This document shows, in pieces, positions 1 through 56,484 of a DNA stretch of 56,484 bases; the first letter of the stretch is position 1, and each line of letters starts with the position of its first letter. The notes under the pieces are model-generated. The model saw only the letters and a list, made by a program, of their open reading frames with translations. It was not told the origin of the DNA and searched no databases. The position numbers and the translations under genes were made by a program. Source of the DNA: Minisyncoccota bacterium (lineage in GTDB: Bacteria > Patescibacteriota > Minisyncoccia > Moranbacterales > GCA-2747515); the NCBI GenBank assembly GCA_937936355.1, contig CALDDM010000030.1, positions 1 to 56,484 on the forward strand, given 5' to 3'.

Positions 1-93
1 CCGCAAACAAAAAAGCCAAGTCGCGTAGGATTTACAATAGATGACAAGGGTAACAAGTCGCGCATCGCTAAAAAGAGCGGAAAGGAGCTATAG
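1..93 (+). CDS. rplX: 50S ribosomal protein uL24, C-terminal part (5' truncated by window)
   Basis: Frame 1 reads PQTKKPSRVGFTIDDKGNKSRIAKKSGKEL*, the typical uL24 C-terminus; lies directly upstream of rplE. Confidence 0.9.
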   Translation, partial: PQTKKPSRVGFTIDDKGNKSRIAKKSGKEL

Positions 94-141
94 ACTCATC
101 AAAAGCTCCAAAGATAAATAAACGACCATATAATCACGAGA

Positions 142-702
142 ATGAGCACAGCAAAGTCAACAAAGCAACAGTATGAGGCCATCAAGCAAGACCTGATGAA
201 AAATGTCGGCGTCAGCAACGCAATGAACACTCCTCGTATCACAAAGGTGGTGGTAAATGTTGGAATAGGACGGATCATCAAAGATTCTGATCGCGTTCAA
301 GAGGTTTTCGACGCGATCAGAGACATTACTGGACAATTACCAGTCAAAACACTCGCAAAAAAGTCTATTGCAGGATTCAAGATACGAGAAGGTCAAGCAG
401 TTGGGATAAAGGTAACTCTACGAGGACAAAGAATGTGGGACTTCTTAACACGACTCGTTGGTGGTGCTCTCCCTCGCGTAAGGGATTTCCAAGGGATTCC
501 CTTGCGAAGTGTTGATAACGAAGGGAATTTAAATATCGGAATTAAAGAGCACACAGTTTTTCCGGAGATTATTGCTGAAAAAGTCCGAACAATCTTTAGT
601 TTGCAAGTGACAATCTCATGTGATGCAAGTGATCGCGATGACGCGATAAAGATGTATCGCGCACTCGGATTTCCACTTCACAAAGAGGAGTCTAAAAAAT
701 AA
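142..702 (+). CDS. rplE: 50S ribosomal protein uL5
   Basis: PRITKVVVNVGIG, AKKSIAGFKIREG and LPRVRDFQG motifs; spc operon order. Confidence 0.98.
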   Translation: MSTAKSTKQQYEAIKQDLMKNVGVSNAMNTPRITKVVVNVGIGRIIKDSDRVQEVFDAIRDITGQLPVKTLAKKSIAGFKIREGQAVGIKVTLRGQRMWDFLTRLVGGALPRVRDFQGIPLRSVDNEGNLNIGIKEHTVFPEIIAEKVRTIFSLQVTISCDASDRDDAIKMYRALGFPLHKEESKK

Positions 703-723
703 ACGAATCTAACGTAAACAATT

Positions 724-909
724 ATGGCCAAGAAATCTGTTATAGCACGATCTGAGAAAAAGCCGAAATTCTCTACACGCAAGGTGAATCGTTGTTGGAA
801 GTGTGGAAGAAAACGTTACTACCTTCGAGTATTTGGCTTATGTCGCATGTGCTTCAGGGAGCTTGCAAGTAAGGGAGAGATCCCGGGTGTTCGTAAGTCC
901 AGCTGGTAA
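724..909 (+). CDS. rpsN: 30S ribosomal protein uS14, zinc-binding (type Z)
   Basis: 61 aa with RCWKCGR...GLCRMCFRE (two CxxC) and ending GVRKSSW. Confidence 0.98.
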
Positions 910-959
910 GGCCAAAAGGATACTGCAGAGACCTCTAAATGTTCAATACTATAAATGTT

Positions 960-1367
960 ATGATCGATCCAATTTCAGATATGTTAACGAGAATTCGCAA
1001 TGCGCAGGCATCGCGACACACTCAGGTGCGAATCCCTGCATCAAAACTAAAGCTTGCAATCGCACACGTTCTTGAGCGTGAAGGCTTTATTGAGAAAGTT
1101 GAGCGTGAAACCAGCGAAAAAGGTCACGTACTTATTGTCATTACCCTGACATATGTACAAGTATCTCACGCACGCAAAGCAGCTAAGATCAAGGGAATTG
1201 AGCAAGTATCAAAGCAAGGTCAGAGACGTTATGTTGGGAAAGATGCAATTCACGACGTGAAAAGAGGTTATGGCATCTCAATCATCTCAACATCTCAAGG
1301 CGTAATGACGGGCAAGGATGCAAGACGTAAAGGTCTGGGTGGTGAATTTATTTGTCGTGCTTGGTAG
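960..1367 (+). CDS. rpsH: 30S ribosomal protein uS8
   Basis: MIDPISDMLTRIRNA start; ISTSQGVMT...GGEFIC; start moved to the ATG at 960. Confidence 0.97.
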   Translation: MIDPISDMLTRIRNAQASRHTQVRIPASKLKLAIAHVLEREGFIEKVERETSEKGHVLIVITLTYVQVSHARKAAKIKGIEQVSKQGQRRYVGKDAIHDVKRGYGISIISTSQGVMTGKDARRKGLGGEFICRAW

Positions 1368-1395
1368 TATCGGAATCAATTGAAATATTTAGTAT

Positions 1396-1935
1396 ATGAG
1401 TCGTATAGGAAAACAATCAGTTGCACTACCGGATGGCGTTACTGCAAGTGTTGATGCTGGAGTTGTGACGGTAAAAGGAGCAAAAGAAGTACTAAGCATG
1501 CCAGTACATGGAGCTGTCTCTGTTGAAGTTGCTGACGGAAGTATAAATGTGACCAAAAACCACAATGCAAAAATTGCACAAGCAATGTGGGGCACAACAG
1601 TGAGGCTGTTAGAGAACATGGTCCACGGTGTAAGCAAGGGATTCGAGCGAGCGCTTGAGCTCAACGGTGTAGGATTTCGCATGGCAGTGCAAGGTCGGAA
1701 ATTAGACTTGGCACTGGGATTTTCACACCCTGTCGTGCTAGACATACCAGAAGGCCTAAACGCAGAGATTGAAAAGAACATACTGAAAATTACTGGTGCA
1801 GACAAGCAGAAAGTCGGTCAGTTTGCAGCGGAAATTAGGTCTTTGAAGCCTGTTGAGCCATACAAGGGTAAAGGTTTCAAGTATACTGACGAGCTCGTGC
1901 GTCGTAAGGAGGGTAAACGAGCGACATCTGCTTAG
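1396..1935 (+). CDS. rplF: 50S ribosomal protein uL6
   Basis: MSRIGK start; LGFSHPV and EPYKGKG motifs. Confidence 0.98.
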   Translation: MSRIGKQSVALPDGVTASVDAGVVTVKGAKEVLSMPVHGAVSVEVADGSINVTKNHNAKIAQAMWGTTVRLLENMVHGVSKGFERALELNGVGFRMAVQGRKLDLALGFSHPVVLDIPEGLNAEIEKNILKITGADKQKVGQFAAEIRSLKPVEPYKGKGFKYTDELVRRKEGKRATSA

Positions 1936-2021
1936 GTACGTGGTGCTTTGCATGCAGCTAAATGTGTGCTACAGTGCCAAAACTATTATAGACAAAGATT
2001 TGTAATGATAACAAGTGAGAT

Positions 2022-2369
2022 ATGCACATAACACGAAACGACAAAAGAAAACACCGCACCAGACGTATAAGGGCCAAAGTAGCTGGTACGCAGCAACGAC
2101 CCCGCCTCAGTGTTTTTCGATCTTTGCAGGATTTTTCAGCGCAGCTTATCGATGATACTAAAGGAGAGACTATGATCGCTGGACGTGTAAGTGGCCTCAA
2201 GGGTGCAAATAATACAGTTGAGGGCGTGAGCAGTCTCGGAAAAGATCTTGCCCAAAAGTGTAAGGCAGCAGGAATTGAGAATATTGTCTTTGATCGCAGT
2301 GGATACAAATACCATGGTAAGGTACGAGCTTTTGCAGAAGCCTTACGTGAAGATGGTATAAAATTTTAA
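2022..2369 (+). CDS. rplR: 50S ribosomal protein uL18
   Basis: RPRLSVFRS and VFDRSGYKYHGKV motifs. Confidence 0.98.
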   Translation: MHITRNDKRKHRTRRIRAKVAGTQQRPRLSVFRSLQDFSAQLIDDTKGETMIAGRVSGLKGANNTVEGVSSLGKDLAQKCKAAGIENIVFDRSGYKYHGKVRAFAEALREDGIKF

Positions 2370-2387
2370 ACAGGATATTACTATAAA

Positions 2388-3314
2388 ATGAGTGCTATGA
2401 TGCCCAAAAATACTCGAAAAAAACGTCGCGGAGCGCGAAGAGAAAAACCAGAGTTCGAACAGAAACTTCTGGATCTTGCACGTGTAACGCGTGTTGTTAA
2501 GGGTGGGCGTCGCTTCCGTTTTCGTGCAACTGTTGTCGCAGGTAATCGAAAAGGCAAAGTTGGAGTGGGTGTAGCCAAGGGAACAGATGTGTCACAAGCA
2601 ATCCAAAAGGCCTTTGCAGATGCACGGAAAAACATGATTACAGTCGAGCTCGCAGGGAATACAATTTCTCATGAGATTATGAAAAAAGACGGAGCAGCAA
2701 AAATCTTACTGAATCCAGCACCAGTAGGACGCGGCATTATCGCAGGTGGAGCTGTGCGTACCGTAGTTGACCTTCTCGGTGTCAAGGATATTGTCAGCAA
2801 GTCACTTGGAACATCTAACAAGTTGAACGTTGCGCGTGCAACAATTGAAGCGCTCAAAGACTTAGAGCCGCCAACACAAGAAATGAAGGATCGTATTGCT
2901 GCAGAGGTACCAGAAGAAAAAAGTGCCAAGGCCTTCAAGGAGAGCATGAAAGTCTCTGCAAAAGAAGTAAGTAAGCCCAAGGCTAAATCTGAAACTGTAG
3001 AAACTCCAGCGCAAAAGAAAGCTGAGAAGTCACCAGCAAAAAAAACAGAGTCTAAAACACAGGTAGACACAGCACCAGATGATCTTACAAAAATAGAGGG
3101 TGTTGGACCAAAAATTGCACAGGCGCTCCAAGCTGGTGGCCTAGCAACATTTGCTGCCGTAGCAGCATCAGATGAGGATGCAATCGCTACGATGATTGCA
3201 GAGGTGCGAGGAAATCACCACCCAAAGACATGGCCAGAACAAGCAAGCCTAGCTGCAGAAGGTAAATGGGATGAGCTTAAGAAATGGCAAGATGAGTTAG
3301 ATGGTGGACGATAG
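2388..3314 (+). CDS. rpsE: 30S ribosomal protein uS5 with K/A/E-rich linker and C-terminal helix-hairpin-helix (DUF4332-like) domain
   Basis: RVTRVVKGGRRFRF and GRGIIAGG motifs in the first ~160 aa; C-terminal DDLTKIEGVGPKIAQAL...W.EQA HhH signature. Confidence 0.96.
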   Translation: MSAMMPKNTRKKRRGARREKPEFEQKLLDLARVTRVVKGGRRFRFRATVVAGNRKGKVGVGVAKGTDVSQAIQKAFADARKNMITVELAGNTISHEIMKKDGAAKILLNPAPVGRGIIAGGAVRTVVDLLGVKDIVSKSLGTSNKLNVARATIEALKDLEPPTQEMKDRIAAEVPEEKSAKAFKESMKVSAKEVSKPKAKSETVETPAQKKAEKSPAKKTESKTQVDTAPDDLTKIEGVGPKIAQALQAGGLATFAAVAASDEDAIATMIAEVRGNHHPKTWPEQASLAAEGKWDELKKWQDELDGGR

Positions 3315-3353
3315 GTCGTCTGATGAGATTTGTAAAGAAGCAACTATAAATAT

Positions 3354-3830
3354 ATGCAAAGTCACGAACTACAAACAACCAGAAGGACCAAAAAACGCAT
3401 TGGTCGGGGGGGGAAGCGCGGAACGACTGCTGGTCGTGGAACGAAAGGTCAAAAATCACGTAGTGGTGGCAATGTAAACCCACTATTCCAGGGAGGTCGC
3501 TCATCTCTTATACAACAAATGAAGAAACTGCGTGGTTTCAAGGCATTCAGGGGAGGCAAGAAGGCAATATCTCTCAATACACTTGATAAAGAATTTGCAG
3601 ACGGAGAGAGTGTAACGATAAGTGCGCTACAAGAGAAGAAAATTATACGCGCAAATGATGCAAAAAACGGTATCAAAGTGGTTTCAGGTAAGGTTTCTAA
3701 GAAGCTCACAATAGATGCTGACATTGCACTGACTGCAACAGCAAAAGATGCAATTGAAAAAGCTGGTGGAACATGTAAAGAGCAGCCCCAACGTGAACCG
3801 CGCAACGCACGAAAAGTCCCTCTCGCATAG
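3354..3830 (+). CDS. rplO: 50S ribosomal protein uL15
   Basis: RIGRGGKRGTTAGRGTKGQKSRSG and AIEKAGG motifs. Confidence 0.97.
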   Translation: MQSHELQTTRRTKKRIGRGGKRGTTAGRGTKGQKSRSGGNVNPLFQGGRSSLIQQMKKLRGFKAFRGGKKAISLNTLDKEFADGESVTISALQEKKIIRANDAKNGIKVVSGKVSKKLTIDADIALTATAKDAIEKAGGTCKEQPQREPRNARKVPLA

Positions 3831-3839
3831 GGGTAAAGC

Positions 3840-3867
3840 AAAAAACTCCGTAAGGAGTTTTTTGTTT
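3840..3867 (+). terminator. Rho-independent terminator closing the spc operon
   Basis: AAAAAACTCC-GTAA-GGAGTTTTTTGTTT directly after the rplO stop. Confidence 0.85.
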
Positions 3868-3897
3868 GATAAGCGATAAAGAATAGCAAGAAAATCA

Positions 3898-3926
3898 TTG
3901 ACTTATTGTCTGCACTCGTGTAGTAT
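3898..3926 (+). promoter_or_regulatory. sigma70-type promoter for rpsB-tsf
   Basis: TTGACT-17 nt-TAGTAT. Confidence 0.6.
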
Positions 3927-3944
3927 TTACGTATTAATATCTTG

Positions 3945-4016
3945 TATGTTTCGGTGCAAAGTCCATTCCTGCAACAAAGAAATGTTGTGTGGTTTTTGCT
4001 GAAAGCCCAGACATAT
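3945..4016 (+). promoter_or_regulatory. Structured rpsB 5' leader (candidate S2 autoregulatory RNA)
   Basis: Nested helices TATGTTT/AGACATA, GCAAAG.CCA/TGG.TTTTGC and GCAACA/TGTTGT between the promoter and the rpsB start. Confidence 0.5.
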
Positions 4017-4035
4017 ATAAACCTAAGGAAAAAAT

Positions 4036-4785
4036 ATGGCAGAGAAAAAAGATGGTAAGGCAGAGGCGGTAGTAGAGCGGCAAAATCAGTTCGATAACTT
4101 TGATTTTGAGGGCCTTGAGCTTTCTATGGAGTCGATGCTTGCAGCGGGTGTGCACTTTGGTCACCCTAAATCACGACGCAACCCTAAGATGCAGGATTTC
4201 ATTTTTGCAACGCGTGACAATGTGAATATTATCGACCTAGAAAAAACAGTCTCACTTTTTGAGACTGCGCTAAAGTTTCTTGCTGAGACTAATGCAAAGG
4301 GCAAAAAGATACTTTTTGTAGGAACGAAGAAACAGGCACAGGGATTTATAACTGATGTCGCAACATATACAGATAATCCATATGTGATCGAGCGTTGGCT
4401 AGGTGGAACAATGACAAATTTTGGTAACATTCGTAAGCGAGTGAGGTACATGCTCTCACTAGAGCAACAATTTGCAAATGATGAGCTTGAAAAGTATACA
4501 AAACTCGAAAGATTGAAGAAGCAAGAGGAGCTTGAAAAACTAACAAGACGCATGGGTGGTATCAAAAAAATGGATGAGCTACCAGGTGCAGTTTTTGTTG
4601 CAGACATCAAGGCTGACAGTCTTGCAATTCGTGAAGCACAAAGACTTGATATTCCTGTCATTGGAATTGCCGATACAAATGTTAACCCAGAGCTTGTAGA
4701 TTACCCTATTCCAGCAAACGATGATGCCCTTTCATCATTGCGCTACGTATTTGGACATGTTGCCAAAACGATCGGGAAGAAGTAG
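4036..4785 (+). CDS. rpsB: 30S ribosomal protein uS2
   Basis: MLAAGVHFGH, RWLGGTMTNF and DYPIPANDDA motifs. Confidence 0.98.
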   Translation: MAEKKDGKAEAVVERQNQFDNFDFEGLELSMESMLAAGVHFGHPKSRRNPKMQDFIFATRDNVNIIDLEKTVSLFETALKFLAETNAKGKKILFVGTKKQAQGFITDVATYTDNPYVIERWLGGTMTNFGNIRKRVRYMLSLEQQFANDELEKYTKLERLKKQEELEKLTRRMGGIKKMDELPGAVFVADIKADSLAIREAQRLDIPVIGIADTNVNPELVDYPIPANDDALSSLRYVFGHVAKTIGKK

Positions 4786-4839
4786 TTACACATACAGAAA
4801 TTGTCAAAGTCAAAAAATTCAAAAAACCCATAGAAACAT

Positions 4840-5424
4840 ATGAGCTCACTAGAACAAATCAAAAAAATACGTGAACAGACTGGAGCAGGAATCGTCGATG
4901 TAAAAAAGGCACTGACAGAGTCTGAGGGTGATGAAGCTGTTGCAATCGAAATTCTCCGAAAAAAAGGTGGAGATAAGGCTGTCAAAAAATCAGATCGGAG
5001 TGCTGGTGAGGGTGTCATAGGAACATATGTACACTCAAACCAAAAGATAGGAGCGATGGTTAAGGTGATGTGTGAAACAGATTTCGTTGCACGTAACGAA
5101 GATTTTCAAGCACTCGTCAGTGATCTCGCTATGCACATCACTGCAGCAAATCCAACTTGCCTCATACCAGAAAATGTTGATGCGCAGATCGTTGAGAAGG
5201 AGCGCGAGATCTGGACGGCACAGCTAGCAGAAGAAGGAAAGTCGGCCGATATTACACAGAAGATTCTCGAAGGAAAGGAAAAGAAGTTTCGTGAAGAGTC
5301 AGCACTTATGACGCAACCATTCGTCAAAGATCCAGACAAGACAGTGCAGGATTTGCTCAATGAGGCAGTAATTAAAATTGGTGAAAAGATAGAAATCACA
5401 GACTTCGTGCGATACAGTTTGTAA
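4840..5424 (+). CDS. tsf: Elongation factor Ts (short form)
   Basis: IREQTGAGIVDVKKAL and CETDFVARN motifs; follows rpsB; 194 aa. Confidence 0.97.
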   Translation: MSSLEQIKKIREQTGAGIVDVKKALTESEGDEAVAIEILRKKGGDKAVKKSDRSAGEGVIGTYVHSNQKIGAMVKVMCETDFVARNEDFQALVSDLAMHITAANPTCLIPENVDAQIVEKEREIWTAQLAEEGKSADITQKILEGKEKKFREESALMTQPFVKDPDKTVQDLLNEAVIKIGEKIEITDFVRYSL

Positions 5425-5488
5425 ATCTAATCAATCAAGGTTCTTATAGGCGTGGAAGAATCCACAGACCTAAGGAGGAGGATTAACG

Positions 5489-6124
5489 TTGAATTATATG
5501 GTTGAGCTTATTGTTCCACCACTGATCATTTTGGGGCTAAGTATTTCTCTGATAGTATTTCTTTCGCGCGCACTAAAGCGCGCGACAGACAATGAGGCTG
5601 CAGTATTAGATCAACAGAGTAAGTTTGCTGATCAGTCAAGTAATGCCTCCGGATGGTTATCGGGCTATACCAAGGGTGCTGTACGCGGGATATCAACACT
5701 CAAGGATAAGACGCAGCGCTTAGCGCAGAAACGCCGCATCACAGCAGCTGTAGAAGAAGCAAAGGCAAACCGCGTACAACAAGGATCTGCGCAAATCAGT
5801 GAAGACGTTGGTTATGCTGTAGAAAATGTGCACTTCACCGGTGGTCAGAACATGTCGCGAATGGGTGAAATTATCTTAAACTATCATCGCAAATCAGCTG
5901 AGGGAGCTCAGCAAAATATTCACGACCCTGCGGAGGCGCACTTTATACAAACGGTGGAAAGAGACCCGAAAAATGTTGAGGCATACGAGAGGCTTGGAGA
6001 TTTTTACATGGAGCGCCAGAATTTTGAAGATGCGCGGGAGTGCTACAAGTATGTATTACGTCTTGATCCAAAGCATCGTAGGGCGCAAGAAGCTATGAGG
6101 AACCTGGACCGAGTATTGGCCTAA
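5489..6124 (+). CDS. Membrane-anchored TPR-repeat protein
   Basis: N-terminal hydrophobic helix; C-terminal TPR (DPKNVEAYERLGDFY...EDARECYKYVLRLDP); AGGAGG Shine-Dalgarno 7 nt before the TTG start. Confidence 0.85.
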   Translation: MNYMVELIVPPLIILGLSISLIVFLSRALKRATDNEAAVLDQQSKFADQSSNASGWLSGYTKGAVRGISTLKDKTQRLAQKRRITAAVEEAKANRVQQGSAQISEDVGYAVENVHFTGGQNMSRMGEIILNYHRKSAEGAQQNIHDPAEAHFIQTVERDPKNVEAYERLGDFYMERQNFEDARECYKYVLRLDPKHRRAQEAMRNLDRVLA

Positions 6125-6145
6125 ATGTGATTATGGTTAGCAGAC

Positions 6146-6174
6146 TTGCACAGAAAGCGCACATGGGCTACAAT
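6146..6174 (+). promoter_or_regulatory. sigma70-type promoter for the tRNA cluster
   Basis: TTGCAC-17 nt-TACAAT. Confidence 0.55.
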
Positions 6175-6241
6175 TGATCCTGTATCTTAATTTCACAGTA
6201 CCAAAAAATCTCGCAGAGAAATGTGATTGATACTGCAAGAT

Positions 6242-6314
6242 GCCACTTTAGCTCAGTTGGTAGAGCATCGGTTTTGTAAACCGCAGGTCGTCAGTTCGAA
6301 TCTGACAAGTGGCT
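6242..6314 (+). tRNA. tRNA-Thr(TGT)
   Basis: Cloverleaf: GCCACTT/AAGTGGC acceptor, loop TTTGTAA, T-loop TTCGAAT; CCA not encoded. Confidence 0.95.
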
Positions 6315-6346
6315 CAAGAATGAAAATAATGTAAGGTAGCTCAGAC

Positions 6347-6541
6347 TAAATCTGACGACTTCGGTCTCCGAGTCGTAAAATATGTGAGTACATGCAACAT
6401 AACATTGGGTGGATGGCCCAGCGGTCAAATGCATCCAAAGAGACTATCAGAGTAAATCTGACGACTTCGGTCTCCGAGTCGTAAAATATGTGAGTACATG
6501 CAACATAACATTGGGTGGATGGCAGAGCGGTCAAATGCATC
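6347..6541 (+). repeat. Tandem direct repeat (period 106 bp) built from tRNA-Tyr pieces and its 5' leader
   Basis: 6347-6417 is identical to 6453-6523; similarity continues through GCGGTCAAATGCATC. Confidence 0.92.
6407..6473 (+). pseudogene. Degenerate tRNA-Tyr copy (insertion before the anticodon stem, 5-nt anticodon loop, no T arm or 3' acceptor strand)
   Basis: Matches the 5' two-thirds of the intact tRNA-Tyr at 6513, then breaks off after the variable arm. Confidence 0.8.
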
Positions 6542-6595
6542 AGACTGTAAATCTGACGACTTCGGTCTACGGGGGTTCGAATCCCTCTCTGCCCA
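6513..6595 (+). tRNA. tRNA-Tyr(GTA)
   Basis: Cloverleaf with TCAGA-CTGTAAA-TCTGA anticodon arm, long variable arm and GGGGG-TTCGAAT-CCCTC T arm. Confidence 0.96.
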
Positions 6596-6600
6596 CAAGG

Positions 6601-6625
6601 AAGCGACTGAAAAGTCGCTTTTGTT
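6601..6625 (+). terminator. Terminator-like hairpin after tRNA-Tyr
   Basis: AAGCGACT-GAAA-AGTCGCTT-TTGTT. Confidence 0.7.
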
Positions 6626-6652
6626 ATAATCTGTGATAGGGTGGAGGATAGT

Positions 6653-6725
6653 GCCGATATAGCTCAGTTGGTAGAGCGTTTCCATGGTAAGGAAAAGGTC
6701 TGCAGTTCAAATCTGCATATCGGCT
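6653..6725 (+). tRNA. tRNA-Thr(GGT)
   Basis: GCCGATA/TATCGGC acceptor; TTTCC-ATGGTAA-GGAAA anticodon arm. Confidence 0.95.
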
Positions 6726-6770
6726 CAGTATGGTATTATAGTTACGCATACCAAAGTTACACATACCAAT

Positions 6771-6841
6771 GCGGGATTAGTTAAGTGGTATAACATGGGT
6801 CTCCAAAACCCAGGTCGGGAGTTCGATTCTCTCATCCCGTG
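6771..6841 (+). tRNA. tRNA-Trp(CCA)
   Basis: TGGGT-CTCCAAA-ACCCA anticodon arm, G discriminator, T-loop TTCGATT. Confidence 0.9.
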
Positions 6842-7028
6842 CGAGCATGCACAAAGCATCCATGAGAGGAAAATTTTGAAAATGCTACTCCGTACAGAAA
6901 GAAGGCGGTGTATGGGATTGCTATTCCACAGATCATGAGCTAGGCCGACATGGCAAGTCATTATACATAATTACTCCGTGTGCTTGCAGCATGGGTGTGG
7001 TATTGATCATTACAGGTTTGAGTAAACA

Positions 7029-7050
7029 AAAAACCTGCGAACAGGTTTTT
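7029..7050. terminator. Bidirectional terminator
   Basis: AAAAACCTG-CGAA-CAGGTTTTT between the tRNA cluster and a convergent ORF. Confidence 0.75.
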
Positions 7051-7074
7051 GCTCCAGGTTAGCGCTGATTTAAG

Positions 7075-7494
7075 TTAAGTTCGACGCAAAAAAAATCGAG
7101 TCGTCCTACTCCAAAGGTCAGAAATTTGCAGGCGTTTGACATCCTGCTTGCAGTAGTTATGATCTAATTTTTGGTGCGTACCACATTCAACATTGATTTG
7201 AACTATTTGGTTCGGTGAAAATACAAATCCCCACCCATGATCTAAATTAAACTCAGGAATATTTGTTGCTTCTATTATCCCGGCAAGAGCACTCTTCTCT
7301 GAATCTATGCTCTCATAAGCTTTCACTGCATCTAGAACAGATTCATAAGGCATGCGCTCGCCAACATAGCCAACGCATTGGTAATATGTCCCAGGCTTTT
7401 TGAATGAGTCAGGTCTAGATGCATCAATGGCTCCCACAATGTAGTAAGATCTATGATGTTTTAGAACTAGGAAGATATCACTAAATGTATCCAA
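7075..7494 (-). CDS. Hypothetical protein (~139 aa)
   Basis: Open frame. TTG start at 7494 is preceded on the minus strand by AAGGAG and by a TTGACA-17-TATCTT promoter. No family recognised. Confidence 0.6.
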   Translation of the reverse strand: MDTFSDIFLVLKHHRSYYIVGAIDASRPDSFKKPGTYYQCVGYVGERMPYESVLDAVKAYESIDSEKSALAGIIEATNIPEFNLDHGWGFVFSPNQIVQINVECGTHQKLDHNYCKQDVKRLQISDLWSRTTRFFLRRT

Positions 7495-7602
7495 AACTCT
7501 CTCCTTATTGTATTTACAATAAAGATACCATATTATAATATTTTTGTCAAATATGATATAAAATGTATAAGGGTATGGGTAACGACAGAAAAATAAGGCG
7601 TA

Positions 7603-7763
7603 CATAAGCAGAGTCATCTTGGATGAGGGGAAGTTGTAATAGCTGTGGTCGGGTTACACGATAAAAGCTATATAATGAAGCAAAATGTATAAGATACTAA
7701 TCAAAAATCGAACGGTTATCGATGAGACAAGCGACTCAATTTTTCGTGCAGACGTTGTAATAA
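7603..7763 (+). repeat. Diverged direct repeat A1 (copy of the upstream region and first ~26 codons of the amidohydrolase gene)
   Basis: Ungapped similarity to 10005-10165 (offset 2402). Confidence 0.9.
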
Positions 7764-7804
7764 TCTGTTCTAATTGTCTCTATGAGATCGCAGATGTTTG
7801 TTAG
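7685..7804 (+). pseudogene. Truncated 5' fragment of the amidohydrolase gene
   Basis: MYKILIKNRTVIDETSDSIFRADVVI...* versus MYKILIKNGTVIDGTGDPMFRADVAI at 10087. Confidence 0.8.
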
Positions 7805-7904
7805 GAGAAAATGAACTAATACTTGCTATAAAGTAAAGTTCAAAAGTTGACATGTAGAAAAATATGTGATTAAATCTTTTTACGTCAACAAAGGGGGTAT
7901 ATCG

Positions 7905-8426
7905 ATGAAGAAAGTCATCGTGGCTACAACGGCGGCAATAATTGTAGTCGTAAGTTATTTTTCATTCATAGGTTCGTCGAAGAAGGAAAATAAAGATGGG
8001 TGGGTGCAAGTAAAGACACATAGCATAAACAATGACTTGTTCACAGTCTTTGTGCGTGTGAGTGGAGATACGATCATCTTTAAATTGGATGGCGGCATCT
8101 ACAACAAAGATGATGTGAGATTATCAGATCTTGCATTGCATGATGTGTTCATGTCTATGGTAAAGATGGGGGAACAAGTGCTTGTCTTTAGCCACGAAGG
8201 GCAAGAGACATTTATATTGCTGGCACAACGCAAAGACAATGAACTACCAGGTCTTCCGAGACTTGGCATAGATTACCTAATCATTGGATCGGTGGAGGGC
8301 GATAACTTTAAGGAAGGTGATCTTAGGCAAATTGAGTTAAAGGCTTATAGTAAGGTCATATTGCCATGGACACATCTCAAGGTAGCGTTAGATGAAGCTC
8401 TAGCTACTAATGAGAAGTATGACTAA
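7905..8426 (+). CDS. Hypothetical exported or membrane-anchored protein
   Basis: AAGGGGG Shine-Dalgarno, then MKKVIVATTAAIIVVVSYF signal/TM; followed by hairpin GTGGAGTC...GGCTCCAC-TTT. Confidence 0.75.
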   Translation: MKKVIVATTAAIIVVVSYFSFIGSSKKENKDGWVQVKTHSINNDLFTVFVRVSGDTIIFKLDGGIYNKDDVRLSDLALHDVFMSMVKMGEQVLVFSHEGQETFILLAQRKDNELPGLPRLGIDYLIIGSVEGDNFKEGDLRQIELKAYSKVILPWTHLKVALDEALATNEKYD

Positions 8427-8584
8427 AGTATCAGAAGGGGGTATGTGGAGTCACACAAGGGGCTCCACTTTAATTTGCAAAAATGATGGGCAGATATATC
8501 GCAAATAAGTGATGTGAAAAAAAGCACTTATAGTGATTTCTATGTAGTAGTTTAGAGTGAATAGGTGAGTTCAGAAAAGTAATG

Positions 8585-8668
8585 GCGCACTCACAGGAAT
8601 GCGCCAAATTTCATTGGAAGTCTTAGTCCGTCGCCTGGTCTCATATCTGTCACTTAAGCACTTAGATA
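8585..8668 (-). repeat. Diverged direct repeat B1 (terminator plus frameshifted 3' end of a paralogue of the 9430-9912 gene)
   Basis: Similar to 9390-9476; minus strand reads LSKCLSDRYETR-(frameshift)-TD* versus PSKCLGDKHKLSPTD*. Confidence 0.85.
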
Positions 8669-8734
8669 ATTCCTCTCCTGATGAAACATTGAATGCAGTA
8701 TTGTGAAGGCATTATTGCTACAAATTATATGGCA

Positions 8735-9328
8735 TTAAAAAGGGGTGTCGTATGGACTGGCAGCAAGATTGTAGATTAACCAGTCAGATGCATAAAGCCG
8801 AACCTTGCCACAACTATACCCATCACCTTGATCAAAAACTTGATCAAGCTTCTCCATGAGTCCTACATCTATACCTGCTGGATTATAAAATGTTATATTC
8901 ACACCATATCTGTTTTGAGAGGAGGAGCTGCTGCATGGATAAGGGAGAGCACCTTCATCGTCGTTGTCATATAAAAAATCATCAGCACTGATAAATTCCG
9001 TGTACATATCTTTTTGCATATAGTCACTTAATGTCGACATGCTCCCAGTCGTCAGGTCTAATGCTGCATTGAGGTTGACATTTCCACTACCACCTGATCC
9101 TTGAACGGAGCTGAAATCACTGTGACCATCATTCCACCACTCATCGACACCTTCATCGATGAGTGCTTGTTGTAATGCTGTCTCTATGCCACGAATCTCT
9201 GCAATGAATTTTGCATATCGCGCTTGCTCGCGTGCGCCGCTAAGCGCAACCAAAGTGATTGATGCGAGAACGCCTATTATTGCTATGACTATGAGAAGTT
9301 CAATGAGTGTAAAACCTTTTTTGATCAT
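8735..9328 (-). CDS. Type IV pilin / pseudopilin
   Basis: Class III signal peptide KKG|FTLIELLIVIAIIGVLA with E5; C-terminal Cys pair. Confidence 0.93.
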   Translation of the reverse strand: MIKKGFTLIELLIVIAIIGVLASITLVALSGAREQARYAKFIAEIRGIETALQQALIDEGVDEWWNDGHSDFSSVQGSGGSGNVNLNAALDLTTGSMSTLSDYMQKDMYTEFISADDFLYDNDDEGALPYPCSSSSSQNRYGVNITFYNPAGIDVGLMEKLDQVFDQGDGYSCGKVRLYASDWLIYNLAASPYDTPF

Positions 9329-9382
9329 GGCGTGAATATTATAGTTCTAATACTATCAAATCAGAGAAATGCAAGCAATTTT

Positions 9383-9409
9383 AAAAACAGCGCACTCATA
9401 GGAGTGCGC
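9383..9409 (-). terminator. Rho-independent terminator (start of repeat B2)
   Basis: GCGCACTC-ATAG-GAGTGCGC stem followed on the minus strand by TGTTTTT. Confidence 0.75.
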
Positions 9410-9429
9410 CAGTTTCTTGTTGAAGAGTC

Positions 9430-9912
9430 TTAGTCCGTTGGGCTGAGTTTATGTTTATCACCTAAACATTTGGATGGTAGAGTCGTTTGATTGCTCGACG
9501 CGTACCGGTCCAAGACGACTAAGGCATTGCGAACACTTGAAATACGTACAACATCAAAGTGCATCTCAACTTGTGAGGAATCAATGTAGAGCGTTACCGC
9601 ATGGGACGAAGTTGCTTCGTCAAAAAGTACGGTAATGACAGACACAAGGATCTCATCAGCGTGATAAATATAGAGTATCTCATCAGCTTTTGAGGTTGAC
9701 CTGAGTTGCCATTGCATCTGATCATCACTACAAGTGATAACATGTGGAGCGATGGAGTGGTTCGACTTTTTGTCGAGGCGCTCATCCAGATGGTCAAGTG
9801 AGACAACCTCCATCTGTATGTTTGGGTAATCTAAGGCATTATCTGCAGCCTGCGTAGAGATGAATGGTGTCAATGACAACGCTAGTGTGGTGATAATTTT
9901 TTTAAAGTTCAT
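9430..9912 (-). CDS. Hypothetical secreted protein
   Basis: Sec signal MNFKKIITTLALSLTPFISTQA; AGGAG Shine-Dalgarno; own TTGACA-17-TATTAT promoter at ~9938-9966. Confidence 0.8.
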   Translation of the reverse strand: MNFKKIITTLALSLTPFISTQAADNALDYPNIQMEVVSLDHLDERLDKKSNHSIAPHVITCSDDQMQWQLRSTSKADEILYIYHADEILVSVITVLFDEATSSHAVTLYIDSSQVEMHFDVVRISSVRNALVVLDRYASSNQTTLPSKCLGDKHKLSPTD

Positions 9913-10004
9913 TTATATTCTCCTGAGTTTTAACAATATAATACACTATTTACAAGTAAATGTCAATATATTGGGAGCTGAGCAGAGACATAAAAAAAAT
10001 TTAT

Positions 10005-10165
10005 CATAAGAATGATTATCCTCGATAAGGGGAAGTTGTAATAACTGTAGTCGTATCGTACAATAAAGGCACCTTAATAAAACAAAATGTATAAGATACT
10101 GATCAAAAATGGAACGGTTATCGACGGGACAGGTGATCCAATGTTTCGTGCGGACGTCGCAATCA
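10005..10165 (+). repeat. Direct repeat A2 (native upstream region and 5' end of the amidohydrolase gene)
   Basis: Ungapped similarity to 7603-7763. Confidence 0.9.
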
Positions 10166-11670
10166 ACGACGGGAAAATCGTCAAAGTTGGGGATCTGTCA
10201 CATGAGCGAGGCGAGACGGAGATCGATGCATACGATCACTACGTAACACCTGGCTTCATCGACATCTCAAATCGCAGTGACGTATATTGGCGTCTGTTTG
10301 AAGATCCGACAATGGAGAGTCTGCTACACCAAGGAATCACTTCGATCATTGGTGGTAATTCTGGAGCCTCTCTTGCACCGATCTATAACGAGCAAATGTT
10401 TCTCTCAACACAAAAATGGGCAGATGTGGGAGGGACAAATGTTTCGTGGCAAAAAATGAATGAATTTTTAGATATTATCGACGAGAAAGGGTTGAGTATG
10501 CACTTTGGAACGTTTGTCGGCCATGGGACGCTCAGGCGCGGTCTTGTGGGTGATGAGATGCGAAAACTCACAAGCAAAGAATTGACGCAGCTCGTCACAC
10601 AGATACATGAAGCGATGGAAAATGGAGCGCTGGGTGTATCACTTGGATTGATTTACACACATGGACACAGCGCAACAGAGGATGAGCTTATTGCAGTTGC
10701 GGAAACAGTACGAGCACAAAACGGCTTACTTGCAGTACATTTGCGTGACGAGGATTCCGATCTGGTCGGTTCGATCGAAGAGATTATTCGCATTGCCGAA
10801 CGGACAAAAGTGCGGGTACATATCACACATCTCAAAGCTGTGGGTCAGCAACACTGGCCACGCATGAGTGAGGCATTAAAGATTCTTGATGATGGTCAGA
10901 TCAACGGATTGGATATCACATTTGACGTCTATCCATATACTGTGACAGGTTCGGTATTATACACATTTCTGCCAAGATGGCTGACAGAAGGCGGGCGCAC
11001 GATGATGCTTGGTCGCCTCACAAATAAAAACTCAAGGGAGCAGGCAATCAAGGAAATGCGTGAAAGCAAGATTTCATTCAAGGATGCAGTTGTGTCAGTT
11101 GCACCACATGCAGTGCAGCTAAGGGGTCGGACTCTCGGCGATATCGCAAGGGAGCGCGAAACAAAGGTAGAGGCTCTTATCATGGATCTTTTACTAGCTT
11201 CTGAGGGTCGGGTAATTATCCTACTCGAAGCCTTGAGTGAGGAGAATGTGGTTCGCGCTCTTGATAGTCCATATTCTGTCATTACGTCTAATAGCCCAGG
11301 ATATACGCTTGATAAAACGGATACAGCACAAGCATGGTCACACCCACGATCCTTCGGCGCATTTCCAAGGCTTTTTAGCCGTTATGTGCGCGAGAGAAAG
11401 GTGCTGAGTTGGGAGTTAGCAGTCCATAAATCAACCCTAAAGGTTGCAAAGAGATTGGGACTCACAGGACGAGGAACAATTCGAGAGGGATCGGCTGCAG
11501 ATGTGGTAGTGCTTGATCCGCAAGCAATACGAGATATAGCAAGCAAAGAAAAACCACGCGCATATGCACAAGGAGTACGCTATGTTGTGGTAGGTGGCGA
11601 AATTACCATAATGCGAGGTGACGTAATGGACGTCAGAGCTGGGAAAGTAATACGGGGAAAGGTAAAGTAA
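10087..11670 (+). CDS. N-acyl-D-amino-acid deacylase (D-aminoacylase) family amidohydrolase, catalytic motifs degenerate
   Basis: IKNGTVIDGTG, PGFID, VGHGTLR, DVYPYT, HPRSFGAFPR and GSAADVVVLDP family motifs. Confidence 0.9.
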   Translation: MYKILIKNGTVIDGTGDPMFRADVAINDGKIVKVGDLSHERGETEIDAYDHYVTPGFIDISNRSDVYWRLFEDPTMESLLHQGITSIIGGNSGASLAPIYNEQMFLSTQKWADVGGTNVSWQKMNEFLDIIDEKGLSMHFGTFVGHGTLRRGLVGDEMRKLTSKELTQLVTQIHEAMENGALGVSLGLIYTHGHSATEDELIAVAETVRAQNGLLAVHLRDEDSDLVGSIEEIIRIAERTKVRVHITHLKAVGQQHWPRMSEALKILDDGQINGLDITFDVYPYTVTGSVLYTFLPRWLTEGGRTMMLGRLTNKNSREQAIKEMRESKISFKDAVVSVAPHAVQLRGRTLGDIARERETKVEALIMDLLLASEGRVIILLEALSEENVVRALDSPYSVITSNSPGYTLDKTDTAQAWSHPRSFGAFPRLFSRYVRERKVLSWELAVHKSTLKVAKRLGLTGRGTIREGSAADVVVLDPQAIRDIASKEKPRAYAQGVRYVVVGGEITIMRGDVMDVRAGKVIRGKVK

Positions 11671-11689
11671 CTATTGATGCGTAATATTC

Positions 11690-13141
11690 TTGGTTAGTAT
11701 AGATATTGACCAAGAAAAGCGCCTTACAAAAATGTCACCAAAATGGTTTGATGGAAAAAAAATTACAGTTTTTGGGATTGGTACACTAGGTGGTGGAGTG
11801 GGCACAGTTCGTTACCTAGTCGAACAAGGGGCGCATGTCATAGCAACAGATCTCAAGAGTAGAGAGGATCTTATTGAGTCACTTGATAAACTCAAAGACC
11901 TCAAAAATGTAACATACGTACTAGGTCAGCATCGCAGAGAAGATTTTATTGATGTGGATATGGTCATCAAAACACCGAGTTGTCCATGGACAAATGAGCA
12001 TATCAAGCTAGCGCTCTCTAAGGATGTGCCAGTTGAAACAGACGCAAGCCTGTTCTTTCAATTATGCAAAAAACCAATCATAGGCATCACAGGGACGAAG
12101 GGTAAAACGACAACGTCACGTATTGTCTACCATTTACTCAAAAAGTCAGGCAAGACACCCGTACTTTTTGGTGTAGAGCATTTAGCGGTGCTAGACCGAT
12201 TGACTTATGTAAAGAAAAATACCATTGTTGTTTTTGAGCTCTCAAGTTGGCGCTTAAGTTCTTTTGCCAAGAATAAGCTTTCTCCACACATTGCAGTCTT
12301 TACAAATATCTTTCCAGATCACATGGATTACTACAAGTCTATGGAGTCATACTTCGCAGATAAAAAAAATATCTTTCTCCATCAGAGAGCCAGGGATTAT
12401 TTCATATACAATGCCGACGACGCGATGCTGCATGAGGCTGTAGATGAGGTTCCAGCACATATTCGAACGGCAACCAGTGAAAGGCGCAACAAGGGTCGAG
12501 GTATGTTTATTGAAAAAGGTAAGATTTTTCTCAACGACGGGATTGATACAGTACCTTTTATGGATGTTGATGAGATTCCATTGCGAGGTAGGCATAACCG
12601 CATGAACGTTCTCTTGGCAGCAAATGCAGCGCACGCTGTCGGACTTTCGGTAAGTGATATTCGTGATGGTGTTGCTAGCTTGCCACAGATTCCACATAGA
12701 CTTGAATTGGTGCGCGAAGTTGGAGGTATAAGGTATTACAATGACACAGCAGCAACAAACCCAGACGCAGCCATAGTGGGTATAGAGGCATTTGATGAGC
12801 CAATTATTCTCATAGCAGGTGGTGCAAGCAAGAATCTTTCAATAGAGGAAATGATGGAGTGCGTTGTGCGTGGCGTAAAAGACATTGTCTTTATAAAGGG
12901 AGAAGGAAGTGAAAGGATGATGTCACGACTAACGAAAGTAAAAAAAGATAAAAAACAGTTTGTTGACAGTGAGGGTGCGTATCGCGTTGCTGAGTCAATG
13001 CAAGAAGCGATTGAAATGACAAGAGGCATTGCCTCTGCTGGTGATGTTGTGCTATTGTCACCTGGCACATCAAGCTTTGGTGTATTCAAAAACGAGTTTG
13101 ATCGAGGTAATCAATTTCGAAAGTATGTCGAAGAAATCTAA
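11690..13141 (+). CDS. murD: UDP-N-acetylmuramoyl-L-alanine:D-glutamate ligase (start may be 11732)
   Basis: GITGTKGKTTT P-loop; ELSSW, PDHMDY, HRLE, YYNDTAATN and VLLSPG..SFG.FKNEFDRG motifs. Confidence 0.96.
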   Translation: MVSIDIDQEKRLTKMSPKWFDGKKITVFGIGTLGGGVGTVRYLVEQGAHVIATDLKSREDLIESLDKLKDLKNVTYVLGQHRREDFIDVDMVIKTPSCPWTNEHIKLALSKDVPVETDASLFFQLCKKPIIGITGTKGKTTTSRIVYHLLKKSGKTPVLFGVEHLAVLDRLTYVKKNTIVVFELSSWRLSSFAKNKLSPHIAVFTNIFPDHMDYYKSMESYFADKKNIFLHQRARDYFIYNADDAMLHEAVDEVPAHIRTATSERRNKGRGMFIEKGKIFLNDGIDTVPFMDVDEIPLRGRHNRMNVLLAANAAHAVGLSVSDIRDGVASLPQIPHRLELVREVGGIRYYNDTAATNPDAAIVGIEAFDEPIILIAGGASKNLSIEEMMECVVRGVKDIVFIKGEGSERMMSRLTKVKKDKKQFVDSEGAYRVAESMQEAIEMTRGIASAGDVVLLSPGTSSFGVFKNEFDRGNQFRKYVEEI

Positions 13142-14406
13142 TGGGCAAAAAATTAAAAGACAGTGATGTTGCGGTAGCTGATGCTATAGCAGGTGAGACG
13201 CGACGACAGGTGGAAGGGATAGAATTAATAGCATCAGAAAACTACGTAAGCGATGCTGTTTTGGAGGCGCTTGGTAGTGTGATGACGAACAAGTATGCAG
13301 AAGGCTATCCGGGCAATAGATTTTATGGTGGGCAAGAATTCACAGATCGTGTAGAAACACTAGCACAAGATCGTCTCAAAAAAATTTTCGGTGCAGAGCA
13401 TGTCAATGTGCAGCCGCTATCCGGTGCAAATGCAAATATGATTGTTTATAGCGCACTCCTTTCGCCTGGCGATACAGTGCTCGGGATGGATCTGGGGCAT
13501 GGCGGTCATCTAACGCACGGACATCCTGTGACTCTCAGTGCAAAAATGTACAACTTTGTCAGATACAAAACAACAGATGAAGGTGTGGTAGACTATGGTG
13601 CAATACATGATCTTGCAAGGAAGCACAGGCCAAAAATGATACTCGCAGGTTATAGTGCGTATTCACGACATGTTGATTACGAACAATTCCGCATGATAGC
13701 AGATGAAGTAGGAGCAATTCTCATGATGGATATGGCACATATCGCCGGACTAATTGCAGGTGGCGCATTGGAAAACCCAGTCCCCTTATGTGACGTCGTC
13801 ACAAGCACAACACACAAAAGCTTCCGTGGACCACGATCGGGAATGATTTTGTGCAAGAGTCAGTACGCAGAAGCAATTGACAAGGCACTTTTCCCAGGTT
13901 TTCAGGGAGGACCTCACATGAACAATATTGCAGCTCTTGCGGTTGCAGCAAGTGAAGCATCGCAGGTTTCCTTCGGTGTGTACGCAAAAAAAGTGATACA
14001 AAACGCCAAGGTGATGGAGGAAGAATTGAAAAAAGAGGGATTTCACATTTGCTTTGGGCAAACAGATAATCACCTACTGCTCATCGACACGATCAAGAGT
14101 AATGGGCATACAGGAACAGAGGTGGATGCAGTTCTTGAAAAGGTTGGAATTACCGTGAATAAGAACATGGTGCCAAATGAACCACGAAGTGCCTATGATC
14201 CTAGTGGAATCCGCATAGGCACCCCAGCAATAACAACACGCGGCATGGGACCGACTGAAATGAAGAGGATAGCAAGTTGGATAACACGTGCATGCGCGGA
14301 GATGAACAATGCACAAGAGCTAGTAAGTATAAAGGGGGAGGTGTTGGAGATGACAGCAGGCTACCCTATCTTCCAGGAGGAAAAAAATACGATCAAGACT
14401 GATTGA
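13141..14406 (+). CDS. glyA: Serine hydroxymethyltransferase
   Basis: LIASENY, NKYAEGYPG, GGHLTHG, STTHKSFRGPR (PLP lysine) and SGIRIGTPA motifs. Confidence 0.98.
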   Translation: MGKKLKDSDVAVADAIAGETRRQVEGIELIASENYVSDAVLEALGSVMTNKYAEGYPGNRFYGGQEFTDRVETLAQDRLKKIFGAEHVNVQPLSGANANMIVYSALLSPGDTVLGMDLGHGGHLTHGHPVTLSAKMYNFVRYKTTDEGVVDYGAIHDLARKHRPKMILAGYSAYSRHVDYEQFRMIADEVGAILMMDMAHIAGLIAGGALENPVPLCDVVTSTTHKSFRGPRSGMILCKSQYAEAIDKALFPGFQGGPHMNNIAALAVAASEASQVSFGVYAKKVIQNAKVMEEELKKEGFHICFGQTDNHLLLIDTIKSNGHTGTEVDAVLEKVGITVNKNMVPNEPRSAYDPSGIRIGTPAITTRGMGPTEMKRIASWITRACAEMNNAQELVSIKGEVLEMTAGYPIFQEEKNTIKTD

Positions 14407-14489
14407 GTATAATAAACTGTGCTAAAATGGTGGTGTATTGAGTCAACGTGAGTAAAAACTCGCTTCAAGTAACTAATTTGTTTACGACT

Positions 14490-15215
14490 ATGAAGGGTAT
14501 TATTCTCTCAGGCGGATCAGGAACAAGGCTGCGGCCACTAACATCAATGACATCGAAACAGTTGTTGCCAGTTTACAACCGACCGATGATCTATTATCCA
14601 CTCAATACACTCCTTAGGGCAGGCATCAAAGAAATTTTGATCATTATCGCACCAGACCATGCGGGTAATTATCTCAATCTCCTCGGATCCGGAAAAGACT
14701 TTGGAGCAAAGTTCACATATGAAATTCAAGATGAGCCAAGAGGTCTTGCAGAAGCATTCATTATTGGAGAATCTTTCCTGGACAACGACAGTGTCGCTAT
14801 GATTCTGGGAGACAACATCTTCGAAGATGATTTTTCACAAGAAATAAAAGAATTCAAGAGTGGTGGAAGAATTTTTGCAAAAGAGGTTGAGGATCCAAAG
14901 CGTTTTGGTGTTGTGGAGTTTGACCAAAAGATGAAAGCCCTGTCAATCCAGGAGAAACCAGAAAATCCCAAGAGTAATTTTGCAATTCCTGGATTATATA
15001 TTTTCGACAATAGAGTCGTTGATTTCGCAAAATCAGTAGAGCCAAGTGCACGTGGTGAGATTGAAATTACAGAGATTCAGCAGCGGTATCTCGACCTTGG
15101 TGAGCTAGATGTGAGAACATTCAATGGTCAGTGGGTTGATGCAGGAACATTCGAATCACTGCATGCAGCAGGAGATCTTGCAAAGAATGTATTGGACAAA
15201 AAGATGATGATCTAG
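14490..15215 (+). CDS. rfbA: Glucose-1-phosphate thymidylyltransferase (RmlA/RfbA family, short form)
   Basis: MKGIILSGGSGTRLRPLT, SKQLLPVY, PSARGEIEIT and WVDAGT motifs. Confidence 0.88.
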   Translation: MKGIILSGGSGTRLRPLTSMTSKQLLPVYNRPMIYYPLNTLLRAGIKEILIIIAPDHAGNYLNLLGSGKDFGAKFTYEIQDEPRGLAEAFIIGESFLDNDSVAMILGDNIFEDDFSQEIKEFKSGGRIFAKEVEDPKRFGVVEFDQKMKALSIQEKPENPKSNFAIPGLYIFDNRVVDFAKSVEPSARGEIEITEIQQRYLDLGELDVRTFNGQWVDAGTFESLHAAGDLAKNVLDKKMMI

Positions 15216-15330
15216 GGCGAGAGTCGTAAACAGTGAAAAAGAAGCCTACAAGAAGGTGTGGTTGTTGTATAATATATAGCAGAGTATGTGCAAGCATTGA
15301 CCTCTATAAAACAAATACTAAGAAAAAAAC

Positions 15331-16197
15331 ATGCGAAAAATTAAGAAGGCAATTCTGCCTGTTGCAGGATTTGGAACGAGATTTCTCCCAGCAACAAAAA
15401 GCCAGCCAAAAGAAATGTTGCCTGTTGTGGATAAGCCAGTAATCCAATACCTCGTTGAAGAGGCTGTAGCCAGTGGCATTGAAGAGATTATATTTGTCAC
15501 AGGCCGCGGAAAGCGAGCAATTGAGGATCACTTTGACGTAGCATATGAACTCGAAAACACACTTGTAGAAAAGGGCAAGACAGCCGTTCTAGAAGAGGTG
15601 CAGGAGATTGCAAAGCTAGCAAAATTTACTTATGTGCGGCAGCCATACCCTCTCGGAGATGGTCATGCGCTCTTGCAAGCAGCACACATCGCAAGATATG
15701 AGCCAGTACTTGTCTTATTTGGAGACTGTATATATGATGCTGAAGTCCCTGCTTCAAAACAATTGATTGAAGCATTTGAAAAACATGGAACCAGTATGAT
15801 CGGTACAGCTGTCGTGGGCGATGATGAGGTATCGCAATTTGGTGTCATCGAAGGAGAGGAAGACGATGGCACGCTTAAGATGACAAAGATGATAGAAAAG
15901 CCAGAGCCATCAGAAACAGATTCACGTCAGGTTGCTGTAGGAAAATACATCGTTACACCAGACATAATGGATATTCTTGCCGGCATGGAAGACGGCAAAT
16001 CAGGTGAGATTCGCCTAGCAGATGCTTTTGAGATAGCGATTGAACGAGAAACAGAGATAAGATCGCTCCCACTTGAGGGGGAGTGGCTTGATACAGGTGA
16101 TAAGTTTAACTTCCTTAAAGCCACAATCCAACTTGGACTTAAGCATCCTAATCTAAAAGATCAATTACGAGATCATTTAAAATCCCTTGAGCTTTAG
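15331..16197 (+). CDS. galU: UTP--glucose-1-phosphate uridylyltransferase
   Basis: KAILPVAGFGTRFLPATKSQPKEMLPVVDKP and GKRAIEDHFD motifs. Confidence 0.96.
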   Translation: MRKIKKAILPVAGFGTRFLPATKSQPKEMLPVVDKPVIQYLVEEAVASGIEEIIFVTGRGKRAIEDHFDVAYELENTLVEKGKTAVLEEVQEIAKLAKFTYVRQPYPLGDGHALLQAAHIARYEPVLVLFGDCIYDAEVPASKQLIEAFEKHGTSMIGTAVVGDDEVSQFGVIEGEEDDGTLKMTKMIEKPEPSETDSRQVAVGKYIVTPDIMDILAGMEDGKSGEIRLADAFEIAIERETEIRSLPLEGEWLDTGDKFNFLKATIQLGLKHPNLKDQLRDHLKSLEL

Positions 16198-16204
16198 AGT
16201 GCGC

Positions 16205-16234
16205 ATCAAGACCTCCTGCATAGGAGGTCTTGAT
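16205..16234. terminator. Strong hairpin after galU
   Basis: Perfect 13-bp stem ATCAAGACCTCCT-GCAT-AGGAGGTCTTGAT; weak U-tail. Confidence 0.55.
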
Positions 16235-16283
16235 ATATGACCCACTTATACATGACTCGCGGTAAATAGAGGTACGAAATAAT

Positions 16284-16832
16284 ATGACTAAAGAAAGTGA
16301 GAATAATCCATTCAAAGTCATCGATTCAAATGAGATCTACAAGAATCCCTGGATCACATTGCAAGAGGATAAAGTCATTCGTCCAGGAGGGGAAGAGGGA
16401 ATTTTTGGTATCGTAAGTCAAAGTGGAGGAAGTACGGTGATTCCTATCGATGGAGATACTGTCTATCTTTCACGGGAATTTAGATATGCAATCAACGACT
16501 ATTCAATTGAAGGTTTTAGTGGCGGCATTGAAGCGGGCGAATCATTTCTGGGTGCTGCTAAAAGAGAGTTGAAGGAGGAGCTTGGCGCAACTGCAGATCA
16601 ATGGACCGATCTAGGAGTGATAAATCCTCTCACCGCCATTGTGCGATCCCCCAAAGCAATGTTCATGGCAACAGTCTTAACTATGGGTACGTCAAAACCA
16701 GATCAAGGGGAGGTGATCGAAGTTCTTGCAATGCCATTTACAGAGGCAATTAAAATGGTGATGTCTAGTCAGATTACACATGGAGCGACATGTGTGGCTC
16801 TACAAAAAATCGCACTAATGCAGAGAAGGTAA
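16284..16832 (+). CDS. Nudix hydrolase (ADP-ribose pyrophosphatase-like)
   Basis: Nudix box GGIEAGESFLGAAKRELKEELG. Confidence 0.92.
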   Translation: MTKESENNPFKVIDSNEIYKNPWITLQEDKVIRPGGEEGIFGIVSQSGGSTVIPIDGDTVYLSREFRYAINDYSIEGFSGGIEAGESFLGAAKRELKEELGATADQWTDLGVINPLTAIVRSPKAMFMATVLTMGTSKPDQGEVIEVLAMPFTEAIKMVMSSQITHGATCVALQKIALMQRR

Positions 16833-16910
16833 GGAGAGGTTAAAATTGCATAGATTCCACATATGATTTATTCTAAGGTTAAATGAGTAAGACACTGACA
16901 ATGAGGCATT

Positions 16911-17354
16911 ATGAAGGTATTACTAAAAGAGGATATAAAGAAACTTGGACGCAAGGGCGACATTGTTGAGGTTGCTGACGGCTATGCCATGAGCGCACTA
17001 ATCCCATCTGGAAAAGGTGAGGTAGCCTCTACGTCAACGGTTACACTGTCAAAAAAGCAAAAAGCAGCGAAAGACATCGAAGAAAAAAAGATGCGAGAGA
17101 GCAGAGAGAGACTTGCGCGTAAAATAAAGGGTGGCATTATCGAGATTACGTCAAAGGCTGAAGGGGAAACACTTTTTGGCTCTGTAGGACCAAGTGAAGT
17201 TGCGCGAGCGATCAAGGACGCGTATAATGAAGTCATTGAAGATCGTGAAGTGGAGTTACCGCATCACATCAAGACACTAGGAGAGCACGCTGTAATGATT
17301 AATCTCGGAAAAGGACTGCACACTGAGGTTGTGGTACACGTCATAGCGAGCTAG
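16911..17354 (+). CDS. rplI: 50S ribosomal protein bL9
   Basis: MKVLLKEDIKKLGRKGDIVEVADGYA, LFGSV and IKTLGEH motifs. Confidence 0.96.
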   Translation: MKVLLKEDIKKLGRKGDIVEVADGYAMSALIPSGKGEVASTSTVTLSKKQKAAKDIEEKKMRESRERLARKIKGGIIEITSKAEGETLFGSVGPSEVARAIKDAYNEVIEDREVELPHHIKTLGEHAVMINLGKGLHTEVVVHVIAS

Positions 17355-17479
17355 ATTGAAAGGGCGTTATTTGCCAATGCACAGGGGAGGGTCACTAGAG
17401 CAGTGACTCTTTGTCTTTGTATGGGCATTTTGCAGTGTGCCGTTTCAAGAATTCTTGTAATATCAAAAGATCTGAACCT

Positions 17480-19144
17480 ATGGCAATGCCAAAAAAAACC
17501 AAGCGCACAACGGTCAAAAAAAGAAAATACATCTTTGTTGTTGGAGGGGTGATGAGTGGTGTGGGTAAAGGAGTAACAACATCATCGATTGGTCGGATAT
17601 TGCAGTCCCGAGGCCTCACTGTAACAGCAATCAAAGTTGATCCATATATTAATCTCGATGCCGGAACCATGAATCCAACAGAGCATGGTGAGTGCTATGT
17701 ATTAGGAGATGGTTATGAAACAGATCAGGATATGGGGAATTACGAGCGTTTTCTGGGTACCAACCTCACATCCCTTAACTACATGACAACAGGTCGTGTA
17801 TACCAGAGAGTCATTGAAAAAGAAAGAAATCTCGAGTATGGAGGTAAATGCGTACAGGTTGTGCCACATATTCCATTAGAGATTATCAGTAGAATTGAAA
17901 AGGCGTCACGCAAGGCAGATGCAGACATAACAATCGTTGAGGTAGGTGGAACAGTTGGGGAGTATGAGAATATTCTTTTCCTCGAAGCAGCGAGAATGAT
18001 GAAGATGAAGGCGCCTGACAACATACTGACAGTCCTGGTGAGTTATGTGCCGATGCCGAGCAAGGTCGGAGAGATGAAAACCAAGCCAACGCAGCATGCA
18101 TCTCGAACACTTGGTAGTTCTGGCCTGCAAGCAGATATTATTGTGGCGCGAAGTGAGGTTCCTCTGGACGCAGTGCGCAAAGAGAAAATTGCACAGTTTT
18201 GCAGTGTGGACACAAAGAGTGTGATTAGTGCTCCTGATGTGGAAAGCATTTATCATGTGCCGCAAAATTTCGAGAAAGATGGATTAAGCGATACAATTCT
18301 CAAAAAACTAGGGATCCGATCACGCGGACGAGATATGAAGGCATGGGAAAGTTTCACGAGAAAAATTGAGCGTGCAAAGAAGCCCGTAAAAATAGCTGTT
18401 GTTGGAAAGTATTTTGCAACGGGTGATTTTGTTCTCAGTGATGCGTATATAAGTGTCATTGAGGCTATTAAGCATAGTGCCTATCATAAGGGTTGTATGC
18501 CTGAGCTGACATGGCTAGACAGCTCACAATATGAAAAGGAACCCAAAAAATTATCTGATTTGAAAGATTATGATGGGGTAGTTGTGCCTGGTGGATTTGG
18601 GACACGTGGAATAGAGGGAAAGATACTTGTAGCAAATTATTGTAGAAAAAACAAGATTCCATACTTTGGATTGTGCTATGGCATGCAGATTGCAGTTGTA
18701 GAATATGCGAGAAATGTTCTTGGGCTAGCAGATGCGCACACCGTAGAGATGAAAGAAAGACCCAAGCATCGCATCATCGATATCATGCCAGAGCAGAAAA
18801 AGCGACTACAAGACAGTGACTACGGTGGGTCAATGCGACTTGGAAATTATGAGGCAATCGTAGGCCCTGGAACAATTGCTCGCAAAGCCTACAAGGCAGA
18901 AAAGATAATAGAGCGTCACAGGCATCGTTATGAAGTAAATCCAGAGTATATCGAGCAGCTTGAAGCCGCTGGCCTTGTATTCTCTGGTAAGTCTCCGAAT
19001 GGACAGCTAATGGAAATTCTTGAATTACCAGAGAAAAAGCATCCATTCTATGTAGGAACGCAGTACCATCCTGAGCTCATATCGAGGCCTCTTGACCCAC
19101 ACCCACTTTTTTTGGCATTTATATCTGCATGCATCAAAAAATAA
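17480..19144 (+). CDS. pyrG: CTP synthase
   Basis: GGVMSGVGKG, DPYINLDAGTMNP, GLCYGMQ and TQYHPE motifs; start 17480 or 17486. Confidence 0.98.
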   Translation: MAMPKKTKRTTVKKRKYIFVVGGVMSGVGKGVTTSSIGRILQSRGLTVTAIKVDPYINLDAGTMNPTEHGECYVLGDGYETDQDMGNYERFLGTNLTSLNYMTTGRVYQRVIEKERNLEYGGKCVQVVPHIPLEIISRIEKASRKADADITIVEVGGTVGEYENILFLEAARMMKMKAPDNILTVLVSYVPMPSKVGEMKTKPTQHASRTLGSSGLQADIIVARSEVPLDAVRKEKIAQFCSVDTKSVISAPDVESIYHVPQNFEKDGLSDTILKKLGIRSRGRDMKAWESFTRKIERAKKPVKIAVVGKYFATGDFVLSDAYISVIEAIKHSAYHKGCMPELTWLDSSQYEKEPKKLSDLKDYDGVVVPGGFGTRGIEGKILVANYCRKNKIPYFGLCYGMQIAVVEYARNVLGLADAHTVEMKERPKHRIIDIMPEQKKRLQDSDYGGSMRLGNYEAIVGPGTIARKAYKAEKIIERHRHRYEVNPEYIEQLEAAGLVFSGKSPNGQLMEILELPEKKHPFYVGTQYHPELISRPLDPHPLFLAFISACIKK

Positions 19145-19265
19145 CAGCTCTGAGAGCTTCCGATCAAAAAAAAGCGGCTCTCCAAACATGTGTTGCAGAT
19201 ATTTTGTGAGTTGTGATATAATAACTCGCAACAATATGATATTAAGGTTATAAATATTCAAAACT

Positions 19266-20276
19266 ATGGCTCCCACAGCAAAGAAGGCTGCAACTGCAGC
19301 AAAAGCGACAGCAAGGAAGACAGTTACAGCTACTGATCACAACAACGTAACGCGTAATCGCAAAAAGTTTCCAGTAGGACTTCTTGTTGCAGGCTTGATT
19401 GCACTTGGCGCTTTTTATCTATTCAAGCAAAATGGAGCCAGTCTTACGCCTGGGGGGTTGTCAAAGGTATCTGGCGATGCTGATCCAGAAAACATAGAGC
19501 AGTGGAGCTATGCAAACGGATACGCGATTGGACAAGACATCGCAACGTCAGTTGATGGTCTTGACGAGGCAATGAAAGTTGACAAAGCAGTTGTTGCTCA
19601 AGCAATATCAGATGTGCTCACAGAAAAAGATCTTAAGCTAACAGAGGATCAGGTAAAGGGCATTTACGAAAAACGCAATGAAATGGCAATTGCAATTCAA
19701 CAGGAGAAGGCCAAGGAGGGCGCCGACTACTTAGAAGAGTTCAAGACGCAATCAGGCGTTAAAACAGAAACAATTGGTACAGCATATAAGGTTCTCACAA
19801 GTGGTGATGGAGAAACAGTCGGAAAAGAAAACGTAGCCCTTGTACAGTACGTGGGCAAAAAAGTAGACCAAACTGAGTTTGATAGCAGTGAAAAAAATGG
19901 TGGTGAGCCGGTTCCATTCCCAAGTAGTGCAGTTATTCCAGGACTTCGACCAGTTCTAGAAAAGATGAAAGTCGGTGACAAGTATGAGATTGTGGTGCCA
20001 GCAGATCAAGCGTATGGTGCGCAGGGCGTTCCAGGTGTCATCGGTCCAAATGAAACACTTATTTTTGAAATGGAAGTAACCGGAGTGAGAAGTATTGCCG
20101 AGCTACAAGCTCAACAACAAGCGGCACAGGCTGCGCAGCAGCAGGCACAACAGCCTGCAGCACAAGCGGAGACTCTCGAGGAGGTAGGGGCAGATACAGA
20201 GTTAGATACAGATGCTGAGGATGTCCAAGAAGACGAAGAGCTGACATCTGCAGATGATGAGGCTGGGGATAACTAG
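19266..20276 (+). CDS. Membrane-anchored FKBP-type peptidyl-prolyl isomerase (FkpA/Mip-like)
   Basis: TM segment; FKBP_N (SYANGYAIG); FKBP domain (EFDSS, VIPG, AYGAQG, IGPNETLIFEMEV); Q-rich and acidic tail. Confidence 0.92.
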   Translation: MAPTAKKAATAAKATARKTVTATDHNNVTRNRKKFPVGLLVAGLIALGAFYLFKQNGASLTPGGLSKVSGDADPENIEQWSYANGYAIGQDIATSVDGLDEAMKVDKAVVAQAISDVLTEKDLKLTEDQVKGIYEKRNEMAIAIQQEKAKEGADYLEEFKTQSGVKTETIGTAYKVLTSGDGETVGKENVALVQYVGKKVDQTEFDSSEKNGGEPVPFPSSAVIPGLRPVLEKMKVGDKYEIVVPADQAYGAQGVPGVIGPNETLIFEMEVTGVRSIAELQAQQQAAQAAQQQAQQPAAQAETLEEVGADTELDTDAEDVQEDEELTSADDEAGDN

Positions 20277-20303
20277 ATTAGGCTGCGACAAGTTAAGCCC
20301 AGT

Positions 20304-20340
20304 AAAAAACCAGTGCATTTCTGCAGCTGGTTTTTTTGTT
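20304..20340 (+). terminator. Terminator after the FKBP gene
   Basis: AAAAAACCAG...CTGGTTTTTTT hairpin. Confidence 0.65.
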
Positions 20341-20397
20341 GTGACATCGCAGTACTTTTAGGAAATGTGAATATTGCAGGCATGGTACTTAAAAAAC

Positions 20398-20425
20398 ATA
20401 AAATCCCCTAAGGAGAGGATTTTAT
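20398..20425 (-). terminator. Terminator-like hairpin after rpmA
   Basis: ATAAAATCC...GGATTTTAT inverted repeat with a T-rich tail on the minus strand. Confidence 0.55.
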
Positions 20426-20450
20426 ACAGGCAAGTGAGATATGTGCAGTG

Positions 20451-20741
20451 CTACTTCTTTTTTGGAGTAGGTACAACGCTTACGTAACGACGTTCACTGA
20501 GCTTTCCGGTAAAGGCTCGAACCTTTTTTTTGCTAAATTCTACGATCCCATCTGAAACTGCGTACAGCGTATCATCTTCTGATCGTCGAACACCAACACC
20601 AGGATTAAACTTTGTCCCTCTTTGGCGAATGATGATATTACCAGATTTAACGGTCTGTGATCCAAAGATTTTAACGCCGAGGCGCTTTGAGATGGAATCG
20701 CGACCGAGACTGGTCGAGCCACCTGCTTTCCTATGTGCCAT
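20451..20741 (-). CDS. rpmA: 50S ribosomal protein bL27
   Basis: [24 protein letters not shown] and IIRQRGTKF motifs; rplU is not adjacent. Confidence 0.98.
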
Positions 20742-20932
20742 ATCTAAATATTAGTTGTCGATAATAAAAGAAAGATTAACTAGGTGTGATGCGCTTGAGC
20801 TGATATGTCTGATCAGTAAGGGCTGTATAGTATAATTTTTCTATTGTGGGCATAAATTCGCAAACCCAAAATACTTGTGGTATTATAGCAAAAACAGCAT
20901 TTACGTCAAGTAAGTTACCTGAGGGAGAGATT

Positions 20933-21364
20933 ATGAGGGAAAAGATAAGAAAGTGGTGGGCTCTACAGAGCGGCCATATCGTAATTGGACTGACTGTCCT
21001 CAGCGTTGGTTGTGCGGGATATATGCTAGGAATGACGAGGGACATGGTTGTGAATTCGCACCCAATGAGAGTGGTGATGGGTCAGGGCGTTAATACAACG
21101 CTATGTGATGCACAATGCAGCAGCATAGGTATACGTGAGGTGTCTGCAGGCAGAAGTATGGAGGAGTCAAAAGTTCAAGTCTCAGGAGAGGGTTCTGTAG
21201 TTGCGGACGGTGAGTGCGTCCTCGTAGGAAGTAAGAGTGGAACGAAATACTATCCACCGTCATGCAAAGCAGTAAAGCGAATCAAGTCAGAAAATTTACG
21301 GTGTTTTACCTCAGAGGCAGATGCGAGGTCCCAGGGCTATGCAAAGACAAAGGTTTGTAGTTAG
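20933..21364 (+). CDS. Membrane-anchored protein with C-terminal Ada metal-binding-like domain
   Basis: TM helix; C-terminal VGSKSGTKYYPPSCKAVKRI...CFTSEADARSQGY pattern. Confidence 0.75.
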   Translation: MREKIRKWWALQSGHIVIGLTVLSVGCAGYMLGMTRDMVVNSHPMRVVMGQGVNTTLCDAQCSSIGIREVSAGRSMEESKVQVSGEGSVVADGECVLVGSKSGTKYYPPSCKAVKRIKSENLRCFTSEADARSQGYAKTKVCS

Positions 21365-21393
21365 GTGTTTTAGTTCGCATAAAAATCAAAAGC

Positions 21394-22101
21394 ATGAAAG
21401 AGAAAACATACATCCTTAACCTAGGAGGCTCACTTGTAGTACCAGAGGAGATCAATACAAGGCTTGTTGCAGAATTCCGCGATCTCATCATTGATCGTGT
21501 CACAAATCATGATCAGAAATTCGTAATCATTGTTGGCGGTGGTAAAACTGCGCGAAAGTATCAAGATGCTGCTGGAGTGATCTTGCCTGATATTCCAGAC
21601 CAGGACAAGGATTGGTTGGGTATCCATGCAACAAGATTGAATGCACAGCTCTTGCGAACAATATTTAGTGAGTATGTATTTTCAAAAATCAATACCAATC
21701 CGCATGATCTCGAGGATTTCTATCACTCACGCGATCCAATTATGATTGCGGCGGGCTGGAAGCCAGGATTCTCAACCGACTACTGTACAGTTCTGCTTGG
21801 ACGGTACCTAGGCATAAAGAAGATCGTTAATCTTTCAAATATAGATTATATTTACGATAAAGATCCTCGTGTGCATGATGATGCAAAGAAGATCGAGGAT
21901 ATGTCGTGGAAAGAATTTCGAACGTTCTTTGGCCAAAAGGAATGGACACCCGGTATGAATACGCCCTTCGACCCTGTGGCTGCAGAATTCGCAGATAAGG
22001 AAGATTTGGAAGTTGTGACTATGAACGGATCCAACATAGAAAACTTGAGAGCATACTTTAGCCAGGATGCATTCCAAGGAAGTGTTATAAAAAATGGTTG
22101 A
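21394..22101 (+). CDS. pyrH: Uridylate kinase (archaeal/spirochaete-like type)
   Basis: LGGSLV, VGGGKTARKYQ, GIHATRLNAQL, GWKPGFSTD and YDKDPR motifs; upstream of frr. Confidence 0.93.
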   Translation: MKEKTYILNLGGSLVVPEEINTRLVAEFRDLIIDRVTNHDQKFVIIVGGGKTARKYQDAAGVILPDIPDQDKDWLGIHATRLNAQLLRTIFSEYVFSKINTNPHDLEDFYHSRDPIMIAAGWKPGFSTDYCTVLLGRYLGIKKIVNLSNIDYIYDKDPRVHDDAKKIEDMSWKEFRTFFGQKEWTPGMNTPFDPVAAEFADKEDLEVVTMNGSNIENLRAYFSQDAFQGSVIKNG

Positions 22102-22139
22102 CGCCAAAAAAAATGTCGAGTTCCTCACTAAAGAAAAGC

Positions 22140-23258
22140 ATGATGAAATATCCATATACGATTATTATGTTGGCTTGTGTCCTTGTGCTCTCAGGGTGTC
22201 TGCCAGGGTTTGGTACACGAAAAAACATTCCTGCAAATGGAGGTATTGCACGCAGCGCTGACGGTGGAGTCAGCTTTGAAAGGCGCAACACCGTAGAGGG
22301 AGTGGAGGTGGATGAAAAACTTGCCGTGAGTTTTTCTTTGGCACGAGCAGATGTCACAGCTCTTGCGATCGATCCACAGGATTCGTCAAATGTTTATGCT
22401 GGAACAAAGAGAAAAGGCCTGTATAAATCATCAGATGCAGGCGCTTCGTGGAAAGAGGTGACATTTGATGCAAGGTCGGTGACGTCACTTGCAATCGATC
22501 CTCGCGATAGTGCGGTACTTTATGTTGCAGCGACATGGGAAAGCCGAGGAAGCTTGTTTAAATCAAAGGATGCAGGTGAGAGTTGGGAGAGAATATATGT
22601 AGAGCCAGTCAGTGACACAGAGGTGATGGTTGTACGCATTCACCCGAGGATACCTGATGAGATGTACATTGGCACGAGTATTAACCGATCACGCAAAAGT
22701 ACAATCGCGCGATCGCGAGACGGTGGAATCACATGGGATAATATTAGGACAAATGATGCAACGATTAAAGATATCAGCTTTGATCCGCAGAATGTAGATC
22801 AAATGTACTTTTTTTCAAGTCGCAACGACATATTGCGTAGCGCAGATCGAGGGCAGAATTGGGAGTCAATTACCAAGCTCAAGAGAGATGATCGAAGTCA
22901 AAGATATGAAGGTACTGTGCAGTCATTTCTTGTACACCCACAAAGTCCTGGGGAACTTTATATTGGAACTGATCGGTCTCTGTATAGATCAGAGAACTAT
23001 GGGGACACGTGGGCAGAAGTGGACATCATCGGAAGCTCAAAGGGCATCCCTATCCGTGCAATAGCAATGAGTCCAATTTCTGATAATCAGATCACATATG
23101 CATCTGCACAAGCATTGTACGTATTAGCAGGCTCTGACGGACAGACGAACCGATGGAAAATTACTGATACACAAAGTCAACAGATAATTAGTACAATTTT
23201 ATATGATCCAAACCAAGCAGGTGTGATGTACGTGGGATTTCAGGGTGTGAGCAGATAA
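22140..23258 (+). CDS. Beta-propeller lipoprotein with BNR/Asp-box repeats (YCF48/VPS10-like)
   Basis: Lipobox LSGC; repeated S.D.G.(S/T)W Asp-boxes. Confidence 0.85.
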   Translation: MMKYPYTIIMLACVLVLSGCLPGFGTRKNIPANGGIARSADGGVSFERRNTVEGVEVDEKLAVSFSLARADVTALAIDPQDSSNVYAGTKRKGLYKSSDAGASWKEVTFDARSVTSLAIDPRDSAVLYVAATWESRGSLFKSKDAGESWERIYVEPVSDTEVMVVRIHPRIPDEMYIGTSINRSRKSTIARSRDGGITWDNIRTNDATIKDISFDPQNVDQMYFFSSRNDILRSADRGQNWESITKLKRDDRSQRYEGTVQSFLVHPQSPGELYIGTDRSLYRSENYGDTWAEVDIIGSSKGIPIRAIAMSPISDNQITYASAQALYVLAGSDGQTNRWKITDTQSQQIISTILYDPNQAGVMYVGFQGVSR

Positions 23259-23389
23259 CGAGGGTTGCAGATGGTATGCAAATAGGCTGTACATGATATA
23301 CTATGCAAATGAGGTAATGAAACACTTCCTACAAAGAGGCGACGACTTTTATATGTGTGTCGCCAAATAAATGATAAAACGATGCTGAC

Positions 23390-23950
23390 ATGACGTATCA
23401 AGAAATAATTGATGCTCAGAAAGAAGCTTTTGAGCAAATACATGAGAGGTTGCACAGTGAGTATGCGAAGTTGCGGAGCGGTCGAGCAAGCACATCTCTC
23501 GTCGATGAGCTTAATGTCGACTACTATGGAACACCGACACCACTCAAGCAAGCAGCCAATGTCTCTGTCCCTGAGGCGCGACAAATCCTGATCCAACCAT
23601 GGGATAAGGGTGTTTTGGATCTGATTGAAGATGCGATCAAAAAATCAGACCTGGGAGTGCAACCGTCAAACGATGGTAGTGTGATTAGAATTGTTTTGCC
23701 ACCAATGACAGAGGAAAATCGCAAAGATCTCGTTAAGGTGCTTAACCAGAGAACAGAAGAGGCGCGTGTAGCTGTTAGGAGTGTGCGTGAAGAGATTTGG
23801 AAAGAAATTCAAAGCCAGGAAAAAGATGGTGAGATGAGCGAAGACGATAAATTTTCTGGTAAAGATGCTCTACAGAAAGTAGTTGACGAACATAATGGGC
23901 GCATAGAAGACTCGAGGAATAAGAAAGAGTCAGACATTATGACGGTGTAG
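23390..23950 (+). CDS. frr: Ribosome recycling factor
   Basis: LRSGRAS, VDYYGTPTPL, IQPWDK and LPPMTEENRKDLVK motifs. Confidence 0.98.
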   Translation: MTYQEIIDAQKEAFEQIHERLHSEYAKLRSGRASTSLVDELNVDYYGTPTPLKQAANVSVPEARQILIQPWDKGVLDLIEDAIKKSDLGVQPSNDGSVIRIVLPPMTEENRKDLVKVLNQRTEEARVAVRSVREEIWKEIQSQEKDGEMSEDDKFSGKDALQKVVDEHNGRIEDSRNKKESDIMTV

Positions 23951-24017
23951 GGTAATATATCACCTAGTACGTTTTGGTGCAGTTCATAAAATTTGATTGA
24001 TAAGAAACAAAAAAAAT

Positions 24018-25289
24018 ATGAGTAAGTCGGCAATAGTATTTCTAGGACTTGTCGTAGCAATGGCTATCGGTCTTATAACGGGTAAAATTGAACCGAGTGT
24101 GATTGTTACGGGCGCAACATTTCTAGGTGTTCTTGGAGCACTTGTCTACATCCATGAGGCTGGCCACTATGTGACAGCAAGGCGAAATGGAATTACATGC
24201 CATGAATTCGGTTTTGGATTTCCACCGCGTATTGGGGGATTTGTGCGTGATCCCAAAACAGGGAAGAGAAAATTCATAAGAGGTAATCAAGAATATTACG
24301 GAAACGACACATTGTTTTCAATTAACTGGATTCCTCTGGGCGGTTTTGTACGAATTAAGGGAGAGAATGCAGAGAAGCATGTTGAAGATGAGAATGGAAA
24401 CCTTGTAGAGAAAAAAGAGTTCGATAAAGATCATTTTGCAGCGCAGAGCGTATGGGTACGGTTCAAGGTGCTTGTTGCAGGCGTGGTGATGAATTTTTTT
24501 CTTGCGTGGCTTCTTTACACGGTTGCAGCTATGATTGGTGCTCCAGCGCAGACGCATGACGCGCAGGGCAATCAGATACCGATACCGGCCGATTGGATCT
24601 CAGCTCCACCAAAAGTACTCGTAAATAGTGCTGTACCAGAGAGTGCGGCTGCAACAATGGGAATAAGCATCGGAGATGCTCTGAAATCTATGTGTGCAGG
24701 GGATGAGTGCTATACAATTTCTCAGGAGTCAGATGTAGTAAGTGCCGTGCAGTCTCTAAAAGGCCGAGATATTCGCGTAGATGTAACGCGTGGAAGTCAG
24801 TCGTTAACGCTGAAAGGGCCGCTACCAGCACAAGTTGGAGAAGGTGAGCACATTCTCGGTGTGGAAATAGTACAAATGGTAGAGGTGCAATATCCACCGC
24901 ACATTGCTGCAATTGAGGGAGCGAAGCGAACAGGGTATATGACGCTTGGCATTCTCAACGCACTCGCCCAATTGCCAAAGATTCTGATATCTGGTGGGGA
25001 TCAACTCTCGGGGCCTGTTGGTATAGCTGCTATGACCGGGCAGGCACGTGAACTTGGGATCACATTCCTCATGAACTTCGCAGCAATGCTGAGTGTGAAC
25101 CTTGCAGTTTTCAATATCCTGCCAATTCCTGCGCTTGATGGCGGTCGCATACTCTTCCTTCTGATCGAGAAGCTAAAGGGCTCACCAATCAGTCCGCGTG
25201 TTGAGGGGGGATTCCATACACTCTTCTTTACACTGCTCATCTTGCTTATGCTTTACGTAACAGTCAAGGACATTCTCAAATTCATCTAA
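24018..25289 (+). CDS. rseP: RIP metalloprotease RseP (M50, PDZ)
   Basis: HEAGH, WIPLGGFVRIKG, AGVVMN, SGPVGI and NILPIPALDGG motifs. Confidence 0.95.
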   Translation: MSKSAIVFLGLVVAMAIGLITGKIEPSVIVTGATFLGVLGALVYIHEAGHYVTARRNGITCHEFGFGFPPRIGGFVRDPKTGKRKFIRGNQEYYGNDTLFSINWIPLGGFVRIKGENAEKHVEDENGNLVEKKEFDKDHFAAQSVWVRFKVLVAGVVMNFFLAWLLYTVAAMIGAPAQTHDAQGNQIPIPADWISAPPKVLVNSAVPESAAATMGISIGDALKSMCAGDECYTISQESDVVSAVQSLKGRDIRVDVTRGSQSLTLKGPLPAQVGEGEHILGVEIVQMVEVQYPPHIAAIEGAKRTGYMTLGILNALAQLPKILISGGDQLSGPVGIAAMTGQARELGITFLMNFAAMLSVNLAVFNILPIPALDGGRILFLLIEKLKGSPISPRVEGGFHTLFFTLLILLMLYVTVKDILKFI

Positions 25290-25333
25290 GATGAGAAGGA
25301 TGTCCAGTCAAACGTCTTACAAACCAGTCAACT

Positions 25334-26581
25334 ATGAAACAATCACAATTATTCACAAAGACACAAAAATTTGCCCCAAAAGATGAAAAGTCAAAAAATG
25401 CCCAGCTTCTTATTCGAGCGGGATACATACACAAAGAAATGGCCGGAGCGTATTCACTGTTACCGCTTGGCATTCGCGCAGTAGAAAACATCAAGCAAAT
25501 TGTCAGAGAAGAAATGAATACAATGGGAGCTAGCGAACTGATTATGACAGGGATTCAGCGCAAGGAGCTCTGGGACTCAACGGGAAGGTGGGATGATAGT
25601 GTTGTAGACGTATGGTTTAAGTCAGAACTTAAAAATGGTTCAGAGGTGGGGTTTGGATGGTCGCATGAAGAGCCAATTGGGGATATGATGAAAAGTCACA
25701 TCACAAGCTTTCGAGATCTTCCTATTCATGTGTACCAGTTTCAGACAAAGCTGAGAAATGAGATGAGAGCAAAGAGTGGGATCATGCGCGGGAGAGAGTT
25801 TGTTATGAAGGACATGTATAGCTTTTCACGAAATCAGGATCAGCATGATAGATTTTACAACAACTGCATCGAAGCATACAAAAGAGTGTTTGACCGACTA
25901 GGTGTGGGAGATGATACATTCGTGACATTTGCGGCTGGCGGAGCATTTACAGAATTTTCACATGAGTTTCAAACAGTATGCGAGGCGGGTGAAGACGTGA
26001 TATATATCAACAGAGAGAAAAATATCGCCATCAACGAAGAGGTGCTTAATGACAAAACCCTGGAAAGTCTTGGTGTGGCGCGTGAGGATCTTGAAGAGGT
26101 ACGGACAGCTGAGACTGGAAATATCTTCAACTTTGGCACAGAGAAGGGTGAGAGTTTGGGGCTATACTATACAGATGATCAGGGAGATAAGGTGCCTGTA
26201 TGGATGGGATCGTATGGCATAGGCATTACACGACTTCTTGGTGTATTAGTTGAAAAGTTTGCAGATGAAAAAGGTGTAGTCTTGCCACACGGCGTCGCAC
26301 CTTTTGCGGTGCATCTGATCAGCATCGGTCAAGATCGCAAGGCGCAAGAAATCTATGGTGCATTAACAAAGACGGGTGTTGACGTGCTTTTTGATGACCG
26401 AGATATACGACCTGGAGAGAAATTTGCAGATAGCGACCTCATCGGTATTCCAACACGCGTCGTAGTCTCAGAAAAGTCACTCGCTACTGGCGGTGTAGAG
26501 GTAAAGAAGAGAACCCAAGAAGAAGTCCGAGTTATGCCTCTAGATGAGTTTTATGAAGAAATTAATAATCATCAGGGGTAA
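25334..26581 (+). CDS. proS: Proline--tRNA ligase (short form without INS editing domain)
   Basis: QLLIRAGYI, REFVMKDMYSF, MGSYGIGITRL and DDRDIRPGEKFADSDLIGIP motifs; 415 aa. Confidence 0.95.
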   Translation: MKQSQLFTKTQKFAPKDEKSKNAQLLIRAGYIHKEMAGAYSLLPLGIRAVENIKQIVREEMNTMGASELIMTGIQRKELWDSTGRWDDSVVDVWFKSELKNGSEVGFGWSHEEPIGDMMKSHITSFRDLPIHVYQFQTKLRNEMRAKSGIMRGREFVMKDMYSFSRNQDQHDRFYNNCIEAYKRVFDRLGVGDDTFVTFAAGGAFTEFSHEFQTVCEAGEDVIYINREKNIAINEEVLNDKTLESLGVAREDLEEVRTAETGNIFNFGTEKGESLGLYYTDDQGDKVPVWMGSYGIGITRLLGVLVEKFADEKGVVLPHGVAPFAVHLISIGQDRKAQEIYGALTKTGVDVLFDDRDIRPGEKFADSDLIGIPTRVVVSEKSLATGGVEVKKRTQEEVRVMPLDEFYEEINNHQG

Positions 26582-27074
26582 TTCAGGATCAGGCAAGAGC
26601 ACGATAGCACGTGCGATCCAGGAAGAATTGCGGGGTATGCAAAAGGTTGCCCTTATTGAGCAAGATTACCTGAGAAGAGTTATATTGAAAGAGAAGGAGT
26701 CGGAAGGGTCTGACAACATTGATCTTATTGAGAACACTGCAAAATTTGCAATTGACAGGGGTTATCTTGTAGTTTTAGAAGGTATTTTGGTTAAAAAGCG
26801 GTATCATACAATGCTTCAACGTTTGCGAGAGTATGCTGATGTGTCAAGGACATACTACTTTGACCTGAGTTTTGAAGAGACACTGAGAAGGCATCAGGGA
26901 AAAGTGAATACACATGATTTTGGTGAGAATGAGATGAGGGGTTGGTGGACTCAAGGAGATGTCTTAGGCGGCGATGATATTCTCATCGGGGAAGAAATGA
27001 GCAAGCAACAGATCACCGATAAAATTATTTCTGACATAGAAGCAGAAGATTGTAAGATGCAAAGAAATGGATAA
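26553..27074 (+). CDS. P-loop kinase (AAA_33-like)
   Basis: KLIIIRGNSGSGKST Walker A; EQDYLRR; FEETLRRH. Confidence 0.85.
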   Translation: MKKLIIIRGNSGSGKSTIARAIQEELRGMQKVALIEQDYLRRVILKEKESEGSDNIDLIENTAKFAIDRGYLVVLEGILVKKRYHTMLQRLREYADVSRTYYFDLSFEETLRRHQGKVNTHDFGENEMRGWWTQGDVLGGDDILIGEEMSKQQITDKIISDIEAEDCKMQRNG

Positions 27075-28404
27075 AAAAGTTGATGCAATTATGTGGTTTC
27101 GGCGGGATCTGCGCATGGATGATAATCACGCGCTCTTTCGTGCACTAACAGATAAGAAGTCAGTATTGCCGTTATTTATCTTTGACCAGAGGATTCTGGA
27201 TAAATTGCCACAGGACGATGCGCGCGTGACTTTTATTTGGGATGCATTGCATTCAATGGATAAGGTGATGCGCGCCCATGATTCTGCTCTACATATTAAA
27301 TATGGGTTGCCTGAGGATGTGCTGAAAAAGTTGTTAGAAAAATACCCAGAGGCAGATATTTATACAAATGAAGACTATGAGCCTTACGCACGCAAGAGGG
27401 ATCAGATGGCAAAGAAGATTGTAGAGGCTGGCGGCGGCAACTTTTATGCCTTTAAAGATCACGTCCTCCATGCTCCAGGAGAGATCCTGAAAGATGATAA
27501 GACACCATACAGTATCTATACGCCGTATAGCAAAAAGGCGCTCAAGAGGATACATGATGAGCCTGTATATGGAGAGTTTGAAATAGGTGAGAGTCTCCTC
27601 AAGAATCTTGTCCGTGGCGATGGGTCAGAGATGAGTTTATCGGACATAGGATTTGTCAAGAGTTCAGTGCAAATTCCTCGTGTAGATGTGGATCGTAATT
27701 TTCTTGAGCGCTACAAAGATGTGCGTGACACGCCGTCTGATGATCGTGGGACATCACGCGTTGGTGTACATCTGCGCTTTGGGACGATGAGTGTTCGTGC
27801 ACTTGCAAGGCAGGCCTCTGAAGTATCGGACAACACTTTTTTAAAGGAGTTGCTGTGGAGGGATTTTTTTCAAGCAATTCTCTACTATTATCCTCAGACA
27901 CCGCACATATCATTTAAGGTGTGCTATGATGACGTCCCATGGCGAACAGGGGAGAGGGCAGACCAAGACTTTGCTGCCTGGTGCGGCGGTGTGACAGGCT
28001 ATCCAATCGTAGATGCGGGGATGCGAGAACTAAATGCAACTGGGCACATGCACAACCGCGTGCGGATGGTTGTGGCATCATTCTTGTGTAAGCATTTACT
28101 ACTGGATTGGCGCCGAGGGGAGCGTTATTTTGCGTGTAAGTTATTGGACTATGAGCTAGCATCAAACGTGGGTAATTGGCAATGGGCTATGGGTGGTGGA
28201 TGTGACGCAGCTCCATACTTTCGTGTATTTAATCCATACACCCAACAAAAGAAATTTGATGCAGATTCAGAGTATATAAGAAAATGGATACCAGAGTATG
28301 GTACTGACGCATATCCACAAGCGATCATTGAGCACACAGACGCGCGCGAGAGAGCATTAAGTGTCTACAAAAACGCACTCGGAAAAAAAGAGACAAGCAA
28401 ATGA
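27067..28404 (+). CDS. phrB: Class I CPD photolyase
   Basis: WFRRDLRMDDN, GYPIVDAGMREL, GHMHNRVRM, GNWQW and YFRVFNP motifs. Confidence 0.95.
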   Translation: MDKKVDAIMWFRRDLRMDDNHALFRALTDKKSVLPLFIFDQRILDKLPQDDARVTFIWDALHSMDKVMRAHDSALHIKYGLPEDVLKKLLEKYPEADIYTNEDYEPYARKRDQMAKKIVEAGGGNFYAFKDHVLHAPGEILKDDKTPYSIYTPYSKKALKRIHDEPVYGEFEIGESLLKNLVRGDGSEMSLSDIGFVKSSVQIPRVDVDRNFLERYKDVRDTPSDDRGTSRVGVHLRFGTMSVRALARQASEVSDNTFLKELLWRDFFQAILYYYPQTPHISFKVCYDDVPWRTGERADQDFAAWCGGVTGYPIVDAGMRELNATGHMHNRVRMVVASFLCKHLLLDWRRGERYFACKLLDYELASNVGNWQWAMGGGCDAAPYFRVFNPYTQQKKFDADSEYIRKWIPEYGTDAYPQAIIEHTDARERALSVYKNALGKKETSK

Positions 28405-28442
28405 CATGCAAGCATGCTACAATAAGAAAATACAAAAAAACA

Positions 28443-28682
28443 ATGGCAACCAAGTATGACAATTTTATAGGGTGGATTGGTGCGCTAAGCGTAGTAACGG
28501 CGTATGCGCTACTCACATTTGAATTGACAAATCCAAAGGAAGTGCTCTACAACACTCTCAATCTCGTAGGGGGAGTATGTCTATGCTATAGAGTCTGGAT
28601 CGACCGTAACTACTCAAATGTGTTTCTTGAAATTGTTTTCATTGCAGTAGCAGTCTACGCTCTCGCTAAAATCATTCTTTGA
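28443..28682 (+). CDS. Small 3-TM membrane protein (CBU_0592-like)
   Basis: IGWIGA...AYALL...YNTLNLVG pattern; three hydrophobic segments. Confidence 0.75.
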   Translation: MATKYDNFIGWIGALSVVTAYALLTFELTNPKEVLYNTLNLVGGVCLCYRVWIDRNYSNVFLEIVFIAVAVYALAKIIL

Positions 28683-28687
28683 GGTAT

Positions 28688-29179
28688 ATGAGGAGGAAAG
28701 GATTTACGTTAATTGAATTATTGATCGTGATAGCAATCATAGGTATATTGGCATCGATCGTACTTGTATCCTTGAATACTGCACGTGAAAAGGCGCTCAG
28801 AGCAAAGGCGCACCAAGAGCTAGTTGGAATACGAAGTGCAATTACAGTAATGGCTGTGGATACAGAGGAGTGGCCAGGACATCAGCCGACCAATCAAGTA
28901 AATGTTTCTCTGTCTAATGAGATTGCAAATGTAGCAGCTACTGGGGTAGGGCTAAGTGACAATCCTGCAGGAGATCCATACACTGGCTGGGATGGTCCAT
29001 ATGTAGAATCGACGATGCTTGACCCATGGGGTAATCCCTATTTCTTTGACACTGACTACGATCTCAATGGAGGAGTAGGTACCCCTGAGTATGGTGTTGC
29101 ACTGGGATCCTATGGGCCAAATGGCCTTGGTTTGAATCTTTATGATAGTGATGATATTATAGTACTTCTCCCTCTGTGA
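28688..29179 (+). CDS. Type IV pilin / GspG-like pseudopilin
   Basis: RKG|FTLIELLIVIAIIGILA; W.GPY, DPWGNPY, SYGPNG and DDI motifs. Confidence 0.92.
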   Translation: MRRKGFTLIELLIVIAIIGILASIVLVSLNTAREKALRAKAHQELVGIRSAITVMAVDTEEWPGHQPTNQVNVSLSNEIANVAATGVGLSDNPAGDPYTGWDGPYVESTMLDPWGNPYFFDTDYDLNGGVGTPEYGVALGSYGPNGLGLNLYDSDDIIVLLPL

Positions 29180-29218
29180 GAAGCGAGTTGAATGTACAAA
29201 ATTCTAGCAAAGAAAACT

Positions 29219-30418
29219 ATGGCAGTAATAACAGATGAAAAAAAAATAGATGAGCTTCTTACCCGCGGTGTTGCAGAGGTCATAGATGCGACAGACCTCA
29301 AGAACGAGTTGATGAGTGGCCGTCAACTTCGTGTCAAGCTTGGTATAGACCCGACAAGTGCCCATCTGCATTTGGGTCGGAGTGTGCCACTTCTCAAGTT
29401 AAAGGACTTCCAAGACCTCGGACACAAGGTTGTTCTTTTGGTAGGCAATGCAACGGGTGTGATAGGAGATACGTCAGACAAGGATGCTGAGCGACCAATG
29501 CTCACACACGAAGACATAGAAAAAAACATGGCGCTCTACAAGGAACAGGCAGGAAAGATTCTCAAGATGGATGATCCTGAGCTGTTTGAAATTGTCTACA
29601 ATGCTGATTGGCTTGATCAGCTTGGCTACAAAGAGATTGGCCATCATGCAGACGCATTTTCACTCCATGAGTTTATCCAGCGTGAAAATATAAAGAAACG
29701 TCTCGACGCAGGAAAACGTGTTTCTCTGCGAGAGCTTCTGTATCCGCTAATGCAGGGATATGATAGTGTGGCGCTAGAAGCAGATGTGGAGCTTGGCGGA
29801 ACTGATCAGCGATTTAATCTCTTGGCTGGGCGCGTACTCCAAGAACAGGCAGGACAAAAGCGCCAAAATGTCGTAATGACAAATCTCATTCTCGGCACGG
29901 ATGGTCGTAAGATGAGTAGCAGCTGGGGCAATACGATCACGCTGACTGACAGCCCTCGTGACATGGGAGAAAAAATTATGAACATGCCAGATGATGTTGT
30001 GCCAATCTACTTTGAACACTGCACAAGGGTTCCTGTACAAGAGGTGCAGAGATTTTTGGCACTAGCAGACCCACGTCAAGCAAAAAAGGAGTTGGCAAGG
30101 GCGATCATAGAATTTTATGGAGGAAGCAAAAAAGCTGAGAAGGAAGCGCAGTACTTGCAGACTAAATTCATTGAAAAAAAACGATCAATTCAAGAAGTGC
30201 AGAAGCATAAAGTGATGGTAGGTGAGGCATTGTTGGATGTGATTGTTGGTAGTGGTGGCGCAAAAAGTAAGAGTGATGCTCGTCGCAAGGTAGAACAAGG
30301 TGGGGTGTCAGTAGATGATGTTAAGATGGAAGATGTTAAACGAGTGATAAGCCGAGCAGACAATGACGCAATATTAAAAGTGGGAAAAAAGTTTTTCGTC
30401 CAAATTGACTGTCAATAA
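29219..30418 (+). CDS. tyrS: Tyrosine--tRNA ligase
   Basis: GIDPT..LHLG (HLGR variant of HIGH), YPLMQGYDS, GGTDQ and KMSSS motifs; C-terminal S4 domain. Confidence 0.97.
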   Translation: MAVITDEKKIDELLTRGVAEVIDATDLKNELMSGRQLRVKLGIDPTSAHLHLGRSVPLLKLKDFQDLGHKVVLLVGNATGVIGDTSDKDAERPMLTHEDIEKNMALYKEQAGKILKMDDPELFEIVYNADWLDQLGYKEIGHHADAFSLHEFIQRENIKKRLDAGKRVSLRELLYPLMQGYDSVALEADVELGGTDQRFNLLAGRVLQEQAGQKRQNVVMTNLILGTDGRKMSSSWGNTITLTDSPRDMGEKIMNMPDDVVPIYFEHCTRVPVQEVQRFLALADPRQAKKELARAIIEFYGGSKKAEKEAQYLQTKFIEKKRSIQEVQKHKVMVGEALLDVIVGSGGAKSKSDARRKVEQGGVSVDDVKMEDVKRVISRADNDAILKVGKKFFVQIDCQ

Positions 30419-30439
30419 AGTAAGTTGTACGCAGAGATT

Positions 30440-31480
30440 ATGAAAGATCAATTAGTTGAAATTGTAAAAGGCGCCCTTGAAGAAATCAGTGCCGCAAAGA
30501 CACTGGAAGACATTGAAGGTGTGCGAGTTCGTCATACAGGAAAAAAAAGCCCCCTCTCAGTGCTTATAAAAAGCATGAAAGAGCGCACACCAGAAGAAAA
30601 GAAAGAGCTTGGTCCGGCTTTGAATGATGCGCGTACAGAGATCCACGGACGTCTCGAGGAAAGGTTGCAGGAAATTGAAGAGGCTTTTGATGGTGCTGCA
30701 GAGTGGGTAGACGTCACAGCACCAGGCAAAAAGGGCCCATCAGGTCATCTTCATCCGCTGACAATTGTCCAGCGTGATATAGAAGACATTTTCACATCGA
30801 TGGGTTTTGAGATTGCTGATGGACCAGAAGTTGAAACAGAATACTACAATTTTGATGCGGTCAATGTACCTGACAATCACCCGGCACGTGACATGCAAGA
30901 TACATTTTGGATTGAGACAAAGTCAGATGAGGATCGGCATGTTCTGCGCACGCACACATCCAATGTACAGGTGCGAGCTATGCAAGAAAAATCCGATCAG
31001 GGCATAAAGCCACCATTTCGCATCATAGTGCCTGGACGTGTTTTTCGCCAAGAGGCAACAGACGCATCGCATGAGCACACATTTCACCAGTTCGAGGCAC
31101 TTGTCGTCGGCGAGGATGTGAGTGTGGCAAACTTCCTTCACATAGCCGAGTCATTTTTCTCGCAGTTTTTTGGACAAGATATGAAAGTGCGCGTGCGACC
31201 GAGTTATTTCCCATTCGTGGAGCCGGGGTTTGAGTTTGATATTTCATGTACGATTTGTGGTGGCGATGGCTGTAGTTCATGCCAACAAACAGGGTGGATT
31301 GAGGTTGGTGGAGCGGGAATGGTACACCAGAATGTATTGGAGGCTGGAGGTTACGAGAAGGGTGTGTACACAGGTTTTGCATGGGGATTTGGTCTAGAGC
31401 GATTAGCGATGATGAAATATCGCATTGATGACATTAGGCATTTTCATGGCGGAGATGTACGATTTACACGACAGTTTTGA
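30440..31480 (+). CDS. pheS: Phenylalanine--tRNA ligase alpha subunit
   Basis: HPARDMQDTF, LRTHTS, SYFPFVEP and GFAWGFGLERLAM motifs. Confidence 0.98.
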   Translation: MKDQLVEIVKGALEEISAAKTLEDIEGVRVRHTGKKSPLSVLIKSMKERTPEEKKELGPALNDARTEIHGRLEERLQEIEEAFDGAAEWVDVTAPGKKGPSGHLHPLTIVQRDIEDIFTSMGFEIADGPEVETEYYNFDAVNVPDNHPARDMQDTFWIETKSDEDRHVLRTHTSNVQVRAMQEKSDQGIKPPFRIIVPGRVFRQEATDASHEHTFHQFEALVVGEDVSVANFLHIAESFFSQFFGQDMKVRVRPSYFPFVEPGFEFDISCTICGGDGCSSCQQTGWIEVGGAGMVHQNVLEAGGYEKGVYTGFAWGFGLERLAMMKYRIDDIRHFHGGDVRFTRQF

Positions 31481-31524
31481 TGGTGAGCACACTACTTTTT
31501 CATAACTCTGATTGACGAAAAAAT

Positions 31525-33900
31525 ATGCTATATAGTTATAAGTGGTTACAGGAATTATCACAAACCAAAAAATCTCCAAAGGAGGTTGCTGACTTACTGA
31601 TCGCGCATTCATTTGAGGTAGAAGACATTACAGAGCAAGGAGAGGGTCTTGATGATGTGGTTATAGGACATGTGATTGCAAAAGAGAAGCATCCTGATGC
31701 TGACAAGCTGAATGTTGTGTCTGTTGATGTAGGTGAGGAAAGATTGCAAATCGTCTGCGGAGCACCAAATATAAGTGAGGGTCAAAGGGTGCCTGTGGCC
31801 CTTGTCGGCGCCGTTCTTCCTGGTAACTTTGAAATAAAGCAAGCCAAGATAAGGGGTGTAGAAAGTGTCGGTATGATCTGCGCGGAAGATGAGCTAGGAC
31901 TTGGCACCGATCATGATGGCATCATGATCCTTGGCGAAGATGCACCAGTTGGCGAAAAGATTATTGATTATCTGGGGTTAGATGATACAGTACTTGATAT
32001 CGATGTGCTCCCAAATCGTGCACATGACGCTCTCTCGCATCGCGGCATGGCGCGAGAAATCGCGATGCTAGAAGAGAGAGTCCTGACATTTGATGAGACG
32101 ATGCCCGCTGACGATGCTGGTATTGCGGTAGAGGTGGAGACGCCAGCATGTAGTCGCTACAGTGCTACATCAATCACGGGCGTTGAAGTAGGGCCTTCTC
32201 CGCTATGGTTGGTACAGCGTCTCAAATCTTTGGGTCATGGAAGTTATAACAATGTTGTAGACATTACAAACTACATCATGCTTGAGACGGGACAACCATT
32301 ACATGCCTTCAGTGCAGACTTTGTGCCAAAGGTCATTGTGCGAAAGGCAACCGATAGAGAGCAGATGACACTGATCGACAAGACGGAGGTGAGCTTGTCA
32401 AAGGAAGACATTGTTATAACAGACGGTGAAAAGCCAATTGCACTTGCTGGTGTGATGGGTGGAAAGGGAAGCGCAATTACAGATGCGACCGTTGATATAG
32501 TGCTCGAGGCTGCAAGCTTCAGTGCACGCGCAATACGCGCAACAAAATCCCGGCATGGGCTTATGACTGATGCAGCATATAGATTCGAGCGTGACCTGGA
32601 TCCAAATCTAACAGAGCAGGCGGCGGCAAGGGCTAAAGAGATGATTCAGGAATTAGCAGGTGGTAAGGTGGTGGGTGTTACTGACACGTACCCGCAAGAG
32701 CAAAAAATATCGCCATGGAGCATTGCGCTAGAACATGCATCTGTTGAGCGACTGCTTGGCATAGAGATAGATACGTCGCACGTGCGAAAAATCCTTGAGG
32801 GGCTGAATATTAATGTAAAGCAGAAGAATGATGTGTATCTCTGTCACATCCCAACGTATAGACGAGATCTTGGGAATGCAGAGGATTTGATTGAAGAGAT
32901 TGGACGTATCTATGGCTATCAAAACATACATGCCCGACCATTGGTGGAGAATGTTCAAGTGCCGCAATATAATGCGCAGCGATTTTTTGAACGATCGACA
33001 AAGGACAATTTCGCAAAAGCTGGATTTGATGAGGTGCGATCCTACTCTTTCTATAGCGACGAAGATACGCGGAAGGCGGGTGTTGAACAGCTTGAGCACG
33101 TGATTTTGGCCGGCGGTGGCGATGATGCATCACTGCGAAATATGCGCAGAACGCTTGCAGTAGGTCTTTTGCATAGCGCAGGCAGAAATCAAGCGTATGA
33201 TGAGCAGACAGCAATCTTTGAGACAGGTCGACTATATCAACCACAAAAAGAAAGCGGATTACCGCAAGAGATGTTGATGTTGGGCATTGCGGTCACGTCA
33301 AAGAAAAAAGATGCGGATCAGTTCTACAGGCTCAAAGGTGCTCTGGAGACATATCTTACTTCTCATGGCGTGCGTGATGTCCTGTTTGCGCCGATCGCAG
33401 AGATGGAGGAGGTTGGCGATGATGCACCGCACCTTTTTCATCCATCGCGACGCGCAAAGATCACACTGCAAGACGGGATGGTTATAGGAATGATCGGCGA
33501 AGTGTCAAAGAAGGCGGCGAAAGCATTTGGGATAAAGAATGCACGAACAGCCTATGCGCAAATTGATCTTGATCGTGTAAGGAAGGAAGCACGGCAGGAT
33601 ATGACATATGAGTCGTTGCAAAAATATCCCAGTGTCATGCGTGATATATCGATAAAGGTAGATGCACAGACCCTTGTGGCAGATGTTGAACGCTCAATTT
33701 ATGCAGCAGGATCAGATTTACTTGTAGATGTTGATCTCTTTGATCTCTACACAAACACAAAAACCGCAGAGCGATCCGTAGCATTTCACCTCATCTTTCA
33801 ATCAAACACGTCAACGTTGACGACTGATCAGATTGATCCGCTCATGGCGAAAATTATTCAGCGCATAACAAGTGATGGATGGGACGTGAAGGGTGAGTAG
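31525..33900 (+). CDS. pheT: Phenylalanine--tRNA ligase beta subunit
   Basis: HPDADKL, IVCGAPN, NNVVDITNY, EDLIEEIGRIYGY motifs; FDX-ACB C-terminus. Confidence 0.97.
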   Translation: MLYSYKWLQELSQTKKSPKEVADLLIAHSFEVEDITEQGEGLDDVVIGHVIAKEKHPDADKLNVVSVDVGEERLQIVCGAPNISEGQRVPVALVGAVLPGNFEIKQAKIRGVESVGMICAEDELGLGTDHDGIMILGEDAPVGEKIIDYLGLDDTVLDIDVLPNRAHDALSHRGMAREIAMLEERVLTFDETMPADDAGIAVEVETPACSRYSATSITGVEVGPSPLWLVQRLKSLGHGSYNNVVDITNYIMLETGQPLHAFSADFVPKVIVRKATDREQMTLIDKTEVSLSKEDIVITDGEKPIALAGVMGGKGSAITDATVDIVLEAASFSARAIRATKSRHGLMTDAAYRFERDLDPNLTEQAAARAKEMIQELAGGKVVGVTDTYPQEQKISPWSIALEHASVERLLGIEIDTSHVRKILEGLNINVKQKNDVYLCHIPTYRRDLGNAEDLIEEIGRIYGYQNIHARPLVENVQVPQYNAQRFFERSTKDNFAKAGFDEVRSYSFYSDEDTRKAGVEQLEHVILAGGGDDASLRNMRRTLAVGLLHSAGRNQAYDEQTAIFETGRLYQPQKESGLPQEMLMLGIAVTSKKKDADQFYRLKGALETYLTSHGVRDVLFAPIAEMEEVGDDAPHLFHPSRRAKITLQDGMVIGMIGEVSKKAAKAFGIKNARTAYAQIDLDRVRKEARQDMTYESLQKYPSVMRDISIKVDAQTLVADVERSIYAAGSDLLVDVDLFDLYTNTKTAERSVAFHLIFQSNTSTLTTDQIDPLMAKIIQRITSDGWDVKGE

Positions 33901-33924
33901 TAATTTGAAAGTGCGCAAAAGAAC

Positions 33925-34761
33925 ATGAAAACACCAATATATACACTTCTATCACCGTCAAAGTCACTTGACTTTACAAGGCGGTCTGACACATTGATTC
34001 CAAAGGGAAAGAAGTCTTCGCATCTCGGTGCAACAAAAGAATTGCACAGGGTACTAAAGGAGTTGTCTGAGCAGGAGGTGGGTCAGCTCATGGGTATTTC
34101 ACCAAAGCTCGCAGAGCTTAATTATAGGCGTTTTCAAGGGTGGAACGATAGCTTTACAAAGCAGGAGTGCACAGTTGAAGGTGAGAAAAACTATGACTAT
34201 GCATTGCGCGCGTTTGTTGGCGATGTCTATAGAGGCATAGATGTGGAGGCGTATACGGCATCTGATTGGGAATATGCTGATGAGCATATTGGAATTTTGA
34301 GCGGATTTTATGGCATACTATCTCCATTGACGTACATAAAGCCGTACAGGCTTGAAATGGGGACGAGACTGCGGTGTGAGAGGGGTGGAGTACAACATGC
34401 GAATCTGTACGAATTTTGGGGAGACACGATTGCGAAGCACATAAATACAATCACAGATTCATGGGAGAATCCAATCATACTCAACCTAGCCTCTCTGGAA
34501 TACGCGAAGGCGGCATGTCGCAAATTAATACATGCAGATGTTATTGACGTGGACTTTAAGGTTGATCGAGGTGATGGGAAGCTGCAGGTCGTGGCGATCT
34601 ACGCCAAAAAAGCGCGCGGCACGCTAGCAAATCTCATTATACAAAAAAGGATCGAAAGCCTTAAAGAGTTGAAGAGAGAGGAGCCAAGTGGCTTTAAATT
34701 TGATAAAAATCACTCTACGCAGAAGCGATTAGTCTATGTGAAGAAGATAAAGAAGGTATAA
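33925..34761 (+). CDS. yaaA: Peroxide stress protein YaaA (DUF328)
   Basis: LSPSKSLDF, GDVYRG, ILSGFYGIL.P, YRLEMG, NLAS.EY and AKKARG motifs. Confidence 0.93.
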   Translation: MKTPIYTLLSPSKSLDFTRRSDTLIPKGKKSSHLGATKELHRVLKELSEQEVGQLMGISPKLAELNYRRFQGWNDSFTKQECTVEGEKNYDYALRAFVGDVYRGIDVEAYTASDWEYADEHIGILSGFYGILSPLTYIKPYRLEMGTRLRCERGGVQHANLYEFWGDTIAKHINTITDSWENPIILNLASLEYAKAACRKLIHADVIDVDFKVDRGDGKLQVVAIYAKKARGTLANLIIQKRIESLKELKREEPSGFKFDKNHSTQKRLVYVKKIKKV

Positions 34762-34780
34762 ATGCAAAAAAGATTTTACT

Positions 34781-35230
34781 ATGCAAGAAAAGTATACGAT
34801 CTACACAGATGGCGGATCTCGTGGTAATCCTGGTATTGGTGGGTGGGGGGCCTACATCTCATCTGCAGAAGGTGAAAAGGATCTCAGTGGAAATGAAGAA
34901 GAAACGACCAATAACCGCATGGAGCTGACAGCTGCGATTGAGGCCCTTAAATACTGTGGTGATACGTCTTTGATTGTTTTGCATACAGACTCAACATATG
35001 TCAGAGACGGTATCACAAAATGGATCGATAACTGGAAGAGTAATGGCTGGCGCACAGCAGCAAAAAAACCCGTCAAAAACCAAGATTTATGGATACTACT
35101 CGATGAGCAAGTCGCACGCCACACAATCGACTGGAAATGGGTCAAAGGTCATGCAGGTGACGAGGGAAATGAGCGTGCAGATATGTTGTGCAACAAAGCA
35201 ATGGATGAGATGGAGAATGAAATGGAGTAA
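34781..35230 (+). CDS. rnhA: Ribonuclease HI
   Basis: IYTDG...GNPG.GGWG, TTNNRMEL, TDSTYV and WVKGHAG..GNERAD motifs. Confidence 0.97.
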   Translation: MQEKYTIYTDGGSRGNPGIGGWGAYISSAEGEKDLSGNEEETTNNRMELTAAIEALKYCGDTSLIVLHTDSTYVRDGITKWIDNWKSNGWRTAAKKPVKNQDLWILLDEQVARHTIDWKWVKGHAGDEGNERADMLCNKAMDEMENEME

Positions 35231-35240
35231 GGTTAGGGGA

Positions 35241-35810
35241 ATGGAGGATAAAATCAGCGCAGCAGTAGAGGTATTGAAAAACGGCGGTCTCGTCGTCATG
35301 CCATCGGATACAATCTATGGTATTTTTTGTTGCGCACACGATAAAAAAGCAATAGAGCGACTCTATCATGTACGAAAGCGTGAAAAAAGAAAGGCCTGTA
35401 TAGTCCTCTTAGCTTCACTCGACGAGTTGCAAAGCCTTGAAATTACACTCTCACAAAACAAAAAAAAATTTTTAGAATCCCTGCCGCAAGATCAAGCAAT
35501 CACATTTATTCTAAAGTCACAAAGCGATCGATTTGCACACATCCAGAGGGGCTTAGGGTCGATAGCATGTCGCATTCCAGTCGAAGGGACTAAAAGAGGA
35601 AAGGCTCTACATGAGATTCTCAAGCAAACAGGACCTCTCCTAGCGCCCAGTGCAAATATAGCAGGCATGCCGCCGGCACAAACAATCATCCAAGCGCAGG
35701 AATACTTTGGCGCTAAAGTTGATCTCTACATCGACCATGGTGAGCCACTCCACGCAAAACCCTCAAGCATTTACGATCTAACGAGAAGTCAGCCAAAAAA
35801 AATCCGCTAA
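35241..35810 (+). CDS. tsaC: Threonylcarbamoyl-AMP synthase (YrdC/TsaC)
   Basis: GGLVVMPSDTIYG, APSANIAG and PSSIYDL motifs; ATG at 35241 after AGGGG. Confidence 0.9.
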   Translation: MEDKISAAVEVLKNGGLVVMPSDTIYGIFCCAHDKKAIERLYHVRKREKRKACIVLLASLDELQSLEITLSQNKKKFLESLPQDQAITFILKSQSDRFAHIQRGLGSIACRIPVEGTKRGKALHEILKQTGPLLAPSANIAGMPPAQTIIQAQEYFGAKVDLYIDHGEPLHAKPSSIYDLTRSQPKKIR

Positions 35811-35980
35811 CCATAAAAGAAGGAGGAGTTAAGTATACTATAAAACTGCATCGAGCACGGGAAGAGGTGCAACCAATTATCATTCAGTAAAGTGTGTAAT
35901 CTGTACAATAAAGTTGACTTTATACCAATAGTATGATATAAAAAATATGCAAAATACTTGCACAATATTAGGAGAAAAAA

Positions 35981-36340
35981 ATGGCGAAACAAGCCATACT
36001 ATTACAATCACTCACGCTACCACGAAGCGGTTTTATGTTCACAGTAGGATGTACTGGAGTAGAATTATCGCCAGAAGAAGCGATAGCAAACAAGTTAACA
36101 ACTCAGGCGCAGATTCTTGAGTACGCTGCCAGTCACTACGAATCACATTGGTGGATCGTGTTGCCCAAAAACAAGATAACCGTGTCACAGTCGGGTATTG
36201 GCTCGGCTGACGAGGAGTTTGAGATCATCATTCCCCAGGAGGGATTAGAAGAGCCAAATACAAGTCTGGACAACGCCGCCGCCACCGGCCTTGCAACAGT
36301 AGGATATCTCTATGATATCTACAAAAAAACACAACGTTAA
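35981..36340 (+). CDS. Hypothetical protein
   Basis: AGGAG Shine-Dalgarno, TTGACT-17-TATAAA promoter (35914-35942) and a downstream terminator. Confidence 0.7.
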   Translation: MAKQAILLQSLTLPRSGFMFTVGCTGVELSPEEAIANKLTTQAQILEYAASHYESHWWIVLPKNKITVSQSGIGSADEEFEIIIPQEGLEEPNTSLDNAAATGLATVGYLYDIYKKTQR

Positions 36341-36350
36341 CTACTCACCA

Positions 36351-36380
36351 AAGGAAACTCGCCTTCGGTGAGTTTTCTTT
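36351..36380. terminator. Terminator between convergent genes
   Basis: AAGGAAACTCGC-CTTCG-GTGAGTTTTCTT with a cUUCGg loop. Confidence 0.75.
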
Positions 36381-38208
36381 ATCGGTCATCATTCATTGTA
36401 AAGATGTCAAAGTCGTCAGCATCAATGATACGAATATAGTTTGCTTTGCGCTTACTTGGGAGGATCTCGTGTACAACTGGAACATCGTCACTGTAGAGTC
36501 GCTCAAAGTGATATGTTTGTGCGGGTGCATCCTCCTTTCTTCTGTGGCGGGGTGCATGTCGCTCTGTGAGATGTTTGCGTGTACGTGATGTGACAAAGTA
36601 GTCAAAGACCAGTTTTTGCTCAGCAATCGTCGAGGCAGTCACTGTTGTTTCACATGAGCCAACAAACACAGCGCAGACACCGGCCTTATCAGCCCAGATT
36701 GTCATCTCTCGCGCACCTGGAAGCGCATTGAGATACATAGCTGCCTGATAGCTACCATCACCCATATCTTTGATGTTAAGGACGTCATCCTGTGGCAAGA
36801 GTTCACTCACAAAACTGAAGTAGTATGGACGGGCCATGAAAAGGTTAAGGAGGAGAATGCCAGCGACGACGATAGATACAGCAATCTGAATCGCAGTTTT
36901 ACGTGCATTCAGAATCTGCGTAAGCCCATAAGCCGCAACAATAAAGACTAGGGGAAAAGCAGCAACTTGATAGCGTAGGATCGTAGTGACGCCGCTGATC
37001 GCAGAGCCGAGATAGTACAGCGGCGGAAAGAGAAGGAGGATTGCATAAAGCCACTGCAATGCCTGTGAGGATTTCCTCGCAAGAAGATAGAGACCAATGA
37101 GAAAGGAAATGAGGATGGGTATTCCTATGGCAAAGATCAACACATAAAAATCAGCAAAAAAAGTCGTTAAAAATCCAAGGTCCCTGCCAGATGCCTTGGG
37201 AGACTGAAGGGAGAGTTGATAGTCAAAAGGTGACTGGAGATATGCAGTGACAATCGTAACAGTGATAATACCAAGCCAACCAGCAGCAATAGAAGGAAGA
37301 AGGTGTTGTTTCCAGCGAGTAAGTCTACAGAGAAGGTGTGTAATTAGTGATGTGCGGGAGGCATAAAGATCAGCGATAAGAACGATCATGCCAAGTACAT
37401 AGAATTTCCAAATAGGCTCAAATGCCTGAGAAAGAATGGTGCCCTCGAGTATATGTTCAGGTCGGACCCAAATACTTGGAAGGAGGAGACAGTATGCCAA
37501 AAGAGCGACAAGGATACTCCAGAGCATGCCACGGAAGTTCTTTTTGAGAAGTGTGCGCATGTGGTGCGTCTCTGTGGTGTGGTAGAGTGCGTGTACGACA
37601 ATCGCAAGAGGGAGGACAATCAGCAAAATGTTCATGACATACTTGGTAAGGAGGCCCAAGCCAAGAAGAATGCCAGTAAGGATGATGTGTGTCCAGTTTC
37701 GCTGTTGAAGTTGCAACAGAAAAGAAAGTAGTGTAAGCGGGAGAAGAATCCAAAGGAGTGCGTCAGGGTTCAAGATCCTTGTGACACCAATAAGAATCGG
37801 TGAAACAGCAATAAACGCAAGTGAGGCAATGGCTATTTTTGTGCCAAGGAGACGCATGACAAGGTAAAAAAACAGTGGTAAAAGAGCTGTGACAGCAAGC
37901 ACAATCGGAATACGCATAGCACCAATAAGGTCGCTACGAAATTCTGGGGTTTCAGTATCACGGATCTCATGTGGACGCACATGCTTCGTCAAGCCGTAGC
38001 CTCCGAGAATGGCAATGGTTACACCAGGCTTATCACTAGGTCGGACGTGGTGCAGATCACCCTCGGCAAGGTTGTGCCAATACTGCTCTATACGGTCATA
38101 TGCCCATAACGGCTCATCAACAAGTGCTTGTTTGCTAATGTCCAGAAGACCAAAAAACATAAAGATCAAGCAGAGTATAATTGCGGCAATCCAATGGTGT
38201 TTAAGCAT
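36379..38208 (-). CDS. GT-C fold membrane glycosyltransferase (PMT/ArnT-like)
   Basis: DE motif (LVDEPLW) after TM1, NPDAL, GLGLLTKY, many TM helices; start trimmed to the ATG at 38208. Confidence 0.85.
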   Translation of the reverse strand: MLKHHWIAAIILCLIFMFFGLLDISKQALVDEPLWAYDRIEQYWHNLAEGDLHHVRPSDKPGVTIAILGGYGLTKHVRPHEIRDTETPEFRSDLIGAMRIPIVLAVTALLPLFFYLVMRLLGTKIAIASLAFIAVSPILIGVTRILNPDALLWILLPLTLLSFLLQLQQRNWTHIILTGILLGLGLLTKYVMNILLIVLPLAIVVHALYHTTETHHMRTLLKKNFRGMLWSILVALLAYCLLLPSIWVRPEHILEGTILSQAFEPIWKFYVLGMIVLIADLYASRTSLITHLLCRLTRWKQHLLPSIAAGWLGIITVTIVTAYLQSPFDYQLSLQSPKASGRDLGFLTTFFADFYVLIFAIGIPILISFLIGLYLLARKSSQALQWLYAILLLFPPLYYLGSAISGVTTILRYQVAAFPLVFIVAAYGLTQILNARKTAIQIAVSIVVAGILLLNLFMARPYYFSFVSELLPQDDVLNIKDMGDGSYQAAMYLNALPGAREMTIWADKAGVCAVFVGSCETTVTASTIAEQKLVFDYFVTSRTRKHLTERHAPRHRRKEDAPAQTYHFERLYSDDVPVVHEILPSKRKANYIRIIDADDFDIFTMNDDR

Positions 38209-38293
38209 AAAGAGAGGATAAAAAGGAGGGATAATGTCTGCGGTAGCTGAAATGCTCTTTACGCATCGCAGTATGAACCGTACAATAAATATA

Positions 38294-39871
38294 ATGATTA
38301 TAGCAAAGAAATCACAAAAATACTGGATCTGGATTGCACTGGCTGCAATTGTACTTGTCGGAGGTTTTTTGCGCACACTGTCTCTTGGGGAGCGGCCATT
38401 TGTGGCGGATGAATTCCTTGATATCAATGCAACATATGGCTATCACCAAACAGGAAGTTGGCAGGCATGGGACTTTAACCAGGAGCAGCCGAGTATAAGG
38501 GACAATCCAGCAAGTGATCGCAGGGCATGGATGTACCGCGTACAAGTTGCATCGCTCTTTTCATATTTGCCACCAGTAGAATGGGTAGCGCGGTCCATAA
38601 GTGTACTATGGAGCATTCTCACAATAGTAATTATCTATGGGGTGACATATAGCTGGACAAAGAGTGCGCGCATAGGACTTATCGCATCGGCACTGTTCGC
38701 TGTCAGTATTCCGGCAATTGAAATTGGGAGGACACTGCGCATGTACAGTATGTTTGCGCCAATTTTTCTCTTGTTATCATGGAGCGTGTCACAATTTTTT
38801 GGGCGATCTTTTGCGGGTTATCGAATCACACAGTCTCGATGGATGAGTCTGGTAAATTTTGACTTCAAATATCTCGTGGTAAGTGTGCTGCTATCTCTCC
38901 TTGCAGCACACTTACATCTCTTAACCCTCAATCTGGCATTCGTTTTGCTCAGTTTCGTTTGTGTGATGTGGGCGTATGGCGTGAGATATAAGGAGGGTAT
39001 GACTATCTTTCGATACGGTGTGTATAGTGCTGTAGCTGTAGCATGTTTGGTTATAGGTGGCACGGTAATTACAATGTTTGCCGATATGCCACACCTTCTC
39101 AAGTTTAATGACAACACTGGATACATAGAACATATTTTACGACACTTTTGGCATCCTGTTCTTGGGGCAATGTTGATCCTCTGGGGAATCATTGTAAGCT
39201 TCACGAGGCGCGATGACCAAACAGTTTCGCGAATATGGGTCAGCGTGACGGCCCTCACGATCGTTACATGTGCAACATTCTTGTGGAATCGCAATGTAGG
39301 TGCGCAGTACATATATTTTGTCCAACCATTTATACTGATTCTCACAGCTATAGGGCTCGATCATCTATATGAAGAATTTCAAAAAGCCTTTTCCGCAAAA
39401 AGACTACAAAGAGGATTCTGGATTGTCGCGATAATACTACTGCCACACTATGGGTATTTTTTTCTCGAAAACAACACGTACAATCTGACAGCAGCATCTG
39501 AGACGCCAGACTATCGTAAAGTTTTTGACTATGTAAAGGATCACGGCAGAGCGGGTGAGCCACTTGTGACAAGAAATTTTCGGAACTACTACTATGGAGG
39601 GATAGGATTTGATGTGACAGACTTTGGATCAGAGCGATCACAGGAAAAACTTGATGCAGAGGGTAAATTTGCCAAGATTACCTCTGATGTCCTACGTGAT
39701 ATCCAAAAGGAAAATCCAACGGGGTGGTTTGTCTATACAGATAATGATGAAAATTTTATTAGTAAAGATGCGAGGGTGTACGCGCAAGAGAACTTCCAGC
39801 GCATAACAGATTCACCATTATTACGCGGAAAGATATTTGTTTATCGTTGGGGTAAAGATCACGTGAAATAA
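38294..39871 (+). CDS. GT-C fold membrane glycosyltransferase (PMT/ArnT-like)
   Basis: GGFLR..L...FVADE, AR.ISVL and RTLRMYS motifs; multi-TM; start 38273 or 38294. Confidence 0.87.
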   Translation: MIIAKKSQKYWIWIALAAIVLVGGFLRTLSLGERPFVADEFLDINATYGYHQTGSWQAWDFNQEQPSIRDNPASDRRAWMYRVQVASLFSYLPPVEWVARSISVLWSILTIVIIYGVTYSWTKSARIGLIASALFAVSIPAIEIGRTLRMYSMFAPIFLLLSWSVSQFFGRSFAGYRITQSRWMSLVNFDFKYLVVSVLLSLLAAHLHLLTLNLAFVLLSFVCVMWAYGVRYKEGMTIFRYGVYSAVAVACLVIGGTVITMFADMPHLLKFNDNTGYIEHILRHFWHPVLGAMLILWGIIVSFTRRDDQTVSRIWVSVTALTIVTCATFLWNRNVGAQYIYFVQPFILILTAIGLDHLYEEFQKAFSAKRLQRGFWIVAIILLPHYGYFFLENNTYNLTAASETPDYRKVFDYVKDHGRAGEPLVTRNFRNYYYGGIGFDVTDFGSERSQEKLDAEGKFAKITSDVLRDIQKENPTGWFVYTDNDENFISKDARVYAQENFQRITDSPLLRGKIFVYRWGKDHVK

Positions 39872-41539
39872 ATGAGAAAATTCATGAAAGGCATGCGTGT
39901 AGATCACTATGTCATCCTTGCTCTTATTATGGTAATGGGTATTTTCCTGCGATCGTGGGACTATGCAAGTACATTACATTTTGAGTTGGATCAAGCGCGT
40001 GACATGTATGTGGTGCACGATGCAATGACGACTGGTCAGTGGCCGGTTTATGGACCCATGGCACGAGGAAGTGAGTTATTTCTGGGCCCACTCTTTTACT
40101 ATGGACAAATTATCACTGGGAAGATTTTTGGTGTGAGGCCAGAGGTGATCGCATTTGCAGAAACAATTTTAAGCATTCTAGTTTTGCCTCTAGTATTTGT
40201 GCTTGCGCGACGGACATTTAGTTTACAGACAGCAATTAGTGTGACAGCAATTGTTGCGTCATCTGCATTTTTTGTTACATATGGCCGTTTCGCGTGGAAC
40301 CCTAACGCAATGATTTTTTGGGGTCTATTACTCACATATTGTGTGGTATCGCTTTCAGATAAGCAGCAGCGATATAAGGCAATCTGCATCGCAGGAGGAA
40401 TTGGCTTTTCAGCTAGCGCTTTGATGCAGCTCCATTTCATTGCTTTTTTATGTGTTCCTCTGACTTTGGTGATTTATTACGCCGTGAGGATGGCGCAAGG
40501 TAGTGAGTATGACTGGCGTCTGTTGGTGTGTGGAGTTGTAGCCTTTTTGCTGCCCACAATGCCAATGATTGCTCAGGAGGTCAATTCATCAGGCGCAACG
40601 ACAAAGGCTCTCTATGAAACGATACGCGACAAAGGCAATCGAGACAACGACCATCATGTGATTGAAAAAATTGTCAGGAGTACCCAAAAATCCTCAACAT
40701 ATCTCCTGACGACAATGGTTCCAAGCAAGTATGCAGGCACTACGCTCAAGACAAGGGGAAAGGACTTCATTTGCGACAATGGTTGCAAAGTGAAAATGCC
40801 ATATTTAGTCTTTTCCCTGGCATTTCTTATGGTGGGGATTCTCTGCGCTGTACGATTGCGAGATTGTGCTAATGGTAATATAACAATTCTTATGAGTGTG
40901 TGGCTCGTGATAGGAGGCGTATTCCTCACATTACTGGCATACCAGATATCACCAAGATTTTATCTTTTTCTGGCACCACCGATCATATTTCTATGGGCAT
41001 GCGTAGTGGAGGCAGGTTTCCGACGTTTCACATACATTACAACAATCGCAGTATTGATGATCGTAAGCATGAACATACATGGTACGATCATCGAGTATCG
41101 TCTGCTTAAGGCATCACAAACAGAGGCGATAAGGACAGGTTCAGATAATATTCTTGGGAGAAGTAGTCGTGTAACGCTTGGAGCATTACGCAAAGCGAGT
41201 GACATTATAACAAGTGATCAAATGCAAGTAAATTTTGTCATAGTCGGCGACAATCGATATGCCCGTGCCCTGCACTACCTTGTCGACAAGGAGGGTGGCG
41301 ATAAGAGGTTATTATGCTACGCAAAACGCGGTGGATTGCCTGAGGTAGAGTATGCTTACAACGAAATATGGCTCCTCGTGCGAGAGCAAACACGCAAGCA
41401 AATCCCAGGCGCTCTCGAGCAGTCTCACACAGTGCAGGAGTCATACAATATAGGGACGATTAATTTGTACAAATTATCATCAAAAAAAGAAGGTAATTCT
41501 GCAAAAGGTGATTTGCCACAAAAGTGTCATGTGCGATAA
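39872..41539 (+). CDS. GT-C fold membrane glycosyltransferase
   Basis: HFELDQARD, LGPLFYY, RFAWNPN and QLHF motifs; paralogue of the next gene. Confidence 0.87.
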   Translation: MRKFMKGMRVDHYVILALIMVMGIFLRSWDYASTLHFELDQARDMYVVHDAMTTGQWPVYGPMARGSELFLGPLFYYGQIITGKIFGVRPEVIAFAETILSILVLPLVFVLARRTFSLQTAISVTAIVASSAFFVTYGRFAWNPNAMIFWGLLLTYCVVSLSDKQQRYKAICIAGGIGFSASALMQLHFIAFLCVPLTLVIYYAVRMAQGSEYDWRLLVCGVVAFLLPTMPMIAQEVNSSGATTKALYETIRDKGNRDNDHHVIEKIVRSTQKSSTYLLTTMVPSKYAGTTLKTRGKDFICDNGCKVKMPYLVFSLAFLMVGILCAVRLRDCANGNITILMSVWLVIGGVFLTLLAYQISPRFYLFLAPPIIFLWACVVEAGFRRFTYITTIAVLMIVSMNIHGTIIEYRLLKASQTEAIRTGSDNILGRSSRVTLGALRKASDIITSDQMQVNFVIVGDNRYARALHYLVDKEGGDKRLLCYAKRGGLPEVEYAYNEIWLLVREQTRKQIPGALEQSHTVQESYNIGTINLYKLSSKKEGNSAKGDLPQKCHVR

Positions 41540-41572
41540 TGAGGGGTAAGAAAAATTCTAAGGTAACTGCAA

Positions 41573-43393
41573 ATGTCGACCGAAAATAATAAGTGGGCAG
41601 TAATCACGCTCGTACTCATTGTGTGTGTCGGGGGTTTTTTTCGTTCGTATAACTTAGACTCATGGATGCACTACGAGCTCGATCAGGCACGAGATTTTCG
41701 AGTGATTTCTGCAGCATACGAAAAAGGTATTGGTGAGCTTCCACTACAAGGTCCAAAGGCTGCGGGCAATGTCTTCATAGATTCAGATGGAGATGGTGTG
41801 TCAGAGGACAAGACGACACTGCGATTGGGACCGCTATTCTACTACATCGAATACCTCAGTGCGGTTATCTTTGGTGCGACACCTGGAGAAAGTGTTATGC
41901 TGATAACGCTTTTAAGTATAGCAACGATACCCCTGTTTTACTTCTTTGCAAGGGAGTTTTTTCAGTCACGTCTTGCGCTAGCACTAACAGCACTCTTGGC
42001 AACATCACTGTACTTTGTTGTCTACAGTCGATTTGGGTGGAATCCAAACCTTATACCATTTTTTTCGCTAGCATCTGCATACTGCCTCTTGCAGACATCT
42101 CAGACAAAGCTTGCTAAGTCGGATCGCGGGAGATGGCTCGTCGGCGCGTCAGCTAGCTTTGCCTTCCTTTCAAATATGCACTTCCTAGCATTTACAGTAT
42201 TTCCAGTGATTTGCGTAGCCTATTTATTGTGGACACGGCCTGCGGTTCCATGGAAGTACTGGATCCTTGCTGTAGTAACATTTTGTGTGCTCAATACACC
42301 ACTAGTGATCAATGATATAAAAACAGGTGGGGAGAACTATAAAGCGTTCATAGCGTCAGTTCGTGGAGATGCTACCCAGGAAAGTGCATCTCTGGGTGTG
42401 AATATATTACGCAACGCAGCGGAGCATACAGAAATGGCATGGGTCGTATTAACTGGAGACCAAAAAATAAAAACCCCTAAGCCCTCCAAGGACGGCACAA
42501 TTGCATGTGACGAGTTGTGTAAAAAATCTCTTGCAAAATCTCTCGCGACTGTCGGATATCTATTCGGCGGGTGGATTAGCTGGCTCATAGCACTGAAAAA
42601 TGCTAAAACAAGGCGGCAAAAAAACTTTCTACGCATGACAGGTCTATGGGGTCTTGTGACATTTGTCATCTATACGCCACTAGCATTTGATTTTGCTCCA
42701 CGATTCTTTTTGCTCCAAGCACCAATTTTCATAATTTTCTTAGGCTTGATTACGCAGGGTGTGATGGATACGCAGAGGCCACGCTTGGTTATTGCAGTAA
42801 AAGTAGTTCTGCTGATCACGATCCTTGGAAATGCGTACTTTGTTGCAGCGCACTTCAAGGAAAGGTCCATTGCAGGAAATGACACAACTTTCCGCCTGGT
42901 ACCCAGTGATCTGATCCTGAAGGAAAAAACACGGGTCAACCTTGGACAGATGGAAGAGGTTGTTGATGCTATGGTAGACGAACACACGCAAAACGGGGAA
43001 ATGATATTTATGGAGGCGCAAGCAGAGCTCAAGAGGGCATTCTGGGAAAGAATAGAGAGTAATGATTTCTACTCAGTAGGCAAGGTGGGGGATTTGCGCA
43101 CACAATATCTGGGAGGAAACTACTATATTGTAGTGCGAACACAATCAGACTTTCAGCGATATTTTGAGAAATTCGAGCCTTATTACATAATTCAAAATGT
43201 GGAAACTTTCGGAACATTGACCCTTTATACACTAAAAGTACGCAACAGCGAAGGTTTGGTAGCGCTGCCAGATATCGAGGATAGCCCAGATCCCCAATTC
43301 TCAAGCTCTGCGCAAGTTCGCTACTTATGGCGTCAGGTATTCCAGGGTTGCACATACGACTACACAACTAGGCGGTGTGAGATGGGTAAGTAG
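41573..43393 (+). CDS. GT-C fold membrane glycosyltransferase
   Basis: HYELDQARD, LGPLFYY, RFGWNPN and NMHF motifs. Confidence 0.87.
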   Translation: MSTENNKWAVITLVLIVCVGGFFRSYNLDSWMHYELDQARDFRVISAAYEKGIGELPLQGPKAAGNVFIDSDGDGVSEDKTTLRLGPLFYYIEYLSAVIFGATPGESVMLITLLSIATIPLFYFFAREFFQSRLALALTALLATSLYFVVYSRFGWNPNLIPFFSLASAYCLLQTSQTKLAKSDRGRWLVGASASFAFLSNMHFLAFTVFPVICVAYLLWTRPAVPWKYWILAVVTFCVLNTPLVINDIKTGGENYKAFIASVRGDATQESASLGVNILRNAAEHTEMAWVVLTGDQKIKTPKPSKDGTIACDELCKKSLAKSLATVGYLFGGWISWLIALKNAKTRRQKNFLRMTGLWGLVTFVIYTPLAFDFAPRFFLLQAPIFIIFLGLITQGVMDTQRPRLVIAVKVVLLITILGNAYFVAAHFKERSIAGNDTTFRLVPSDLILKEKTRVNLGQMEEVVDAMVDEHTQNGEMIFMEAQAELKRAFWERIESNDFYSVGKVGDLRTQYLGGNYYIVVRTQSDFQRYFEKFEPYYIIQNVETFGTLTLYTLKVRNSEGLVALPDIEDSPDPQFSSSAQVRYLWRQVFQGCTYDYTTRRCEMGK

Positions 43394-43474
43394 GAATCAA
43401 GGGATTTCACCATTTTGCAAAACTGCAGAAATGTCGCTATACTTGGAAGTATTAAATATTTGTTGGATTTACTT

Positions 43475-46132
43475 ATGAAACATGCGTTTCCTGCTGGGAG
43501 ATTACTCCTTATCCTTTTTTTGGTGTGTACTGTAGTAGCGCTAGCCATCGGCCGGTTTCCACTGGGTGGACCAGTTGCAACATGGCTTGATGAGCTCGAT
43601 GTCAATCTTGGTCTCGACCTGCGAGGCGGATTTCATCTTGAATATGAAGTAGATCTCACAAAGGTTGATCCAGCAGCGCATGAAGACGCCCTCAATGCAG
43701 TGCAGGCAGTTATTGAACGTCGAGTAAACGCATTTGGCGTAGGAGAGCCAATCGTGCAAATTGCACGTCGTGGAACTGACCGTTTTCTCATCGTGGAGCT
43801 CCCTGGGATCAAGGACGTGGAGCAAGCAAAGCAAATTATCAAAGAAACACCTGCTCTTGAGTTTCGTGAAGAGCGGACGACACAAGAAATAGACGCATAT
43901 TTTGAGCCGCTCAATGTAGAGGTACGCGAAGGAGCACAAGCAGCCCTCGCGCGCATCACTAATGGAGAAGACTTCACAGAGGTTCAAAAAGAGGTAGATC
44001 CCTTTGCTGCGCTCAACTTGCAGGGCGGTGATGATCAGCAGCAAGAACCAGAGGTCCAATATGCAGCCAAGGGTGAGCTCGTTGGTGCACCAGCAATCGA
44101 AGCTGTGCTTTTTGATAACAATGTGGCACAAGGAGCGGTATACAACGAGATCGTTGAATCAGAAGTGGCATACCACATTGTACGCAAAGCAGATACACGA
44201 CAAAGTATTCCCGAAGCTGCGGAGGGCGAGGAGGTTGGCGATCCAGTGCAGGAGGTGGGCTACGAACTGATCACATTTATAAAACAGTCACAGCGCACCG
44301 ATCCAGGCGCAATCTACAAGGCAACAGAATTAACAGGGGAATTCCTCGACCGAGCTGAGGTGACGTATTCAGACATAGGAGTCACACGACCAGAGGTTTC
44401 AATCTTTTTCAACCCGCAGGGGGCTGAGATGTTTAGTGAGTTGACCAAGCGTAGCGTAGGAAAGACAATTGCGATTGCTGTAGATGATCAAATTGTTAGT
44501 GCGCCAAGTGTCTCTCAGGCATTGCACGGTGGTCAAGCACAGATTACAGGTAACTTTTCTCTTGAAGAGGCAACAAGGCTAGCTGGCAGGCTCAATGAAG
44601 GTGCGCTACCTGTTCCCATTGAGCTCGTGTCACAAGAGAGTGTAGACGCTTCTTTGGGTGCAAAGGCGCTGACAGTCAGTCTGAAAGCGGGTTTCATTGG
44701 TCTGCTTGCGGTGATGTTGTACATGCTTTTCTACTATCGCATACTCGGATTAGTTGCAGCGCTAGCAATAGCGTTCTATGCTGGAGCAATCATTGCGATC
44801 ATGAAGCTTTCAAGTGTGCTACCAGCAGGTCTCTCGATCACACTGACACTCTCAGGCATTGCGGGACTTATCCTATCAATTGGTATGGCTGTCGATGCTA
44901 ATATTCTGATCTTTGAAAGAATTCGTGAAGAATTACGTAGGGGACGCAGATTTGCACATGCACTTGAGGAAGGCTTTAAACGTGCGTGGTCCGCAATTCT
45001 TGATGGTAACATCTCGACAATCATTACGTGTTTAATCCTCATGATCATTGGGACTGGGTTCGTAAAAGGCTTTGCGATTATTCTGATCATCGGTGTTATT
45101 GTCTCACTCTTCACAGCCGTCTTCTTGGTTCGTATGGTGCTGCGTATGTTTGGTCCGCGGTTATTTGAAAAGTACCCAGAGCTGATTGGTGGAACATCCA
45201 CAGAAAAGCGCACAAAGATATTTGAAATCATTGGAAAAAGGGGTGTGACGTATGTACTCTCTGGCATCTTGATGCTGATGAGTGTGGGGGCTGTTGCACT
45301 TTTTGGACTCAAGCCAGGAATTGACTTTACGGGTGGTACGCTCATCAAGGTGCAAGCAAGCACTGGAACAACTATCACAAAAGATGCGCTATGCAAAAAC
45401 TTGCCAGAAAATATCTGTGCACAAAGCTTCACAGTTCAGAAGTCTGAAGACGACACATACAACATTCGGTATGTTGCCTCGACGGAAGAGCACAACCAGC
45501 AAGTTCGTGATGCTCTGGCAAGTATTGATCCTGAGGTAAAGGAGTTAAGTGCCGCCTTTGTGGGATCAAAGATCTCAGATCAGCTCAGAGGAAATGCCTT
45601 AACAGCTATATTGCTTGTTGTTGCGATGATCCTTATTTACATCGCCTATGCATTCCGTAAAATTTCTTTCCCAGTATCATCATGGAGCTATGGATTTACA
45701 GCTGTGGTGGCGCTCATCCATGACATCATGATAGTCCTTGGCCTCTTTGCAATTTTTGGAAGGTTTGCAGGCGTTGAAGTGGGTATTCCATTTATAGCTG
45801 CTCTTTTGACGATTCTTGGGTACTCTGTCAATGACACAATCGTCGTTTACGATCGTGTACGTGAGAACATTCTCAGAACCAAAAACACTGACCAGTTCGA
45901 GGCGATTCTCAATCAATCAATTAGCGAAACGCTGGCGCGGTCTTTCAACACGTCGTTGACAGTTGTCGTTGTGCTTGTTGCGATGATTATGTGGGGCTCA
46001 AGTTCACTAGTGTGGTTTAGTGTTGCACTTCTGATTGGTGTGGTCGCAGGAACATACTCATCAATTTTCGTTGCAACTGCACTCGTAGCAACGATCTATC
46101 AGTACAAAAAAGCAAAAGGCCTCATCAAATAG
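43475..46132 (+). CDS. secDF: Fused protein translocase subunit SecDF with parvulin-like insertion in P1
   Basis: SecD motifs LGLDLRGG, GMAVDANILIFERIREE and DGNISTI; SecF motifs GIDFTGGT, GYSVNDTIVVYDRVREN and GTYSSIFVA. Confidence 0.96.
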   Translation: MKHAFPAGRLLLILFLVCTVVALAIGRFPLGGPVATWLDELDVNLGLDLRGGFHLEYEVDLTKVDPAAHEDALNAVQAVIERRVNAFGVGEPIVQIARRGTDRFLIVELPGIKDVEQAKQIIKETPALEFREERTTQEIDAYFEPLNVEVREGAQAALARITNGEDFTEVQKEVDPFAALNLQGGDDQQQEPEVQYAAKGELVGAPAIEAVLFDNNVAQGAVYNEIVESEVAYHIVRKADTRQSIPEAAEGEEVGDPVQEVGYELITFIKQSQRTDPGAIYKATELTGEFLDRAEVTYSDIGVTRPEVSIFFNPQGAEMFSELTKRSVGKTIAIAVDDQIVSAPSVSQALHGGQAQITGNFSLEEATRLAGRLNEGALPVPIELVSQESVDASLGAKALTVSLKAGFIGLLAVMLYMLFYYRILGLVAALAIAFYAGAIIAIMKLSSVLPAGLSITLTLSGIAGLILSIGMAVDANILIFERIREELRRGRRFAHALEEGFKRAWSAILDGNISTIITCLILMIIGTGFVKGFAIILIIGVIVSLFTAVFLVRMVLRMFGPRLFEKYPELIGGTSTEKRTKIFEIIGKRGVTYVLSGILMLMSVGAVALFGLKPGIDFTGGTLIKVQASTGTTITKDALCKNLPENICAQSFTVQKSEDDTYNIRYVASTEEHNQQVRDALASIDPEVKELSAAFVGSKISDQLRGNALTAILLVVAMILIYIAYAFRKISFPVSSWSYGFTAVVALIHDIMIVLGLFAIFGRFAGVEVGIPFIAALLTILGYSVNDTIVVYDRVRENILRTKNTDQFEAILNQSISETLARSFNTSLTVVVVLVAMIMWGSSSLVWFSVALLIGVVAGTYSSIFVATALVATIYQYKKAKGLIK

Positions 46133-46181
46133 GGCTAAGTTCAGGAGATAAAGTGACACAGATATACATTAAAAATGATCT

Positions 46182-46583
46182 ATGCTAGGAAAGTTATTCA
46201 AGAAAAAAGAAGAAAAAGAACAAGAGAAATTTGAAAAAGAGCTCGCAAAGCAAGAGGTTTCACAAAAATCAGTAGACGATGCGCAGAAAATGCTCGGCGG
46301 GGAAATGCCGGAGATTACTGATGAAATGATTGATCAAATGCTCGAAGGTTCTATACCAGGAATGCCAAAACTCGGCGCGATGCAAAAAATGGCACTCAAA
46401 GGCATCAAGAAAATGGACCCAAAGAAAAGAAAGGAACTCTTTGCACAAGCGATGGGTAAAGTGGCCTCAGGAGATGGCGAATCAAAAGAAGAGATGCTCG
46501 CGCAAATAGAGGAGATGCGTGCAGCAGGACAACTAAATTCAAAGCAATATAAAATTGCCAAGAAACGCCTTGGAATTAAGTAG
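46182..46583 (+). CDS. Hypothetical K/E/M-rich helical protein with SHOCT-like C-terminus
   Basis: Ends IEEMRAAGQLNSKQYKIAKKRLG; co-directional after secDF. Confidence 0.7.
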   Translation: MLGKLFKKKEEKEQEKFEKELAKQEVSQKSVDDAQKMLGGEMPEITDEMIDQMLEGSIPGMPKLGAMQKMALKGIKKMDPKKRKELFAQAMGKVASGDGESKEEMLAQIEEMRAAGQLNSKQYKIAKKRLGIK

Positions 46584-46730
46584 ATCTTGCATGTGCGCAG
46601 AACATGAAGATATGTAATGCACAACAAGAGCGAAGCTGGCAGTTGCAGTATATAATTACAGAGAACACTTGCATTGTTTTTGATGGTGTTGTATGATAGA
46701 TCGTTATTATAATATGTATACATTACCACT

Positions 46731-47198
46731 ATGAAAAACATAATTATGCTTCCTGGGCTACTTTTTGTGGTCATACTGCTCGCAGGTTGTGGCTTATGGA
46801 GCCGTGATGAAGTTGTAGAGTCTGGGGAAGTGCAAGAAGTTGTCGTCGGCACAACCAGTCCAGAGACCATGGAGCAGGAGCGAGATTTCTTTGGTCGCCC
46901 AATGACAGATCAGGGGAGTATGCCAAATATGGAGCGTGAGGTACTGGAAAACGAAATGGAGCGAGAGCAGTCAGGTGAGGGGGAGCGGGAAGAGGAGTTA
47001 AACCGCATCGATAAGACACAGGAGATCGTGCGGGCTATTACAGAGCAAGATCCGTCTACGGCGCCACAGCCAGCCCAACAGCAAGCACAAGAAAAACCAC
47101 GTGTTTCACCGGTGACAGGACCAGCAATTCCAGAAAATGAAATGCGCAAAATCCTCAATGACGAGCTAATTGCAAATGGTCAAAGTCCGCGCTACTAA
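46731..47198 (+). CDS. Hypothetical lipoprotein, largely low-complexity
   Basis: Signal peptide with lipobox LAGC. Confidence 0.75.
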   Translation: MKNIIMLPGLLFVVILLAGCGLWSRDEVVESGEVQEVVVGTTSPETMEQERDFFGRPMTDQGSMPNMEREVLENEMEREQSGEGEREEELNRIDKTQEIVRAITEQDPSTAPQPAQQQAQEKPRVSPVTGPAIPENEMRKILNDELIANGQSPRY

Positions 47199-47220
47199 GT
47201 TGAAGTAGTTCAAGAGAACA

Positions 47221-47267
47221 TTGAATGGTCGTGGGAAATCGAGTATACTCATTGTATGCTCGATTTC
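47221..47267 (+). promoter_or_regulatory. sigma70 promoter for murA-mreB-GT4 overlapped by a 14-bp inverted repeat
   Basis: TTGAAT-17-TATACT; GAAATCGAGTATAC-N5-GTATGCTCGATTTC. Confidence 0.6.
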
Positions 47268-47408
47268 ATTATATGTGACGGGATTCAGTGTGTGAGTCTC
47301 TCAAAGAGCTTCAGGAAGTGACATCAATCTAAGCATGCTCATGTGCGTCCAACGCGTAAGGGCGTCTGTGATGGGATAGAGCGTAAGTACAAAAACATAA
47401 TCATTACT

Positions 47409-48716
47409 ATGCAAAATTTTGTTATACAGGGAGGGAAGAAATTATCTGGTACGATCACGGTAAACACATCAAAAAATGCTGCTGTAGCATTACTTGCAGC
47501 AAGTGTCATGAACCACGGCACGACACGATTAAAAAACATGCCACACATCGAAGAGGTAAACAGATGGGTTGAGGTGCTCGAAAGTGTAGGGATGGACATG
47601 CAATGGAAAGGAAGAGATCTAACGATTACGCCACCAAAAGAGATAGATATAAATGCAATAGACCGCAATGCGGCAGGAAAGACAAGGAGTGTGATCTTGT
47701 TGTGCGGAGCACTAGCAGGGTCGCTCAAGGAGTTTGCATTGCCGCAAGTTGGTGGGTGTCGTCTGGGTGCAAGGAGTATAGGTCCACACGCACAGGCAAT
47801 CGAGTCATTTGGGGTCACGCTCAAAGCAAGGGCGCACTCATTGGACATTGCACGAAAAGGTGCTCTAAAGAGTCCTGGCCGATTTGCTCTCAGTGAGTCA
47901 GGAGATACAGTCACAGAAAATGCGCTCTTTGTAGCGGCGCAGACAAAAGGCGTTACGGAGATACGATTTGCCAGTGCTAATTACATGGTGCAGGATGTCT
48001 GTTACTTTCTCAAGGCGTGTGGTGTAAAGATAGAAGGGATAGGAACAACAACACTTCGCGTTCATGGTATTGGTATAATAAATAAAGATGTCACATACAC
48101 CCTTTCTGAAGATCCGATCGAGGCAATGTTTTTTATTGCAGTTGCAATTGCAACAGGGAGCTCATTCACGATTGCAAGGTGTCCATATGACTTTATCGAG
48201 CTTGAGTTAACGAAGTTGCGTATGATGGGACTTGAGTATAAGATGGGTGATTTTTACAAAGCGCACAATAAGGCGACAACGCTTGTTGATATTACAATAG
48301 AAAAATCACGGCTCAAGGCACTTCCAGATAAGATTGAGGAGCGACCATTTCCTGGAATAAATATGGACAACCTGCCATTTTTTGCAGTGATCGCTGCAAA
48401 GGCGCGAGGCACGACATTGTTACATGATTGGGCCTATGAGAATAGGGCGATCTATTTTACAGAGCTATCCAAATTGGGTGCAAACGTGAAGTTACTTGAT
48501 CAGCACCGCGTCGAAGTGACAGGTCCGACAAAATTGAGTAGCGCAAAAATGAGCTGTCCTCCAGCATTGAGGCCTGGAGCAGTTCTGCTTGTCGCAATGT
48601 TGGGAGCGCGCGGAGAATCAGTGCTCAAAGACGTCTATATGATTAATAGGGGTTATGAAAATCTTGCGCAGCGATTACAAAGCATTGGAGCAAGCATAGA
48701 GATGAAAGAGGTGTGA
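47409..48716 (+). CDS. murA: UDP-N-acetylglucosamine 1-carboxyvinyltransferase
   Basis: SKNA, GGCRLGAR (catalytic Cys), DPIEA, YENR and RGYE motifs. Confidence 0.96.
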   Translation: MQNFVIQGGKKLSGTITVNTSKNAAVALLAASVMNHGTTRLKNMPHIEEVNRWVEVLESVGMDMQWKGRDLTITPPKEIDINAIDRNAAGKTRSVILLCGALAGSLKEFALPQVGGCRLGARSIGPHAQAIESFGVTLKARAHSLDIARKGALKSPGRFALSESGDTVTENALFVAAQTKGVTEIRFASANYMVQDVCYFLKACGVKIEGIGTTTLRVHGIGIINKDVTYTLSEDPIEAMFFIAVAIATGSSFTIARCPYDFIELELTKLRMMGLEYKMGDFYKAHNKATTLVDITIEKSRLKALPDKIEERPFPGINMDNLPFFAVIAAKARGTTLLHDWAYENRAIYFTELSKLGANVKLLDQHRVEVTGPTKLSSAKMSCPPALRPGAVLLVAMLGARGESVLKDVYMINRGYENLAQRLQSIGASIEMKEV

Positions 48717-48791
48717 GATGATGTGATAGAGGAAGATGTGCAATAGCAACCACTGGTGCGCACATATGCTCATAATACTGACACAGATTAT

Positions 48792-49805
48792 ATGGAGTTT
48801 TTGCGACAGCGAATTGGAATAGACCTGGGTACGGCAAATACCCTTGTCTTTGTGCCGGGAAAAGGTGTTGTGACGAGCGAGCCGTCAGTAGTTGCTGTGT
48901 CGACAGCACAAAATGAAGTGCTCGCTGTAGGTGATGAGGCAAAAGCCATGATCGGACGTACGCCAGAAGATATAACAGTCTTCAGGCCACTTAAAGATGG
49001 TGTGATTGCAGATTTTCGTATTACGGAAGCAATGCTAAAATACTTTATTACAAAAGTTTGTGGTCGTCTGCGATTCGGTAGGCCAGATGTAATGATCTCG
49101 ATACCTGCAGGTATTACAAGTACAGAGCGCAGGGCGGTAATAGATGCAGCTGTAAAAGCTGGTGCAAAAGAAGTATACATCGTCAAAGAGCCGGTACTCG
49201 CAGCGGTAGGGGCGGGTATCCCAATTCACGATGCGCATGGTAATATGATCATAGACATTGGGGGTGGTACAAGCGAGGTAGCAGTGATATCTCTTGGGAG
49301 TATAGTTGTCTGTCATAGCGCTCGTGTAGGAGGTGATAAGTTTGATAGTGCAATTGCTGACTATATCAAAAGGAAGTACTCACTTGCAATCGGGGATCGC
49401 ACAGCAGAAGAGATGAAAAAGGCAATCGGCAGCGCGCTGATCCAACAAACAAAAGAGGTGTATGAAGTTCATGGTCGTGACTTGATGGGAGGGATGCCGC
49501 GCACGGTTTCCGTCCATGCAAATGAAGTGACGGAAGCCTTGCAGGATGAGCTGCGAGAAATCATCCATGCAATCAAAAAAGTATTACGGGAAACACCACC
49601 AGAGCTTGCATCTGATATCATGGATAAAGGTATGATACTCTCAGGTGGCGGAGCTCTACTGCGCAACTTGGATCAGTTAATCATCCAAACAATTGGCGTA
49701 CCATGCTATCCGGCAGATGATCCTCTGAGGTGTGTGGTGCGCGGAACAGGTGAGATCCTCGACAATCTTGACCAGTACAAGCGTACTGTGTTTAGTAAGA
49801 AATAA
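48792..49805 (+). CDS. mreB: Rod shape-determining actin homologue MreB
   Basis: IGIDLGTANT, RPLKDGVIADF, DIGGGTSEVA and SGGGALL motifs. Confidence 0.97.
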   Translation: MEFLRQRIGIDLGTANTLVFVPGKGVVTSEPSVVAVSTAQNEVLAVGDEAKAMIGRTPEDITVFRPLKDGVIADFRITEAMLKYFITKVCGRLRFGRPDVMISIPAGITSTERRAVIDAAVKAGAKEVYIVKEPVLAAVGAGIPIHDAHGNMIIDIGGGTSEVAVISLGSIVVCHSARVGGDKFDSAIADYIKRKYSLAIGDRTAEEMKKAIGSALIQQTKEVYEVHGRDLMGGMPRTVSVHANEVTEALQDELREIIHAIKKVLRETPPELASDIMDKGMILSGGGALLRNLDQLIIQTIGVPCYPADDPLRCVVRGTGEILDNLDQYKRTVFSKK

Positions 49806-49828
49806 GTGGCACAAAATAAAGCGACAAC

Positions 49829-50953
49829 ATGAAGATAGCAATTGATGCATCGCCAGCAGCAAAACACCTTCGCACCGGTATAGAGGAATACTCATATCAA
49901 ATCATCAGATCAATGCGAGAGACACTCAAAGATCATGACGTGGTTCTTTTTGTGCGCCGCGGAACTGCTGCGAATATAGATTTTCGCTTACCAGATCGGT
50001 GGAGAGTTAAAGAGATATGGAGTCCAATTCTATGGACGTATGGACGACTATCGATTGCAATGTTTTTTGGTCGTTTTGACAGGCTTTTTGTGCCAGGGCA
50101 TATCGTGCCACCAATACATCCTGATGGCACGGTATCAGTTGTGCATGGACTTGAGTACGAGGTAACGCCAGACGCATTCACCAAATCAGAGCATCATCGT
50201 ATGCGTTTTGGTGTGCAAAAATCTTGTAAATGGTCGCGATACGTCATCTGTGTTTCCAACAACACCAAATCCGACTTGATGAGGCTCTATGATATACCAC
50301 AGAGAAAAATCAGAGTCATTTATGAAGGCGTCAATGCACCAATCAAGATGGATGCAAATATCGCACATGCAGCACTGGCAAAATTTAAACTCGCAAGAGG
50401 TGAATATCTCTTTTTTGTTGGTCGGATCGAATCACGTAAGAACATCATAGGCATCCTCAAGGCGTTTGAAGTGCTCAAGGGGCACTTTGCAATCCCGCAC
50501 AAACTAGTTCTTGCAGGCAAGGAGGGAAACGGATGGGAAGAAATTTTAAGAGCAATTAACACGCATCCAAACAAAAAAGACATAATTGTTACAGGTTTTG
50601 TATCAACCGAAGAGAAATGGGCGCTCTTGGATGGAGCAAGTGTCTTTCTTTTCCCAACGCTGTATGAGGGATTTGGTCTGCCTGTACTAGAAGCGCAGCA
50701 AATAGGTGTGCCAGTTATCACATCTAATACGTCAGCATTACAAGAGATCGCCAAAGCACCAGGCGAAGAACAGAGTGCAATACTCGTAAACCCAGAAAAT
50801 CCAACAGAGATCGCAGAATCAACGCAGACACTTCTCACAGATCAAAAAGAGCGAGATGGTGTCATCGCAAAAGGATTGCGCAATACACAGAGATTCTCAT
50901 GGGAGAGGGCTGCAAAGCTCACGACCAAAGTGATTCTTGCAGGTCCTAAGTAG
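49829..50953 (+). CDS. Glycosyltransferase family 4 (GT-B)
   Basis: TGIEEY, FVGRIESRKNI, YEGFGLPVLEA and FSWERAA motifs. Confidence 0.95.
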   Translation: MKIAIDASPAAKHLRTGIEEYSYQIIRSMRETLKDHDVVLFVRRGTAANIDFRLPDRWRVKEIWSPILWTYGRLSIAMFFGRFDRLFVPGHIVPPIHPDGTVSVVHGLEYEVTPDAFTKSEHHRMRFGVQKSCKWSRYVICVSNNTKSDLMRLYDIPQRKIRVIYEGVNAPIKMDANIAHAALAKFKLARGEYLFFVGRIESRKNIIGILKAFEVLKGHFAIPHKLVLAGKEGNGWEEILRAINTHPNKKDIIVTGFVSTEEKWALLDGASVFLFPTLYEGFGLPVLEAQQIGVPVITSNTSALQEIAKAPGEEQSAILVNPENPTEIAESTQTLLTDQKERDGVIAKGLRNTQRFSWERAAKLTTKVILAGPK

Positions 50954-51050
50954 TGTAACAGCAATCTAAGTAGGTATCACTGGAACATCTTTACAGCGAT
51001 CGGTAAACATGATAAAATCTTCTTTGTACATATTTTCAGACTAAAAATAC

Positions 51051-51122
51051 GGTCCCATCGTCTAGCGGCTAGGACATCAGGTTCTCATCCTGAAAACCGG
51101 AGTTCGATTCTCCGTGGGATCA
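51051..51122 (+). tRNA. tRNA-Glu(CTC); probable integration site
   Basis: GGTCCCA/TGGGATC acceptor, TCAGG-TTCTCAT-CCTGA anticodon arm, CGGAG-TTCGATT-CTCCG T arm. Confidence 0.96.
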
Positions 51123-52611
51123 CAACTGACGATTCATCGTCTCCAAAACCCTTGTTTTGCGCTAAGATAAGCGAAACGTGAGGTGTTCCAAATCCATCTT
51201 TTCCATATCGCGGCTTTTCAGAAAAAATCAAACCCTGCAAAAGGAGTTTTTTGTCGTAATCTGACTTTTTCCAGAGTGTTGGGAGATCTTTAATTTGCTC
51301 AAAGACAATTGATATGACTTTATCGAGATCGATTTCTTCGTGCTGTAACTGACTATGCTTTGCATGAAACTTTTGGATACGAGCACTCAATTCATCCAAT
51401 GAATCTTTGAAATCAGCATCAGAGATAAGTTCTCGTGTTTTCATGCCAATGAGTCCCTTCTTTTCCTCCTCAAGTCGCTCTAAAGCTGCTTGAGAGGCCT
51501 TACGATCTTTCTCTATATCTTTGTATCGATTCTTCCACAAATCCATTATAATCACTTTCTGCGCTTTCAAAACACTCTCGTTTGGTGTTAGGCCAACGAG
51601 ATTCTTGACAAATGCTTTTTCAAGTTTATCTTTTGCTACTGATTTGAGTTTTCCACAGTCTTTGTTGTAGCATCGGTAGAATGGATATTTTTTACCTGAC
51701 TTACCTGTGGAATAGGCTGCAGTCAGTGGGCGAGCACAGTATGTGCAATGCACAAAGTTTCTGAGTGGGAAGTCTTGTGATTTCTCCTTCTTTGTTTTGT
51801 ATGTTGATTTACCATTTTTCTGTGCAATAATTTCTTGGCACCTGTAGTATATCTCTTCTGTGATGATGGATTTATGTGTTCCTGGATAATAATTGCCAGA
51901 GGATTCCACGTACATCACACCATGGTAGAACGTACGATTTATAATTTTTGACATAGTTTGTGCGGTAATCTCTTTTCCATTTTCGGTGCGTAGTCCTCGT
52001 TTGTTTGCTTTCTGGCGGATTTCCTCTAGTGTGTAGACTCCTTTTACAAATTGTTCAAAAACCCACTTAATGTGAGGGGCTCTTTCTGGATCTACGTCAA
52101 TCGTCTTTTTGCTGCCATCTCTTCCATTAACATAACCGATTGGTGCTTTCCATACCCATACACCTTGTTTAAGTTTTTCCTCCATGCAGGAAGAGATACG
52201 CTCGCTCTTGAGGTCATTGTCGAGTTGAGCATTTGCTGCCATCACATGCCCTATAAACTTTCCAGTGGGAGAGTTATCGATATTCTCTGTAGTGGAAATG
52301 AGTTGAATATTCAATTTCTTGAGCATCAAATCGATACTCGAATAATCATTCATATTGCGTGAAAGACGATCAATCTTGTAGACGATTACGCAATCAGTTT
52401 TCTTGTGATTTTTAGCACAGTGTTCAAGAAGTGCTTGTAGTCCTTTGCGATTAGTTGTTTTTGCAGAAACTCCATCATCATGAAATATTTCTTGCACATC
52501 AATACAATGATGTCTGGCATAATCGAGACATGCTCTTTTTTGTTGCTCTAGACTCACACCTTTCTCTGCCTGATCTTCGGTGGAGACTCGGTAGTAAATG
52601 ATTGCATTCAT
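51085..52611 (-). CDS. Large serine recombinase (integrase)
   Basis: YYRVSTEDQ catalytic Ser; YKIDRLSRN; APIGY recombinase domain; Zn ribbon CTYC...YRC...C; coiled coil; start trimmed to the ATG at 52611. Confidence 0.96.
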   Translation of the reverse strand: MNAIIYYRVSTEDQAEKGVSLEQQKRACLDYARHHCIDVQEIFHDDGVSAKTTNRKGLQALLEHCAKNHKKTDCVIVYKIDRLSRNMNDYSSIDLMLKKLNIQLISTTENIDNSPTGKFIGHVMAANAQLDNDLKSERISSCMEEKLKQGVWVWKAPIGYVNGRDGSKKTIDVDPERAPHIKWVFEQFVKGVYTLEEIRQKANKRGLRTENGKEITAQTMSKIINRTFYHGVMYVESSGNYYPGTHKSIITEEIYYRCQEIIAQKNGKSTYKTKKEKSQDFPLRNFVHCTYCARPLTAAYSTGKSGKKYPFYRCYNKDCGKLKSVAKDKLEKAFVKNLVGLTPNESVLKAQKVIIMDLWKNRYKDIEKDRKASQAALERLEEEKKGLIGMKTRELISDADFKDSLDELSARIQKFHAKHSQLQHEEIDLDKVISIVFEQIKDLPTLWKKSDYDKKLLLQGLIFSEKPRYGKDGFGTPHVSLILAQNKGFGDDESSVVIPRRIELRFSG

Positions 52612-52636
52612 AGTATTTTTAATTTGAAAATGAAAA

Positions 52637-52731
52637 GGAGCGACTATTGCCTGAACCCCAACATCGCAACCGATGATGGAAACAATAAATCGCTCCGTTT
52701 GATGCCACAAAAAAGTATCCTTTTACGGCAT
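52637..52731 (-). promoter_or_regulatory. Two-hairpin leader / attenuator upstream of the integrase
   Basis: Minus strand: ATGCC...GGCAT hairpin, then a 60-nt GGAGCGAT...GTCGCTCC hairpin followed by TTTTCATTTT. Confidence 0.6.
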
Positions 52732-52744
52732 AGGTTGGTTGCAA

Positions 52745-52930
52745 CTATTGTTGGGGTTCAAATGAATTATCCCTTATTTTGTTAATTTGGACAATATTTT
52801 CAGACTCCCAGAGATCGATACTTATTCCAGCAAGTTTATACTGCATACTGAGCAGCGCCATTAGTTCATCGTCAGATTTTTCATCAGCGTATGATCCTAA
52901 CAACTTTTTGTAGTAATTTAGTGAGATCAT
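52745..52930 (-). CDS. Small helical protein upstream of the integrase (candidate directionality factor)
   Basis: MISLNYYKKLLG...SDDEL...LA...IDLW; position in the integrase operon; function inferred only. Confidence 0.65.
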   Translation of the reverse strand: MISLNYYKKLLGSYADEKSDDELMALLSMQYKLAGISIDLWESENIVQINKIRDNSFEPQQ

Positions 52931-52940
52931 GGATATTTCG

Positions 52941-52990
52941 TGAAATCGCATAATCTTCTACCCTATAGGGCAAACTAATTTGCGATTTCA
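52941..52990. repeat. 50-bp dyad-symmetric element (candidate replication origin or protein-binding site)
   Basis: TGAAATCGCA-N10-CCCTATAGGG-N10-TGCGATTTCA; both palindromes share one centre. Confidence 0.7.
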
Positions 52991-52994
52991 GATC

Positions 52995-53993
52995 TTAGGC
53001 TAAAGTATAGATTTTTGTATTTCCGACACCTTTTGTTTCTACAAGTTCACCATCAATTTTTAAATCATCAATGATTCGCTTGGTAGATTTTTCGGCCGAT
53101 TTAAGTAGTTTTTGGATGTCACCTTTTTTGAGTCCATCTCCATGCTCTTTTAAAAGGTTGAGTATATCTTCTCTTAATTTCTCAGTCATCGGTTTTTGAG
53201 ATCCCTGAAATTCAAAAGAGAAATGCTCATCATCAGAGGCAACTTTAAGTTCAAATGGATCAGTCTCGGGACTGTAGCGTGCTTTCGGATTGCTGATAAA
53301 AACACTATTTTGCACACCAGTCTTTTTACCAATATGGATGTAGGAATCAATAGCTGCCATAATGTCTGATGATCCTCGTAAAGCATCTTTTTCAGACCCA
53401 ATAGAATGCTTTTTCGTGTGATGAAGGATGATAATTGTGGCTCCCGCTCTGGTTAAATCCTTAAACTTTTGAAACACCTTCGACATAGCGCCAGCATCAT
53501 TTTCTTCTGAATCATGAAATCGTGTCAGTGAATCAAAGATGACCACCTCCACACCTTGGTGCATCGCAAGTTCTAAGATCTCTTGTGTCATATCTGATTG
53601 ATCAAATATCAGATCTTCTTCATCAGGATCAAAATCCATTTTCATATCTGGTTGTGATGAGAAGTAAAACTCTTCATCTATCTCTTGACTATAGCCAAGC
53701 ATTTGAATTCTTTTTTGCACTTCTCGTGGGTGGTTTTCACCATCCAAAACTAAAACTTTTCTTTTCTTGCAAGGAAACTTTCCAAAGAGACTTTCGCCAT
53801 TTGCGATACATTTCGTCATCTCGAGAGAGATCCATGATTTATATTCTCCAGGCTTACCTCCAATAATTGTAATGCCCTCAGCAGGTACGAGACCTTCGAC
53901 TACCCATGGAATATCAGGGAAGTCTATGTTGAGCAGATCATGCGAACTGACAATAGAGCCATAAATATTCTCGTGATCAAATTGATCGTTCAT
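52995..53993 (-). CDS. RepA-like SF4 helicase (AAA_25) with C-terminal wHTH-like tail
   Basis: WVVEGLVP, Walker A variant GGKPGEYKS, LDGEN, Walker B VIFDSL, ILHHTKK and LRGSS motifs. Confidence 0.9.
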   Translation of the reverse strand: MNDQFDHENIYGSIVSSHDLLNIDFPDIPWVVEGLVPAEGITIIGGKPGEYKSWISLEMTKCIANGESLFGKFPCKKRKVLVLDGENHPREVQKRIQMLGYSQEIDEEFYFSSQPDMKMDFDPDEEDLIFDQSDMTQEILELAMHQGVEVVIFDSLTRFHDSEENDAGAMSKVFQKFKDLTRAGATIIILHHTKKHSIGSEKDALRGSSDIMAAIDSYIHIGKKTGVQNSVFISNPKARYSPETDPFELKVASDDEHFSFEFQGSQKPMTEKLREDILNLLKEHGDGLKKGDIQKLLKSAEKSTKRIIDDLKIDGELVETKGVGNTKIYTLA

Positions 53994-54132
53994 AACTATT
54001 TATTAATGACTTACAAAGTCTTAAAAAATACTCTGCATCCGTTAGAAAGTTTTTAGGACGGAATATAAAGAAAAACTTGCTTCTTAGGGTATAGCAAGTT
54101 CAACTTTTCATACATTAGATTTAAAGGATCCT

Positions 54133-55038
54133 TTATTTCATATATTCACCATTCACTTTTTTGACCTCAGTGTTGAACTGCGAGCGAATTAAATTGATAT
54201 TTTCATACTCATAGCTTTTGATGTTTGGAAGTCTTTCTTCCTCAGCCCAAGAAGCTATACGTGTATCCGGAGAGAAGCTTAAATCCTTAATCGCTGCTTT
54301 TTTGAGGTCAATATACTTATTGTGTATTTTAATTTTTGAAAAAAGACTCTTATCTGATGTGTCTCGATTTTTACTTGGTTTGGTACCTTTTAAGTTTGGT
54401 ATTATTTTGTCCCAGTCATGGTCGATGAACTTCTTGAGATCTTCCTTTTTTGAGTTTCGATTAAGTTGAACAATACAAACTTCCTCGCTTTCTATTCTCT
54501 TTTTGAGAATATCCTCATTCGAGATGCATGAACAAGTACTGTCATGACGGATTTTTGAAAAGGCATCCATGAAAAGGCTTTTGTTAAGGACGTATACTTG
54601 ATTACCCTGCGCCAAAGATCCAATTTTTAGATCATCACGTAGATTGATAATTTCTTCGAGTACTGCATCAGAGAGATTTAGGAAGTCAAAATGGGAAATA
54701 TTGTTTTCTTTGAGGTAGGTATTGTTCGCGATATATTTGTCATCAATATCACTTTCTTCCAAGAAGTCATTTACAAGGTCAGCAGAGTTTGGGTGCCATA
54801 CCCATTTGGTGATAGTTTTTCTTTCCATCTTGCTTTCAGAGCTCTTTTTCAGTTCAGTCACCTCATTTTCTTTGATAATTACCTCAGAGCTAAAGCTATC
54901 AATTTTTTTGTACAACAGAGTGCTCTTTTTGTGAAGTATATAGAACTTTAAAATCTTCGCTTCTAAGTGTTTCTTCTCCGAAAGTAATCGAGAGTATAAA
55001 TCAGCAAACAAAGGGTCAATCTTTATTTTTCTTCTCAT
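54133..55038 (-). CDS. Hypothetical protein of the element (possibly a regulator)
   Basis: 301-aa K-rich open frame co-directional with the helicase; no family recognised. Confidence 0.75.
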   Translation of the reverse strand: MRRKIKIDPLFADLYSRLLSEKKHLEAKILKFYILHKKSTLLYKKIDSFSSEVIIKENEVTELKKSSESKMERKTITKWVWHPNSADLVNDFLEESDIDDKYIANNTYLKENNISHFDFLNLSDAVLEEIINLRDDLKIGSLAQGNQVYVLNKSLFMDAFSKIRHDSTCSCISNEDILKKRIESEEVCIVQLNRNSKKEDLKKFIDHDWDKIIPNLKGTKPSKNRDTSDKSLFSKIKIHNKYIDLKKAAIKDLSFSPDTRIASWAEEERLPNIKSYEYENINLIRSQFNTEVKKVNGEYMK

Positions 55039-55086
55039 TTAATTGAAAATAGTGATTATATATACTACACTAAGAATACAACTTAA

Positions 55087-55235
55087 TAGGCCCAACCGCC
55101 ATTTTTGGTGAGTGGTCTAAAAATCGTTCAAAGCAATAACCTCCTCATGAGGATGCTTTGAACGTCACAGGTAGGAATATCTGTGGAGTCAGCAATGACT
55201 CGCCTTGTGGGGAGTTTTTTGTTTTCCCACAAGGC
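55087..55235 (+). ncRNA. Candidate structured RNA / cis-regulatory leader with five hairpins
   Basis: Stems 55087-55119, 55125-55164, 55166-55185 (GGAA loop), 55186-55201 (GCAA loop) and 55202-55235; G-U pairs and GNRA loops on the + strand. Confidence 0.6.
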
Positions 55236-55257
55236 CATACTTGAATTATGTGTTTTT

Positions 55258-55539
55258 ATGGAACCTAGTTTTATCTCACAACTTTTACATCTCATTTTCT
55301 TTGGTGGCGCTGCATTTATCCTGAAAAGAACATTTTTTGTCGGATCAGGTATCAAAATAATTGAGTGGAGAACTACGTGCCTTTTGGCAGGTCTATACAT
55401 TCTTGGTGCTGCATATCCTGCGTATAAATACGGCATTCAGGAAGTCCACATTATTACACTGGTTGCAATTGTAATGATTTTACGTTCGCAACAGATAGCA
55501 ACTTTTTCAAATACATCAAAGAGCAATGAAAATCGATAA
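55258..55539 (+). CDS. Small membrane protein (2-3 TM)
   Basis: MEPSFISQLLHLIFFGGAAFIL... hydrophobic segments; start placed at the ATG after the structured RNA. Confidence 0.65.
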   Translation: MEPSFISQLLHLIFFGGAAFILKRTFFVGSGIKIIEWRTTCLLAGLYILGAAYPAYKYGIQEVHIITLVAIVMILRSQQIATFSNTSKSNENR

Positions 55540-56484
55540 ATATTATCCAGACTACTTCCAAAAAGATGTCCTATTACTGCAGGATATTGGCATCGATTGT
55601 CTGTGTGGCCGCGTCTTTCAGGGTGCTGTCAGAGAATATAAGGAACAATTTGCTAACCTCAAGCTTTTTGTACTATGTTCCTATGAGATCAATCTCATTG
55701 ATCAAATCATCTATACTCACTTTCAAGATGATCATAACGCGTGGATCAGTAATGTTGGTCCCTTTATTTCTTCCCGTTGCACATATGAAAGTTTGCCGCA
55801 TAAGCCACTGATCCATCTCGCAAAGATCTCGGAGTTAATGTTATACGAAGATATTACTGAGGCAGACCATTTTTTCTTTGGTCTACTTGCTGAAATGGCG
55901 AATCAAGATCAGTTCACAACACTGACAATCAAAAATATAACGGAAAAGATGAAAGAGGATCGTGACGTTCTCAAGGCAAAATCCGACCTAAGGAGACTAT
56001 TCTCAAAAAGTGAAAGACAAAGGAGTGTTCGAGGGAAGGTCTTGGTAAATCAAGTTTCTGTAGAAACGCCAGATGATCTAGATGAATTACTATATGCAGA
56101 CACACGGCTCATATGGCAGGAACATCTAAGTGAGAACGATCTGAGCCTTCAAAAGATCAAAAAACATAAGAATGATAAAGGGTATTCATCGTTTACTACT
56201 GTGAAATCAGGAAAGGTTTTTGAGCGACAAGAAGAATATTGGACAGTCAAAGATTGTGAAAGTGGGGATCTCTACCTTCTGATCTCAAAAAAGTCAGTAA
56301 CTGATAATCATATCAAGGACGAAGAGGGGGCTGCAGGAAGAGGGCTTATTCTCCAAGAGTTTAATTACTATTTCCCATGTAGAGACGAAGTAGAAATTGA
56401 CGATATATTGTTTGAACCGATTATCAATATCGATTATGAGGAAAGTTTGCAGAGAAAATATATTTTTCACTATGTGATGAGCGA
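55526..56484 (+). CDS. Hypothetical protein, 3' truncated by the window (>319 aa); absent from the ORF track
   Basis: Manual translation MKIDKYYPDYFQKDVLLLQDIGIDCLCGRVF...RKYIFHYVMS stays open to the window end; overlaps the upstream gene by 14 nt. Confidence 0.8.
   Translation, partial: MKIDKYYPDYFQKDVLLLQDIGIDCLCGRVFQGAVREYKEQFANLKLFVLCSYEINLIDQIIYTHFQDDHNAWISNVGPFISSRCTYESLPHKPLIHLAKISELMLYEDITEADHFFFGLLAEMANQDQFTTLTIKNITEKMKEDRDVLKAKSDLRRLFSKSERQRSVRGKVLVNQVSVETPDDLDELLYADTRLIWQEHLSENDLSLQKIKKHKNDKGYSSFTTVKSGKVFERQEEYWTVKDCESGDLYLLISKKSVTDNHIKDEEGAAGRGLILQEFNYYFPCRDEVEIDDILFEPIINIDYEESLQRKYIFHYVMS

What the first reader, a model, noticed from the sequence alone, without database searches (positions are those of the whole stretch)
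55087..55235. Five abutting hairpins with GNRA loops and a mutually exclusive terminator: candidate new ncRNA or switch in the island
Seen: H1 TAGGCC..CGCCA-TTTT-TGGTG..GGTCTA; H2 an 11-bp perfect stem CGTTCAAAGCA/TGCTTTGAACG; H3 CACAGGTA-GGAA-TATCTGTG; H4 GAGTCA-GCAA-TGACTC; H5 GCCTTGTGGG/CCCACAAGGC. H2 to H5 are separated by only 0-1 nt. The G-U wobbles and both GNRA tetraloops read on the + strand, which favours an RNA over a dsDNA operator. Positions 55197-55216 can instead fold as GACTC-G-CC-TTGT-GG-G-GAGTT followed by a T-tract, a terminator that excludes H4 and H5. Inference: either an attenuator/riboswitch controlling the cargo genes at 55258 and 55526, or a stand-alone RNA working with them (RNA antitoxin, or a P4 CI-like immunity RNA). 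I do not recognise the family.
Basis: partly seen in the sequence, partly recalled or inferred. Interest (0 to 1): 0.78.

Follow-up and report, generated by a model that had tools for sequence, protein, structure and literature searches.

The report
Known LOOT RNA with pseudoknot terminator
The five-hairpin element is a copy of LOOT, an already catalogued bacterial RNA of unknown function, and here it sits with its own promoter and stop signal in front of a small membrane-protein gene on a mobile island.

Summary
The hairpins are real. The + strand folds at -73.8 kcal/mol, z -8.5. But the element is not new: Rfam's LOOT model (RF03000) matches window 55089-55201 (+) over its full length at 69.6 bits, cut-off 46.4. 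This scan has already noted LOOT 38 times on other DNA.

The Rfam match covers H1-H4. H5 lies outside the model and is missing from the genome's three other LOOT copies.

The conserved 3' feature is the 13 nt before the U-tract (55202-55214). These pair with the apical hairpin of H2 (55141-55152). This long-range helix occurs in 53 of 53 LOOT loci, ends 0-2 nt before the U-tract, and covaries.

A local hairpin that strong is found in only 8 of 53 loci.

A conserved promoter precedes LOOT. A co-oriented ORF, mostly membrane-anchored, follows within 3-138 nt in at least 44 of 53 loci.

Best reading: a promoter-to-terminator LOOT unit that gates the gene at 55258. A free-standing sRNA is not excluded. 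No expression data were available.

The parts
55043..55071 (+). Promoter-like site: -35 TTGAAA (55043-48), 17-nt spacer, -10 TACACT (55066-71)
   Evidence: the only + strand promoter-like site in 54800-55600. The -35 hexamer is invariant in the four copies of this genome. A promoter-like site lies within 75 nt upstream in 33 of 53 LOOT loci, against 1 of 53 control segments.
55077..55082 (+). Conserved TACAAC box at the inferred transcription start
   Evidence: Invariant in the four own-genome copies. An ACAA box lies within 22 nt upstream of the model start in 39 of 53 loci, against 10 of 53 controls. The start site itself is inferred from the spacing to the -10 hexamer, not measured.
55089..55201 (+). 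LOOT RNA core (Rfam RF03000), helices H1-H4
   Evidence: cmscan: 69.6 bits, gathering score 46.4, E 4.4e-11 in the whole window, model positions 1-121 of 121. The fold reproduces the helices.
55141..55152 (+). 5' strand of long-range helix S2. It covers the 5' arm (less its first base), the loop and the 3' arm of the apical hairpin of H2
   Evidence: 12 contiguous pairs with 55203-55214, -18.8 kcal/mol, 3 of them G-U.
55202..55214 (+). 'DN' segment: 3' strand of S2.
   Evidence: In 53 of 53 loci the equivalent segment pairs with that locus's own H2 apex and ends 0-2 nt before the U-tract. Covariation is shown.
55197..55216 (+).
   Evidence: -9.5 kcal/mol against -6.8 for H4. The terminator scan hits 55199-55211. 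A local hairpin of <= -7 kcal/mol abutting the U-tract occurs in only 8 of 53 loci.
55215..55225 (+). U-tract (TTTTTTGTTTT), the inferred 3' end of the terminated RNA
   Evidence: Sequence read. A T-rich run of the form TTTTTTGT follows the DN segment in 50 of 53 loci by the criterion; three (L029, L041, L052) had none by that criterion.
55223..55235 (+). 'anti-DN': 3' arm of H5. It can form only in transcripts that read past the U-tract
   Evidence: The H5 hairpin is -21.6 kcal/mol. The arm is absent from the three other copies in this genome. A comparable downstream partner (<= -12 kcal/mol) occurs in 23 of 53 loci, against 16% of mismatched locus pairs.
55258..55539 (+). First downstream ORF, 93 aa, hydrophobic. 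It starts 32 nt after the U-tract, with no promoter-like site of its own
   Evidence: No Pfam, PHROG or PADLOC family. Not found in 100 relatives' genomes. Whether it is a real gene is not shown.
55526..56484 (+). Second downstream ORF, more than 319 aa, overlapping the first by 14 nt and cut by the contig end
   Evidence: No family hit. Not found in 100 relatives' genomes.
54133..55038 (-). Divergent upstream ORF, 301 aa, first gene of the island's minus-strand block
   Evidence: No family hit. No similarity to the proteins at the same position beside the other own-genome LOOT copies.
51051..53993 (.). Island backbone: tRNA-Glu (51051-51123, +), large serine recombinase (about 51085-52614, -), 68-aa ORF, AAA_25 ATPase of primase/helicase type (52995-53993, -)
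   Evidence: Resolvase, Recombinase and Zn_ribbon_recom domains have E 1e-33 to 4e-7. AAA_25 has E 1e-30. PHROG matches are to primase/helicase families.

Best explanation
The element is one of four copies in this genome of the known LOOT RNA (Rfam RF03000). It forms a self-contained transcription unit, with these parts in order:
- a sigma-70-like promoter (55043-55071) with an inferred start near 55078;
- four GNRA-rich helices (55087-55201);
- a 13-nt segment (55202-55214);
- a U-tract (55215-55225).

The conserved helix in front of the U-tract is not a local hairpin. It is a long-range helix, S2, between that 13-nt segment and the apical hairpin of H2 (55141-55152). If the outer stem of H2 stays closed, S2 is a pseudoknot.

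I infer that S2 serves as the terminator stem and gives an RNA of about 145 nt. Polymerases that escape termination read into the membrane-protein ORF at 55258, which has no promoter of its own. On this reading LOOT acts as a gate (leader) for the island's cargo.

In this copy there are two extra competitors for the same segment:
- a local hairpin using the 3' arm of H4;
- a downstream complement, the 3' arm of H5, which is available only after read-through.

Shown: family membership, the promoter and terminator motifs, S2 and its covariation, and the downstream gene arrangement. Inferred: that S2 terminates transcription, that read-through is regulated, and whatever signal regulates it.
For: Identity. 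Full-length match at 69.6 bits against a cut-off of 46.4. Four copies over the cut-off in the own genome.

Distribution. LOOT was found in 17 of 61 relatives' genomes and 30 of 151 genomes sampled across the phylum, both counts including the window's genome, and in 0 of 14 control genomes.

Transcription unit. The -35 hexamer, the TACAAC box and the terminator segment are shared by paralogs whose flanks are otherwise unrelated. Promoter-like sites lie upstream in 33 of 53 loci, against 1 of 53 control segments.

S2.
- The duplex between a locus's H2 apex and its own DN segment averages -21.67 kcal/mol. Mismatched locus pairs average -12.00. None of 10,000 permutations did as well.
- The own segment ranks among the best three in 46 of 53 loci.
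- The helix ends 0-2 nt before the U-tract in 53 of 53 loci.
- 136 of 717 pairs are G-U, which would be mismatches on the other strand (all).
- RNAalifold chose this helix unprompted.
- On alignment A2, 86.4% of cells pair against 68.6% in shuffles (0 of 500 as high). Double changes number 137 against 43.5. Slid controls give 40-56%.
- The DN segment folded alone averages only -1.85 kcal/mol.

Leader reading.
- A co-oriented ORF starts 3-138 nt after the U-tract in 44 of 53 loci by a length criterion.
- The 5 ambiguous loci, and 3 of the 4 called opposite, also have a co-oriented ORF there (36-273 aa). The fourth, L024, has only a 60-aa highly basic ORF.
- The window has only 32 nt between the U-tract and the ATG, and no second promoter-like site.
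- No protein family is shared by all loci.
Against: There is no expression evidence of any kind. No RNA run was listed, so the start, the end and any read-through are inferred.

Rfam files LOOT as 'Gene; sRNA'. A strong helix plus a U-tract could equally mean efficient constitutive termination and a free-standing RNA.

A pseudoknot with an 11-bp and a 12-bp stem, joined by a 5-nt and a 1-nt loop, may be strained. Nested alternatives are nearly isoenergetic: -56.5 kcal/mol for the MFE with the local hairpin, -54.4 with S2 enforced. Thermodynamics therefore does not decide the fold.

Downstream genes have no common function beyond frequent membrane anchors, so no ligand or signal can be proposed.

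My ORF calls are crude. They are not from a gene finder, and related genomes are not independent.

The 93-aa ORF has no homologue in 100 relatives and may not be a gene.
Confidence: 0.5

Rival explanations
1. LOOT is a free-standing small RNA that acts in trans, as Rfam files it. S2 is part of its mature tertiary fold and also its intrinsic terminator. The downstream gene is expressed independently or only by leak.
For: Rfam type 'Gene; sRNA'. It has its own promoter and a helix plus U-tract at the 3' end in 53 of 53 loci. There are several copies per genome with unrelated flanks. The nucleotides that MAFFT alignment A2 lists as invariant or nearly invariant map to the H1 internal loop, the A-rich linker, the H2/H3 junction and the GNRA loops. 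That fits a compact RNA bound by a partner.
Against: A co-oriented ORF lies within 138 nt after the U-tract in at least 44 of 53 loci. The gap is usually too short for a separate promoter; it is 32 nt in the window, with no promoter-like site. In 13 of 53 loci an exact copy of at least 9 nt of the RNA's own H2 5' strand lies downstream, next to the following gene's ATG in the contexts printed. Mismatched pairs show this in 0.6% of cases, and the 3' strand control in 0 of 53. That points to action in cis on that mRNA. The window's copy has no such repeat.
Confidence: 0.33
2. It is a ligand- or factor-sensing riboswitch-type attenuator. S2 is an aptamer pseudoknot that, when stabilised, withholds the DN segment from the local terminator hairpin (55197-55216), as in ZTP and fluoride riboswitches. 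On this reading S2 prevents termination rather than causing it.
For: In the window, the DN segment is shared by S2 and by a local hairpin that is more stable than H4 (-9.5 against -6.8 kcal/mol). The family has conserved junction and loop nucleotides. Pseudoknot-versus-terminator competition is established for ZTP and fluoride riboswitches; I saw those papers only as search listings.
Against: A local hairpin of <= -7 kcal/mol abutting the U-tract exists in only 8 of 53 loci. The mean local hairpin is -4.9 kcal/mol, against -21.7 for S2. Most members would therefore have no terminator left if S2 were the anti-terminator. Downstream genes share no metabolic theme.
Confidence: 0.1
3. It is a DNA-level element of the island, such as a recombinase attachment site, a single-strand origin or an oriT. 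The hairpins would then be incidental to RNA.
For: It lies on an island with a large serine recombinase and a primase/helicase-type ATPase. Serine recombinase genes lie within 1.5 kb in 11 of 53 LOOT loci.
Against: 19% of S2 pairs are G-U. The - strand folds markedly less well. Compensatory changes occur in every helix. The promoter and U-tract have a fixed polarity. 42 of 53 loci have no recombinase in the 1.5-kb flanks; in the phylum-wide sample only 1 of 29 has one.
Confidence: 0.03

Closest known systems
LOOT RNA motif, Rfam RF03000. It comes from the Weinberg et al. 2017 survey (PMC5737381), where it appears only in the supplement, which I could not open. It is shown in Rfam 14 (PMC7779021, Figure 1 legend read), mentioned in the CaCoFold paper (bioRxiv 10.1101/2020.02.04.933952, one passage read) and listed in Rfam 15, Table 2 (PMC11701678, passage read).
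   Same: Full-length match over all 121 model positions. The same six helices and the same GNRA-capped last two hairpins. Genomes of 0.5-1.3 Mb in the same phylum carry it.
   Different: Nothing that excludes membership. The Rfam model stops at H4. The S2 helix with the pre-U-tract segment, the promoter, and the downstream-gene pattern described here lie outside the model. I could not check whether the original supplement mentions them.
Intrinsic (Rho-independent) terminators
   Same: A G+C-rich helix ends 0-2 nt before a U-tract. An A-rich stretch 5' of the helix can extend it by pairing with the U-tract.
   Different: The two strands of the conserved helix are about 50 nt apart and enclose the 3' strand of H2 plus H3 and H4, instead of a 3-8 nt loop. 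With H2 closed it is a pseudoknot. Whether such a helix releases RNA polymerase is not tested.
Pseudoknot-containing transcriptional riboswitches (ZTP, fluoride), and 'tug-of-war' antitermination by structures just upstream of a terminator (Bushhouse et al., bioRxiv 10.64898/2026.06.17.733018, abstract read)
   Same: A pseudoknot strand overlaps a terminator element. A stable hairpin (H4) sits directly upstream of the terminator segment.
   Different: No ligand and no coherent regulon. In most LOOT loci the pseudoknot helix is the only strong helix before the U-tract, so the polarity (pseudoknot means stop) would be the reverse of ZTP and fluoride.

Membership tests
LOOT RNA (Rfam RF03000) | Covariance-model score at or above the curated gathering score, over the whole model | tested here: met
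   69.6 bits against 46.4. Model positions 1-121 of 121, window 55089-55201 (+), E 4.4e-11 for the whole window. No hit on the - strand.
LOOT RNA (Rfam RF03000) | Consensus secondary structure: H1 in two parts, long H2 with an apical hairpin, and two 3' hairpins | tested here: met
   The MFE fold of this sequence alone reproduces all the helices. cmscan marks the apical H2 hairpin as non-canonical only because it is shorter here (4 bp) than in the model (8 bp).
LOOT RNA (Rfam RF03000) | GNRA tetraloops on the last two hairpins and conserved unpaired motifs (GCCUAA ... AUGG in H1, A-rich linker) | tested here: met
   Loops are GGAA and GCAA. H1 reads GCCCAA ... GUGG, a variant seen in 6 of the 53 aligned loci: L001, L002, L003, L011, L014 and L021. 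The AAAAA linker is present.
LOOT RNA (Rfam RF03000) | Occurrence in uncultivated small-genome bacterial lineages. The taxon names are recalled, not from a call | not testable with these tools
LOOT was found in 30 of 151 genomes sampled from the window's phylum, all 0.5-1.3 Mb, and in 0 of 14 control genomes.
Intrinsic terminator | Stable G+C-rich stem directly followed by a U-tract | tested here: met
   Pattern only. Local hairpin 55197-55216 at -9.5 kcal/mol, then T6GT4. Long-range helix S2 at -18.8 kcal/mol ends at 55214, directly before the U-tract. Termination itself was not measured.
Riboswitch / metabolite-sensing attenuator | Conserved aptamer upstream of functionally coherent genes, with mutually exclusive terminator and antiterminator folds | tested here: inconclusive
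   Mutually exclusive folds exist in the window. Downstream genes are heterogeneous: Zn-ribbon membrane proteins in 10 loci, DUF2726 in 6, another membrane family in 5, many orphans. No ligand can be inferred.
   No tandem repeat in 54800-55500. No Rfam family other than LOOT at E <= 1 in 54900-55500. No defence or toxin family in the flanking proteins at E <= 0.001.

The most novel reading that the evidence does not exclude
LOOT is not the trans-acting small RNA it is filed as. It is a portable cis-acting gate used by small-genome bacteria on mobile islands. Its terminator stem is a covarying pseudoknot between the tip of its longest hairpin and the bases just before the U-tract. Read-through into the next gene, usually a membrane-anchored protein, depends on whether that pseudoknot forms. 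Downstream decoy copies of LOOT strands reset the fold in read-through mRNAs: the 3' arm of H5 here, and copies of the H2 5' strand next to the start codon elsewhere. Other agents of this scan reached the same reading on other genomes.
Probability: 0.35. Interest if true: 0.55.

Novelty: already known. Interest (0 to 1): 0.27.

Why it matters
As a discovery claim it does not stand. The RNA has been in Rfam since release 14, and this scan has met it on at least 37 other genomes.

What remains of interest is that LOOT has no known function. The data here add testable anatomy that lies outside the Rfam model:
- a conserved promoter;
- a covarying long-range helix that abuts the U-tract in 53 of 53 loci;
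- a nearly universal co-oriented downstream gene.

If the helix is the terminator stem, LOOT would be a natural pseudoknot-closed terminator or leader, carried on mobile DNA of bacteria in which gene regulation is almost unstudied.

Tried and rejected
- Expression. No RNA holder was listed for window 53000-56484.
- First orientation count. It was flawed because it took the first ATG/GTG/TTG after a stop and let shadow ORFs win. I replaced it. Only the anti-DN and strand-copy counts are used.
-. The hard constraint meant to force the DN 3' end into a local hairpin did not take effect; the 'forced' and free energies are identical in 53 of 53 loci. Only the 'DN alone' and free-fold numbers are used. 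redid the question.
-. The DN segment was mis-cut in L014 and L020 because of a TTT inside it. One search recomputed this with a better U-tract rule; three loci (L029, L041, L052) then had no U-tract by that rule and were given an 18-nt segment.
- Pairing of LOOT with the start region of the 55258 ORF. The best duplex is -12.2 kcal/mol, worse than most shuffles (282 of 300 as good or better). There is no evidence of start-site masking in this copy. The copy of the H2 5' strand seen beside start codons in 13 of 53 loci is also absent here; the longest shared word is 4 nt.
- A protein partner. The flanking proteins of the three similar own-genome copies show no similarity (best E 2.4). No protein cluster covers more than 11 of 53 loci.
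- Copies of LOOT fragments elsewhere in the island. None among the repeats of at least 13 nt in 50900-56484.
- Literature. 'LOOT RNA', 'LOOT motif', RF03000 and variants returned only Rfam and CaCoFold papers. 'Patescibacteria' + 'structured RNA' + 'leader' returned nothing. The Weinberg 2017 main text does not mention LOOT. Its supplement is closed and may describe the terminator or a pseudoknot.

Full report
**Observation.** The MFE of 55080-55245 on the + strand is -73.8 kcal/mol, against -40.2 +/- 3.9 for 200 dinucleotide shuffles (z -8.5, none as good). It consists of five abutting hairpins:
- H1, 55087-55119.
- H2, with an 11-bp perfect outer stem (55125-35 / 55154-64) and a 4-bp apical hairpin (55140-43 / 55149-52).
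- H3, 55166-85, loop GGAA.
- H4, 55186-55201, loop GCAA.
- H5, 55202-35.

The - strand folds less well (-58.6 kcal/mol, z -5.4). The region is the 219-nt spacer between a minus-strand ORF ending at 55038 and a plus-strand ORF starting at 55258.

**Identity.** Rfam 15 cmscan of the whole window gives one non-tRNA hit. It is LOOT (RF03000, type 'Gene; sRNA') at 55089-55201 on the + strand, 69.6 bits against a gathering score of 46.4, E 4.4e-11, model positions 1-121 of 121. With permissive filters on 54900-55500 it is the only family at E <= 1. The match covers H1-H4; H5 is outside the model.

In the papers I could search, LOOT appears only in four places:
- As a catalogued motif in the legend of Rfam 14, Figure 1 (PMC7779021).
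- In a passage of the CaCoFold preprint: about 43 bp in six helices, with 28 'cross-covariations'.
- In Rfam 15, Table 2.
- The Weinberg 2017 main text does not mention it.

I found no functional study. This scan had already noted LOOT in 38 findings on at least 37 genomes.

**Copies and distribution.** The window's genome (1.21 Mb, 37 contigs; the window is the whole of contig C30) has four LOOT matches over the cut-off. LOOT was found in 17 of 61 relatives' genomes and 30 of 151 genomes drawn evenly from the phylum. Both counts include the window's genome. It was found in 0 of 14 control genomes. Presence is patchy even within genera. I collected 53 loci: 24 from the relatives search, and 29 from the phylum sample at one per genome.

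**What the paralogs share.** Aligning the four own-genome copies with their flanks shows these shared features:
- an invariant TTGAA -35 element;
- a -10-like hexamer;
- an invariant TACAAC box just before H1;
- the LOOT core;
- a short segment followed by a T-tract. It is nearly identical in three of the four copies; in the C29 copy the segment differs in sequence but is again followed by TTTTGTGTTGT.

The 3' arm of H5 is not shared. The flanking proteins show no similarity (best blastp E 2.4).

Across the 53 loci, a promoter-like site lies within 75 nt upstream in 33, against 1 of 53 control segments. An ACAA box lies within 22 nt of the model start in 39, against 10. In the window the site is TTGAAA-17-TACACT at 55043-55071, the only + strand site in 54800-55600. 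LOOT is therefore a portable unit running from promoter to T-tract.

**The conserved 3' element.** The 13 nt between H4 and the T-tract (55202-55214, 'DN') are complementary to the whole apical hairpin of H2. Positions 55141-55152 pair with 55203-55214 over 12 contiguous pairs, three of them G-U, at -18.8 kcal/mol. I call this helix S2. The evidence across the family is as follows:
- In all 53 loci the equivalent segments form an 11-18-bp duplex that ends 0-2 nt before the T-tract.
- Matched pairs average -21.67 kcal/mol. Pairs taken from different loci average -12.00.
- None of 10,000 permutations of the assignment reached the observed mean. This held separately in the first 24 loci and in the 29 phylum-sample loci.
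- The own segment ranks first in 27 loci and in the top three in 46 of 53.
- 136 of 717 pairs are G-U (all).
- RNAalifold on a plain MAFFT alignment (A2) chose this helix without prompting, together with an A-rich/U-tract extension.
- Counting a 15-pair version on A2 gives 86.4% of cells paired against 68.6% in shuffles (0 of 500 as high). Double changes number 137 against 43.5 (0 of 500). All 15 pairs have compensatory changes. Partners slid by 1-3 columns give 40-56%.
- The pairs were derived from the same sequences, so the slid control flatters the structure somewhat. Related genomes are also not independent. The permutation of loci and the replication in the phylum sample are the stronger controls.

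The DN segment folded alone is almost unstructured, with a mean of -1.85 kcal/mol. If the outer stem of H2 stays closed, S2 is an H-type pseudoknot with an 11-bp and a 12-bp stem, a 5-nt A-rich loop and a 1-nt loop. Other agents of this scan reported the same helix on other genomes (e1-1549608, e1-804489). I reached it from the flanks before reading those notes.

The local hairpin at 55197-55216 is real: -9.5 kcal/mol against -6.8 for H4. In the MFE of a transcript ending at 55225 it displaces H4. The terminator scan finds its core. It is not a family feature, though. A local hairpin of <= -7 kcal/mol abutting the T-tract occurs in 8 of 53 loci, including this copy, two of its paralogs and L021. 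The mean local hairpin is -4.9 kcal/mol, against -7.5 for H4.

The 3' arm of H5 (55223-35) lies after the T-tract, so H5 can form only in read-through RNA (-21.6 kcal/mol). A comparable downstream complement of DN (<= -12 kcal/mol) occurs in 23 of 53 loci, against 16% of mismatched pairs.

For the window the three competing folds are close in energy. The MFE with the local hairpin is -56.5 kcal/mol. A nested fold with S2 enforced is -54.4 kcal/mol. My rough estimate for a pseudoknotted form is similar. Thermodynamics does not decide between them.

**Context.** The island starts at tRNA-Glu (51051-51123). On the minus strand it carries:
- a large serine recombinase (Resolvase, Recombinase and Zn_ribbon_recom domains);
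- a 68-aa ORF;
- an AAA_25 ATPase that matches phage primase/helicase families;
- the 301-aa ORF.

LOOT and two overlapping orphan ORFs (93 aa, hydrophobic; and more than 319 aa) run the other way, to the contig end. Neither ORF has a Pfam, PHROG or PADLOC family, and neither was found in 100 relatives' genomes.

In the 53 loci, by a length criterion, a co-oriented ORF starts 3-138 nt after the T-tract in 44. Four are called opposite and five ambiguous, the window among them because of a 102-aa shadow ORF. The five ambiguous loci, and three of the four called opposite, also carry a co-oriented ORF of 36-273 aa at that place. L024 has only a 60-aa highly basic ORF.

Recurrent downstream families are Zn-ribbon membrane proteins (10 loci), DUF2726 (6) and a 'WYKKWW' membrane family (5). 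A serine recombinase lies within 1.5 kb in 11 loci, nearly all in the window's own order and only 1 of the 29 phylum-sample loci. No protein accompanies LOOT everywhere.

In 13 of 53 loci an exact copy of at least 9 nt of the locus's own H2 5' strand lies downstream, in the printed contexts beside the downstream ATG. This compares with 0.6% of mismatched pairs and 0 of 53 for the 3' strand control. The window's copy lacks it, and LOOT does not pair unusually well with the 55258 start region.

**Mechanism.** Shown: a known RNA family; a polar unit with promoter and T-tract; a covarying long-range helix directly before the T-tract; and a close co-oriented gene that has no room for its own promoter here. 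Inferred: S2 acts as the terminator stem and yields an RNA of about 145 nt, and the downstream gene is reached only by read-through. On that reading LOOT works as a gate for island cargo, and in this copy the 3' arm of H4 and the 3' arm of H5 are extra competitors for the DN segment. I put about 0.5 on this composite. Family membership alone is about 0.97 and the reality of S2 about 0.85.

The main rival (0.33) is a free-standing sRNA, as filed in Rfam. A ZTP- or fluoride-like polarity, in which the pseudoknot prevents termination, fits only the 8 loci with a usable local hairpin (0.1). A DNA-level site is disfavoured by the G-U pairs, the strand asymmetry and the covariation (0.03). No signal or ligand can be proposed. 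There is no expression evidence, because no RNA run was listed.

**Verdict.** The novelty claim is refuted by a strong Rfam match. The case is ordinary as a find, with modest residual interest because LOOT's function is unknown and its pseudoknot/terminator design is, as far as my searches show, not in print.

Noticed in passing
L011:720-880 (- strand of the locus; about 40-100 nt downstream of its LOOT copy): A partial second LOOT (an H1-like hairpin plus the 5' strand of H2) follows the complete copy and runs into the start of the next ORF. This suggests that tandem duplication and decay is one source of the downstream 'strand copies'.
   Followed up: partly
13 of 53 LOOT loci (L005, L010, L011, L012, L015, L018, L019, L020, L025, L028, L033, L037, L045): An exact copy of at least 9 nt of the locus's own H2 5' strand sits downstream, in most cases just before the downstream start codon; in two it spans the ATG (L010, L045) and in one it lies just after it (L005). 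Mismatched loci show this in 0.6% of cases, and the 3' strand control in 0 of 53. Together with the downstream complement of the DN segment, it would allow a mirror-image fold that covers the start site. The window's copy lacks it.
   Followed up: partly
window 52941-52990: A 25+25-nt abutting inverted repeat (76% complementary) lies between the 68-aa ORF and the AAA_25 ATPase gene of the island. It could be an operator or an origin-like site.
   Followed up: no
window 51030-51042 and 52794-52806: An exact 13-nt direct repeat (ATATTTTCAGACT), with one copy just upstream of tRNA-Glu and one inside the island (a third copy at 54197 is 92% identical). It may be chance. I did not test it as an attachment-site remnant.
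   Followed up: no
L004:1107-1355 (own genome, contig C29; about 145 nt upstream of that LOOT copy): An 82-aa ORF whose sequence looked to me like a double-stranded-RNA-binding domain sits just upstream of the C29 LOOT copy. This is by eye only, with no family search. That copy is followed by a DUF2726 protein (Pfam E 1e-26).
   Followed up: no
L003:1-537 and L023:99-1454: Some LOOT copies lie next to genes that look defence-related. One is an ORF that looked RloB/DUF4276-like to me in the own genome (contig C14). The other is a 451-aa ATPase with a P-loop N-terminus in a same-genus genome. This is by eye only, with no family search.
   Followed up: no
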